Positions 1 through 64,000 of a DNA stretch of 64,000 nucleotides are shown here, piece after piece (positions within the stretch are counted from its first letter, which is position 1; each line of letters opens with the position of its first letter). This stretch comes from Guillardia theta CCMP2712 (lineage: Eukaryota > Protista > Cryptophyta), in contig NW_005434637.1 in NCBI RefSeq assembly GCF_000315625.1, forward strand, positions 254,495 through 318,494, read 5' to 3'. The notes beneath the pieces were generated by a model. It was not told the origin of the DNA. It worked only from the letters and a program-made list of their open reading frames with translations, and ran no database searches. The position numbers and the translations under genes were made by a program.

Positions 1-29
1 GAACTCACAACCTTGTCTCCTCCAACGGG

Positions 30-419
30 GTGCATCTGTCACGTAGGCGGGGATCTCAAGCGACCACCGGAGTATCCCAAAAGGTCGATCGCAAGGTCAA
101 TCATAAATCGTCAGACCTGACAGAGATCAATCGTCAACTTCAACAGTCAGACCTGACAGAGATCAATCGTCAACATCAACAGTCAGACCTGACAGAGATC
201 AATGATCAGCGTTCATCTGTTCCCGAAGAGATAAAGCAAGAGAATGAAGTCAAACGAGTCATCGAAACCTCCCAGGTCAGCTTGGAGACACAGGATGTGC
301 ATATGAACATATCGGCGCACCCCATGCTCGACACCCCCAAGGGCCCTGTGAATCAATTCATTGATGGTCTAGTGGAAGGAATTCTCAGTATCGGCAAGTC
401 AGTGAGAAGTTCTGCATAG
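30..419 (+). CDS. 3' part of a hypothetical protein (probably starts before the window) with three 12-aa repeats SDLTEINRQxQQ
   Basis: Open frame ending at TAG 417-419. Contains a 36-bp tandem repeat in frame. The ORF-track start is GTG, so the true start is not identified. Confidence 0.5.
   Translation: MHLSRRRGSQATTGVSQKVDRKVNHKSSDLTEINRQLQQSDLTEINRQHQQSDLTEINDQRSSVPEEIKQENEVKRVIETSQVSLETQDVHMNISAHPMLDTPKGPVNQFIDGLVEGILSIGKSVRSSA
111..203 (+). repeat. 36-bp coding tandem repeat, about 2.6 copies
   Basis: tcagacctgacagagatcaatcgtcaac(t/a)tcaacag starts at 111, 147 and 183. Confidence 0.9.
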
Positions 420-508
420 AGTGAATTTTCGCAACTCAGTATCGATAAGTCAGTGAGATGTTAGGTGTAGATTGAAAGTTTGTAAAGAGTATTTACGACA
501 AGGAAAGT

Positions 509-2058
509 TCATCCGAGTCCGTCCAGGTCATTGCTATCCTCCTCATACGATTTGAAGACCCCTCTCATAATCGGGTGTCCACCCATGGATTCCTGTTGCG
601 GTACAGCTCACTGGGCAGGTCTCAATGTCAACCAACACGCACCTTCTTTTCATTCTCTATCTTGATCTGCGCCTGTTTCGAACGACACATGTTAGAACAG
701 GTAAGATGTTCCAAGGGCCCTTACGTTGACCCGCCACAGTTCTCGCCTTAGGGTATTGTCCGAAGGATGCTTCGCTAAGGATCGTTTGAGTATAGCTGTG
801 GCTTTCTCGTACTGACCCTGATTGCCGTCGGTCAGTTGCCGATCTCCGTAGGCTAATCCACCAACCTCTTTTCTCAAAGTTCTGCTGAAATACGCTACGG
901 CGTTCAGATTTTCTGGATCGATGCGCAGCGCCTAATCAAGTATGCAGCCACTCAACGAACTTCTGTCCATCACCATGGGACTGAATTGACAGACCTTTCT
1001 ATAAATCTCCTTAGCAAGCGCATAGTTTTCAGCCCAATCCTTCAGATTCCAATCAGACCTTCGAATGTAACACCTCCCTTCACCTCCATCAGAGCCCCGA
1101 AGTTGAGCAGCACATGCGCGTTGTTTGGCTCCAACGTCAAGGCGGTTGTCAGGAGCTTGGCAGCTGCCGCACCTGCCGCCTTCTCTCTGTCTTCCTCCCT
1201 GCTGCAGTCTCCTCCGCTTCCAAAGTGCTGCACTTCCATAGAAATCCTGCATAGTTGCACATATTCGGCACATTCTGTGGGTCTGGAAAGCGCTCACGAT
1301 CGCAATCGACATAGAACATCGAAATGACCTAGTGCAAGGGCCATGTTGTAGAGCCTGCTTGCTTCCTTCAGATGACACGTCAGGTCATGGACTGGCATCA
1401 TGATGAAATTACCGTTCTGTTCACATTTTCGATCAGAGACGCTAGGTTGTTTATGGTGGTGGGATTCTTCGGATTTATCTCAATTGACCGTCTTTGTTTC
1501 AATCACGTGTTAATGACTTAATCAATTCTTCTTCATCATCGATTCCGACCTGTACATAGCCTCTGCAATCTGTGCGTTGTTGAGCAAAGTCTCTGCATAC
1601 AGACCGTAGGTTGCTATCAATTCAGGGGAGTCTGGAGAGTTGGCGAGAGCGTCGTCAAGAATGCGCAGCACTTCCGTCTTGTTCTTCTTGACTTGCAGAG
1701 AAGCCTGAGTCAGGGCGATCACACTTGCCGGGTCTGCTGGATTCATCTGCACGGCTCTTTCAAACGCTGTTAACGCTGGTTGAGCGCCATGGTCAGGTCA
1801 GGAGAGAAACAATGTCGTGCTCGGACCTTCGACATGCATCCCCTTGCGTTTCAGTTGCATTCCCTTCTCTCTCATGAAGGCGCTCTGTTCAACCCGAACA
1901 GAGCCGCCACGCTGTGCGCTGAGCAACAGAAACAATGTCGCGAAAATTGAAAACCTGTTCGCCATGCAACGAGGCTCGTGCTGCGTGTCCTCTTCTTGTC
2001 TCTGCTCGTCCCTACTTATGCCTCTGTCTCCTGCTCTCCTCTTCCTTCGTCTAGCCAT
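509..2058 (-). CDS. Multi-exon TPR-repeat protein with an N-terminal hydrophobic segment
   Basis: Exons give TPR-type helices: AVQMNPADPASVIAL, ALANSPDSPELIATYG, ALTLEPNNAHVLLNFGALM, ALRIDPENLNAVAYF, SLAKHPSDNTL. Hydrophobic FSIFATLFLLL near the start. Last exon ...YEEDSNDLDGLG*. Start could alternatively be the ATG at 1965. Confidence 0.75.
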
Positions 2059-2176
2059 GCTTCTCCCCCCTCCTCCTCCTCTCCTCGACTTGTCAGTCCT
2101 TCCCCTCCGTTGTCCTACGAGCCAACGAGCAGACTCAACGGGTTCTGAGGCAGCCTTATTAAAAAACTGTCGGGAG

Positions 2177-3410
2177 ATGGCGAGGAGGGCGGTGGTAGGC
2201 TGTCTCCTGGCGCTGGTATGCTTGAGGGGGAGCGAAGGGCAGCTCAAGGGCAGTATGCAGCATGCTTGTTTCGCAGCTTTATCACAGTCTCTTCCCCGTC
2301 CTCCTCGCCATGCTGCAATGGGGGTCGACGTGACCAGGCCTCCCCGGCGAGCTCAAGGGATTGTTGCTACAGGGAGGTCAGCAAGGACGGACGTGAGGAT
2401 GCTGTCGACCTGGTTTGACGTGCGGGGAGTGAAGTCTTCGGATTCTTCAAGGCTCTTCGCCATCGCCCAGGAGCTGCAGGTGAAGCCTCCGCTCCTCGCT
2501 CCCAAGTGGGTGTGGAAGATGGCGTGGGAGACGTTCCGCGTCATGCTCAAGGCGCTGCATGCGTTTGACCCGCTGTCAGCATGGGACAATCACTTCAATC
2601 TCTCTGTGCTATGGTGGAAGGCGATCGCAGGCAACACTCGAGGGTCCAAGGTCGCTGACGGCGGCATAGCATACGACATGCTCCCTGCACTCACGCGGTG
2701 GATCGTTGGATGGCCGTTGTGTCTCCTCTTTCCTCGGCTGCACCATCAGAATGTAGCGATGAGAACCTCGTTCTTGAGCAGGGAGTGCGACCTTGTCATC
2801 CGCGAGAACATGGAGAAGAAGCTGAGCACGAGGATGGTAGTTGTAGGTGCGGGTTTTGACACCCGCGGGTTTAGCACGCGGGGGATAGAGCGAGTGATCG
2901 AGATCGATCTACCAGCTGTTGCCTCGTTGAAGCAGAGGATGCTACACGAGCGTCTCTTCAAGAGACGACCCTCCCTGCGGCAGGTTCACTACACCTCCAT
3001 CGGGGTAGACCTGAATCAAGTGGAAAAGTTCGAACGACTTCTTGAGGAAGCGATGGCGAGCGAGTCAGGGGCGACAAACTGCCACACCATCTTCGTCTTC
3101 GAGGCTGTCTTGGCGTATCTCGACGAGGGTGTGGCAGAGAGACTGCTGGGGGCGTGCAGGAGGGTGGGGTCGAAGCACAGCGACTCGATCTCCCTCTGCT
3201 TGGCTGATAGGCTGCCTCTCTCACGGTAAGGCTCCTCCTCCGAGCTGTAAAACTTTCTGATCCGGGTGCTGCTGCTCCAGGGGTGAAGACAGAGAAGCGG
3301 CCGCGAGTCTGCTGGCGGGGTTGGGGTTTGAACTGGGAGCATGGATGCCGAAACCTGGGATAGCGCGACACATGGCGTCAGCGCGGGGCAGAGGAGGGGG
3401 CGAGGAGTAG
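2177..3410 (+). CDS. Leucine-carboxyl-methyltransferase (LCM) family SAM-dependent methyltransferase with a signal-peptide-like N-terminus; one intron at about 3226-3280
   Basis: Motifs MVVVGAGFDTR, IEIDLPAV, GVDL and FVFEAVLAYL are typical of the LCM family. A GT..AG intron leads to the exon GEDREAA...HMASARGRGGGEE*. Confidence 0.85.
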
Positions 3411-3512
3411 GAGGGGCAGCATGGTAGGTGACACGTAAGAATAAGACTGACTGCTTTCATTCGTCGACCTGCTTTCAGTCACAAGGGGGCGATTGCTTCC
3501 CAGTGGAGAGAG

Positions 3513-6500
3513 TCAGGAGATCCCAAAGTTGTCCATCCCTTCCACCACAACCCGTTGGAAGGCTTGAATCAAGTCATCCCGAGTTTGATACTCGGGTAGT
3601 ACAATCTCTGCAAAGCAAGCTGAAGAAAAGGGTGAGAAGGCATTCGAACATCTCTCTCACATTACTGTGCGCGGTTGGCAGCCTCGGAAGTGGCAGCTCT
3701 GTCTTGCAGATCCGAAACTTGTTGGGCATGCGACGGAAACCTCCGGCAGGGGGGCGAGACAGCGCGCAGGAGAATTCTTGAGCAGTTCTTGTCAGTCCGA
3801 TCCACAACAGCAGCATCGTCTCACTGAGGACACAACATCTGAACTCGTTGCTCGCCTGCTCCAACATCTCGAAGAACCACTTGACGACGTTGTCACTTGC
3901 CTTCCAGCCTACCAACTCTGTGTGCTTTCTCCAATCATCCACATCAACCTCGCACGTTCCACTGATGATCTGCAGACAAGGTCATCGGAACGTGAATCTC
4001 TGCTGCAATGACATCACCGTAGACAAGTCTTCTACAGTGATGGCTTCATACACGTTTGAGGGGATGCAGGAGTTGAAACCTTCGCGCATGGCGCGGAGCT
4101 GCTGCCGAACAGCTCTTGTTGTCCTGCAACTGACCACAAGCGACACAAACTCGTTCTTGTTCGTTTCGTTCACATACATCGCCTGACCTGCGGTCAGTGT
4201 GAGTGGGTAGAGCAGGTCATGGCACAGCAGGGAAGCTGCCGCTGTACCTCCTGGTTTCAACGGGATCTCATGGACCTTGCCATTGCTTTCCATGCAGTGC
4301 TCAAAGGTCAAGTTGAGATCTTTCACAGGGTTGTTCACGATCCACTTGAGGTTGCTGTGAACTTCCTTGTCGACCTCCTTCAAGTCCTCTAGCTCCACCG
4401 ACTCCCCGAGAAAGAACTTGAAGATGCTGCGCTACTTGTCAAAATGAGCTCTCCCACCCCACCTGCCGTCTACCTCCTGGTCAGCGTGAAACCGACGGCC
4501 ACGTCATAGAGGGCAGCGAACGCCTGAGAGCAAGTCAGCTGGACGCCTGCTGGGCTCTCCTTACCAAGAATTGACCGCAGAATCGAAACACTCGAAGGTG
4601 ATCGCCGAGGTGATAGATCCTGTTGCTGCTGGGGTCGATCTCAAGGCAGCAGCCGCTGGGAGTGACCCGGAAGAAACCAGCCGAGGGGTCAAAGAGCTGA
4701 GAAGACACTACCTGGAACCACCTGGTCGGGGAGGAGGCTCAGAGCAGCAAGGCAAGAGGAGGGGCTAGGTTGCTCACTCTCTGGTGACTCCATGACCTGA
4801 CGCTGGTTCTCCCTCAAACCTCACGTTCAGTCCTGCGACCTGCATGAGGACCTGACAAGTAAGAGCCCAGTACTCACTGACTCTCGGGAGGCTGCTCTGA
4901 TGCCTGAAGGCCAGCATGCTATCCCTCAGGGCCTGACTCCTCCTGCAGATGATCCGAAGCCCTGGGAGAGTCTCGGACGACATGCCCCACTCTATGCCCT
5001 CCCCTTGGTTCCCCAGCTCGGTGAGGGCGAAGTTTGCGGCCCGGTGCCTGCGAGAAGAGAAGGTGAGGAGAAGGAGGCAGAAGAAGAGTGGGCGACCTGA
5101 AGATAGCAACTCGAGTCTCGAAGCTTGTAATTAGAAGCTTCTGGTACTCCTGCAAGCTTGCGATGCTGTTGGAGCTCATGTCCGAGTGCAGGACGAAGTT
5201 CAAGGGCCCGTTGGGGTCGCAGAGCCCTGGGTTGAACTCGATGTATCTGTTGATGATGTCCTTATGCCACAAGATCACGCTCATGAAGTCGAGCGGGCAG
5301 AAGGTTTGGAGGAGGCGCTTTGTGAGGCAGGGCATGCCTGTTGTGTCGAAGGAGGAGGAGGAAATGTTCGCGATCCGACAGCAGTCGATCAGGTAGGGAG
5401 CTCGGAGAAAATGTTTCGATCTGATCATCCTGCGGTTGCCTGTCAACATGTCAGCGACTACGAGGTTGTCAAAGTCCATCGCACCGGGCTCGTCGATCAG
5501 CGACTCTTCTGTTCGCAGCAGTTTGTTCAAGGCAACCAAGTAGGAAGACCTGTAGACGCAACCAACATGAGGCAGACCTCCAAGTTGTAACGCTACTGAC
5601 AAGGTGTTGAGGAATTCGCTTCTCTGAGAGTCAGACAGCTGACAAGACAGCTTGTTCATCCTCCACGATCGCATCATTTGCATCTGCGTCAGGTGATGGT
5701 ACAAGATACTCTCGTCGAAAGCCTCGTGAATTCTCCCAGTCGCTTCCAGACTGGCGAGCGACGCTACCATCTTCATGTACTTCAGACCCGCGTCGAGCAG
5801 CGACTGTGCCCCTTCAGCCTCGCACACTCGTTAACATGTTTTTACCTGCGACATGCGCTGGATCGCGCTAGAGAGCATGCTTGTGTTCTTCTCGCACTGC
5901 ATGCAGAGGGTGCGCAAGACGCATCGCTGGCAGGCGCGTCAAGGAGTCGTCGGATTCTCAGCTCATCACTCACAATCTCCTCTTGCCTGCAGCCGTAGTT
6001 GTCGAGGTCCACCAGCTGCTCCAGGAGGCATGTGATGGTTCCAGGAGCAAAGTCTCTCAGGTTGCAGTGGAAGGTGAAGGAGGAGGAGGAGGAGGAGGAG
6101 GACTGTTCAGCGCAAGCGTTCTCGTCGTTGTCATCCTTGCACTCCTTGCTCGATCCTGACGACCTTCGCATGACCTCAGAGTACGTGTGCTTGCTGTCAT
6201 CCAAGAGCCGGGGGTAGCACTTTGACAAGATCTTGTGTATCATCTTCAGCACCTGCGGCAAACCTGTCACCAACTGTCGGCATAGCAGAGGTGTTTCCTT
6301 TGCGCAGATCTCGTGATGTCCCTCGGTCATGAAGACCCGCTGAGCTGCTAGCATTCTTCGGATGAAGTCATCGATCGCGTTCACTTCATGTGCGAATCTC
6401 GTGTAGAAAGGTTTCAGCTGTACTTCATCAGACGTGAGCGTCTTCAGTATCAGCAGGATCTTGCTGTGATGGCCTGCTGTCTCGGTCTTGGGCATGAAGA

Positions 6501-7157
6501 CAGTTGTGATTTCGTTCTCAAGGATTAACATCAGGTTGCTGCCTCCCTCCGACGTGCGGCACAAGAAAGACAGGAGCTGCTGGGCATGTTCCTTCACGTC
6601 TGATCGTAGCTTGTAGTTGGTCGTGATGTTGACAAGCGTCTCCACTGCTCCGAGATGGACAAGTTTCGACCTCATGCTGATGGCTGGGACGATGGTAGAG
6701 GAGCTCTTGTGATTCATGATGACCTTTCTCGCCTCTTCTACTCCTACCTCGATGCAATCTGCACTTTTGGAGTTCATCAGAAGTATTATCGGTAGCCCAT
6801 CGCACTCTATCTTCGCTGCCCCTGCGTGACTTGTGAGTCTTGCCTATCACTCCTCCTCCTCCTTCTCCTTCTCCTTCTCCTTCTCCTTCTCCTTCTCCTT
6901 CTCCTTCTCCTCCTCCTCCTCCTCCTCCTCCTCCTCCTCCTCCTCCTCCTTCCTCACCTGGCGCTCTCGCCTGCACCATCTTGCTCAACGACTTGCAGAG
7001 CCTCTCGTACTCATCACTTCCGGGAAGATGTTTGGTCATCTCGTCCATGATCTTCACGCAGACCGTCACGCTTGTCAAGAGTCAGTCAGTCAGTCACCTC
7101 AAGGGCAGTCGGCGAAGTCGCTCCTTCCTGCCTCCGCCGCTCCAGCGCCGCCGACAT
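3513..7157 (-). CDS. HECT-domain E3 ubiquitin ligase with an ARM-like N-terminal region (multi-exon)
   Basis: VRFEGEPASGHGVTRE, LEDLKEVDKEVHSNLKWI, IPLKPGG, VNETNKNEFV, DDWRKHT, VVKWFFEML. The spliced C-lobe reads LPTAHTCFAEIVLPEY...GMDNFGIS* and contains the catalytic Cys. Start codon is tentative. Confidence 0.9.
6850..6955. repeat. Polypyrimidine microsatellite (CCTTCT)n(CCT)n, representative of many similar tracts (e.g. 7557-7700, 16900-17015, 19790-19950, 20600-20750, 57960-58020, 59290-59410, 62900-63120, 63855-64000)
   Basis: Directly visible simple repeats. They produce the poly-L/P/S/E/G shadow ORFs in the track. Confidence 0.95.
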
Positions 7158-7351
7158 GCCCAGGTCGTCGATCGTCAGCCCAGCCGACGAGTCAATACGA
7201 AATCGAACAAGAGTCAACTTGACCGCTTTCGAAAGCATGGAGGGTGACAGATCGGTCCAGGGCGAGGGCACGATATCAGTGAGCCCTCGTCGACATCCGT
7301 GCCGTCGAACGGGGGCTGTCAGTCGGGACAGAGTTTGACTAGGCGGCACCA

Positions 7352-7455
7352 ACGGCGTTTCATTCATCTCGCAACAACAGGGAGGAGTAGGACGAAAGGT
7401 CGCTGACGGCGTTTCATTCATCTCGCAACAACAGGGAGGAGTAGGACGAAAGGTC
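7352..7455. repeat. 54-bp direct tandem duplication (2 copies)
   Basis: acggcgtttcattcatctcgcaacaacagggaggagtaggacgaaaggtc at 7352 and 7406. On the minus strand it would encode TFRPTPPCCCEMNETP twice. Confidence 0.9.
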
Positions 7456-7479
7456 CTTTCTTTGCTATGACTACAGGGA

Positions 7480-7564
7480 GACTCGCTCACGCGTGAATTC
7501 TATCGAAGGGAATCGGTACCTCGTGCATGCCATGTCCTGCATCCAACAAGTCACAACTCCTCCT

Positions 7565-7612
<48 letters not shown>

Positions 7613-9683
7613 CCTGCTCCTGCTCCTGCTCCTGCTCCTCCTGCTCCTCTTTTCACTCTTCCTCTCCTCCTCTCCTCTCCTGCTCCTGCTCCTCTCCCTC
7701 CTCCATGGAGAACGACCTGAAGTTTCCATGTCGTCGTGATCGTTCACACGCGGTGCAGGCAAGCCAGAGATCGGGAGGCGGGCGTGCGAGTTCAACCCGC
7801 TTCCGTTGGGCAGCCCCCCCTCTTCAGCCGTCACGTTCTACCAGCCACGTCATCATCCGACAGCGCAAGGACCTTCGCTCACCTGACCCGACAGCTTCTG
7901 CTTGCACCAATCCTTCCACCCCAACCCCAGGGTCGAGTCCAGCTCGTCCTCGTTGTCCTTCAGGTTCTCGACCACCTGAGAAGGGTCAGCCTCGAAGACG
8001 AGAGACGAGCAGTCGTCACCGAAGAGCAGTAGGTAGTCCAGTCCATGCCGTCTTCATCCCAGGTCGAAGGAGGAGGAGGAGGAGGAGGAGGCTGGAGACG
8101 TTTCCATGCTTCGCTTCCGTGAATGTTCTCACAGAAGTTTCTTCCCGGAGTGAACTCGCACTCATCTTGATACCAAAGTTGACATGCTGCGTCATGCTCT
8201 GACACTTTCTGTATGGACGGGCATCTGTTGTATCGATGAAACCTGAAGAGGAAAGGTGTGGGTGGCACTTCAGACGAGAGGAGAAAGTTTTGCACCCTTG
8301 TGTTAGTCTCTCAACGTCATCCTCGCATGCATCGCACATGCACTTGATGAAGCTGCTTCAAAGATCAACATGTCGAACGGGTCAAGAGCGTCCCCGGGAC
8401 CACTCACTCGTGCATCGGCTCACAGTAATTTGATTGGGCGTCATAGCTCTGTCTGAAGAATGTCTTGCACTGATAGTGCACCGTCACATCACGATCTCCC
8501 GCCCGACTGATGCTTACCTCGCGCTCTTTGTCGCGCTTGAACTCAGTCTTGCACGTGCCATCGTACGTCATCCATTCCTTGACATCGTTATGTCAAAACT
8601 CCACACGATTACCATGTACAACGCATACCGTCTTGTCATTCAGCATGGACTGGGCGATTCCGTACCGAGATTGACCCAGTGCAGGTGACAGGATCGCAGG
8701 GCACCTGGGACATGTCAGGTTACCGTCTCATCGACTAAAACTTTTCATGTACCAATGTGAATTCAATTCATGAGTGCAGATAGTCGAAAAGAGTCCATGG
8801 CATCCATGACCAGGAGGAAAATTTTGGTTGCCAACCTTACAAGGGCAAATGAATGTGAGTAGAAGTTTCACACAGATGCTAAAGATCGAACCAAAGAAAC
8901 AAGGTGACAGTGAGAGTCTTTTCTCATCTGTTCAATCACAAGTTTTGCTTTGCTGTCTTGTGTCCAGTATCTGAAATCAAGCAAGAATGAGCTGACGACC
9001 GCTCAGTTGCAAACGGTTCCTGTTGTCCCAGTACTTGAGAAGGGTCGGATCGCAGGCCCGGCATGCACACTGAATCTCATATCAACATGGAAACATTCAA
9101 ACAGCACAATGCATTCCAACCTGAAAGGGAACTTTGGCGTTGGAACAAAAGTAATGAGCAGATTCTTCATGGTCAGCTCTCAAGAGCGCCTCGGCTTGTG
9201 CTTTAGGGATATTTTGCTCACTTGCCTGCAGGATGTTCAGGTTCAAATGAAGCAACAGGATCTCTTTACAAGGAAATCAGCGTAGCAGTCATAGATCTCT
9301 GTGATGTTGCAGGCAGGAGGAGGCAGCTCGTTGGATTCACCATACGGCGGCTCGTCGCCTCCACTAGCAGCTTCATCCCCCGCAAGGATCGATCGCTGCA
9401 GGTGAATCTTTCTTTGCCGGCTCTCCGCCTCCCCGTCTATGCTCCTGTGAAGCTGCACCAAATTTCTCATGTTCCTCTCCTTGGATCTCAGGCTTCGCAT
9501 GAATTTTGCGGCTCTGGCAGCGTCGTCCACATGATCCTGCTCGCTATACCTGTGACGCAGAGGTCTGACAAGAAGCTCGTCCGCATCCGAAACGAAACTG
9601 AGGACGGCAATCATTGCTAGAACTCCTGCTGTGCACATGAGGAGGACAGGGAAGAGCCATGTCCCCTTCAAGGAAGCAATCAT
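7480..9683 (-). CDS. Secreted or membrane-anchored cysteine-rich protein split into many micro-exons; 3' end uncertain
   Basis: N-terminal hydrophobic segment (WLFPVLLMCTAGVLAMIAVLSFV). Short GT-AG-bounded exons encode CNITEIYDCYADFL, HYFCSNAKVPFQ/CACRACDP, GCHGLFSTIC, CKTFF..NYCEPMHD/FIKCMCDACED, ACQLWYQDECEF and a poly-Pro stretch. Confidence 0.65.
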
Positions 9684-10104
9684 CTCTTAGATGATCGCAG
9701 AACCTGGAGAAGGAAGCCTGAAAACATTCGATTCAGCCTCAGTTACAGAGAGCAAGTGATGGATGATGAATGAAATATCTTTGATATTGAACAAGGTGGG
9801 AGATCCTGTTCATAATTGCTGACGATACTTGTCATTTGCTTTCGTCTATCTTGAACTTGCATTTCCTGCTTTTTCTCCTCATTTCATTTACAGCTGTAGA
9901 TGCTCTTTCATTCATGAACATAGGACCTTACAGCGACGATTCACCTCAATCTGTTCTCCTCAATTCTGTTAACCTCATTTTTCTTCTCCCCTTCCCCTCC
10001 CTCCTCCCCCCAACTGCACCAATTCCTTGACCATCGCCAAGAGTCATTCGCTTTAAAAAAAAGTCATGTCAAAACCTCGTCCCCTCTTCCCCACTCACAC
10101 CCAA

Positions 10105-10340
10105 TCGACCTGGGGGGCCGGGGGGCCTGGTCCACTGCGGCCTCAGGCCAGAGTCCAGGCCAGAGTCCAGGCTGCCCACTGGGCTTCTGCGACGTGCCCG
10201 AGGCTGGCCTTCCAGCGAGCAGGAGGCTAACTGAGAATCGGTAGAGTGCTTCAGGCAGCAGACAGCACTGATCGTGTTCAAGGTGTTTATTGGGCGTAAC
10301 GTCGAGAGAATGACCCCGCCGCTCACTGGCTGACTCGAGA
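10105..10340. repeat. Intergenic GC-rich island with a short internal repeat (aggccagagtcc x2)
   Basis: Abrupt GC rise, ggggggcc x2, CACTG/CTGAG words. Resembles the other GC islands in this window. Confidence 0.5.
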
Positions 10341-10354
10341 GGCTCGCACAGTTC

Positions 10355-12360
10355 TTATATCATACTTACACTAGAAGGACGTGAGATCGAGATGTCTGCG
10401 TTGATTACTGGCATGATTTTAGTTCTTGTAATGACCTTTGAGTAGCTGCATGTTCAAGCAATCAGGAAACAGCGATCAGAGTCAAATGCCAGTCGAAAAT
10501 ACCTCGGTCCATCCCTTCCTTGCATCTTCAAGTTGCATTCACTGCCAACCTCTCCTCGGAGCAACAAGCTCGCCTGGTCCCATATCAGTACGCACTTCAA
10601 GTCAGTCACACACGATACGCACAAGGGTGACCGTAAGGTCTTTTGCCGCTCGCCCGTTGATTTCAAGCACCACATCACCAACCTGTTGCCATTGAGAATA
10701 GATCAAGTTCTTTCTCATTCGTTTTACCTTGATTCGTCCATCAGCTTCTGCAGCAGAACCAGAAATGATGTCAAGAACGTAGATCTCATCATCATCCTTA
10801 TCTAGCACCAGCCCCACTGTGCCCACGTTTTGGCCTGGTGATCGATCTTGGCTGTCATCAGCAGACCTGTCGACAATCTTCTGAGAAGCCTGGGAATTGA
10901 GAAATCTGTTCTCTTGAGTGAGTCGCGAGCATTCTGCCTCCAGACGTATGATGGATTGCTCGAGCTGACTGATTCTGGAGTCACGATCGAGAACCGTCTT
11001 CTGCCAGGACTCAATCTTCTCATTCCACATTCGAGAAGAAAAAGCAGCCATGTCTGTTTGACTCAGTCTCGATCTTGCCTCAGCAAGTTCCTTTTCGCAT
11101 GCTTTGTGCTTGTTCTTCCATTCCTCAATTAGCCTTTCTGCTTGCTTGACCCCGTCAGCTGTAAAACAGACGCATCAATCTTGTGAAAGAAGGTCTCAAC
11201 GGAACGATCACCTAGTTTCTGATTTTCTACCAAAATATCGTCGCTGTTTACATACTTCTTTTGCCACTCAGTGACGTGCTTCGTAAGTGTTCCGTTACTC
11301 TGAGTCAACAGCTCAATGCGAGCCTCGAGATCGCGCTGCACGACTTCGAAGTTCGAATATTGAAGCTTGTACTCGGAGAACTCTGAGTTCAAGGAGTGGT
11401 ACTTGTTCTGCCATTCGGTTGCGTTGGATACAATATCACGTAGCCTCTCCGCAGTATCGATCGAATCTTGCTCAGCCTTCCTACGAGCCTTAGCCTCGCT
11501 CTCTGCCCTAACTTCGACTATTTCTTTCAACTTCTTGGCACTACTGAGTTCAGATTGGAGCGCAAGAATTACGCGATCCTTCTCTGCAACCTGTTGCTCC
11601 ATGTCTCGGACCGAGTTCTGAAGCTGAATCGCGTTTTGCTCCATCTGCAGTATGGTTTTCTCAGCTTTCTGAACCTTCTCTTCTGCAGCATGCATGGACA
11701 AGTCTGTCATATTTCGCATTTGTTCAATTTTGCGCTCCGCCTTCTCAAGATCATCTTGAAGTCCCTCCGCGATTGCATAGATGGTCCTTTCATCGATCAG
11801 CTCGTATTGGCCGATGAGATTTTCTCGTATCCTGAAGGAGGAGCCCTGCTTTCAACCCTCATCCTCTGCCAGCATCGCCTGCCAACACCGTACCTCGTTT
11901 ATTTCTGACACGTACAAGTTGTTGGAGCCGTAGATGATGTCTTCCACCTGCTAAATGTCACAACGAGCATTGAACAACTCCCTGAAGATAGCACCAGACC
12001 GCCATCCCAGCAAACTGAGCAAGCAGAAACGTCAAACATAACCGTACATCAGACGAAAGAAGCGGACCTTGGACCGTTGTGTCATTCACTGCTGTGACTG
12101 TGCCGATACCATGCTGTCTTAAATGAGGAGCCATGGTAACTCGCATGCCTTCCATTGGCGGAATGTCCTTTCCGACCTTTCCAGCTATCAACAGGGCAAA
12201 ACAGGTGACAACAAAGTCTTTTACGCATTTCGAAGGAATGAAAGTCTGCCCGGAACTCTGCTAGCATGGTGAAAACCAATGGAAAGGTGTGAAACAATGA
12301 GTACCACTACACCAACAGTCCCCATCGGCCCTGACTGCATGATATCATTTCCCATCATGG
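10355..12360 (-). CDS. Coiled-coil protein with a C-terminal PDZ domain (multi-exon); start uncertain
   Basis: Long E/K/Q heptad region (11020-11760). Spliced PDZ: VGTVGLVLDKDDDEIYVLDIISGSAAEADGRIK/VGDVVLEING...LLRGEVGSECNL. Stop TAA at 10355-10357. Confidence 0.8.
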
Positions 12361-12470
12361 CTTTCACTGTACATTGAAGCAGAAGTTAGCTAGCCATTGT
12401 TGCACAACTAAATCATGTTGATTGATGACTCTACACGGCTATTGGTCATCATGTAAATTTGGGAAAATCG

Positions 12471-12891
12471 CTATTTCAAGGACGCCCTTTGAACACTATC
12501 AATTTTCTCATCTGTTGGGATCCCTATCCTGAATTTACGTTTATCGTGGTCTTCGAACAGAACATACTTGCCCTTGCACGGCATGTTATTTCGAAACTCA
12601 GCCATTCTGCGGGGGCCTTCTGATATTTCTTCTCTAAGAAGTCTGTTGTCTCTCTTATTTGAATCCTCTGTGCAATTTTCGTCTTCTCCTCCCCTTGTAT
12701 CTCTACATGTGACTCTGAAGATGAGCACAACTCTAATGCACCCTCCTCTCAACAGAGCTTCCTTGTGGTTGCCTGTTTCGTCTCCCTTTCTCCCCTCACA
12801 TCTTCTCCTTGTTTCCCATCAACTCGCCCTCCACCACCACCACCTCCTCCTCCTCCTCCTCCTCCTGCGCATTCCGCACCTGTCATCGCCA
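12471..12891 (-). CDS. Possible small hypothetical gene, or 5' exons of the neighbouring PDZ gene
   Basis: Charged open frames flanked by plausible splice sites. No recognisable domain and the frame is ambiguous. Confidence 0.25.
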
Positions 12892-13485
12892 TTCGGACTC
12901 GGATCTTCAAAGAGTACCCCCACCCCACCCTATTTCATCCTATTGAAAGCCTACGCAAGGCCACCCACCCCTTGTACCTGTCCGTTTCCTACTGCTCATC
13001 CGATGTTTCTAAGACCTGGGTCTTACCTGAGACTACGGGAGTTGTCATAGAGAGGTGGATATACACTGGTCCTAGTTAGAGTAGTCCTACCGCGATCGTC
13101 CCTGCATGCAGGGCAAGGCCACGATGAAAGAGGAAGGGAGGAGCAGGAGGAGGACGGGGAGGATAAGGAGGATGGAGAGAGTTGTAGGAGACAATTTTGA
13201 TCCGGAAAGAGCAACAAGTCAGGCGAGATGGAAGGAGATGTCAAGGAAAGGGCAAGTAAAGTTTGAGGCAAGACAAGACCATAGCAGACTGGGGGCCGAC
13301 GTTTGTGATGGCGTTGACAGCAGAGAGTTCGGGGAGAGAAGTTGAGGATCAGAAGTGAACTAGAAGCAATCTTGTGATCAGAAAGGTTGAGGGATACAGG
13401 GACAAGGCGGGATAACAGCTTGCATTGGGGATTTCTGCGATTGTTGCAGGACTATTGACTCTGTTGCAGCAGGCAGGCAGGCGGG

Positions 13486-15122
13486 ATGGATGAGGCTCAT
13501 GAACTTGCCGCGAACCTAGAAGAACAGATTTTGTTGATGAATCGTGCAGCAAAGGAGGAGATCAACGCATTGACGATGGTCGCTCAGGACTATGTTGAAA
13601 ACGAACACTTGTGTGACACAATCGTGCGATCGATCGAAACTTGTGTTGAAAAAGCAGTCAATGACAAGAAATTGATTCCTTTGTACGTTATGGACTCAAT
13701 TCTTAAGAACGTCGGAGGAGTGTACAACAAGCTTATCTTGTTGAACCTGAATCAGACTCTATGCAACGCCTTTCAGCAATCGGACAACACCGTGAAGCAA
13801 AAGATGATCAAGCTACTGAACACGTAAACAGATGATGGATCGATGCCGCCTGCTGATCTCTTCCTAGGTGGTCCGATCAGAATATTTTTTCCAAGAGTGT
13901 TGTCGACAAGATTCGCCAAGGCATGATGAGCATTCTACAAACCCCTTCGATGCCTTCATGGAGGGACAAAAATAACCTGCAGCAACCAATGATGGTGCCG
14001 AATGGGTCGATGCACATGGTATAGAATCATAAATGACTTTCATGCTTGTGTGGTGTTAACCATGGTGACTCCAGCCGATGGGACGTAACTCCTTGCAGAT
14101 GGAACCGTCGTCTTCGTCAACGGGCAACATGGTATGCATGTTGCGAAGTAGTTGCATCAGCTCACGTCTTCTTGCTTCAGTTCTTGTATTCCGGCTCTGG
14201 TCATCCGTCAAAGACTGCATCTTTTGTGAATGATAATCCTCCCTATCTAAGCACTCGTGAACCATTCACTAGCTTTGGGCATCCTCAACTTAACTTGGGT
14301 CCTGTTCATGGTCAGTTTGGCCATAACGGATCGATGAACGTATTGCATGCAAACTTACTTCAAACCCGGTCCACCTCATGTTCTCTTGAGTATGCACAGA
14401 CGATACAGAATCCTGCCAGCTCTCAGCACTACGACGTGGGGGATATGTGCATTGCCAGCCATCCGCCATGCGCTTTGCTACAAAGTTCGCCGCCTATAAG
14501 ACACAAACGAAAGCTGTCTGCGAAGGATTTATCCAGGTATAAACCATTCCATTCTTTGTTTATCGAATGTATTTTGGCTTGTGAGACGGTTTGCATTTGG
14601 ATGTGCAACCTCCTCTGCCCTTTTCTGCCTCCTTTAATGATTGAATGTAGCATGGATGTCACGCATGTGATAAGCTCTCTGTATGAAGAAAAACCTTTCA
14701 CGTCAAAGATTGATGGGCGGAGATTCAAGAACAAAGAGGATCTAGATCGTCATCTTGACATGTTATTTGAGAGAAACCGTGCTAAGAAGGAGCGCTTTGG
14801 GAATCAAGAGCGGTTGTGGTTTCGGAACATTAGTGAGTGGTGTAGGGCAGAGGACATCTCCTCTTCGCGCACTCCCTTGAGAGACTTCAACAAGAGCAAG
14901 GACGGCATAGAGAAAGCAGCGGAGCCGATAAAATTGAATGTCGTGCAAGCAGACGATCTTGATGGGCTAGCCAAGTGTGCAGCTTGCAACGAGGTGCTCA
15001 AGAAGGAGTGGAGGGCCGACGAAGATAGGTGGGTACTGCATGGCGTCTACCGTATGAATGGGAACGGCGAGTTTGATGATCATGGGACCATTTTCGTCCA
15101 TCAAGGCTGCTTCCAGGGATAA
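13486..15122 (+). CDS. PCF11: Pre-mRNA cleavage/polyadenylation factor PCF11-like: CTD-interacting domain plus C-terminal zinc-finger region
   Basis: CID: KEEINALTMVAQD...KKLIPLYVMDSILKNVG...KMIKLLNT/W. C-terminus SLYEEKP..GRRF..LDRHLD..F..N, RLWF...EW, CAACNE...W..DEDRWV...VHQGC matches the Pcf11 Clp1-binding/zinc-finger region. Confidence 0.88.
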
Positions 15123-15522
15123 CCACAACGCTGTTCGCTTCCTTCGCCCTCTTTCCTCCTCCCGCTCCCTCGCTCCCCTTCTCCTGATCCCGACGAGCCT
15201 TCCTGGGATTTCTGCCTGAGACGTTCTCTTCTTCCTCAGGAAGAAAAGTCACCAGTTCTCTTCCTCCTAGGAGCTCTCCATTGTTCTTCCAGTAGCCCCT
15301 GCTGTCTCTTCCTTCCCCCACACCTTTCCCCTCGTCTCATTGATTCATCGCAATCGAAATCGGCGAGCGCATGCTTTGTTGCAGTCCCGGATGGTTGCGA
15401 GGCGGTTTCATGCGGACAAAGTGAGTCTCTTGCAATGTGAGATAGAGCAGGGAGACGTCCAGGAACATGATGGTGCTGGAGACACAGGAGGGGGAGCAGG
15501 AGGAATTTTGCCAGTCTTGTTA

Positions 15523-16933
15523 TCAGAACTTTAGTGGAATGAAACGGGTTGGACGACCGGAACTTGCGGACAGTAGGATATGACTCCTCGTCTTGACTGC
15601 CTTCCCTCCCTCTCCTCTGCCTCCTACTTCCCCTACTCCTCCTTGTTCCTCGTTCTCTCCCTCCGCCTTCCCTGATGCAATCGCCCAAGTCTCCAAAGCC
15701 ATCCGCATCCCTCGCTCCCATGCTCGACTCTGCCCTTCCAAAATCTTTTCCCGGTGCACCTGCTGAACATTTCATGGAGTAGCACAAAGACTAAGAATCG
15801 TGTCACCTCCCTCCTCTCTCCTCGCGTGCAGGAGCAAGCCAGTCTGCGGTACTCCTCCTCCCCTCGAGCCATCCCTGCGACCCCCTGCGAGCCGCCGAAG
15901 GCGACGAGGAAGGAGGCGCTGATGCGAGACATGAGCGACTCCTCAGGAGCAGACAGGAAGCAGAGGCCATGCTCGAGCACAAGCTTACTTGCCACTGGAT
16001 CTCTCTGTACATCGAAGTCACGAGGAGGAGGAGGAAGCAAGGGCATTGAGGACCAGGAGGATGTCGCTCCCTCCAAGAAGCTCCAGCACCGCGCTCGATG
16101 TCACCGCATGCTCCGTGAGGTTGCTGGAATGCCAGAGGACAAGCTCTCCTTGTCCCCGGGAGGAGAAGGCAGACTCAACCGGCTGCTTGCCCTGCCTGCC
16201 CGTCAACGAGGAAGCAGCTGAAAAGCATGCTTGTCCACCAGAGTGTCGGGGAGGACGAGATCAGCGCAAGATCGCAAGATGCTGCTCCACTGCTGCAGGG
16301 TCCTTGTCTGGATGGACGAGAGACTTCCGAGGAAGAGAAGCTTGCGCCGAGATGGAGCCTGGGGTCACAAACCTGAGTGAGGGAAGCAGAGGCGGCAAGT
16401 TGCTACTTGTGGAGTAGGAGGGGGAGAGGCGTCTCGAGTTTGTTCGATGTGAGGAGGCAGCGGAGGAGCCTTGAACAGGATCAACTTCTCTGTGAAACTC
16501 GCTGCAAACTCTGGTGGAGTTGCCACCCTGCGCTCGCGTTCAGGGTAGACGGGAATGAACAGGAAGAAGAGCAGGCGAAAGGGAAGACAAGTGAGAAGGG
16601 AAGACAAGTGAAATGGCAGATGAGATGAAGGGCAGGAGCAATCGTTATTTGAAGGGAGCTGGGCAGAACCAAAAACTGAGCCATGGCAGGAGAGCAGGAT
16701 GTGCAGAAGGAGGAGGAGGAGGAGGAGGAGGAGGAGGAGGATGGAAGTAGGAGGACAGGAGGAGGAGATTGCAAGGAAAGCGTAACGTCACCAGTCACTG
16801 GCTAGCATGGGTAACGATGAGCTTCTTGCTGTTGCCGGCCACCTCGACCCCCATCCTCGGACCTGTTGAAGCTGAGGTTACTGGAGGAGAAGGAGGAGAT
16901 CAAGGAGGGGGGAGGGAGGAGGAGGAAGAGGAG

Positions 16934-16965
<32 letters not shown>

Positions 16966-19634
16966 TGAAGGAGGAGGAGGAGGTGAAGGTGGAGGAGGTG
17001 GAGGAGGAGGAGGAAGAGGGACTGACTTGCAACATGGCGGGCTGGTGGGAGAGAACTTGGTCATGGATGCTCGAGACGACCTGATTGGAGGGTGAGGAGG
17101 ATGACGAAGAGAGAATGTAAGATCTCACGGCGTCGAAGTCCACGAGGACATGGAGCGAGTGGGAGTTGACCTGTGAGATGAACGAGAGAGGAGGAGGAGG
17201 ATTTGGAGGAGGAGGATGAGAATGAGGAGGAGCAGGGAGGAGGAGAATGTAAGAGAAGCTCGTGGGTGATTCGAGCAGGAACTTACTTGCTCCCCTATGG
17301 ACGAAGGTGTCGAACCGTGCGGGAAGAATTTGAAGCAGCACCTCCTGAATCCCTGGGGAAGGAGGCTGGACATGTAGTTGCTGATAGACATCAGGAAGAA
17401 GGAGAAGGAAACAGTTATTACATCGATCGTTGGGATTCTTGAATCTCGAAGACGACAATAGAAGTTCTTTCGGAATCATACCCCAGCAAGAGGGATATCA
17501 CTTGAGAAGGGACAGCATGCCATGCTGAAGCGATGTACCCAACTCTCATGTTGATCACAGGAAGTTTGAGGGCGACCTGAGAAAACCTGTGAGGAGATGG
17601 AAGGAGCAAGAAGCAGGAAGCAACCGAAGGCAGGGGAGAGGAGACGACAAGTTTGTTGTGCGCGTCAATGATGTCGTTCAGTAGAGGATGAGGAACGAAT
17701 CGAAGGCTCTGTAGAGGATGGATGGTGGTTCTGCCGATGGCAGTGAGCTGCTGGGCTATGCAGGCCATCGCCTTCTTCTCATTCTCCTCCCTCTCCTCGA
17801 ACAGCAGAGCGTTGTGCATAACCTCGACGAGGTTGTACCTTGCTTCACAATGACCTTCCTGTCGCCCCAGCAGATGTCTGTAGTTGCTTGCGCTCTCCAC
17901 TAACTTTCCTTGCAGGTTCAGGCACTTGCTCAGCAAGAACCTGGCGACGTCGTGATTGCCGTTCAGCTCGACAGCCTTCCTGTAGTGCTCGCAGGCCGTT
18001 CGTCCACCCTCCTCCTCTCCCTCCTCCTCCATCATCATCCCTAGCTTCACGTGCATCTCTGCGTTGTCCTGATCCAGCTGCAGGCCCAGCTCGAACTCTC
18101 TTATCGCTCCTGTCACGTTCCTCCTGTCAGCCCACAGAGCTGCGCCGAGAGCAAAATGGGCGGAAGCGGAGGGATGGCGGAGGAGGAGGAGGCGGTAGGA
18201 GCGCTCTGCAGCTGAAAACTTTCCCTCCTTCATCTGCACGTACGCCAGCTCGTCGAGGTCCTCCAGATTTCCTCTCACCTCACACGCTCTCTCTGCCATT
18301 TGCTGCGCCAGCTCCAACTTGCCGTCCTTGCTGGCCGAGCGAGAGAGGAGGAGGAGGACGGAGGCAGCGAAGTTCTGCATCTTGTCAATGGCGGTGGCTG
18401 TCAAGGTAGGGGAGGCAGATTCAGCAGCGACTATTGCCATCATTGCGTGCAGGTCTCCGAGCTCAATGCTTGCCAGCTTGCAAGCTTGCTTCACATGCTT
18501 CCACCTCCTCCGCTCGCGTCCTTCTCGTCCTGCATGACTTGCAAGCATGAAGTATGGGAACGAGCGGCGAGGAAAGAGGAGATGCATGCTCTGGCATGCA
18601 AGCAGTTGCGTCTGTGCAGCTTCTCCCATCAGACTCGCCAGTTCGTTGTAGAACTTGTGAGCTTGTAAACACTGCGACCCCTCACAATGAGTATAATCAT
18701 GACTCTGCGCATCCAGGAACATCTCAACATTGAGATGAAGTCTCCCTTGTTGATGGTCAGGAGGCTGATAGCTCAGCAACATGTACCAGGTCGCTCCCTC
18801 TGTTCCATTCAGCGCTATCCTATCCGTCAGTTCAATCACTCCTGCTCCTTTATGGAAGTCGATCGTGCCCACATGAGCGCTGGAGTTGTGTTCAGCAATC
18901 GGACAACCTTGCCGGAATCCAATCTTGTTCACCCTCACAGCACGAAGGTTCTTGCTATGCTTCACAGGGACTTCGTCCTGCATCTCCGAAATGCTCACAT
19001 GCAAGTTCAGGGCAGGAGCATGAGTGAAACTGCTCGATGGAACTGCAAACAGGACAGAAGACTGCTGAACAAACATGACGTCGCTTCCTCCTATGCCATG
19101 TGCTGCAGACTTGGTCAGAACGATCTTCATGAATGTTCTCGAGACAACTTCCGGCACATGATCTTGGTGCACCTTCAGGTACCATACCCGTGACTGCGCA
19201 TGACACACTGAGGTATGCAGGACCAGCTCGCTGCTGGCATGTGCGAGGACAGAAGGGTTTCCTCCTTCGATCTCCGAGGCATTCGTCCTCAGCCATACTG
19301 TCCTTTGACTCTTCAAGGGCTTGCAATGCTTCTCAGCACAGCCTGTGAACGAGATGAAAGCTTGCAGGAAATGAAAATCCTGCAGGTGCTCGAAGAGGTG
19401 TGCCATGCTACCCCTTACGACATGCTCCTCCTCGTCGTAGAGGGAGGAGACCGGGAGCTGAACATGTACATCTCCTTGATCAACTACTTCAATCTCAGCT
19501 ATCCTGGAATCTCCATGTTTCTTCCAGGCTTCTTTGGGCAGATTCTTCCAAATGTCGTTTGCTCCAAGAACACAGTGATGGATAACAATCAATGACGTGA
19601 TGCAACGAAGCTCGAATGTCCCGAAGGTGGGCAT
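15523..19634 (-). CDS. TPR + glycosyltransferase family 41 (OGT/SPINDLY-like) protein, divergent, with a long unique N-terminal region
   Basis: TPRs (AHFALGAAL, GLQLDQDNAEMHVKLG, AVELNGNHDVARFLL), then MRVGYI, LHVLVDFD, FTEKLIL, TLQQWSSIL, SDILL, SLMSRISASFLVAFG..ARGEEEYRRLA, WERGMRMALETW..HIL. This is the motif order of GT41 catalytic domains. Confidence 0.8.
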
Positions 19635-20063
19635 AACTGACTGCGCTGATAGAGATGGACTAACTTATGTACATTCAAGCTTCAACGAGTGGGCAAGAAG
19701 CTCATCTCGCTTCATCTCCCGTTCACTTCTCGTTGTCGTGCTCTCTCCACCTTTCTTCTTGCCTGCAGCATTCTCCTTACCTGCTCCCCTCCCGTCTCCT
19801 CCCCTCTCCTTTCCTCCCCTCCCCTCCTCTCTCCTCCCCTCCTCTCCTCTCCTCTCCTCTCCTCTCCTCTCCCCTCTCCTTTCCTCTCCTCTGGCCTCTT
19901 CTCATCTCCTCCTCACGCCTCTCCGCTCTCCGCTCCCCTCTCTCCTCCATTCATCCATATTTTCGCCATCATCGGTTTTCTCCCACTTGCGTCTCCCCCT
20001 TCAGATCAGTATTTTACACGCCGAACCCGCCTCAAGGTTTTCACGGACTGCCTCGATTCAGCC

Positions 20064-20629
20064 ATGGCGCGAATGCGAACAATGCTGTTTGTGTTGTTGT
20101 TGGTTGGGGAACAATGGCAGAAGGAAGTAGAGGGAATGGGAGGTATATTTACCTCCTCCTTTTCTATCTCCACTCAATCTCCTCTCCCTCCTCTCTTCTT
20201 CTCTTCCCTCCTCTCCCTCCTCTTCTCCAGTCTTTCCATCAGTCCTCTTGCATCCTTTCGTCGTCATATCCTCCTTTCACCTCCTCCGCTGCAGCAGATG
20301 CATCACCATGTTCTTTCTTCATTATCGTCTCGTTCATTCACTCACAATCATCATTCTGCTCGCTTCCTGGTCTTATTCCTTCGCCTCATCGTCTTGACTT
20401 AGCCATTTGAGCTCCAGTTTCTTTCCGATTTGACCATGGCATGTGCCATGAAACGCTGATGGTGACTGAGAAGGGGAAGAAACTAACCAAGGTGCTGCGA
20501 TACATACATGTGGCTTCTGTTTGACGCGTAATGTCAGCTGGTGGGCGAAGACTATCAGAGCGCATTGCTCAGCCCAGTCATTCCTCCCGACAGCAGGAAA
20601 GGGGAGCAGGAGCAGGAGCAGGAGCAGGG

Positions 20630-20660
<31 letters not shown>

Positions 20661-20715
20661 TAGGAGCAGGGGCAGGGGCAGGGGCAGGGGCAATGGGCAG
20701 GGGCAGGAGCAGGAT

Positions 20716-20752
<37 letters not shown>

Positions 20753-21609
20753 AGACTTTCCTGGAATGATCGTCTCACAGGTCGTACGTCGAGTTCCATG
20801 TGCTGAAGAACCCGATGCCTCAATGCTTCATTGGGTTCGGTGTGTGCAAGGGAAATCACGAGTACAAGGAAGGGTGAGATGGAATGTACTGCCCTTCTGA
20901 TTGGGGTTGTATCCTTCGTCTTGAAACTCGCTCATATATGCTGCACTGTCCCATGGCTGTCATAGAAGTATCGTATACTGCTGCACAAGTTCCACTATCC
21001 GATGTCATCTTGACTTGACCGCTTCATTGCTCTCCCGCTCTTGTTTGACACACATCTCTCCCTTGTTAGGAGATCTGCCATGGCGGCTGAAGATGCCTGG
21101 ATGTTGTCAAGTCACAGGTACGATGAGCTGGGAAGACAAAGAGAGGAAGCTTACAGCTTGTTGGAAGTGGAAAAGCTTATAGCAACGGGGGAATGAGCAA
21201 GCAGTTTCTGCCTGGGATAGGAACGAAGCCCTACTGCCCAGGTCAAGACAGTCTGAGAGTACTGGCTGACTCAGCTGACGGATGGATAGGAGAAGAGCAC
21301 TTGGCTAAAGACAGCGTGAGGGTGAACGTAGGCGATAGGGTTAGACCCAACTCGTATAGTCTACATGCCTGAACGTTCATCAGCTTGGGCTGCTGGCGGA
21401 CATGCAGAAACATTCGCTCTACGTCTACGTCAACGGCGTCTGCCAGGTGAAAGCACAACAGCTCCCCTGCGTTGCTGAGTCGTTTGAAGGGAGAGATGTT
21501 CTCTGGGATACCTGACGGAGTGAGGTTCGTGGTGGACCTTGGGGACGAGGAACAGGAGGTAGAGATCCTTCCAACAGACATGCCGGGAGAAGAACTGTCG
21601 GAAGGGTAG
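20064..21609 (+). CDS. SPRY/B30.2-like domain protein (about 9 short exons), tentatively with a hydrophobic N-terminal leader
   Basis: Spliced exons: FFRFDHGMCHETLMVTEKGKKLTK / LVGEDYQSALLSPVIP / SYVEFHVL..FIGFGVC / AWMLSSH / GKAYSNG..PYCP / GDR / LGLLADMQKHSLYVYVNGVCQ / GEMFSGIPDGVRFVVDL...SEG*. Not shown as a long ORF in the track. Confidence 0.75.
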
Positions 21610-21695
21610 AGCGAGGGCTCTTGTGATGTGACATAGAGGGAGATAGGAGGCAACATTTACAACATTTCATTCTTAAGGTTAAATATTCAACAGAT

Positions 21696-24600
21696 CTAAG
21701 GCTTCTTGCGCACAAGACAAGCGACCGCAACCCACAACGAGGTGACTCGTCGAGGAAAGACTCTCACGTGGACTGCGATGGCGAACTGAGTGTCTTTCTC
21801 GTTGGCCTCTGCGGGTCCCACACGGTGGATGTTGGAGCTCTCGATCTCGTGGATGATTGGCTCGATGTCCGTGTAAGGACGGTTGATGTAGAACCCGATC
21901 ACCTCGTTCTGCTGCATGAAGCCCGACAGCTCAGCCTGCAGGTCCTCCTCAGTGAACGTCCCCTCGTAATTCGCCGCAATCTCCATCCGCTTCAGCACCC
22001 CCGAGAGCTTCTTGCTCAAGTTCGCAGCCTCGATCATCATCCTCCCGTCGTTGGCCCTCAGGGTCTCCAAGTGCCCGCGGATGTACTGCTCCACTTCCTT
22101 TCGAACTTCGTCTGCGTACGCGTCGTGTTTCTGCAAGGGTTTCCAGTCGATGCTTTCCTGGACGGTGTCCGCATGGAAGTTTTGGATAGGAAACTTGTCG
22201 TTGAACAGCGGCCTCCAAGCTGCAAACAAGTCAGAGGAGAAGAGATCAGACGAGCGATTTTACCTTTCGTGTCGGTCAGGTCGAATGAAGTGTAGCGAAT
22301 GTCTCTGGTCTGTTGTATGTTGCCCCAGATGTTGTGCTGGTCCACCACGAAGTGAATCTCCTTGAGAGTACAGTAAGGGTCCTTGGAGTGATAGACGGAT
22401 CCTTTCGACGCATTCCACAGGTAAATCTTCTCGCTGTCGTTCGGATCGGAGCCTATTGTCATGACATAGATCGTCTCGCCTTCGGGGATCCCATTCCCGA
22501 ATACCAGGTAGGCGCTTGCCTCCAACTTTGGGTTGTGTTTGAAAACATGTAAGAAGAAATTACACAGGAGCGAAGCGTGCTCCTCCCAGTCACCCGCCAT
22601 GATGTCGATGAACTCGGATGAGGTACACCAGACATTCAACGAGTCGATGTCGATGTCGTCGCCATGGTCTTCGAGGTGGAAGTCCTCAAGGAACGGAATC
22701 AGTGAGACGAACCTGAGCAGCTGCAGCATCTGCTCATGTACACCCAGCGATTTCTTCACAAGGTCGGGCGGCGGCTCCTGTATGCACAAGAAGCGGGTGC
22801 CCAGCACCCAATCACGTTGCAAGCTGCGCCACAGCGCCTCGAAGTTCCGATCGCGGTTGTATCCCTTGCACTCTAAGATCCAGTTCTTCACCCGCTGGTC
22901 CAACTTGGGCTGAGAAGGAAGCCTTCCTTCCACCTCCCGGTCGAGCGAGCCAGGGATGGACAAGGGCGGATCCAAGGCGATGCAAACCTGCAGGCTAGAC
23001 TTTCGATTCTCCTTTTCTTTGTTCTGGCCCTGAGATTCTCCTGCAGCCTCCTCTCCTTCCAGCCTCCCAGCCTTCAAGTTGCGGCGCTCCGCTCGAGTGT
23101 AGCCTATGATGTGCGGTGGTGCATCCAGCTCGAAGGTGCCATCAACCCGACCCTTTGCCGAGGCAATGTAGAGGGTGTTGAAAGGAAAGCTGATTGAGCC
23201 CAACCATCGTTTCTCCACCTTGCGGAGTTTCCCGTATTCCTTCTCTGACTCGTAGACCTTGGTGTCGAAAACTGTCAAGTACAGCTTGTCTTCGACTTTC
23301 ATTAGGTTGCTGGGACTCCAGTTATTGCTCGGCGGCTCGAACTTCAACTTTAACTTAGCGTTCCATGCTGGATTATTCCCTTTGAAGACTGTAGTGGTCT
23401 CCACTTGCTTACCAAATCTTGCCTCGACGACACATTCCAGCGGAGGAGCGATACTCTTCGAATCATTCGTATGCCTGATTGGAAGATTCTGGGCCCGCTG
23501 CACTGAAATACTAATGTAGCATTGTGACGGCGTTGCGATAGTGGCTGGCAGCTGTCCAACCTGCGGTCTCAATGCGCTCCTCTTACGCAACAAGTTTGTG
23601 ATGCCGGCAAGAATGTCTGGAACTCCAAAGTGTGGCAGTCTCGGCTGATGTACCACATCCTCATGCCTGTAAACTCTTCGCAGTCTTTGTCCTTGTCGGG
23701 CCTTTGCCTTGGACACCTGCTCTTGTACTTTCTCCTTGAATCTCATGATACGCTGAACCTTCTTTCGCTCTGACATCTTTTGGTCTGAATCTTCTGTTTG
23801 AGGAAACTCCAGGACATAGATCTTGTCGATAATGTCATCATCTGGAATATCACTCTCGAGCAGTGGAATACTAACAGCTGATAATTGATTCTGCCTGGTC
23901 ATCAGCAGCTTGTGTCGAACATTTGCTGGGCGTTTGATGAACTGTTCACCCACCCATCGATGAGAATGTACGCTATGCTCTTGCAGTCGAAGGTCAGGTA
24001 GCATGTTGTCGCCGACGTAGGTACTGTTAATCCAGCCATCAAATCTCACAGTGTGATTCGATTCCGTTTCCTTGCTTGCACTCAACAACTCTAACAAATT
24101 TCTGTTTCTGGGATCATTCGGATCCAATTCATTTGCTTCGACAAGCCGCTTCAACTTATTTACAGAAATCAACCCCTTTGCTTTCTTGGTCACATCACTC
24201 CTAGACCGTCTATTCAATCTGTTTGTTTCAAGAAGATTGTCTGACTCAATGTCTATCTTGACAGAATCTTCATCTGCATTGGAATCGAACTTTGAGACCC
24301 TGATGAAAACTTCTCCTGCATTGTAATGAAGTCCTGAGGGTCTGACAACGCGAGGCTCATTGATCTTCGTGGTCTGAGGCTCAATTTCAACACACCACGG
24401 TCTCTCTGACGGCACGGTAGCTTGAAACGTCAATGACAAGGAATTAGCATCATCAAAATCTTCTGCAACTGGAAGAAAGACTGAAGCAAATTCGGAAACA
24501 TTAGAAAATGTCCTTACACGTTCTAGGAATCCAGAATCCTCCAAAACGTGTATTGTCACCTCTGGCCTTTTGCTTGACATCAGTAGTCTTATTGTCTCAA

Positions 24601-26746
24601 TAGTTGCTGTCTTCAGTGTGAAGTCATTTGCAACTTTAAATTCTATATCACGAATATTCCCTTCATCGTCCTTCAACCAATTTCCGTTGACTGATAGTCT
24701 CACGATTATTTTGAGGTCCTTTAGTTTCTTCCTTCTCATAGCCTCTGATTTACCACTCGAAGTTTGTGGCAAAGCATCAGTCTCAGTCTTTGCTGCTGTG
24801 TAAGTCAGAACAGGAAGGTAAATGGGGTCGCCAGGAGAGCGTTTGGTTCGCTCCTGTCGATCACGAATCGCCTTCTTGGCCGCCTCTACGTCAAATTTTT
24901 CCGTACCCTTGTCTTCTTTTGCACGCAAAGTTTCTAGCATATTCTTGTACGCAGATAATTCATCCCGCTCTAACTTCAATTGCGATTGCAACCTCAAAAG
25001 AAACTTCTTGTCTTGAGCATTCGACTTCATCGCTGGCAGTTGAACATTATCGTCGTCGTCGTCTTCATCGTCGAGATCTTCATCTTCATTGGGTCTCTCG
25101 GCCATCAAAAGCTGAGCCTCCTTTTCCTCGAATTCTTTGATCTTTTTCTCCATGGTCTTTACTTTGTTCTCAAGCGTTTTGCAATCCTTTTCGTGCTTCG
25201 TTCTTTGCAGTGCCTGTGTGTGCTCATGTTGCCTCCTCATTTCTGATAGCTCTGCCTCCAATTCCTCTTCTCTCTCTTCTTCGTCTTTTCGCTTGTCCAT
25301 CAACTGCTTCTTGAACTTCAGCGAACATTTGGTGTTGGTAAAACCCTGTGCTTGGCGAGTTTTCTTGACTTCGTCCCAAATCTGAATCATACGACTTACT
25401 ATTTTCAGGTCTTCAAGCTCCTCAGATGATTTCTGTATTCGAAGCCTACTGAGCTCCTCATGCAACCATGGCTCTTTCTGTACACTATCAAAAACATCCC
25501 CATCCGAATTGTTTTTGTCGACCGATTCTTTCACATCCTCCTTTCCTTTATCACGCCTACCTTTCCTCACTGAGAGTCCCTTGATGTTGTTGGCATCCAG
25601 TGCTTTCTCTTTCATAATTGTTTCCAACGCCGCCTTTGCAGACGAAATCTTTTGGGAATAGAAATCCACCCATTTCATTTCTGTCCTATACTGATATTTC
25701 CGCCATAGACTCTCAAGCTCAGCGACGAGATAGTCCTCTTTGGAGAACAGGTGATGATCCTTCAAGGTCAGGGATGAGAATTCTATCTCGAGAACAGTAG
25801 GATGCTCTCTGGATCCAAAAACGGCTTCCATGTTCTGAACAGGAACCACCATGTCATACTGCAAATACATCGCTGATGGATCATATCTCATTGTTGGTCT
25901 ACAGCGACGGATCTCCAAGGGATCGAACGGTGTGACAAAAATTTCCTCACGGGGAGGAAAACGAATCGCAGACAATTTGTCATGATCATCTTTTTCTTGG
26001 CTATCATCGGCAGCCTTAACACCATCCTTTGCGGCCATGCTTTGCTGCATCCGAATTCTCCGCACAGCACGTTCAACATTTGCAGAAAGGATTTCTTTCT
26101 CGTGAGCTACATAGAGACCTTGCCTTCGCATGTCATTCCTGGCTTTTTCCAGAATGTTCTCGCCCCTCCCTGCAAGAGAGAAAAGAACCTCTTTTTCTTG
26201 TTGAATCCTCTTTGACACAGGAACCCATGGAATATGTTCAGGATGGCCAGCAAAAGCGGACGTGTAAGAGAAGGGAGTCTCCAGGCTTGATTCTCTGCTG
26301 TCAAATCGTGTACGCCTTCTCGAAGTTTTGCGGTGCAAGACTGAATCCTTGTTTTCATCTGCTTCCACACTTCTACCGTCATCGTTTTCTGCTTCATCTT
26401 CGGCTTTTGATATCTCGTCATCTTTCTTATCTTGCTCGGCTTTCGCTTCTTTCGCAAGCTTCAGCTGTTCCAGACGCTTACGACGTTCTTCTCTCGCACG
26501 CTTGCTTTCATCAGCAGATGCAGCAACACTGGGCTTACTCTGACTTTGATCTTCGTCAGAAGAATCGTCTCCAGCAAACCTGTTTCTGCCTCTGGTCTTT
26601 CTGGTGAATCCTACACCTGCCCCTGCCCCCTTTTCCTGCTCTATTTCAGTGTCAGCAGGTTTCGGTTTGGGGCTCGGGGTCTCAGCCTTAGTGTCGCTGT
26701 CATCGGAATCATTTTCCTGCTTCCGATTCACCCTTCTTCGCGGCAT
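21696..26746 (-). CDS. CC2D2A: Coiled-coil and C2 domain-containing protein 2A (MKS6), ciliary transition zone; one 44-nt intron at 22220-22263
   Basis: HHLFSKEDYLVAEL, LDPNDPRN, C2 domain (ISVQRAQNLPIR...GNNPAWN...VFD...KRWLGSISFPF), and transglutaminase-like region RFVSLIPF..WCTSSEF..MAGDWEEHASLLCNFF..GIPEG..LWN..NIWGNIQ. Ends FAIAVHV..FP..SLWVAVA. Confidence 0.93.
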
Positions 26747-27351
26747 CTCACAATCTTTCAGATCAATCACGCAAACATCCTGGTACTGGTCAGATCAATG
26801 GTAGTGGAGTGATCATGCAATTGTATCAGTAGAATGTAGTTGTTTGCACTTGTCGCGAGCTTGAACTTATCGAAAATTGCCGTCTAACCAATTTTCACCC
26901 TTACGAATAAAACAAGAGGAGAAGGGTCAGGCTGCAAGGGATGCAGCCACAAGTCTCATGGGAAGAGCTCAAACGTGTCAAGATTTGTTGCAAGAGGGGA
27001 GGAGGAGGGAGAGGAGGAGGGAGATAGAAAGGAAGGGGATGACGCTGCTGCTTCCCACAATCGGGGGCGCCATGAAGGGCGACAAATTCCCGCGCAAAGG
27101 CGGTTGGAATAACCCCTGGAATTAACTATAGGAGGTAGGGGTGGTGATTTCAACAAGGGGTGGAGCATCGTCAGGTGGGTGAAAAAATCGTTTCACAGGG
27201 GTACTTTTGAACGGATAAAGTAGGGTAGTTGAAATGGTTGTGGTGGGAACCCGAAGGGTGGTCGCCAGTACAGAACTACTGTAGGGTGGTGCTGGAGCAG
27301 GGGGGGTGGGTAGTGAATTGGTATGAGGAGGGACGAGGTCATTATCCCGGC

Positions 27352-28315
27352 ATGGCTCCTCCTGGGATGGCGCCGATGCGGCCTGGTAGGTCGAGAGTGA
27401 TGCAGATGTCCCCATGACCCTCTCAATCCTCATCATACATGCTACTTTCAACTTTTCTGCTCTCCACGCTGCTTCCTTCTCACTTGCTAACTACCGCAAG
27501 CTCTGTTCTCCGCGAATTCTCCCCCACCAGTCGCTCTTATGCTGTTCTTGTCCCAACGGTCATCGTGATCGTGATGCCCCCTCTATCTGACATTATCGTT
27601 CTCATCGCTCCATGAATGCTCGCTTTCCTGCAGGCACAGTTCTTCCAGGTCATGTGCCGGGGAGGATTCCAATCCCTCCCAACGTAGCCGGTGATCTCGT
27701 CTTTGCTGCCCATCCCCTAGCATGAGCGAGCGCGTGATCGGCAGGCGCAGCGGTCGCACAAGTCGAGCCAGACATGATGACAGAGCTTGCTGAAGCTGAG
27801 AACAAAGTGATTGCGGTCATGAACACAGCCATCACCGTCATCAAGGCCATGAAAGCTAAGATGTCGGCAAAAGTTGGTGCACCGGTTGCGGACGATGCGG
27901 ACATAGACAAGCTGACAAGAGAATATGTTGCCTCTGTTGAGGTATGGCAAGCTCAAAAATCTTCCCAGGAGATTTACTCTTGTCTGACAGAGGATTCAAG
28001 ACATTCTGCAAGGAATGCTCATGGGTAGCCATGAGAGGCTGTCGTACAGGCCATACAATCGGACATCTTACGGTCATCTCCTCGACCTCTCGATCACAGC
28101 GGACGAGGTGAGCTGTGTTGTGGTGGCCTCTTGTCACTCTGATCGTAAGGTAGGTGGCGCATGTTCACAAGCAGCTCGCAGAACTCAAAGACCTGCTGGA
28201 GGCTTCAGCTTTGAAGCCTGATAGCAAGCCAGTGGAGGACGGTTCTGCCAGTTGCTCTCTCCCTTGCTCCACGCTCACATTTGTTGCAGTATCGGCTGTC
28301 GTCAATTTGGATTAG
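27352..28315 (+). CDS. MED11: Mediator complex subunit 11-like (multi-exon) with a Pro/Gly-rich N-terminus
   Basis: ELAEAENKVIAVMNTA...KLTREYVASVE/RIQDILQ...YRPYNRTSYGHLLDLSITADE/VAHVHKQLAELK resembles, from memory, plant Med11 (..DIQVTLREEI..YRPFEKCDY..LEYVLTQLEDLK). First and last exons are tentative. Confidence 0.7.
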
Positions 28316-28487
28316 AGTGGTTCGATGTCTCGGAATGTGTTTTTGGCCTTCGTCATGATCATTCAAGGCACGTCTTTGTAGATATGAGATGCTTCATGTT
28401 GCACATGGAGCGATAATTACGAATTCATTTCGTTCTTGACGTTAAGAGGTGGAAGGAGAGATGGTACAATGAATAAAGTTGCAAACG

Positions 28488-31333
28488 TTACACAGAGCTG
28501 TTGATCTTGTTGTAGCCTTGCCTGACAGCCCGCCTTTGGTAAAGATGAAGACTGATCATTCCTAGCAGGATCATAAAGCAGAAGCTCAGGCTCCCTGCCA
28601 TACCGGCTCCACTCCACACTCCTCGTTCCGAAGATGAGACCTGCATGCGCTCCATGGCTCTAAGTTTCGACCTGCTGGCTCGTGCTGCTGCTGGGGCCTG
28701 TAGAGATCCTTGCTTCTTCCCATAGATAACCAGATACGAGCGCATGCGGATCTCAGCCGGAAAGCCTTGGTCGACACAATCGTCACCGACGCATGCAGCA
28801 GGATCGTACTGGCTGTTGTTGAAGAGGCCGGAGTATGTGATGATAGCCTGGAGCCCTGGCTTCACTGACGACGTCACATCCACCACCCACGGGCTGACTG
28901 CACTGCCTGGACACCAACCAGCCCTTCCAAACTGCCAAGTGCCATACTGGTTGGGAGTGACGCCCTCTGAAACTTTCCTAGCACATCCCATCTCGCTCCC
29001 TGCCCCGTCCAGCGATGTCTCGTACACGTGCTCATCACTTGACGCGTACGTTTCACCGTCGATCTCCACTCCTTGTCGCAGGCTGAATCGATGCTGAGTG
29101 ACGCAAAACTCAGCACAGTTCTCGTTGTCCTCTCCCCATCCATGACCAGTGATGACCGAGTGAATTTCTGCTCGGCTGGTCAGGTAAGGGATGTCAATGT
29201 TCATGGGTCGATGCCTTGAGTTGTACTCTTGATCAAAAATTCCTCCATGGAACAGAGGAATCGACAGGAGGGGCTGCTCATGGATCCCTGAAGACGAAAA
29301 GACAAAACGAACGTCTGCAAGGTACTTCTGCTGCGACCAGTAAGGCTGCTTCAGAAGGAAATAATGCCTCCCGCCACCCATTAGAAGGGGGAGAGTCGCT
29401 GTAGCATCGATCATCCACTTGCCGGGGCGGGAGTAGGGGGTCACGAACCTCCCCATCTCGAAATCACAGGACCCAACTGAGGTTGCCTTGCCCCACGAGG
29501 TCTGAGATAGAGTCTTTTCATTGGCCTTGCACAACAAGAGTTGGACCACGTAATCCCATTCCCCGCAGTCCTTGTCGGCGCCCCCTGGGCAATCTAGCGA
29601 AGCGTACACTTCAAGTTTGTCAAAATCCTTCATCGTTGCCTCATCCGGTAACTCGACAACACTGTAAAGCCCGCTGCCGCCACTGAAAAGAATTCCACTT
29701 TCCTTCTGTTTCGACTGCTCCAACACTGGAACTATGAGGGCATTCGGTTGAGACAGCTTTTGTTCCAGATTTCGCTCATACGCGTAATATTCCCCTTCAA
29801 GAGCAAGAAACGTGAGTGCAAAACTCTCCTCAGCTCCTCTTGGAGGAATCTGCCCAATTTCCCGCAGACGTGAAAAGTGATCCAATCCAACAAAGTGCTG
29901 AATCGCATTTTTCAGGGAGAAACGGTTTGTTACTGTGACTCTCTTCTTCAGCAAATTCAGAACCTGGAATTACGATTAGCCCGCAAACATCTCCAAAGAT
30001 AGAAGGGAGACAACCTCCCCTCCGGCTTCATGGCTCATCATCACAGCTGGTATCTTCAATCCTGCGCTTTTACAGGGATCGGGCGAGCCGCATGAGAGCG
30101 AGACCATATCGCTGCGTGGTAAAGTGAGCAGGACGTCCTCTATCAGTCTTGCCTTACCCGTCCTCCGAATTCACGATTACCACGGCACTTGCACCATGAT
30201 TTTGAGCCAGCCGAACCTTCTCGAAGAAGGCGCATTTTCCTCTCCTGACAACAGCGATCTTTCCTGCACTCAAGGTGTAAAGCTTCCAAATCCTCCATCT
30301 CTTCCCACCTTGGACACTTTCTTGCGGGTTGTCAGAGTCATCGCATGCCAGCCCTCCCCAGTTGGCAAACTGCATTTCCAGAAAAATATTCTGAGTCAGC
30401 TCCACCATTTTGTACCAGTCTGTAGATTAAACCTCTAGTGGATCTGTCTGCTCTTGCAGCAACTCTCGAATGCTAGGAAGCCAACCTGTGACAGTTCTCA
30501 GACCTTTCACAGAAAATGGTCGACAGGGATGAAATGAGACAGCTGACCTGTATCGCCCTTGGCCTCCACTTTCTTGGTATGCAATTTACCGTTCTCGGAC
30601 CAAGAGATCTGCATCAAAGGTTCCTCCCCGCCCCACTCATTCACTGCCTGAAAGACGAGGTTGTCGTAATATTGCTTCTGGCAAATCTCTCTTTTGAGAT
30701 GGCACCGCGGCTGGATCGCCTCCGTCATGAAGTGGAGTTGACCCTTCACTTCCTCGTACCCCGACGTTCTCTGCATCTGTTCCTGTATGGTCTGCAACTT
30801 GTCCATGCTGTCAGCTTGTGCACCGAAAACAAAATGTGTCTGCTGAGGAACAGCCCTGACAAGCACAACGATCAGACAACGATCCTGCCGGTCCATGAGC
30901 AAGTCTTCAATCACCTGAAGAATGAGCCGAACGAAGAAGCCTCAAGCAAATCATCCAGGTTTTGGTCGTCGGACACGATAAGGAAGATATAGGCCCTTTT
31001 CTCTCCCGGCTGGACCCGCAACATTCCATTCTTTGTCTTGATATCGAAGGGGGCACAATGACTGAGCGGGAGAGGAAGCTGGTGGTCCATGTTCGAGCTC
31101 GGAACCTCCGGGGATTCAGCTACCTCGTCCATACCGTCCAGCATGTGTGCACTTCTCCCTTTTCGAGCTGCCCGTCGCTCTAACCAGCGACTGGCCAACA
31201 GAGGACGAAGCTGCTCCCTCCTCCTCATTCTTGCTGCCATTGTCTCAGCATGAGAATAGCGAACTCGCTCCGCCGCTGCCTCTGCCGCCATGTTCACCAA
31301 GAGGAAGAAGAGAAGCTGCATGCAGAGCTGCAT
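28488..31333 (-). CDS. Type I membrane protein: signal peptide, PA (protease-associated) domain, PNGase F-like peptide-N-glycosidase domains, C-terminal TM
   Basis: PA: GKIAVVRRGKCAFFEKVRLAQNHGASAVVIVN. PNGase F motifs CGEWDY, EMGRFVTPY, ITGHGWG..NCAEFC, VTPNQYGTWQFGRAGWCPG. TM segment AGSLSFCFMILLGMISLHLY followed by QRR. Confidence 0.88.
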
Positions 31334-31488
31334 GGCGGAGCAGATGGCGAACAAAAATGGATCTCAAGGATACTGGGCGAGCACGAAGGGTCAGGGAAAA
31401 GGGAAGACTGCGCGGGGATGTGGGGGGGAGGAAACAGAAATAAACGAGTTGAGTAAAACCGCGTGTGTCGGGGAAGTTTTGACCGAAA

Positions 31489-33080
31489 ATGGTGAGCGTG
31501 TTGAGTTCCGCGATGGGAGAGGGGAGAGGGGGAGAGGCAGAGAGGAGAAGAGAGCAGAGAGCAGAGAGCAGAGAGCAGAGAGCAGAGAGCAGAGAGCAGA
31601 TGTGCTGGGGGGTAGCAGGATGAGATGTGAGGAGCGAGGGGAGGTGGGATGAGATGTGAAGAGATATGGGGGAGGTTTTGCAGGCCTGCCATGTGACAAC
31701 AATGATAGTCGGCAGACATTGGTCTCGTGATCAAATGGATTCCCGACAAGAAGGTCTACAGGATCATCGGCTTCCATACCAATGGCTCGGCGAAACAGAC
31801 GGGGATGTTGAACATCAACGACACGCTGCTTGAGGTGACTTCGTTGACTGACCTAATTGTCTCCCAACGTTGATGGACCCCTGAAGGTCAACAAGGAGAG
31901 CGTCTCCGGACTCGCGCAGAAGGATGTTGAGGCGAAGCTGAGAGGGGAGCCAGGATCGAAAGTCAGGCTCAAGGTTTCGAGAGGGGATGATTCGTTTCAT
32001 TGCACGATCGGAAGGACGGACCTTCACTCTTTCGTCGTCAAGAAGACGAAGGAGGCGCCAGTCAAGGAGCCAGAGCCTAAGAAGAAGAAGCTGACTGACC
32101 GGGAGAAGGCCGACAAGCTGCTCAACCAGGTGAATCCTGCCGATGCATCCTCCCATGTAACACTTCCTGCCTTCATAGGGAACTGGAAAGTACTCTGGCG
32201 CCTCCTTCGGCAGCGCGCTCGAGAAAGTCAGCGACAGGGAGGCGTCAAGGATACGAGGGCAGACACAGAAAGAGCATGAGCGAGTGCAGGCAGAGGCAGA
32301 CCGACTGTACGAGGAGACGGTGAAGAAGGACAGGGAGGAGCAGGACAAGAACGTCCATGACTCTGTGGTCAGAAACTTCAACTCTTGTCGTGCAGCAGTC
32401 CCCTCAGGCCTGAGAGATTTTGTCTGCAGAACCGCTTCTGTGATCAATGCGGGGCGCCGAGGCAAGAGAAGAAGGCTCCGGTAGAGAAGCAGGCTCCGGT
32501 GCAAGAGGGCAAGGTAGGAGAATGCCTGAACCGCCATTTCCTGACTTGTCCTGTCCTATCAAGGAAAACCATTTCGCTCTGGGAGATTGCATGCGTCCGA
32601 GGAAAGCGGAAGAACCTGCCAAGAAAGTTGAGGAGGTAGCAGATCTCCTAGCAGGCGCTGGTTGAAGTGCTGTGCCAGAAGCCCTGGTGGAGCTGGAGCT
32701 CGGACAGCTCGAAGAGCAATGCTAAGAGCGCGTCAGGAGGAGGATGGTTTACGAAGGTGAACGGTGGTTTCCTATTCCTGATCATGAGCATCCGGGAACA
32801 GAAGGATGAAAAACCGCAGAAGAGCCGTTTCAAAGATCGGCTGAATCAGGCCAAGGTAGGGAGATCAGCAAGATTCGGACATCCTTTGAAAGTGACCTTA
32901 CTCGTGCAGTTTTCATTTGCAATGTCTATCATTGATTACCGAATACGGAAGACCAACGAAGAATTCATGGCGGTCATCACAGGGGTTTGACTTCCATAAT
33001 TGCTCTAGGGATTTCTTGTTGACTTGAAAGCAGAAATCAAAGGATTCAAAGTCGAAGAAATCACCGAAGACCAAAGATGA
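31489..33080 (+). CDS. PDZ-domain protein with a possible zinc-ribbon (FCDQCG) motif, multi-exon; ends tentative
   Basis: Spliced DIGLVIKW..YRIIGFHTNGSAKQTGMLNINDTLLE/VNKESVSGLAQKDVEAKLRGEPGSKVRLKVSR is a PDZ domain. Later exon NRFCDQCGAPR. Confidence 0.75.
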
Positions 33081-33108
33081 CTCAAAGTCTTCCTTCTGGA
33101 ATTTTTCA

Positions 33109-35065
33109 TCAGGCAAGTAATTCGATTGCTTTCAACTCGATTGCAACAGCATCCATCTGTTCTTTAGTTTGCGCTTCCTTCACATCTCCACCATGTAATC
33201 TATTGATATTGATTGAGATCGGTTTGTAAAGCCAAGTCTTCATAACTTGATTAGCTATTGGGTATCTCCTCCCTCACCCTTGCAGTGGGCATGCCTCACT
33301 TTAAGGAAGACACTTGTAGATCACATGATTCAAGCTTGTATCGAAAACGTTCGGTCATTTTGCAGTTTATACAGTGTTTTCAAAACTTCTCAAAAGGTTG
33401 TTCGCTTTGTTCCAGGACTTCTGGACTTGGATGTTATGTACTTCTTCCAACAACCTTGTTGAGGCATAAATAATCAGAAACAAGTATAAGATGACGAACA
33501 AGACTTACTCATCCTTTTGCAGCCTAATCTGTGTCGCATGAAAATGTCTCTCTTTTTTCAAGCTGTCCAGCATTCGCTCCCTTTCTTTCTTCTTCTCCTC
33601 AAGGTGATTGAGTTTCTTCTCAAGATCACTCTGCATCCTTGACTCCAACATCCTTGACCTCTGCACATTCCTCTTTGCGACTTCACTCTTCAACTTGCTC
33701 AACTCTGATTTCACGAGCAAGTCGAGTTTGCGCTTTTCCTCGCAGGCAGCCAAGTTCTCTTCAACGGTTTTCATGTGGTCCATGATCTGCATATTCACAA
33801 GTCAGGAGAGCAGTGGAAGGAATATATCATGGTGAAGACCAGAGAAGCCTTTTCTTGTAGGATGTTCTCTTTCTTCTTCTGTATCTCGACGATCTTCTTC
33901 TTCTTCTCATTCTCTTTCTGCCTTCGCTCCTGCATCATGCTCACTGGAAACATCAAAGTTAGACATGCCAGGTGTTTGTTCAAACCTTGGCGATTTCTCT
34001 CTGTCGCTCCAACCTCTGTTGTTCCTTCTTCTCCACTTCTGCCTGTTTCCTCTTGTACGCAGCCACAAGGGCTCTAGCCTTGTCTTCGGCCGACTTGGCA
34101 GCTTCTTGTCTCCTCCGTTCAGCCTCGAAAAGTTTGTCGCTGCTGTTTCTCGTGTCATCCATCCAGTCTTCCTGTCTCTTCTTGGCTTGCTCTTCCTTCC
34201 TCTTGAGGTTTTCAAGAATACGGTTGGTATGCTCCTTCAATTCCTCTTCTTTCTTGTTGATGTTGTCTTGGATTCGCTGTTGTTTCGTCATTTCGCTCCT
34301 GCGTTTCTCCTCTGCCTCCTTCTCGTAAGACGCTCTCAGTGTGTCGATCCTCTGCGTCAGAGCCTCGTCCAGCTCCTTCATCTTCTTCTTCCGCTCCTCC
34401 TGCTCGACTATGTTTCTCTGTTCCATCTCATTCTTCCGTTTGATGAGCTCCTCTTGCTTCTTTATCATCTGCTTGCGACGAAAGTCAGCCCGAACCTTGG
34501 CTTCCGTCTCCCTCCTTCTCTGTGCCTCAAGGAGATTGACGTTGCTCTGTGCAAGAACTTGTCACGAGCAGCAACTCCCTCCCTCCCTCCCTCCCTCCCT
34601 CACCACTTTGCTGACTGCAGATATATCCCTCAGCTTCCTCGCTGCGATCTTGATCGCCTCTGCCTTCCCTCGCTCCACCTGCGTCTTAGACTTGGAGAGC
34701 TCCTGGTGAATCCATGACAGCTCCAGAGGGTCCTCTTTCTCCTGCCTCTCCATGCTCCCACCGCCGCTGCTCTCCAGCAACCGAGGCAGCCTGGCTCGGC
34801 AATCGTTGATCGCTCTCCACTTGGCCATGCGGCTCTTCTCGTAGACGGCATAGCGCACTTGCTGCTGCTCGGGCACGAGGCCGGGAGCGCGGAAGCTGTC
34901 GAAGGCCCGGGGTTTGAGCTCAAGAGGGTCGATCAGGAGCTGCTGACAAGCCTGGAGGAACCGAGGGGACCTGACGTCTGACAGCAGCTGTGCGTCGTTG
35001 ACAGGCTCGAAGGGAACAGGGCATCCTGCTAGAGGATCCTCCTCCTTCTTGTCTTCTTTCACCAT
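33109..35065 (-). CDS. Long charged coiled-coil protein with a CCDC177/CCDC185-like N-terminal motif
   Basis: N-terminal RSPRFLQACQQLLIDPLELKPR..F...VRYAVYEKSR resembles the SPRSLEAC...P.EL.PR...YE..R motif. The rest is E/K/R-rich helix, ending ...ELKAIELLA*. Confidence 0.7.
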
Positions 35066-35253
35066 CGAGCTTCAAGTTGCTTCCGCAACGTCAGTCCATG
35101 CCCGCTCCCCCCAGCATTCCGAAGTTCACCCGCTCACGGTCCGATCGCCGATAACGGCAACGCTCCCTGTAGGACAGCAACTCCCCGAGTAATCTGTGTA
35201 AGCACCCCTATTTTACTCATTACAGTTAACTAATGATTACAAGCCTCAGCCCC

Positions 35254-35420
35254 AGTTGCCGTACGGCCAGACCTTCCCGGGCCCGTCAGCAGGCTTGTCC
35301 GACTGTACGGTCCCCGGTCCACTGGCCGGGCGGCCGGGCGGCCGCCCGGCGCAACTTGACCCTGCTAGCCTACTAGCGGCTGAGTAAACAAGAGGCTACA
35401 GTCGTGCTTACTCAGCCTTT
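35254..35420. repeat. Palindrome-rich GC island between divergent genes
   Basis: gccgggcggccgggcggccgcccggc hairpin, inverted repeat ggctgagtaa...ttactcagcc, and CGTACG and CCCGGG palindromes. Confidence 0.65.
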
Positions 35421-35655
35421 TCTCAGCCTAGTAGGCTTGCCCTCATCCCGCACACTGCAGCTTGCCCTCATCCCCTCTTCCCCGCAGTTCAGCTGACCTG
35501 TCAGCCGACCCTCCGTCAGTGCACTTTTGCCCACTTTCAGATTTCATTGTTCCAAATTTTGCGATAAAATTATCTTATAAAATTTCAAAATTGAAAATAT
35601 AAGAATTGAGATTGTTCTTAGCTGGCAGGTCTGGGCCGACACTGGCAGAGCGAGG

Positions 35656-37632
35656 ATGAAGCGACAAGTCGCGAGCGGTGGGGACGAGGAGGAGAGTTTT
35701 GCTGCTGCCAAACGATTCAGACGACTGCAACCCAGCGATGAAGGCTTCTGGAACTCTGTCAAGATATGTTACGGTCACTCAGACGCGGTGTCAAGCATCG
35801 CATGCTCTCCTATGGGAAACTTGATTGCATCAGGCTCTTGGGACAAGACAGTAAGGATCTGGAACAAAACAAGCCTCCAAGAGATATGCTGCATGAAAGG
35901 CCATCTACATCGAGTAACTTGCGTTGCATTTCCCCTAGATTCAACAGAAGAAGTTGTGGCTTCTGCTTCTGAGGATGGCACAATCAGAACGTGGGAGGTG
36001 AGGAGCGGAAGTGAATTGAGACGTTTCAAGGGGCATACAGGCAACGTCACAAGCATTGCATGGTCTCCCACCTCGGATAGGATTGCCTCAGCGTCTGAGG
36101 ACAAGACAGTGAGGATATGGGAGGTAAGCAGTGGGAAGGAAATCAAGATTTGTCGAGGACATCAAGACAAAATTACAAGCCTGGCATGGTCGCCCGATGG
36201 GACAATGATTGCCACGGGTTCTATGGATTATACAGTGAGGATATGGAGGGAGGACGATGAGAATGAGATCAAATGCTTTCGAGCAGATGAAGCAGGTCGA
36301 TGGATCCCAAGAATGGTACCTCTAGCGTGGTTTCTCAACAATGCCGACGGATCCGGCATAAGGAGCGTCGCATGGTCGACGTGCGGGAAGATGATTGCCT
36401 CAGGGTGCTCGGACACGACAATCAGAATATGGGATGTAAATAAAAACAAACAGATCCATTGCTGTGAGGGACACAAACGATTCGTTACCAGTGTCGCATG
36501 GTCTAAGAATGGAGATCTTGTCTCGAGTTCTGAAGATGGCTCAGTGAGGATATGGCAAAAAAGAAAGAGATTGTTTTTGTCTTGGCCACAAAATCTCTGC
36601 GGTCACAATCTGAATTCTGCTCCTGTGAACAGCGTTGCATGGTCTCCTAATGAACTGAGTATCGTCATGGGCTCCAGCAACAATACTGTCAGAATCTGGC
36701 AGAAAGATTGTTGGCAAGTTGTAAAAAGGTATGAAGTACACAAGAATGAAGTCGCAAGTGTTGCATGGTCCCCAGATGGACAGATGATTGCCACTGGATC
36801 TGAGGATAAGATGTTGCGGACACATAGTTTTACCAATCCAGACGAGAAAACCCTTTATGAAGGACATGCTGGAAGCGTCATGACCGTAGCATGGTCTCCT
36901 TGTGGAAGCCTCATTGCCTCGGGCTCGGAAGACAAGATCATCAGCTTGTGGAATAGCAAAAGCAGCGACAAAGTCAGAGACTTGGTGGGACATGAGGAGA
37001 CGATCACGAGTCTCTCTTGGTCTCCTGATGGGGCAAAGCTTGCGTCAGGGTCCTGGGACACGACTCTCAGGATTTGGAAGGTCAGCACCGGCAGGAAGGA
37101 AAGGTGCTTCAAAGGTCATGCGCATCGCGTGTCGAGTGTCGCTTGGTCTCCGGATGGGAAGACCATCGCCACAGCTTCATGGGACAAGACTGTGAGGATC
37201 TGGGAGGTCAGCAGCGGAAAGTCTAGCCAACACTGTTGCAGTAAAACTGCTGCCTTGACAAGCGTCGCTTGGTCACCAGACGGGAAGATGATTGTAACTT
37301 TGTCTGGTGAAGGAATTGTGGCTGTGTGGAAGGTAAGCAGCTGGGCTTCACAAAACTGTTTCATTCCAGACAGGACGGCTGTGGTGACAAGCGTTGCTTG
37401 GTCACCAGATGGAAGTACGATCGCTTGTGGGTGTGAGAATGGTCAGGTCACCATGTTAGATGTGATGATGGACCCCTGGACTAATGCCACAGTGACGACT
37501 CTGAAGCTTGATAGAAGCAAGAGAGCAAAGATCGTGCACTTGGCCTGGTCAAGTGATGCGTGTTATGTCGCTTGTGGGTCAGATGACGGCACCATCACCA
37601 TCATTCGGGACGCAGCCTCAGTCCTCAAGTGA
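35656..37632 (+). CDS. Intronless WD40-repeat protein, 14 repeats (probably a double 7-bladed propeller)
   Basis: 658-aa ORF of GH..V.SVAWSPDG..IASGS.D.TVRIW units, 14 counted by eye. Confidence 0.95.
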   Translation: MKRQVASGGDEEESFAAAKRFRRLQPSDEGFWNSVKICYGHSDAVSSIACSPMGNLIASGSWDKTVRIWNKTSLQEICCMKGHLHRVTCVAFPLDSTEEVVASASEDGTIRTWEVRSGSELRRFKGHTGNVTSIAWSPTSDRIASASEDKTVRIWEVSSGKEIKICRGHQDKITSLAWSPDGTMIATGSMDYTVRIWREDDENEIKCFRADEAGRWIPRMVPLAWFLNNADGSGIRSVAWSTCGKMIASGCSDTTIRIWDVNKNKQIHCCEGHKRFVTSVAWSKNGDLVSSSEDGSVRIWQKRKRLFLSWPQNLCGHNLNSAPVNSVAWSPNELSIVMGSSNNTVRIWQKDCWQVVKRYEVHKNEVASVAWSPDGQMIATGSEDKMLRTHSFTNPDEKTLYEGHAGSVMTVAWSPCGSLIASGSEDKIISLWNSKSSDKVRDLVGHEETITSLSWSPDGAKLASGSWDTTLRIWKVSTGRKERCFKGHAHRVSSVAWSPDGKTIATASWDKTVRIWEVSSGKSSQHCCSKTAALTSVAWSPDGKMIVTLSGEGIVAVWKVSSWASQNCFIPDRTAVVTSVAWSPDGSTIACGCENGQVTMLDVMMDPWTNATVTTLKLDRSKRAKIVHLAWSSDACYVACGSDDGTITIIRDAASVLK

Positions 37633-37841
37633 AACAGCCGCGGCAAAGCCCATCTGAAAACGGATCACTGAGCCCGATTGGGTGGTCGAGATGGTGAACC
37701 GTTGTAGTAGTGAGGGCGGCTGCCACCGTGACCCGCAGCCTGGCACAGTGGCGCGGCAGAGTCACGTCAATCAATGATGGAACTCCGAGTGACTGCCGTC
37801 ACCGTTCCAGTGTAGTAGGAATAAACTTTCACTGCATATCA

Positions 37842-39383
37842 TCATGGTAGTATACATGTTTTGGAACCGATCTTGACCAGCTCTTGGCAGTCGTTCCGAA
37901 GTTCCACCACCTCGCCCGGTTGTGGCAGGCCATGGGGCCGGCTGGGCAAGCATCTCATCGAGTCCTTGCGGCTACTCAATTGCTGTATGAAGAAGTACAG
38001 TCCGTGTCGTCTCTGTGGAGGGAGACAGGTCAAGGTCAGCCCGTCGACGAGAATCGCAAGCGATCAAGTTACCTCTCTTCGCGCAGACTCGAGTCGGGCG
38101 ATGGCTGCGAAAGTATGTCATGCAGTCACCGCAGACAGCCGATCGTAACCTCGTAGTCTCCATCATGGGTTGACATGGACAAGTCTTCATGGCGGCCTGC
38201 CATCGCTCTCCCACCTCCAAGACTTCGGCACCTGCCTTGAGTGAGTGCATGCGCGTTCGCCAGCTGCATACACACCCGTGATGCCCTTTGCTCTTGTGGG
38301 CTGCGCAGAAGAACAGGCCGCATTTCTTGCACTGATACCTCTCCATCTTCCTTATGAACCAGTTCCTGCAGGTGTCAACGTCCAGTTATTGTTGAGCAGG
38401 CGCGCAACAACTGTCTGTACTTGCTGAAGAGCTTGTTGCAGTAATTGCACCTTTTCCTGATATTCGACCCGTGTGCTGCTGAACAAACATTCATCAGGAT
38501 GTCTTTTTGGGGGAGAAAGAAAAAATCCGCAGGATTTCAACTCACATGCTGAAAATTCTTCAATCGAAGTTGGCTGTATTTCCCTCTCTGTCTCTTGCAT
38601 GGATTGTCTAACAATCTTCTTTGCGGTCGCATGATCAAGAGTGATCGGAGCTCCTGCTGTGCCATCGGCATGCTGCTTCGGAATCTGAGCTTGAGCTTGT
38701 CTCCCAGTCTCGTTCGTTGGCCTTGTGCTGGATTGCGATCTTGCTGCTGGGCGCAGAGGATCAGGAAACAAAGAATAGCTCCATTTCGTCCTTACAATCC
38801 GTCCTCGATGGTTGGTCTTTCGATCTCTTCATGCCATTCCCCTGTTGAGAATTCTCAATAGTTTGCTGAAATAACATGATGCTGAGGTACCGATTGCTGC
38901 ACACAACCTCTTGCAGCTGCACCACCAGTAGAATTGGTATGGTACGGTCCCTTCACAGTCATTCAGCGAACCGCAAACACTCTCTCACTGTAACACCTCG
39001 TCCGAATCTTCGAAGCAATCTTCGAAGTCGTCAGCCAATGCTGAGTCGCTGTGGCTCTTCAGTAGTGATTCTACAATCAAGAAACATTCAGCAACCTTCA
39101 GATCCCACAGTCTGATGTCACCTTTGATTGATGGTGGAAATGTAGCACACTTGTTCGCTTGTTCTCCTTGAACCCCAGCGAGCGCTGATAGCGCTTGCAT
39201 GATTTCTGCTCTCTTGGCTTCCATGTTTGCCTTTCGAACTTTACTGCTGTCCGACCTCAAATTTTGAAGGGATGTGTGCGATTTTGACTTGGTCGGTCCA
39301 TTTGCTTTCTTTGACGCAGTACCGCTGGCGTTCTCATTTGACTGCGACTGGACCAAGTTCGGCACTCTTATCTTTTTCACCAT
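37842..39383 (-). CDS. Multi-exon region with a helical segment and an AN1-like zinc finger; either the tail of the upstream EF-SAM gene or a separate gene
   Basis: Spliced RKRCNYCNKLFSK/NWFIRKMERYQCKKCGLFFCAAHKSKGHHG/C fits C-x2-C...C-x2-C-x4-C-x2-H-x5-H-x-C. Boundaries are uncertain. Confidence 0.55.
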
Positions 39384-39399
39384 CTTCCCAACTTGCAAC

Positions 39400-41476
39400 C
39401 TTGCATTCAGAGTTCCCTAGCACCCAAATATATCAATGCAAGGAGTTTGTTGAAAAACACTTCAAATATGAAGAGGAAGAACGCGCACCGAAACGTGAGT
39501 GTGACACTTACAAACTAATATATAGACGATTAGGAAAGAATTTGGGGTGTGCGGGGTTGGGGACTGAGAAACAAGAGGGAAGGACAAACACGCTTGACAA
39601 CAGAAATTGGGGCATACTTCCTGCAAGGTCCGAATCGTATCATTGAGGATACCCAAGCGAAATGCACCAAAGGCGAGTGGCGCCAAGAAGCCAAAAAACG
39701 ACAAGATGAGGTTCAAAACCTGGCAATCGTTATCGAAGCTGCAGGTGAAAGTGAGAAAAATTACCTGCCAGAGATCGAAGCTCAGCAACGTTGACCCCCA
39801 GTATTTCCATCCTCCAAACAGCCCGGTCCATTTGTTCTGGACTCAACAGCTTCAGCAAGATGAGCAACCCATTGGGACGCTACCGTGTCTGAGAAGCAAC
39901 CAGAGTCTAGAATCTCACGGCAGATAGCCTGTCAACCAAGATAGTTCGGGAGAGAATTGAATGCCAACAAGTAAACCTCCGTCAGGTGAGCTCGCTTCAT
40001 GTCGCTCTTAATCCCTAGGATGGTATGAAGCAATCTACAGACTGTCACGTCTGGAGCTCACAGTCAGCATCACAGCACCTCGGGTTCTGTATTCCGATGC
40101 TCCACAGTGTCAGGCCTCGAACATCATGTTTCTTGAAAGCCGGTATGTAGTCCTTTGATAAGAGGATTACCGGAGTATCTTTCAACACTCATTGTTACCT
40201 CCATGTTTGTTGGGACACACTTGTCATCCGAAAGCCATTTGATAAGTTCTTCATTGCTCAGTTTGCTCAGTTTGCTTCGCCAAAAACGAGTCTTCAGCTC
40301 CCACATCTCTTGTCTTGTGATCTACAAGGCCATTTCAGCCCCTTCCAGCTCGTGGAAGCAACGAGTTGTGCCGTACCTGTCCATTTCTATCCGGATCCAA
40401 ACAATGAAATGCTTCTAGAACTCCCACACCTCCTCGAGCCTGCAAAAATTTCATTCCAAGTCTCATGCTTATTCCCATACCTGCTGACGAACAAATTCCT
40501 CTTCACTGACTTGACCATCATCGTTCTGGTCCTGACCCCCTTCAAACAAATGAGCTTTGAATCTACCAACACCACTTCTCTACCTTCGAAGAATGATCTC
40601 GAATCGACATGTTTGATAGCATCTTCCAATTTTTCTGCACAAAGCACATTCACGTTGAACACCGAGTCAGCAGATTGTACCTTCAGTCTTGTTCTCCCTA
40701 GTAGTCGGAGCCATCAAATCAGCTGAAACAGGAGGTCCCAAACAACCAAGTCCTTCAATTTCCCTGTAGAGAACCATCCGGGAGACATCAAAACTTCCGG
40801 AAAAGGAGACCCTGGCACTACCTGCAGATAGCCTGCACTAGAGTTCGCCTGACCACTGGGTTCCCGATCTTGAGCTCGTTCTTGAGGAGCCGAGGGCTGC
40901 GGACTCCATACTCCCACAGGGACAATCCATTCAGCCCTGCATGCTCGTTCAACGCAAGTTCGTGTCATCGAGAAGAAGCACCTGCTTGCTTGAACTTGTT
41001 CGCATACTTGCTCATGTCAGTGGGCACGCACTTGGGATACATGAGCCAGTCTAGAACTTCTTCAGAGTTCAGCTGGCAACCATTGGTCAGCGCCATGGGA
41101 GGACGGGAAACAATCTGCAACACACTGACCTGCGAGAGTCTGCTCCGGTAGAATCGCTTCTTCAGAGCGTTCTGCTCCTCCTTCGTCACATACCCATTCA
41201 TGTCGCCGTCAAGACAGGCAAAGGCTGAATCCGAACCCCCCCTGCTCCCATCAACAAACTCTTGCCTCGTGACCCTGTGTGTCATGGTAAATATCCCAGG
41301 TCGTTGAGTTACAAAGGAACATGGTTTCACCTTCCATCCCTGTTCTTGTCTCTGATTTCAAAATCATCCAAAGGGATGTTCTCTTCGTCATCAGAGGCAA
41401 ACACGACCAAAACAAAATGAAGGCAAAGCCCCAGCAGTGCGAAAAATCGGGTTCGAAATCTCGATTGTGACTTCAT
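39400..41476 (-). CDS. STIM-like protein: signal peptide, two tandem EF-hand-pair/SAM modules, then transmembrane segment(s); more than 12 short exons
   Basis: Leader MKSQSRFRTRFFALLGLCLHFVLVVFA. EF loops DKNRDG/RVTRQE, DGDMNGYVTKEE, DQNDDGQVSEEE, DPDRNGQ/ITRQE. SAM1 LNSEEVLDWL..KYANKFKQA/GLNGLSL..LKIGNPVVRRTLVQAICR/EIEGLGCLGPP. SAM2 LSNEELIKWL../DYIPAFKKHDVRGLTL../LGIKSDMKRAHLTE/AICREIL. TM VLNLILSFFGFLAPLAFGAF. Confidence 0.8.
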
Positions 41477-42054
41477 CTCTGCTCTGATGAAAGTTGGACT
41501 GATTCTTTTCTGCAGACACCTTCACCTGATTGACATGTGACTAGCGATGGAGAACCTTTTCACACGCCGAAAATCATTGATCCATGGCCCAATTCAGTAC
41601 AAATCCCTCTCATGCACATCATCAGATGTTATGTTCTGAATATTGTCGCTCGTCCCTTTCATTGCAAGGTGTCCGCGTTGCTCCTATCCCTCATCTCACC
41701 TCCTCGTCCTCAGACGGTCGATAAAAACCGCATGCTGATACTGCACAATCCTTAGTTGGCAATAGAAATTCAAAATTTTCGCAAGTACCTCGAAATTGTG
41801 AGTCTAAAAATGTGGATAACCCCAAGTTAGTTTTCATATTTGCGCCAACTCTAAAGAAATGGATATAGCGATCCCCTCATCATTCCCCTTGGAATAGAAC
41901 CCCACCCCCGACGCAATCATCAAGGGGGTAGTCAACTTTATCCGGTCAGGAAGTCCTTCATTCGTGGGGTACCGGAGGGTGATTGTAGCAATTATAAGGG
42001 GTCATCAGGTGAATAAATCCGGGGGTGGGGGTGGCTGGGGTTCAGAGCTGGGAC

Positions 42055-42340
42055 CTGTCGCCGAGTCACTGCAATACTGAGTCATACTCAGCCGGGCCCC
42101 GGGCCGTGAGTACCGTACCGGGGCCGCTAGTACACTCCGGCGGCCCGCCGCCCCGGCGGGCCGCCAACCACACGGTAGCTGATACTGGTGACCAGGCTAG
42201 TTAGGAACTTCCATGCATTCTGCCGAGACGGGCTGTTGAGAGTCGCCGTCGAGTCGATCGGACCGTCGGATCGGACAGGGCGGCCGTACTGAGCCTGCAC
42301 TGCGGCAGTCCGGCGGACCCCGCGGAGTACGGTAGCTAGT
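42055..42340. repeat. Palindrome-rich GC island adjacent to a G-run block (41810-42050)
   Basis: ctgagtcatactcag, ccgggccccgg, hairpin ggcccgccgccccggcgggcc, and gatcggac repeats. Confidence 0.65.
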
Positions 42341-42427
42341 AGACACTGTTTTTTGCAGGCTCGCGTCAGTGAGAATTCTGATCTAATTCAGTTACAAGTT
42401 ACAAGATAACAGCAGCAGCCTCCGACG

Positions 42428-43816
42428 CTACAAGAAGAAACGAAGGGGCAATAGTCTTAAGATATGGATGAGGATGGGACATGACGCGATTCCGTCACGA
42501 GGGAGAAGCGCCAAAAGACATTGAGAAGCCTCGCACTTGAGAACTCCGATCCATAAGAGCCTCTCCAGCCGCCATGGCATTCGCTGCCGGCAAGCTAACA
42601 GTGTGTGCCGAGCACATGGGCCACAGCCGACAGCCGACAGCCGAACCTCCTTGAGATCTTCCAGCATCAGCTTCGGGAGCAGCTGAAACTCGACCTCGCA
42701 ACTCGCATGCCCCAGCTCACCAGTTGCGTTACTTCCCCAGGAAAACGCCATCTGTGCGTTGGCGTCCACGACCATCGTGTGGCTGTGGCCACAGACGAGG
42801 GAACCGACGTGGGCGCGCTCAATCCCCAGCACCAACGCGGGCACAAGGCTGTTTGACTTGGAGCCGATGCCCAGCTGTCCGCTATCCCCTTGACCGGAAC
42901 AGAAGACCCTGCCGGAGGACGTGAGAAAAGCTGTGTGACTGAAACCGCAAGCCAACTGAACCACCCGCTCCTCCCCCCTCCAGGGCGTCTCGACTCTGCT
43001 TGGGATCAGCTTGGGCTCAAGACTCCCGATAGCAAGTTGTCCCTCCTCGTTCCTTCCCCATGCAAAGAGAGAACCATCAGATAGCATGACCACCGCGTGT
43101 TGCCCTCCGCACGCCACATCTTGCAGCTTTGGCCTGATGGAGGATTGCTGGGGGATCTTGACAACTTGAGGGGTCGGGCTGACGATGGTGTGCGAAGAAT
43201 AGCCTATTCCAAGCTGCCCGCAGTCATTGCGACCAAAGGAAAAGACTGAGTGCGCAGAGATAACAACTGAGAAGCAATCACCGCACGAAGCTTTCTCGGC
43301 ACCGCACCCTCTCAGACTCTCAAGCAGCTGCGGTGTCCGAGTGTGATCATATTGCAAGCCCAACCCTAGTTGACCGTACATGTTCCATCCGAATGACCAC
43401 ACATCTCCTTCCTCCGTCGTCAACACTGCATGCGCTCTTCCGCACGCGAGAGAATTTATCCTTACCCCCCTCAACGGCAAAAGTTCTCTTAGCTCATGCG
43501 ACACGCAAGTGCTGAAGCGTGAGCTCTTGTGATCGAGGTTTCCGCATATCCATGTCCGAGTTTCACCTGCTCTGAGTCCATGAACGACAGAGAAGTCGGA
43601 GCCTGCGGCAATGCTTGTTTCACTTGAGCCTGCTTCCAAGTCCTCAACCCTCTTCTCCACTTCATCTGCATATGGCACTCGCGCCCATCGCCGCATGACA
43701 TGAGGAAACCATAGCCGCTTCCTCTTCTCTCCAGGCTCCTCCTCTTCTCGTCGTTCCTCATGCATGTCCGGCCCAAGTTGGCCGCAATGATTCTGCCCGA
43801 TGCCATAGACAGGCAT
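42428..43816 (-). CDS. Intronless RCC1-repeat (UVR8/HERC-like propeller) protein with a short C-terminal helical motif
   Basis: Repeated ACGxxH...VWSFGWNMYGQLGLG, FGRNDCGQLGIG, WGRNEEGQLAIG, SGQGDSGQLGIG, WGSNATGELG. Start taken at MPVYGIGQN (43816). Confidence 0.93.
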   Translation of the reverse strand: MPVYGIGQNHCGQLGPDMHEERREEEEPGEKRKRLWFPHVMRRWARVPYADEVEKRVEDLEAGSSETSIAAGSDFSVVHGLRAGETRTWICGNLDHKSSRFSTCVSHELRELLPLRGVRINSLACGRAHAVLTTEEGDVWSFGWNMYGQLGLGLQYDHTRTPQLLESLRGCGAEKASCGDCFSVVISAHSVFSFGRNDCGQLGIGYSSHTIVSPTPQVVKIPQQSSIRPKLQDVACGGQHAVVMLSDGSLFAWGRNEEGQLAIGSLEPKLIPSRVETPWRGEERVVQLACGFSHTAFLTSSGRVFCSGQGDSGQLGIGSKSNSLVPALVLGIERAHVGSLVCGHSHTMVVDANAQMAFSWGSNATGELGHASCEVEFQLLPKLMLEDLKEVRLSAVGCGPCARHTLLACRQRMPWRLERLLWIGVLKCEASQCLLALLPRDGIASCPILIHILRLLPLRFFL

Positions 43817-44019
43817 TTTCCAACCAAGTACCGGCAGTTTCACATTAGCCCCGCATTGGTGATTTAAATTTGAAACTTGATCTATCAAAAAGAACTTTTA
43901 TGCAATTGGTTTTCAAATGCAAAATGCAAGCCCTGCTTTCGAAATTTTTAATGGCCATCCGCTTTTGAACCCCGCAACGGCCTCGTTTTATTACTCAAAG
44001 TTGAGTTAAAATCGGGACC

Positions 44020-44375
44020 ACCGTCCAGGTTCGTCCGAAGTTCCGAAGAAGAACTTCCGAACTAGGCCCCGGGCCGTCACGCCGGTTCCGGCCTTGCCCG
44101 GCCCGCGGGCCGCGCAGTGCGTTGAACGTCGGATCGGACGCCGCGGCCCCGGGCCCAGGCCGACTCGGACGGTTCCGCTGCCGTGCGGCCGCCGCGCGGA
44201 CTCGATCGGTCCCCGGCCGGATGCTCCGGGCCCGGATCAGGGTGACCTCGGACACTCGTTCACTGAGTGACCGTAGTGCACCGGGCCGACGGTGAAGTGC
44301 CGGGTGCCGACCGAGTTGTCGGGTCGGTTTTCAGCTCCTCGTGAGTCAGGCTTCACTCCATGGCCGCCGGCCCTC
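44020..44375. repeat. Palindrome-rich GC island between divergent genes, followed by a G/C-run and AT-rich block
   Basis: ggccccgggcc x2, gcggccgc, cgatcg, ccgggcccgg and cactgagtg. Confidence 0.65.
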
Positions 44376-44797
44376 TACCCCCCTCAGACCCACCCCACCC
44401 AGTACGAGTTTCACAAAAATCAAATTCCGAGAAGGTTGACAAACAACCTCATTTTGAAATTTCAAGGTTCCTCACGCTTGTTTCTCATAGGACAAGAAGG
44501 GCATACTTTGAAAGTTTTGAAGCATAACCGCAGAATTACTTTAAATTTGGGGCATATAGACCCCTAAGATGAAAATCTTATGGAAGGTATTAAGAGAAAG
44601 GGGGGTCGCTGGTTTAAGGGGGTCATAAGAATTCCGATAGGGGTTATCTAATACATGTAAGTAAGTATTTTTGAATATTGACCAGCACTTTTTCAGTGTA
44701 ATTTGTATATTTTATAACAATTTTCGAAATTGCTTCAATATTAGACACAATGATTTCCACTTCTAGGAAACTGTCGCACAGCACCCGCCTCTCCGCC

Positions 44798-45554
44798 ATG
44801 CTCAGAAGCGCTCTCCTCCTCCTCCTCGCTCTCGCCTGCGTCTCCGCATTTGCCCCTGCTGCCCTCCCAGCTCTCAGATCAACTCGCAAGGCTCCCATCA
44901 GGTATCCACCAACCAGACCATGTGCTGTGCTTGTCTTGTTCCCCCTCGAAGGAAATCCTCGTCACACGCAGTGCGACTCTCCGTTCCGCCCTCTTTCTTG
45001 TGAAAAAACGTTCCGCGTGTCAAATCTCCTTGCAAGTGCAAAAACATTTAGACCATATCATCGAGACAAAACCTAGGCAGACTTCAAACTAAAATTTTCT
45101 CAGCAGCGTGAGAATGGCTGGAGCCGACAGGATGCCCCCAGGCCCTAAGGGACGTGGTCCATTCGGACCTGAGGACACCTTTGTCCTTCCGGACGGTGTG
45201 CATCTGAAACTCTTCATCTGCTGATGTCCTCCTCCTCCTCCTCCTCCTCCTCCTCCTGCCTCTCCTCCTCCTCCTCCTGCCTCTCCCCCTTCCCCCTCTC
45301 TTCCTTATATATTTCTTTTCCTGTCTGATGACAGTAATTCAGGTCGCTCTTACACCCCTGGAGATGCCTGCACTGATGACATCTACGGTGCTGCTCTCGC
45401 CAACCCTGTCGTGCTTCCTGATGCCTTGAAGCTCACCGTCGGAGCTGGAGTGAGTTCAAATTTGTCGAATGCAGCGGAACTAACTAGACCATAGTTGTTG
45501 GGCTTCTCCGTCCTCGTTCCTACCATTCTCATCAAGGTGATTGGAGGATATTAA
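44798..45554 (+). CDS. Small nucleus-encoded, plastid-targeted single-TM protein (4 exons), function unknown
   Basis: MLRSALLLLLALACVSA-FAPAALPALRSTRKAPIS/VRM is a signal peptide + Phe-motif transit peptide. Mature part AGADRMPPGPKGRGPFGPEDTFVLPD/GRSYTPGDACTDDIYGAALANPVVLPDALKLTVGAG/LLGFSVLVPTILIKVIGGY*. All three introns are GT-AG and phase-consistent. Confidence 0.85.
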
Positions 45555-45698
45555 ACATGATTGATCTCAAGAAATAAAAAGTTGAACTCCATTGTGGATG
45601 CTCTCGCTGATTAATTTACTAATTTAAAGGGAAAAATTTACATGAAGGAAGTGCTCTTCTCCTTCAAGAAAAGGGTGTCACCATACTTGCACAGCAAA

Positions 45699-47762
45699 TC
45701 AGTTGCCATCCTCGACAGGAGCTTGATTCATCTGAATTCTGTCGAGCGATTTCTTCATCTTGGAACGCTTGCTCACGGCCCTACGATTAATGTCCAAGAA
45801 CCTCTTCTTGCACAAGAGCATTCTATTGAAAACCTGCGGATTGACAGAACTCAGTGAGCTTCAGAGTGATCAGCAAAGTGCGAACCTTGAGTTCTTGGAA
45901 GTCCGTGCTCCCAATCTGTACTCCAAACTCTTCAAATTCAGGAATCTTGAGAGGGTTGTGCATCATGGGCTCGAACGATTCACTCGGCAGTGTGAAGTAA
46001 TTTTTGATGACAGTACCCCCTGTTGAGCAAATATGAGATGCACGAGGCCCCGAAACATTGTTGTGTTACCCAGTTTGCCGAATTTCATGTGTCTCTTGAA
46101 AATATCCAGACTGCATGTTGAGAAGAAGGCTGCAGGGCTCTGGATCCTCGCTAGAGCCGCACGAACGTCAAATGGAAAATCCAACACAACTTCTTCAAAT
46201 CGTGTCATAGAAGCCATGGGAGGCAGGCGAGTTCGTTTCTTCTTCAAGACGGCCGACGGAGTTTCTTCTGCCATCTCTGCCGAAATATCGTCCACCCCAG
46301 GCTGTGCCTCACTATCAATGTAGGAGGCGTGCGCTACCATAGAGACACTAGCTTGCCCTACGATATCGCTGTCGCATGCTTTGCGTTTCATCGGCAACAT
46401 CGATGGATGCTGCTCGCTCAGTTTTCCCATCCCCATCGGTGCAAGAGATTCTGCGAAATGCGCGAGCGTTTGCAGAATTGATTTCGTCCCGGGTAACTGC
46501 GGTAACTAATCATCATCTCGTGCGACAAATATCGCAATTATATACAACCTTCTGTACTGTAGAGTCGTTGGCATCGGTCATCGCAGCCAACTTTGGAAGG
46601 TTATTCCTTGCATCATCACATGTAGAGGTTTGCCTTGATCTGTTGAAAGAATCAGCTTCAAAAGGCTGTGAGCACTGAATAAAAGCAAACACTGACTCAT
46701 GATTTTGATCTTCTAGCTTGCAAATCAAATGCGCTTCATGGTTTAATCCATTTGACTTTTCAGCAGCTGCAATCTGTTGACAAGTGAGACCAGGCTGTTT
46801 TGTTTCGAAATTCATGAACCTGTGAGAAAACGGATACTCTGACAGTGGCATCCCTCTTTGACTTGCAAGTCTTGAGCGTATATCAGCAAAGAACCCAAAA
46901 GAATTCTGTGACTCACCGGGTTTCTTGAGAGGTGCACGTCCAAAGCATGCATCGAAACAAATGATCTTGAGCAGTAGCTACATTCCACCGAAACCCTTTC
47001 TGGTTTCTTGGGTTCATACTTCTGAAAACTCCCTCCCCCGTAGGTGTTGGCTTTGCCATTGCCATTGCAGAGAAAGCTTGCAAAGGAAGGAGCGTTTTGC
47101 GCCAAGGGGGTTGCACAGCAAGAAACTGGAGTGGCCTGTACTTCCTTCTTTCCTTGTTTCTCGTGAAAAATCTGTACAGCCTTGAGGCGCAGAGCTTCAA
47201 TGTTGTTTTGGGCTTGGTTGCAATGGTCCAAATACTTAGCCAAGTCCATTCCTGCTGTGCAACTGCTTCGATATTGTGGGGTTGCAATGATCGGTTTGGT
47301 AACTTGATCTCGACTCAGGATGATCGATGCCGAAGGGTCTTTGGTCGCAGACTTGACAATTTCTTTCAGATCAGGGATCTCAATCGCGTTCATGTCTTGA
47401 CCGACGCTCTGCGACTTTGGGGAAGAACCTTCAACGCGATTGACCAAAGACACCTCTGAAGCGAAACTCTGCATCTGCTTGTCAGGCTCCATCAGCAAAT
47501 TGCCTCCTGCATCCATCAGAACCATAGGGACTTGACTCATCCACATTTGCTCAGCTACTGAGGGGAAACGATCATCCGTCTTTGAAGACAAGTTTGGTTG
47601 CGCCAAGATCGAGATAGGTACTAATTGGACAGGTATAGAGTCTGGTGTCAAGCAAACAAATCCTCCACCAGCATAAGTAAGGGGCAGCAAACTATTCATC
47701 GCCAAGGTTGTGCCATCGTTCCTCTTCTGGGAAAGTTGTTGCAATGATAGCAAAGGGATCAT
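45699..47762 (-). CDS. Hypothetical nuclear protein with C2H2-like zinc finger(s), possible transcription factor
   Basis: VECSYCSRSFVSMHALDVHL and YNCDICR motifs. Basic NLS-like KKKRTR. Low-complexity N-terminus. Start and exon joins tentative. Confidence 0.6.
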
Positions 47763-47869
47763 GTTTCGTCGGCAACGATGCTTTTTTGTAGTCAGGACCT
47801 GCTCCTTTGCACTGGTCAGCCATGAACATAGAGAAACAAGCTTTCGAGCAAAAGGTGTAATGAACATGT

Positions 47870-49840
47870 GGGGGTTGTTCTCCGTCTAACAGGCTTTCTA
47901 AGTCCCTTCCCTCCCATATCTTCAGGTATTATGAAATCATGTGTTACCGAATATCTGTTCTACAGGTGTTAGCCCATCTTGCTTTCCCTGGCTCCTATGT
48001 TGTATTTAAACACCCAAAGTCATCATGAGGACATCAAACATGTTTCTTCCTCTCATGCACACTATTTGTGGTATTCTTCGCCCTCTCTGCATCATTCCAA
48101 GCTCCGCGGTGAGCTGCCACTAGCGGTGGCATTGACACCGGGCAATGCGCAAGTGGTACAGATACATACCGGTGGTCTTCCATCAATGAGAGGTACCCTA
48201 CTCAAATTCCTTACTTCTCGACGCATTACTGGGTGGGGTACTTGAAGTTTATCAAAAATGGTGGGTAGTATGATGAGATAAGAGGGGTGGGGTATTGAAC
48301 CCTACCTCCTTTATGATCAAGTCAAAACTTGTGAGCAGGTCGGGGTATCACTATTCTGGTCAGATGGGGCAGGGGATGGTGGGTAGGGGTAGTCAAATTT
48401 GGGGAAAAAATACCATGGGGAAAGTTGCTTTATCATAAGGGGGGTGGGGTGATTGTGTGATGGTAGGGGGTGGCAATCAGTGCTGTCCGAATAGGATGGG
48501 ACGTTGTTTTGTATTTTTATTCCACGCTTCAGGCTTCAAATTGTCAAGGGTGGGTTGTACTTCATACCCCCCCATTTCTGCAGTGACAGGTGGGTGCAAG
48601 TCCACTCACTGATGAAAAAGTATGGGTAGTCAGCCAGTACGTATTGTTTTTGAGGGTGGGGTCGTCGTGCGCGGGCGGTACTCAAAGTGTCGAAACAGAG
48701 CAAGTAGTGGGTAGGGGTACTGGACTGAAATAGTGAACTTCGGAAACTGGGGGTGGGTAGTTTGTCAGCTCTTCCAGAGGTCAGAGGAGTAGTGAAACCT
48801 CAGACTCAGAGCAAGTCGGATATCTTTGGGGTACCTTTAGGGATTGAGCTTCCAAGTCCGCCATTGAACGTCACGTATTCTATAAATGAGATCCTAAGTT
48901 CAAAGCGACATGATGAATGGATCTCCCTACTCACTGAGCATGCACAGATCCGATCGGATTGGTGTATAGTACGCAGTTCATAGGCGTTTTACTGACTCTG
49001 AGCCGGAGGGGTGGGGGTAGCCTTTTGAAACTCACTAAAGGTACTTGTCACTGCGTCCTCGGGGTCCGGGAAAAAAGGAGGTGGGGGGAGGGGTGGGCTT
49101 GGCGCGTGAAGCCGCAGTCCGCTCGGAATGCTATTCATATCTGGTCCTAGCAGCTCTGGTATCAGGTATGGCACGTATGGTGTTCACCTTACTGCACACT
49201 TTCCCCCAACAGTACAAATGACTACCCTACCCTACCCTACCCTACCAAATTTAAAATTTGGAAAACAAGCATTCGTTATCTTCAAATTTCATGGGAGTGA
49301 TTTGTAGCAACGAAGGAAATTAGCTTTCTTTGACCACGATCGCTGCTTGCTGCTTTGCTTCTAACTGGTAAAGTGACTCAAAAGGTGGTTCAGGTACTAA
49401 AACTTGTACTGAATAATAGTCACTCTAAATCACTTTTTGGATCTCATGATCTACTGACTCCAGGTAATTTTTAACATAACTTTGAGTAAAAGATTACTAT
49501 ATCATAAGTATTAGAGGTCCTCTACGCCGTGGTACGTTGCCCTGGTAGTTATTTTTAAGTTAATTTTGAGTAAACTGACTGATCGCTGGCCTTTGTTCTT
49601 TCTTTCTTTTCTTTCTTTCTTTTCTTTTTTTTTTGAATTTTACTCAAAGTTAAGTCAAAGATCAGTACGAGAATTAGAATAAAATGTTAATAACTTCGGC
49701 AGCTGACTCCGGGCTCTAACTTCACTTAACAGTTTGAGTGATGGCAGCCAGGCAGGCAAGGCCGCTTGCCCGGCGGCCCGCCGCGCGGCGCGGCCCCGGC
49801 CGGCCGCAGTGCCGGGCCCCATGTCTCGAATCCACCTCAG
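47870..49840. other. About 2-kb intergenic region between divergent genes: G-run block, AT-rich block with (TTTC)n, terminal GC island (49740-49822)
   Basis: Dense GGGTGGG/GGGGTA words on the + strand 48230-49100, (CTACC)n at about 49222-49246, T-rich tract 49590-49635, no credible ORF. Confidence 0.6.
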
Positions 49841-49876
49841 AGTTTGTTCTATACAAGGGTAGAAGGCACCAAGATA

Positions 49877-50823
49877 TGACTAGTCTCCCAATGGACTTGG
49901 TTGAGGCAGCGATATGCTGGGGGCCATTTCATTCAGGAGAGGAGCGCAGGGGGCTGCGCTGCTGATGCAAGAGAGAAGCACGATGGCATGCTCGAGCTTG
50001 AGGACGATGAGCGTGAAGAGCTTGAGGAGGATGCATGAAGCTGGGGTAGATACACTCCTATACAAACACCCCTCTCATGGTGCCTTGGCAGGGTGGTTTC
50101 CAGCGCCGTCCCGGCGAAAATGCTGGCGAGTTGAGGTCTAGCCAGAGCTCAGCAGAGGAGGATGAGGAGTACAAGAAAGCCCGTATGGCGATCGCGTTCA
50201 CGTGCTCTTTGCGATTCACCTGAAAGAATGGGCTGACCTGAGGCGCAGATGCAAGACTTGCGAAACGAGAGTGTTCCGATCGTTCTCTAAGAGGGTACAA
50301 GGATGAGCAGTCAAGTGAGCTGTACTCACAGCATGGCAGGCATATGAGAAGGGTGTTGTCATCATCCGAGTTGAACAGAAGGACGGTTGCAATCGTCAAG
50401 ATGGAGGCAATCATTGTAAGTTCTATCGCAAGAAATTTTGTCGCCGTTTGCATACGTTTGAACGGCGAAAGATTGTGTGACAAAGAACAAGTTTCTTGCG
50501 CCATGAAGAGGAACCTGATCGTTCTATCTTAACTGTAGTTGCCAGGTTTACACCTGATCGCCGACAATCTTGGATGGTTCGAAGATCGTCCTGTCAACGT
50601 GGAAACGTTGTATGTTGAAGCTTGTGCTCTCTACTGATCTCGGCATTACAGCATGCTTGCGCGAGAAGGGCAGAAGGTCCAGAGGCTAGTCTTGAGGACG
50701 TCTGAGAACGACAGGCAGCTCCACTCTGAATCGGAAGTGCCTGCCAAGGACGGGGCAGCCGACAAGGTTTTCTTAAAGACGGACGACGGTCAGACAGTGG
50801 AGTTTATTGATGACTCAAAGTGA
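49877..50823 (+). CDS. Hypothetical small multi-exon protein
   Basis: Series of short GT/AG-bounded open segments (..SSAEEDEEYKKA, ..GYKDEQS, LHLIADNLGWFEDRPVN, ..KTDDGQTVEFIDDSK*). No recognised domain. Confidence 0.4.
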
Positions 50824-50834
50824 TAGGTTCCTTT

Positions 50835-53675
50835 TTAAACACATGGCAAGTCTTCCGCCCACTCGCCATCTTTACACTCTAATTTCACATCGCTGAGAAC
50901 CTTCTTCATCTCTTCGGTAACAAGGTTGTTGTCCTGGAAAAGTCGATCAGTCCCAGCGAGCATTCAACAATCTCGTCACCTTGAGCGCTTTGTGCTGGAT
51001 CTGAATCAGGTAAAGAAGTTTTCTGTGCAGCGGATTTGGTTCGCGATCATCAGGCTGCGCTGCTTCCTGGACAGGTTGATGGCATGGTGTGCCTGCGGCA
51101 TGCGATTGTGAGTTCCTGACAGTTGGGCAAGCACGATCTCGTACTCTTTTTGATCGCATCATGCGTTACGAACTCTGTCATGGTCATGATGGCGAACAAA
51201 TGCTTGACAAGCACTCTGTGATTGCCATCAGACCATTTTCAAAGAGGATTCTCATCGTACTTCATCGCGTAGCCTTGAGTAACATCCTCTCGTTGACCCC
51301 CTGACTGCTCTTTCAACAAACTTTCTGCGGGCAGAACTTGCTCAATCCAGCTTCCTTCTACACAATGATCGGGCCCTGTAGAGAAAGGGAGATCAGAGTG
51401 GGAAGGGAGGGAGATTTCCAACACAGACCCGCGATAATCCCTATGATCGGCGACGAGATGTTTTGGGCAAACTCGACTTGGGTCCGGCAGCACGGGCACA
51501 GCACAAGACCTGCAAGATCGGACAGACTTTAGCGCCGTTGACAGTCATCGACATGTCTGTACCATCATTCACGACGATCACGACGGAAGCGCATCGAGCA
51601 ATGTTGGACAGACACGATCGAAAGTCCATTATCCCAGTAGATCCTCCGAGGAAACTGCGAAAGCCCCAGGCAGCGAGCTTCTGGCTCACCTTCTCAGCTG
51701 TCGTCTTGCTGTCTTCGCTGCTGATTATCATGACCATGTTTTCCTTGGAGGAGGAGCGAACTTCAGACTTGGACCCGACGACTCTGTACAGCAACATGGC
51801 GACGTCATCTTGCAAGAAAGGAGAGTCTTGCTTGCTGCTTTGTGTCTTGTCGGGGACTGCAGACACGCCGTCGTGGTCGAAAGGTTGACATTCGAGCGCT
51901 TGAGACGCCCCGTCAACGCCGTAGAATCTGCCGCACAAGATGGTGCAAAGGCCAGCGGAGAGGATCTCGAGCGAGGCTTGTTGGTCATACGAGAGGTGAA
52001 TCAAAGCATGAATGCCGTGCTGTGCTGCATGAGGTTGAGAATCGAGGCAGCTCGCCACCGCAAAGCAGCAAGTCTGCACGAAACCGCTAGAGCACAACTT
52101 GGGCACGATACTCAGGTTCGCCGACATCCTCTTCGCGCCCAGAAGAAGCTGCTCCATGTTCAAGGGCTTCCCTCCGAACGACTTCGACTTTGCTGCAGCT
52201 CGCAACATCCTAACGAACACCTTGCACCAAACTGAGTTCCTCTCGATCACTCTTGAAAGAAAGCTGTTCTTCCTGTGACTGCTCAACAATGCCATCAGAG
52301 TCAGCGCCTTGCCATGAGCAGACCATCTCTTATCGTCCACAGAGCTCGGTATCGAGTCACTGTCCTTGATTCGGAGGAAGTGATCTGAGACGCGCTCTGC
52401 GCAACCCGATTGAACGAGAGAATCCGCCGCCTCAATTCTGACCGACAGACTTGCAAGGATGTGCAGGGCAGTGAAAGAGATCTCAGAGCTCTTTGAGGAG
52501 CAAGCTGCTTCTGTGATGACTGGGGAGAACTGATCTATGGGCACCTCGTCCATCGCTCCAGGTGTCGAAACTATCGAAGTCAAAGTGTGAAGGGTTTCCA
52601 TCATCAGCAGCCGAATCTCAGACGGATCATCTTGCACAGGTTGGAATTTCCCTGATCTGGATGAAGTGGTATCAGCAGGATGGGATCTCGTCATGCAGAA
52701 CTTGATCAGCATCATCAATGCATTCAAGCCGTTTCTGCACAAAACAATTAAGCGTGCTTGCATGTCTTTGCCTGTGCCATGGCTGCCTTCAGTGACCCAC
52801 AACTGGATGCTCTTGAGGCATATGGCAATATCCTTCAGCTCATCTCGTTGAATGCACAGCTCAAGTCTCTGCAGGAGACTTTGTACATCGCGAACCTGAC
52901 TTTCCGAGCATACAGCAGGGGTCGAGGCCTCTCTGCTGGATTTCACATCTTCACTGGAGAGAGGCCTTGTCGCATGGTGTGACGGGGGAGTAGAATAGAT
53001 CAGTCTCTCCCTCGGGGAACTGAAAGGTTCCTGCAGATGCACGGGGGAAAGGCGTACGGAGAAGGAGAAGCGTTGATTGATATCATTGTTCGCCACATGT
53101 CTTTCCATCGAGGCTGGCGATCGTGATGTGAAAGTGAGATTCTTGTCAGAGGGATGATCGAAGTGCGCTTCACAATCAGAGTTGCTTGAATTGAGAGATT
53201 TTCTCGGGCTAACCTTGTTTGGTTTTCTCTTGCCTTCCTTAGTCTTCTCGGTCTTGACGGAATCCAAAATCTGGTGCAAAGCGATTCTTTTTCTATCTCT
53301 CATCAGTTCCAACGAGAGGTCAAACGTTTTCTCCTTCCTGTTCTCTTCCATGGTTCCATACCCATGCCCTGCATGTGTTCCGTTTTGGGAAGCAAATCGA
53401 TGAGCCAAAATCTGTTTGTAATCTTGATCAAACTCTGACTGGAACGTGTTTCGCTGTTTGGGAGCAGATCGCGAACGGCCAGTGAGGCGCGGGGTATTGG
53501 GTCCGTGCCTCGTGTCGTTGAAATCCAAGGACACACGAGCTTTGCCCGGTTGACTTCGGCTCCTCCTGCGCTCTTGCTTCTCATCTTCATCTGCGCTGTA
53601 ACATGCTAGGCTGCTGTTCATGTTCCGAGGGGATCGCTCGCTTTGATGCATAACGTCCCTTCCTCTCCGCATCAT
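50835..53675 (-). CDS. Armadillo-like repeat protein with a C-terminal TIR (TIR_2-type) domain
   Basis: Disordered N-terminus, then ARM-like helices (ALHILASLS..ADSLVQSG, ALIHLSYD..LEILSAGL). Spliced TIR: MVMIISSEDSKTTAEKVSQKLAAWGFRSFL..NIARCASVVIVVND/GLVLCPCCRTQVEFAQNISSPIIGIIA/GPDHCVEGSWI. Confidence 0.75.
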
Positions 53676-54628
53676 GCTCTCAGGACCGTCCAAGCATCCG
53701 AACTATCAGAATGCCACACGTATGCTATGCTCGAATCCGTTCTCGTCGTTCTTTCGAATGATGTTTCGGATCCTTCTCCTTACCGACCCTCTTACTGTCT
53801 TCGAGTCGCTACCTTGCTCGTCATGGAGCATCTTCAGCCTCTTCCTCTCTCCTCTCCTCCTCCCTCCCTCTCCACCTGGCGGCATCTTGGTGGCCGTGCA
53901 TCAGGATCGAATGGCACTGCTGGGGTGGTCTCCAGAGTGGATTAGTACGGGTGTAATTCTCTTCAAAACCACCCCCTCCCTGCAGTACCCACCCCTGAAT
54001 GCAGGTTGCCTGAATACACCTCCATTCAGTTTTTTGTTTCAATTTGAAGTTTTTTTTTCTTGTAACCGTTATATGCTTGTTGCGGCAGTGTTGCGGCAGC
54101 GGGTGGAATCTTAATTCGGGTAACGGCCTCCATATGCACTTCATGGGGGTGGTGGGGTGGTGGGGCGGAGCATGTACCCTTCATCTCTACTATAGAACGG
54201 GGTACTTTTCCCTAAAAGAATTGAGTGTCGATTGTCGGTAGGGTAGGGTATAAAGGTAATATGAGATTACCGAGCTGGGCTGGCAGCATGGTGGTCGGGG
54301 AGGATTGTAGCGGCGGAAGAGGAGGTGAAGGAAGAGGGAGAGGTGAAACGAGTTGAAGAGAGAAGGAAGGGAACAGGAACATCTCGGCAGCAAACAGCAG
54401 AAAGCTGAAGGCAGGTGTGATGATTTTGATTGGGCGGGGAGCGTTCACTCAATACAAATGCTAAAAATCCTGCTTTTCCGAGGTACAGATTCCAGATAAC
54501 AGGACAACCCTCTCTGCTGTGACCCCGTCAGATTTTTTTAATTACGAGCAGCAGCATGACTTGATTGAGGCCCTGTGGATCGTCGTTACACCCGAAGCTC
54601 CAACGAGCTGCTGATGCTCGTTAGAGCT

Positions 54629-57600
54629 ATGATAGGTCACCTCAAGAAGATTTTCATCGCGGACCAGAGCTCCATCCACGACGTGGAAGAGGAAGAGAAG
54701 AGCTCAAACAAGGCAGTCCAAGGACCCTTCCACGGTCTTGAGGGTCCCAAGAGGTGGTGGATAGCCTACCTGTGCTGGCTCGTGGGGGGGTGGGCGGGGC
54801 TTCACCGCCTGTACCTCGGGGACTATGAAGGAGCTCAGTCCATGCTCTGCTCTCTCGGCCATTGCGGTGTGGGCTGGATCTATGACGGATTCAGGGTATC
54901 CTCCATGGTGCAAGAAGCGAACCAACGGGGTGCGGGGAGCACACGGTGCCGTGCGGTGCGGCCGCTGTCGTCGTCGACGTCGGCGCAGCATTGCAGGAAC
55001 AGGGTGAGCAACACCAAGTATGGGGAGACCGTCGGGGAGATGTGCATTAAGTTTATCCCCCTGAGCCTCTACGAGCAACTTGAGAGGCATACGAACCGAT
55101 ACTTCCTGTTCATCGCCATCCTGCAGCTGGACCCGCATCTGACCCCAACCCATCCAGCCACAACCTGGGGCCCTCTCGCCATCATCTTCATCTTCACGGC
55201 GATAAGGGAACTGGCGGATGACTGGCAGCGGTTCCTCGCCGACAGGTCCGCCAACAGCCGGCAGTATACGGTGATGAGTGCGGCAGGGAACGAAGCCAAG
55301 GGCAACATGGACTTCAAGAAGTTGGATGCAGAGATGATATCAGTCGGCGACCTTGTGGTGATCAGGCAGGATCAAGAGATCCCGTGCGATATCATGCTCT
55401 TAGGAACGTCGCACGCGGATGGATGCTGCTTCATCGAAACCTCCAACCTTGACGGGGAAGCTGACTTCAAACTGCGCAGAACCCCTCCTCTGTCTTCGAC
55501 CCAATCGCTGAAGGAGATCAAGAGCCTCGTCTCAGAGATCGACTGTATCGAGGTGCCGTACGATGCTCAGCACGAGCTGAAGGGAATGCTATGGGTCCTC
55601 AAGAGCAAAGCGGAAATGGACCTTGACGTGATGGGAAGGAGCGAAGCTCGGCACGGGTATCCCATCGGGGAGACCCAAGCTCTGCTACAAGGATCGCAGT
55701 TGAAGAACACCGAATGGGTCTGTGGGATCGCCCTGTACACAGGGAACCAGACGAGGCTCGGACGATCCCGCCGTCCTCCAGCGTGTAAGCGATCCGAGCT
55801 CGACGGCGCCATCGACAGCATCTCTGCGGTCGTGTTTGTTGGGCAGGCGATCCTTGCAGCCATCCTTGGGGGGCTGGGTAACCAATGGATGAGCATGCAC
55901 GGAGAGGGAGCATGGTATCTTAGATCAGCCGTGAGCTCGGAAGGGCTCAGCCTGTATGAGTCAGCGGTGATTCCCCTGAGATTTCTCCTGCTGATGTCTA
56001 CCCTCATCCCGCTCTCAATCCAAGTCACCATGGACACTTGCAAATGGCTCTACTCCATGTGGATCGGATGGGACCTCGGCATGTCTCAGTGCGATCGGGT
56101 GGGTAAGCGAGACGCTGAACGAGGAGGAGGAGGAGGCGCGACGCTGCGGAACAGCGACATCGCGGAGAACCTTGGTCAAGTCGGTATCCTCCTGAGTGAC
56201 AAGACAGGGACTTTGACGGAGAATCTGATGGCGCTCAAGGCGTGCTCGATCAACGGCAGGATGTATGGGGAGCCAACGGCAGAGAGCGAGAGGAGGAAGG
56301 TGCAGTCAGACCCGAGGCTGATCGCGGCGATCGAGAGGGGGGACGAGAGCTTGTTCAACTACATGAGAGCTCTTGCTCTCTGCAACACAGTCGCCACTGT
56401 GAAAGGAGACGCGAGCAATAAGAAGGAGGAGGAGGAAGCAGCCAATGACTATGAGAACGAAGGGGTCGTGTATGAAGCCAGCTCCCCCGACGAAGATGCG
56501 CTGGTTTCGTCTGCGAGGGCCCTTGGGTTCCCGCTGCTTGACCGATCGACAGACACGATCTCGATCAGAGTCAGAGGGCAGGTGGAGACGTATCGCATCC
56601 TCCGTGAGCTGGAGTTCAGCTCAGATCGCAAGAGGATGTCTATCGTGCTCGAGAGGTGCTATGACAACGGCCCCGACAGCCGGGAAAAACTCTACATGTT
56701 CACCAAGGGAGCCGATGAGGTCTTGCGGCCCCTCCTCGCTCCCAACCAGGTGGGGGTGAGCTGGGCTGTGTCTTGAGTGCTGAGCTGTCAAACGTTGCAG
56801 GGGCACTTGGAGGAGGAGACAGTCGCGCACATCGACGACTTTGCGAGGATGGGGCTGCGAACGCTGCTGGTCGCGTTCAAGAGGCTCGAGAGGAAGACGT
56901 TCGAGGTCCAGCTAGAAGCTCTGAATGCTCGAGAGATTGCTGAGGCCACATGATGCAGGAGTGGAAGAATGGAGTGCTGCGAGAAGCGAATTCGTCGTTG
57001 CAGGGAAGGTGATAAGAAGGGAGGGGAGAGCACGGAAGATGGAGAGACGGCTGAGAGTGCGATGGGAAGTAGTGGAAGACGTTTGTCTTTCTCACTTGTG
57101 TCTTCGCTTGATGGCAGGGAGGCACGGATCTTGCAAGCTTATGAGATGCTTGAGAGCGGCATGCAACTGCTGGGAGCCACAGGTTGTGCTCCCCGTCGTC
57201 TTGGTGACAAGAATGACCTTGACCGTTGACAGGGATCGAAGACAGACTGCAGGAGGGAGTTTTTGACACGATGATGAGCTTGCGAGATGCTCAGATCAAA
57301 GTTTGGATGGTGACAGGCGATAAGCTGTCAACGGCCAAACAGGTCCCTGAACGAGATCTTCTTTTCCCTCTTTCAACTCTGACGAATTCGTGCCTTGAAT
57401 TGCTGATTCTTCTTGCTCGTCCCCTTCCAACTTCTCTTCTTTTCCCTCTTTCAACTCTGACGAATTCGTGCCTTGAATTGCTGATTCTTCTTGCTCGTCT
57501 CCTTCCAACTCTCTTCTCCCTTCTCCACTCACTCCTCTACCCCCTCTCTATCATTCCCAAACGTCCCGCGCGTGCCCCTCTGTTCCTCCCTCTGACCTGC

Positions 57601-59747
57601 GTCATCCTATCAGATCGCCATCTCCTCGGGGCTCCTTCAGCCTAACGCCTCAGTCGTCACTTTCTCCGTCCCGGCGCAGGTCGAGGCCTCCCTCCAGCAG
57701 ATCCAAGAAGTCTGCTCTGCAAACTCGTCCAGCTCGTCTGGCGGCGTGCTGGGGAAGGTCAACATGCAAGGGAACTTGCGGCACAGTGTCAAGAGCGTCC
57801 TCAATGGCGGCGGGCAACACGCGTGTGGAGTGTCGGCTCTGATCACGGGAAGCTGCTTGTCCGCCATGTCGGAGAGTCAGAAGATGAAGTTCACGCACTG
57901 CGCGTTGAGTTTGGATTCGGTCGTCTGCTGCCGTCTCACACCTGACCAGAAAGCGGTGAGGAGGGAGAGAGGAGGGAGGGAGGGAGGGAGGGAGGGAGGG
58001 AGGGAGGGAGGGAGGGAAGGGGGGAGTGGGGGGAGCGAAGAGGGAGGAAGGGAGGACGGCAATGTCAGCATTGAGGTCTTTTCTTGTCGCAGGAGCTGGT
58101 GTCTCTGATCAAGAAGGAGTTCTCATCCATGGTCGATCAAGATGCGGGTGGGCGTGGGAAGACAAGATTTTTCCATCAGACACGCTTGAGAATGTCTCGA
58201 TTCCTCAACAGGATTTCTCCTATCATCCGCAAGAGAGTAAGTTTGTTCGATGTCAGTGATGTCGTCTATCATTGTGGTCTTGTTTCTTCTTTCTCTCGCT
58301 TCTTGTCTTACACGTGCAATTTCTCCCAGCCTGTCATTGCATCCATCGGCGATGGCGCAAACGACGTCGCGATGATACAAGTGAGGGGGAAGGGAGGGGG
58401 GGAGGAAGACGAGTGATGACCGATGGTACCAGACCGCTCATCTTGGGATCGGCATCATAGGAAGGGAGGGAGCGCATGCTGTTCGTGCCTGCGACGTCTC
58501 CGTCGTTTACTTCCGCGACATTCGCCGCTTGTTCTTGTTGCATGGGACATTCTCATACCAGGTGCGATAGATCGTCGCACCCGTCCCATCGCAGTTGCTC
58601 TGCGTACCTCCCTCCTCACATCAACTCCGTCTTGAGCTCGTTTGTTGCCTGACACTGGAGCTCGTTCGCTAACTTGGTGGATCTCACAGAGGAGCGCGCT
58701 CATTGCTCAACTTTCCTTCTTCAAGTCCTGGGCGTTCTGTTTCGGGCAGGTTGAGAGGAACAGCCGCCATGCGTCAATGATTTTGCGGTCCTTCCAGGTC
58801 TTCTTCGCCTACTTCTCGGGGTTTGGAGGAACGAGCATGTACGACCCGTTCAGCATCGCAGCATGTGAGTCTTGACCGGACGGAAGTGAAACATGCGCGG
58901 ATGACGATGATGAATTCTTGATGGAGGAACTCTTCGGAGTTGTTTGTTCACCTTCAGATGTCTTGCGATGTTCCTTTTGTTTGTTCACCTTCAGATGTCT
59001 TGCGATGTTCCTGACACCGGGCGTGGGATGCTGCACGATCTCGATCGCTGACAGCACTTGCAGGCAACGCCCTCTTGTTCATCCCCATCTGCTTCTACGC
59101 GTTCAACCGTCCGATGCCGATGACCGTTGCGCTCCAGGTGAGCATGTCAGCGACTGAGAGGCTGAGCTGACGTCCCAGCAGCGACCGAGCCTGTACGTCT
59201 GCGGATCGAGATGGCAACTCATGAACCTCAAGACTGCAAGGTAGCAGAAGGCTCAACATCCGAGCCGCGAGATGACTGGGAGCGGAGCGGGGCGGGATGG
59301 AGTGGAGTGGGAGGGGAGGGGAGGGGAGGGGAGGGGAGGGGAGGGGAGGGGAGGAGAGGGGAGAGGAAGGGGAGGGGAGTAGGAGAGGAGGGGAGTGGGA
59401 GAGGAGGGGAGAGGGAGTGTTTGTTGTGTTCATTCATACCCGTTGGATTCCAGCACACTCGTGTCTGCTGCTCCTGACATAATCTCAGCGTCTGGTTGCT
59501 ACGTGCCATCTACCAGTCTGCTGTCAGCTATTGGTTGATCGAGACGATCGTCGGTCATCATCATATCAGCAGATCAGGACAACCACTTTGTTATTCGGAG
59601 GTAACTTCCGCTCTCTGTCGCTCCTCCCTCCTTCACCTCTTCACTCCTCCTTCTGTTCTTCTCCTTCTCCTCCTCCCTTCTTTCACTCCTTCCCCGATGC
59701 CGCTCGTCTCCTCTGTTCTAATGATCGCCATCATCATCATCATGATT

Positions 59748-59805
<58 letters not shown>

Positions 59806-60593
59806 CCTCCTCCTCCTCNNNNNNNNNNNNNNNNNNNNNNNNNNNNNNNNNNNNNNNNNNNNNNNNNNNNNNNNNNNNNNNNNNNNNNNNNNNNNNNNNN
59901 NNNNNNNNNNNNNNNNNNGCCCGCCTCGCCTCGTCGCCCCCCCCCTTCCCTTCCTCCTCCTCCTCCTCCTTCTCCTCCTCCTCCTCCTCCTCCTCCTCCT
60001 CCTCCTCCTCCTCCTCCTCCTCCTCCTCCTCCTCGTTCTCCTGCCGTCTCAACCGTATCCTGCTCATCGTCCCCGCAGGTTCTTGCCATGTCCTTCGGTC
60101 TTTTCGGCTCCTTCCTCCTCTACTACCTCTGTGATCAGACCCTGGCGGCTCGATCCCTGGTCGACTTCCACTCCTTGTCAAACTCCTTCCGGGCCCCGGC
60201 CAGCCAGCTCGCACTTCCTGTGAAGCAACCGCCTCTCCTGCGTATCTTCCCTGACTTTCATTGCAGCTCGTTGTGATATCCACCTCGTTTCCTGTGTTTG
60301 CTATCAAATACTGGAATGCAAACTACAACCCTGGTAGACCGACCAGTCTGTTCTTGACTTGTCATGACATTTCCTTGCAGGTCTTCATGAAAGCGGTAGG
60401 AGGGGGATCGGATCGACGTCGCTTGTCACTGAACAGACCACTCTGCTGTGAGCAAGAGGGGAGAGCGGCAGGAGCAACGCCGAGGAGTGTTGATATGTGG
60501 ACACATCCTCTCTCTTCTCACAACACAACAACATCGGCACAACCCGTTGATTTACACGTGTATTCTTTTGATTGCAATGAATCTGAAAGTTGA
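54629..60593 (+). CDS. P4-type ATPase (phospholipid flippase, ALA2-like) with an N-terminal TM2 domain; multi-exon, spans the assembly gap
   Basis: [51 protein letters not shown] (phospho-Asp at 56198), [73 protein letters not shown]. 3' end tentative. Confidence 0.92.
57358..57510. repeat. 78-bp tandem duplication inside a P4-ATPase intron
   Basis: cttcttttccctctttcaactctgacgaattcgtgccttgaattgctgattcttcttgctcgt.. at 57358 and 57436, near-identical. Confidence 0.9.
58941..59012. repeat. 37-bp tandem duplication inside a P4-ATPase intron
   Basis: tgtttgttcaccttcagatgtcttgcgatgttcct at 58941 and 58978. Confidence 0.9.
59819..59918. other. Assembly gap (100 N) flanked by (CTG)n and (CCT)n microsatellites
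   Basis: Run of N in the sequence. Confidence 1.
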
Positions 60594-60608
60594 ACCCTCA
60601 CTGTCTTC

Positions 60609-61983
60609 TTAAAGTCGATCAGGTCTGCAGAGCGACTCAACTTTGTTCTTCACATCTTCACTTCTTGCCTTCTTGCCCAAGATCTGCTCCCGGATTTCAC
60701 AACCCCCACGAGCATCATAAAACAAATCTCACCGTCGCGGTGCAGACCCTCGTTAAGTTTTCCATTCCTCCTCCTCCTCCTCCTCCTCCTCCTCCTCCTC
60801 CTCCTCCTCCTCCGTTATGTACACCCTGTTTGCAGCATCAAGACATCGAGTCAAAATCACTTCCTCCCTCACCTTCTCCATCAGCTTCTCCCAAGTTCTC
60901 TCCGACAGCAAAAGATGTGTTGGCCGCAAAAAGAGCAAACTTGGGAGGAGATCGCTATCGTCCGCTACTCCAACACACCCGCCCATGAAAATGTTGACAA
61001 CAAGAGGAGCAAAACTCTCATCGCAGCAGAGATTGCCCTCCACCACTGTCACCTGCTAGTACCTCAAATTCAACACAAAAACCTCCGCTCTCCTCCCCCC
61101 TGCTCATACTGCTTTCTTCTCCGTTCCATCCCTCCTCCTCTCCCTTAAACCCCTGCTCCCCATAATTGTCCTCATCCCTACCCTCCTCCTCCTCCGCCTC
61201 CTCCTCCTCCTCCTCCTCCTCCTCCTCCTCGCTTGACCTTCGGTTGTCTTCCCGTCGCTGGACACTGAGCAAGTAGCGCGAGCACTTGAGAGCGGAGCAA
61301 GCTCGTGCCCCTGTGGCTGTCCTCCTCCTCCTCCTCCCTTCTCTCCGATGACGACGATCTAGCTGCCACCTGCGTCGCGATCCCATCCCCCACTTCGTTC
61401 ATGCCCCGCAGGTATTCCAGAGTCCAAGTCATCTCAACCTTCGCACGCTCGTGCGGGACTACGTGCACAAACAAGATCCTCTCATGCAGACTGCCTTTCA
61501 GCTCGTACTTCTCCACATCATAAGCGCTGGGTCGATGGAGGAACCGCCATTGCAGCGTCAGCTGCACCAGAATGTCGGAGCATTTCCTGACGTTGATGGT
61601 GAACTCAACAGGGAAGTCTCTGTCCTCGCCTTCAAGCTTGAGCAGCATCGAGTCCATGTCGACCAACGAAGACAAGGAGGAGATGAAGGCGTTTATCCCC
61701 CCCGCTATCATGATGTCTTTCAGTCTCCTCCACCTCTTGCTGGTATGCTCGAGTTCATGCATCGCTATCCCTTCAACCTTTGCAAAACTCGTCATCATTG
61801 AAATCATCGTCATTGTCGTCATTGACATGCTCCACTCCAATCCTTCGTTTTCTCGTTTCTGCTTCTTTGTTTACTATCATCATCATTTGCTCCTTTGCTT
61901 CCTCCGCCTGCTCCTCCGTCTTCCTTCTTGCCATTTCACTTCCTTTCCAATGTTCTATCTCTGACTTGCTTCTCTTCGTCCTT

Positions 61984-62015
<32 letters not shown>

Positions 62016-62870
62016 GCACTTCTCCCGCCTTCCTCTTCATCACAAGTTACCAGCTGCCTCATCTTGTTCGAGTCGATCAGAACAGCACTCACTCCACTTC
62101 TTGACATCGCAAAGACCCACTTGAAACATCATCGCGTGAGTGAAATCCATGCAACACAACAGACAAATGCAACAAAATCTCACATCATGCTGATCTTCAT
62201 ATTCCAGTGTGACAACCGGGATGTTGGTGAAGATACACGACATCACGCAAGCAACAAGATCCCTGGCAGAGTGTCTTTCCATGCAAACTATTCCAACTTT
62301 CCCTCCCCCAGTTTGCAAGAACTAAAATTCAGATGAGAAGAAAAAGACAAGAAAGTGGAAAGCAACTAAACCTGCACTGAGAAGAAGTTTCTGTATTCAA
62401 CACACCGAATGAACACGTTCCTGTACGTCAGCTCCTTACATGAAAACCCTCCCTCATCGCCACCGTCCTTGCTCCTGTTGACAAGCTTGAGCAGCGGTCG
62501 CTGGCTGTATGCTTCGAAGCAGTTCGCCAGCGTCTCTTGGAGGCTCCCTTCGAGCAGACTGGCGGGATCGACGACCTGATGAAGGACTTCCAGCTCGTCG
62601 ACATGAAACTGAACATGCTGGCAGCAGTCGAGGCAAAGATCCATGTCCTGCTCTCCTCTCACCTGCTCCCGCATCCTTGTCACCACCCGCCATGTCGTGA
62701 CATGATCGTACCGGGAGGAAGCGACTTCCGGCTGGAACGATCTTGCGGCATCGACAGCATGCTAGGGCCTTCTTAGACCATTTCCTCTTGCGGGCAGCGT
62801 GCGGGGTGGAGGAGGCAGGGGAGGAGTAGCTCGGTCCATCTGCCCTTCCGCTGGAAGAAGCTTGACCCAT
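60609..62870 (-). CDS. Protein with an N-myristoylation-type start, a degenerate ZZ-like zinc finger and a degenerate AMP-binding (acyl-CoA synthetase/CAR-like) region
   Basis: MGQASS start. CCRCRKIVPAGSRFLP/VRGEQDMDLCLDC. LQETLANCFEAYSQRPLL..ELTYRNV, KVGIV, IPVVTL and LLFLRPTHLLLSERTWEKL resemble adenylate-forming enzyme segments. Confidence 0.55.
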
Positions 62871-63179
62871 AGCAGACCCTTAAGATTTTGGCATGGAAGA
62901 ATGAAGAGAGGAGGGGAGGGGAGAAGACGAGAGTGGGGAAGAAGAGGGGAGAGGAGAGGAGAGGAGAGAAGAGAAGAGATGGGGAGGGGAGAGGACAGGA
63001 CAGGACAGGACAGGACAGGAGGGGAGAGCAGAGGACAGGACAGCAGAGGGGAGCAGAGGGAGCAGAGGAGAGCAGAGGAGGATAGAAGGGGGGAGGGTGA
63101 GGGAGGGGAGGAGATACGAGGAAGGAGATGAGTCTGCTTGCTCGGCCTGGTCGCTTGGAGAAACAGGGCAAAGTTGCAA

Positions 63180-63280
63180 AAACTCAGTGACCTGTCCGTT
63201 CGGCGGCTGGACGGACCCGGGCCCGGTCACCGTCCATGATGGGCCGGCCCGGGCCTGCCCGGACCCTCAGTCACTGAAAC
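63180..63280. repeat. Palindrome-rich GC island
   Basis: tcagtgac...gtcactga inverted repeat enclosing ccgggcccgg and gggccggccc. Confidence 0.6.
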
Positions 63281-63398
63281 AAGGGGATCATCATGGCAGC
63301 GTTAGATGGTCAAGGCTTTTTCGGGCTCGCAAGATGTATCAGGTGATCTACACTGACTTGTATTGAAGTCAAATCATTAAGATGTATTGGCGGCACTA

Positions 63399-63860
63399 CT
63401 ATGATAGTCTCAGCACATGGTCGAAGTCCCGTCGGGGCTGAGCTCGCAGCAGATCTGCCAGTGATAGCACATGGGCCCGTCCACAGAGATGAAGGGAGGG
63501 ATGCGCCTGGTAGACCCTCCCCGTTAGAGCACGAGGAGGAAGGAGGGGGAGAGGAGGAGCTAGACCCTTTGCTGCTAGAGCAAGACGAGGAAGATAGAAG
63601 GAAATGGGTGAGACGAGGAAGGAGGGGGAGGGGGAGGGGGTAGGTAGATCCTTTCCGTTAGAGGAAAGGAAGCCTTGCAGTCGAGAGGAGGGGAAGGTTT
63701 GGAAAGAGAAGGAAGCGAATGGAGGAGGATGGGGAGGTGGAGTAGGGAAGGGGGTCGAGGAAGAGGTTCAAGTCGATCACTTTTGCCGATGGATGGCGAG
63801 CGCGAATGCCAGGCGAGAAAGATTGCTGGCAAGGTGTCTGGGGCAAGTTATCAAAAGAGG
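63399..63860 (-). CDS. Probable 3' exons of a gene that begins beyond the window end
   Basis: Short complex-sequence segments between polypurine intron-like tracts. Frame unresolved. Confidence 0.3.
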
Positions 63861-64000
63861 AGGAGGAGAAGTAGAAAGAGGAAGAAGAGAAGTAGGAGGA
63901 GGAGGAGGAGTAGGAAGAGGAAGAGGAGGAAGAGGAGGAGGAGGAGGAGGAAGAGGAGGAAGAGGAGGAGTAGTAGCAGTAGTAGGAGGAGGAGTAGGAA

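What the first reader, a model, noticed from the sequence alone, without database searches (positions are those of the whole stretch)
39400..41476. Hidden STIM-like Ca2+ sensor with a tandem-duplicated EF-EF-SAM module in an alga
Seen: hand-splicing of tiny minus-strand exons gives signal peptide-EF-EF-SAM-linker-EF-EF-SAM-TM. SAM1 (SRLSQLNSEEVLDWL..KYANKFKQAGLNGLSLWEYGVRSPRLLKNELKIGNPVVRRTLVQAICREIEGLGCLGPP) follows the STIM1 luminal SAM pattern as I recall it (NWTVDEVVQWL..QYEETFRKLQLSG..LKMTDRSHRQKL..LFGPP), including the terminal GPP. Known: STIM proteins carry one luminal EF-SAM unit, gate Orai channels in store-operated Ca2+ entry, and are best known from animals and their unicellular relatives, with only sparse reports elsewhere. 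Inference: this is an ER (or chloroplast-ER) luminal Ca2+ sensor with two sensing units, implying an undescribed store-sensing pathway in this lineage.
Basis: partly seen in the sequence, partly recalled or inferred. Interest (0 to 1): 0.9.

Follow-up and report, generated by a model that had tools for sequence, protein, structure and literature searches.

The report
Cryptophyte membrane protein with doubled STIM-sensor
A cryptophyte alga transcribes a gene for a membrane protein with two copies of a unit resembling the calcium sensor of animal STIM proteins, but it lacks the part STIM uses to open Orai channels, so the sensor unit probably exists far outside animals and feeds a different output.

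Summary
The gene is real and longer than reported: 24 exons, window 41476-37976 (minus strand), 733 aa. It is Guillardia theta GUITHDRAFT_109065, annotated only as hypothetical/EF-hand. Contigs of two probable RNA runs and a transcript-derived protein confirm the exon chain. Architecture: signal peptide, (EF-EF-SAM)x2, transmembrane helix, mostly disordered tail, AN1-like zinc finger. The module resembles STIM specifically: a family SAM profile ranks STIM2 first in the PDB (E 5e-6), and Foldseek's top three hits are the STIM EF-SAM structures. It is still not a STIM. It has no SOAR/CAD or long CC1, both EF loops of each module are canonical (no hidden EF-hand), and each module has four invariant cysteines, implying disulfides. 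Homologues occur in Hanusia, Cryptomonas and unassigned metagenomic eukaryotes, one with four modules. The duplication is old and the zinc finger is conserved. The genome also has Orai-like and IP3R-domain genes. Best reading: a luminal or surface Ca2+-binding receptor related to STIM, signalling by a non-SOAR route. ER residence, store sensing and Orai gating are untested. The scan noted this same stretch before, but not on other DNA.

The parts
37976..41476 (-). Whole coding region, 24 exons, 733 aa (G. theta GUITHDRAFT_109065; transcript protein P0001). The transcript contig starts at 41742.
41396..41476 (-). Signal-peptide-like segment, aa 1-27 (basic n-region, hydrophobic core, then acidic residues)
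   Evidence: hydropathy 2.16; similar but unconserved hydrophobic N-termini in most of 12 homologues; no SignalP available
40730..41368 (-). Module 1: EF-hand pair (canonical loops at aa 43-54 and 71-82), linker helix, SAM1 (aa 97-168) ending in GCLGPP; Cys69, 112, 165, 173
40594..40729 (-). Inter-module linker, aa 178-207 (low pLDDT, one N-x-T sequon at aa 190)
39893..40593 (-). Module 2: EF-hand pair (canonical loops at aa 214-225 and 245-256), SAM2 (aa 271-342); Cys243, 286, 339, 347
39798..39830 (-). Trp/Gly-rich membrane-proximal motif (aa 354-364), conserved in two-module homologues
39654..39767 (-). Single transmembrane helix, about aa 375-397
   Evidence: hydropathy 1.98; helix 373-424 in the AF2 model
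39372..39653 (-). Short cytosolic continuation helix, aa 398-424, net basic (6 K/R against 2 D/E in aa 398-430); 27 aa against about 110 aa for STIM1 CC1
38450..39371 (-). Mostly disordered, poorly conserved tail, aa 425-644, with two isolated helices (464-487, 606-621); no SOAR/CAD
38228..38449 (-). AN1-like zinc finger, aa 645-685 (C-x2-C-x17-C-x2-C-x4-C-x2-H-x5-H-x-C)
   Evidence: Pfam zf-AN1 E 0.037 here and 2.6e-4 in P0015 (both below cut-off); AN1 structures top but weak in PDB (E 0.03-0.05); second half conserved in P0015/P0032 and in locus L023/L024

Best explanation
A type I membrane protein whose N-terminal half lies in the secretory lumen (ER or chloroplast-ER) or outside the cell. 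It carries two EF-EF-SAM units descended from the same ancestral unit as STIM's sensor. Shown: transcription, splicing, architecture, EF-SAM fold and absence of SOAR. Inferred: each unit binds two Ca2+ (four canonical loops in all). The four invariant cysteines form two disulfides; since only one of them lies in the EF pair, two intramolecular bonds would have to tie the EF pair to the SAM region. The unit would then answer Ca2+ or redox changes with a limited shift or altered SAM-SAM self-association, not STIM-like unravelling. A change in clustering passes through the TM and short juxtamembrane helix to a tail whose only conserved element is an AN1-like zinc finger, which by analogy recruits ubiquitin-proteasome/p97 or trafficking partners. 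It works like a STIM on the input side but has a different output.
For: Exon chain and full ORF. SAM profile against 177,635 PDB sequences: STIM2 first (5.3e-6), SAMD12 3.4e-4, STIM1 2.1e-3, C. elegans STIM 0.026; the match extends colinearly into the pre-SAM helix and shares the STIM-type spacing in mid-SAM where SAMD12 needs a 4-residue gap; STIM2 still first with the SAM core alone (6.7e-6). AF2 module pLDDT 91, pTM 0.84. Foldseek ranks 1-3 are 6PW7 (3.8e-6), 2K60 and 2L5Y. Atlas top rows are STIM1 clusters (TM 0.57, rmsd 3.5 over 113 residues). EF ligands are almost invariant in 27 modules; Cys69 and Cys112 27/27, Cys165 and Cys173 in all 18 modules long enough to contain them. Zinc finger kept in three divergent lineages while the tail between is unconserved. 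No SOAR; tail disordered.
Against: No experiment on Ca2+ binding, localisation or partners. Global structural similarity to STIM is moderate (TM 0.41-0.48, rmsd about 6 A; VIA Z 7.9-8.5, tied with unrelated SAM domains). The EF pair does not match Pfam EF-hand_STIM1. The AN1 assignment is below Pfam's cut-off, and FYVE scores similarly. The four-module homologue P0002 has no finger and only a short acidic tail, so signalling through the finger is not universal. Disulfide pairing could not be read from the model.
Confidence: 0.5

Rival explanations
1. Functional STIM equivalent: an ER-resident store sensor that gates the cryptophyte Orai through an unrecognised tail element (juxtamembrane helix, helix 464-487, basic patches or the zinc finger).
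For: STIM-like input unit with STIM topology. The genome has an Orai with the TM1 selectivity glutamate (L001) and 12 IP3R-domain matches. No other STIM, SOAR or paralogue was found in the genome. Papers say Orai-bearing algae need an unknown sensor (PMC11085791, PMC8318260).
Against: No CC1/SOAR; the tail is disordered and unconserved. As read from genomic DNA (not transcript-checked), Orai L001 ends about 20 residues after its last TM, which leaves little room for the C-terminal STIM-binding helix of animal Orai. Cysteines may lock the unit. The family was found only in cryptophytes and unassigned contigs, so it cannot explain Orai gating in diatoms or green algae.
Confidence: 0.15
2. Structural or buffering role: a disulfide-stabilised, Ca2+-loaded repeat that acts as a membrane-anchored Ca2+ buffer, spacer, adhesion or periplast/surface protein. 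Ca2+ is constitutively bound and nothing is sensed.
For: Module number varies (2 or 4; P0002's four modules are an independent expansion), as in ectodomain repeats. All loops are canonical and would be saturated at luminal or seawater Ca2+. Invariant cysteines. No KDEL or C-terminal di-lysine signal.
Against: A conserved cytosolic zinc finger, a conserved membrane-proximal Trp motif and stable identity of module 1 versus module 2 across lineages suggest specific coupling across the membrane. Expression was low in the one raw-read run (13 reads in about 6% of X15), which is not what an abundant buffer would show, although that is one sample.
Confidence: 0.25
3. Convergence (a question of ancestry, independent of the functional rivals): a calmodulin-like EF pair and a generic SAM fused independently of STIM, and the resemblance comes from being the same two common domains in the same order.
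For: The EF pair is closer in sequence to calmodulin/NCS-1 than to STIM. Identity to STIM is 16-22%. SAMD12 scores between the STIMs. Any EF+SAM model would favour the only EF+SAM entries in a whole-module fold search.
Against: The SAM-only profile, which has no EF contribution, still ranks STIM2 first with STIM1 and C. elegans STIM close behind, ahead of nearly all other SAM domains in the PDB. The linker is colinear with STIM, the signal peptide/lumen/TM topology is unusual for SAM domains and shared, and further EF+SAM clusters exist in oomycetes and another eukaryote group.
Confidence: 0.2

Closest known systems
STIM1/STIM2 (animal stromal interaction molecules; EF-SAM structures 2K60, 2L5Y, 6PW7)
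   Same: Signal peptide, luminal EF-EF-SAM unit with colinear linker helix and STIM-type SAM spacing, single TM, helix continuing into the cytosol.
   Different: Two units instead of one (four in a homologue); both EF loops canonical; four invariant cysteines per unit; no 110-aa CC1 and no SOAR/CAD; AN1-like zinc finger near the C-terminus; predicted EF-SAM packing differs (rmsd about 6 A to the solved structures).
Oomycete FN3 + SAM cluster in the ESM Atlas (565 aa, automatic name 'Calmodulin', 70 members)
   Same: Third-best structural match to the module, over residues 4-146 (TM 0.54, 112 residues), so apparently the same EF-SAM unit outside opisthokonts.
   Different: Carries fibronectin-III domains. 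I could not retrieve its sequences, so its topology, cysteines and tail were not compared.
AN1-type zinc-finger proteins (ZFAND1, Cuz1, ZFAND2/AIRAP)
   Same: Cys/His spacing of the C-terminal finger; weak top PDB hits 1WYS, 7YAB, 1X4V and 5IJ4.
   Different: Here a single finger on the tail of a type I membrane protein, with a longer spacer; below Pfam cut-off; P0015 has an altered first Cys pair.
Calmodulin / NCS-1 EF-hand pairs
   Same: Best sequence matches of the EF pair; canonical 12-residue loops.
   Different: Those are soluble cytosolic proteins with no SAM; the inter-loop segment here is about 8 residues shorter.

Membership tests
STIM | N-terminal signal peptide and single TM (type I) | tested here: met
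   Hydropathy peaks at aa 7-30 and 373-397, basic residues after the TM; by hydropathy and homologue pattern only, no SignalP/DeepTMHMM
STIM | Luminal EF-hand pair followed by a SAM domain | tested here: met
   Pfam SAM_2 above cut-off for P0001; AF2, Foldseek and profile searches
STIM | One canonical plus one hidden (non-Ca2+-binding) EF-hand | tested here: not met
   All four loops canonical and conserved in 27 modules; no match to PF25578 EF-hand_STIM1
STIM | A single EF-SAM unit | tested here: not met
   Two units here, four in P0002
STIM | Cytosolic CC1 (about 110 aa) and SOAR/CAD Orai-activating domain | tested here: not met
   No PF16533 hit in the protein or above cut-off in the genome; only 27 helical residues follow the TM, then disorder; STIM definition from PMC4835918. 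The genome search is exon-wise and can miss split domains.
STIM | Non-covalent EF-SAM interface that unravels and oligomerises on Ca2+ loss | not testable with these tools
   Four invariant cysteines suggest disulfide constraint; needs biophysics
STIM | ER residence and gating of Orai on store depletion | not testable with these tools
   Orai-like genes present; no localisation or interaction data
AN1-type zinc finger | C-x2-C-x(9-12)-C-x(1-2)-C-x4-C-x2-H-x5-H-x-C ligand pattern (consensus from memory) | tested here: inconclusive
   All eight ligands in order, but with a 17-residue spacer; Pfam E 0.037, below cut-off; FYVE E 0.004-0.013, also below cut-off
Complex-plastid (bipartite presequence) protein | Signal peptide followed by Phe at +1 and a basic transit peptide (rule from memory) | tested here: not met
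   Signal peptide is followed by Ser and an acidic run

The most novel reading that the evidence does not exclude
The STIM sensor unit predates the split between animals and cryptophytes, and this protein is a real ER store sensor that couples to the cryptophyte Orai (or another Ca2+ channel) through a SOAR-independent tail. It would be the first identified store sensor of an alga, with tandem, redox-tunable sensing units.
Probability: 0.15. Interest if true: 0.92.

Novelty: new variant of a known kind. Interest (0 to 1): 0.7.

Why it matters
[quoted passage not shown] Papers on diatoms and Chlamydomonas note Orai without STIM and predict an unknown sensor (PMC11085791, PMC8318260). This protein, together with the oomycete EF-SAM-FN3 cluster, suggests that the luminal EF-SAM unit is an older, mobile module that was paired with different outputs, SOAR being only one. 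It supplies a concrete, expressible candidate for asking what EF-SAM did without SOAR and whether algal Orai is store-operated, and a natural two-Ca2+, cysteine-bearing, tandem version of a heavily studied sensor. Caveat from memory, unverified because the papers are not held: Cai and colleagues reported STIM/Orai homologues in some non-animal protists, so 'STIM-like outside animals' may not be wholly new.

Tried and rejected
My first hand-splice used the wrong acceptor for exon 7 and broke the frame; the RNA contigs gave the right AAG acceptor at 40540. My 718-aa end was wrong, because two introns lie beyond the stretch laid. Exon-by-exon Pfam scans found only weak EF hits and no SAM, which explains why the domain was overlooked. 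Word-based homologue searches did not reach STIM or the oomycete proteins, so no tree including STIM was possible. Atlas feature searches gave only a sub-threshold lead (0.85 and 0.76). The weak genome hit to EF-hand_STIM1 (L015) is a kinase with an EF-hand, not a STIM; the weak SOAR hit (L014, E 0.06) was not pursued. P0011 and P0023 are chance hits. No paper mentions STIM, Orai and Guillardia together. Joined step: exons were joined only inside scripts, to check the frame, hydropathy and the internal repeat. No database was searched with my joined model; searches used window references or the stored protein P0001 and its relatives. Neighbouring genes (RCC1-repeat, WD40) show no functional link.

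Full report
Observation. Contigs from two probable RNA runs (X1, X2) skip the introns, while DNA run X11 does not. With those joints the frame stays open across 21 GT-AG introns, and exon lengths fit the contig coordinates. A search with a window reference returned P0001, an MMETSP transcript-derived protein of Guillardia theta, and its cluster mate GUITHDRAFT_109065 / XP_005832000.1, named only 'hypothetical' or 'EF-hand domain-containing'. P0001 equals my model over 711 aa and adds two small exons, giving 24 exons, 733 aa and a stop at 37978-37976. The genome is 87.1 Mb in 669 contigs. Exons were joined only inside scripts for frame and repeat checks; no search used the joined model.

Anatomy. 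Signal-peptide-like segment (aa 1-27); module 1 (aa 37-177); linker; module 2 (aa 208-348); a conserved Trp/Gly motif; one TM (aa 375-397); a 27-residue basic helix; about 220 mostly disordered residues; an AN1-like zinc finger (aa 645-685). The modules are 48% identical (score 310 against a shuffle maximum of 59). All four EF loops are canonical. The residues after the signal peptide are acidic and lack the +1 Phe of plastid presequences (rule from memory), so the default secretory route is likely. There is no KDEL or C-terminal di-lysine signal.

Is it STIM-like? Yes, on the sensing side. A profile of the family's linker plus SAM ranks STIM2 first among 177,635 PDB sequences (E 5.3e-6), then SAMD12, STIM1 (2.1e-3) and C. 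elegans STIM (0.026). The alignment runs from the pre-SAM helix through SAM and shares the STIM spacing in mid-SAM, where SAMD12 needs a gap. With the SAM core alone STIM2 stays first (6.7e-6). AlphaFold2 models module 1 at pLDDT 91. Foldseek's top three hits are the three STIM EF-SAM structures, and the Atlas's top two are STIM1 clusters (TM 0.57). Limits: identity is 16-22%, TM to the solved structures is 0.41-0.48 at rmsd about 6 A, VIA Z 7.9-8.5 ties with unrelated SAM domains, and the EF pair alone resembles calmodulin and NCS-1 more than STIM. I put common ancestry of the unit at about 80%.

Is it a STIM? No. [quoted passage not shown] Neither is present: no Pfam SOAR hit in the protein or above cut-off in the genome, and the tail is disordered and unconserved. 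The hidden EF-hand is replaced by a canonical one, and PF25578 does not match. Each module has four cysteines that STIM's unit does not show in the alignments: the first two are present in 27 of 27 modules, the last two in all 18 modules long enough to include them. One lies just before the second EF loop and three lie in or after the SAM. If they form two intramolecular disulfides, as expected in an oxidising compartment, one must join the EF pair to the SAM region. It would hinder the unravelling by which STIM1 is activated (PMC11506743).

Family. Named members are G. theta, Hanusia phi and Cryptomonas curvata; about twenty more come from unassigned metagenomic contigs. In a tree of 27 modules, all first modules group together, all second modules group together, and P0002's four modules form their own group. 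The duplication is therefore old, and copy number has expanded independently at least once. P0015's second module and P0002's modules are long branches, so their placement is less sure. The second half of the zinc finger recurs in P0015/P0032 and downstream of the TM in locus L023/L024, although the tail between is unrecognisable. P0002 lacks it. The gene is single-copy in G. theta. An oomycete cluster with FN3 and SAM matches the whole module structurally (TM 0.54), and another eukaryotic SAM plus EF cluster appears as a weak lead, so the unit is probably wider than cryptophytes.

Context. G. theta has two Orai-family matches. L001 keeps the TM1 glutamate equivalent to human E106 but, read from genomic DNA, has only about 20 residues after its last TM; L002 is divergent and lacks the glutamate. 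Twelve IP3R-domain matches suggest ER Ca2+ release. Presence in one genome does not show coupling.

Mechanism. Most likely (0.5): a luminal or surface Ca2+-binding receptor, in which Ca2+ or redox state changes module conformation or SAM self-association, and clustering is read by the cytosolic zinc finger, by analogy through ubiquitin/p97 or trafficking partners. Rivals: a constitutively Ca2+-loaded structural or buffering protein (0.25), or a true store sensor gating Orai without SOAR (0.15). Convergent origin of the unit is a separate question (0.2). Shown: gene, splicing, architecture, fold, missing SOAR, conserved cysteines and finger. Inferred: topology, Ca2+ binding, disulfides, sensing, partners.

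Novelty. I found no paper describing this protein or a tandem EF-SAM. Published statements hold that EF plus SAM is unique to STIM (PMC11506743), that STIM arose near animals (PMC7016017), that oomycetes lack detectable STIM (PMC9694693), and that Orai-bearing algae lack a known sensor (PMC11085791, PMC8318260). Papers by Cai and by Collins and Meyer on early STIM evolution were not held; from memory, Cai reported STIM homologues in some protists, which would lessen the surprise. Verdict: real, a new variant of a known kind, interest 0.7.

Noticed in passing
ESM Atlas cluster, row 3 (Oomycota, 565 aa, 70 members): FN3 + SAM proteins automatically named 'Calmodulin' match the whole EF-SAM module (TM 0.54), although oomycetes are reported to lack STIM and Orai (PMC9694693). 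Possibly a second non-animal EF-SAM family.
   Followed up: no
ESM Atlas cluster, (243 aa, 61 members, SAM_2 97%, EF-hand 20%): Another eukaryotic SAM + EF-hand cluster (one member assigned to Chlorophyta); score 0.85, a lead only.
   Followed up: no
L003:432-2669, L004:262-2499 (P0002): Intronless marine metagenomic homologue with four EF-EF-SAM modules, a C-terminal TM and a short acidic tail without the zinc finger; host unknown.
   Followed up: partly
L001 (G000:C24:542406-542648, minus) and L002 (G000:C5:961205-961756, plus): Two Orai-family genes: one keeps the TM1 selectivity glutamate but seems to have a very short C-terminal tail; the other is divergent and lacks the glutamate.
   Followed up: partly
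G000: Twelve matches to the IP3R/RyR N-terminal domain PF08709, suggesting an expanded IP3 receptor-like family in this alga.
   Followed up: no
window 38421-38366: The NCBI model P0024 has three extra residues at the exon 20/21 junction, inside the zinc-finger spacer, relative to the transcript-supported P0001 form.
   Followed up: partly
window 42428-43888 (minus) and 35656-37632 (plus): Flanking genes: an RCC1-repeat protein upstream and a 14-repeat WD40 protein downstream, convergent with this gene; no evident link.
   Followed up: partly
window 44750-45076 (plus): ORF with a signal peptide followed by an SAFAP motif, typical of a nucleus-encoded plastid protein; no Pfam hit in this exon.
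   Followed up: no
PMC11685980: A coccolith-matrix protein of Gephyrocapsa oceanica (group 92) has a signal peptide and two SAM domains and is acidic; worth checking for relation to this family.
   Followed up: no
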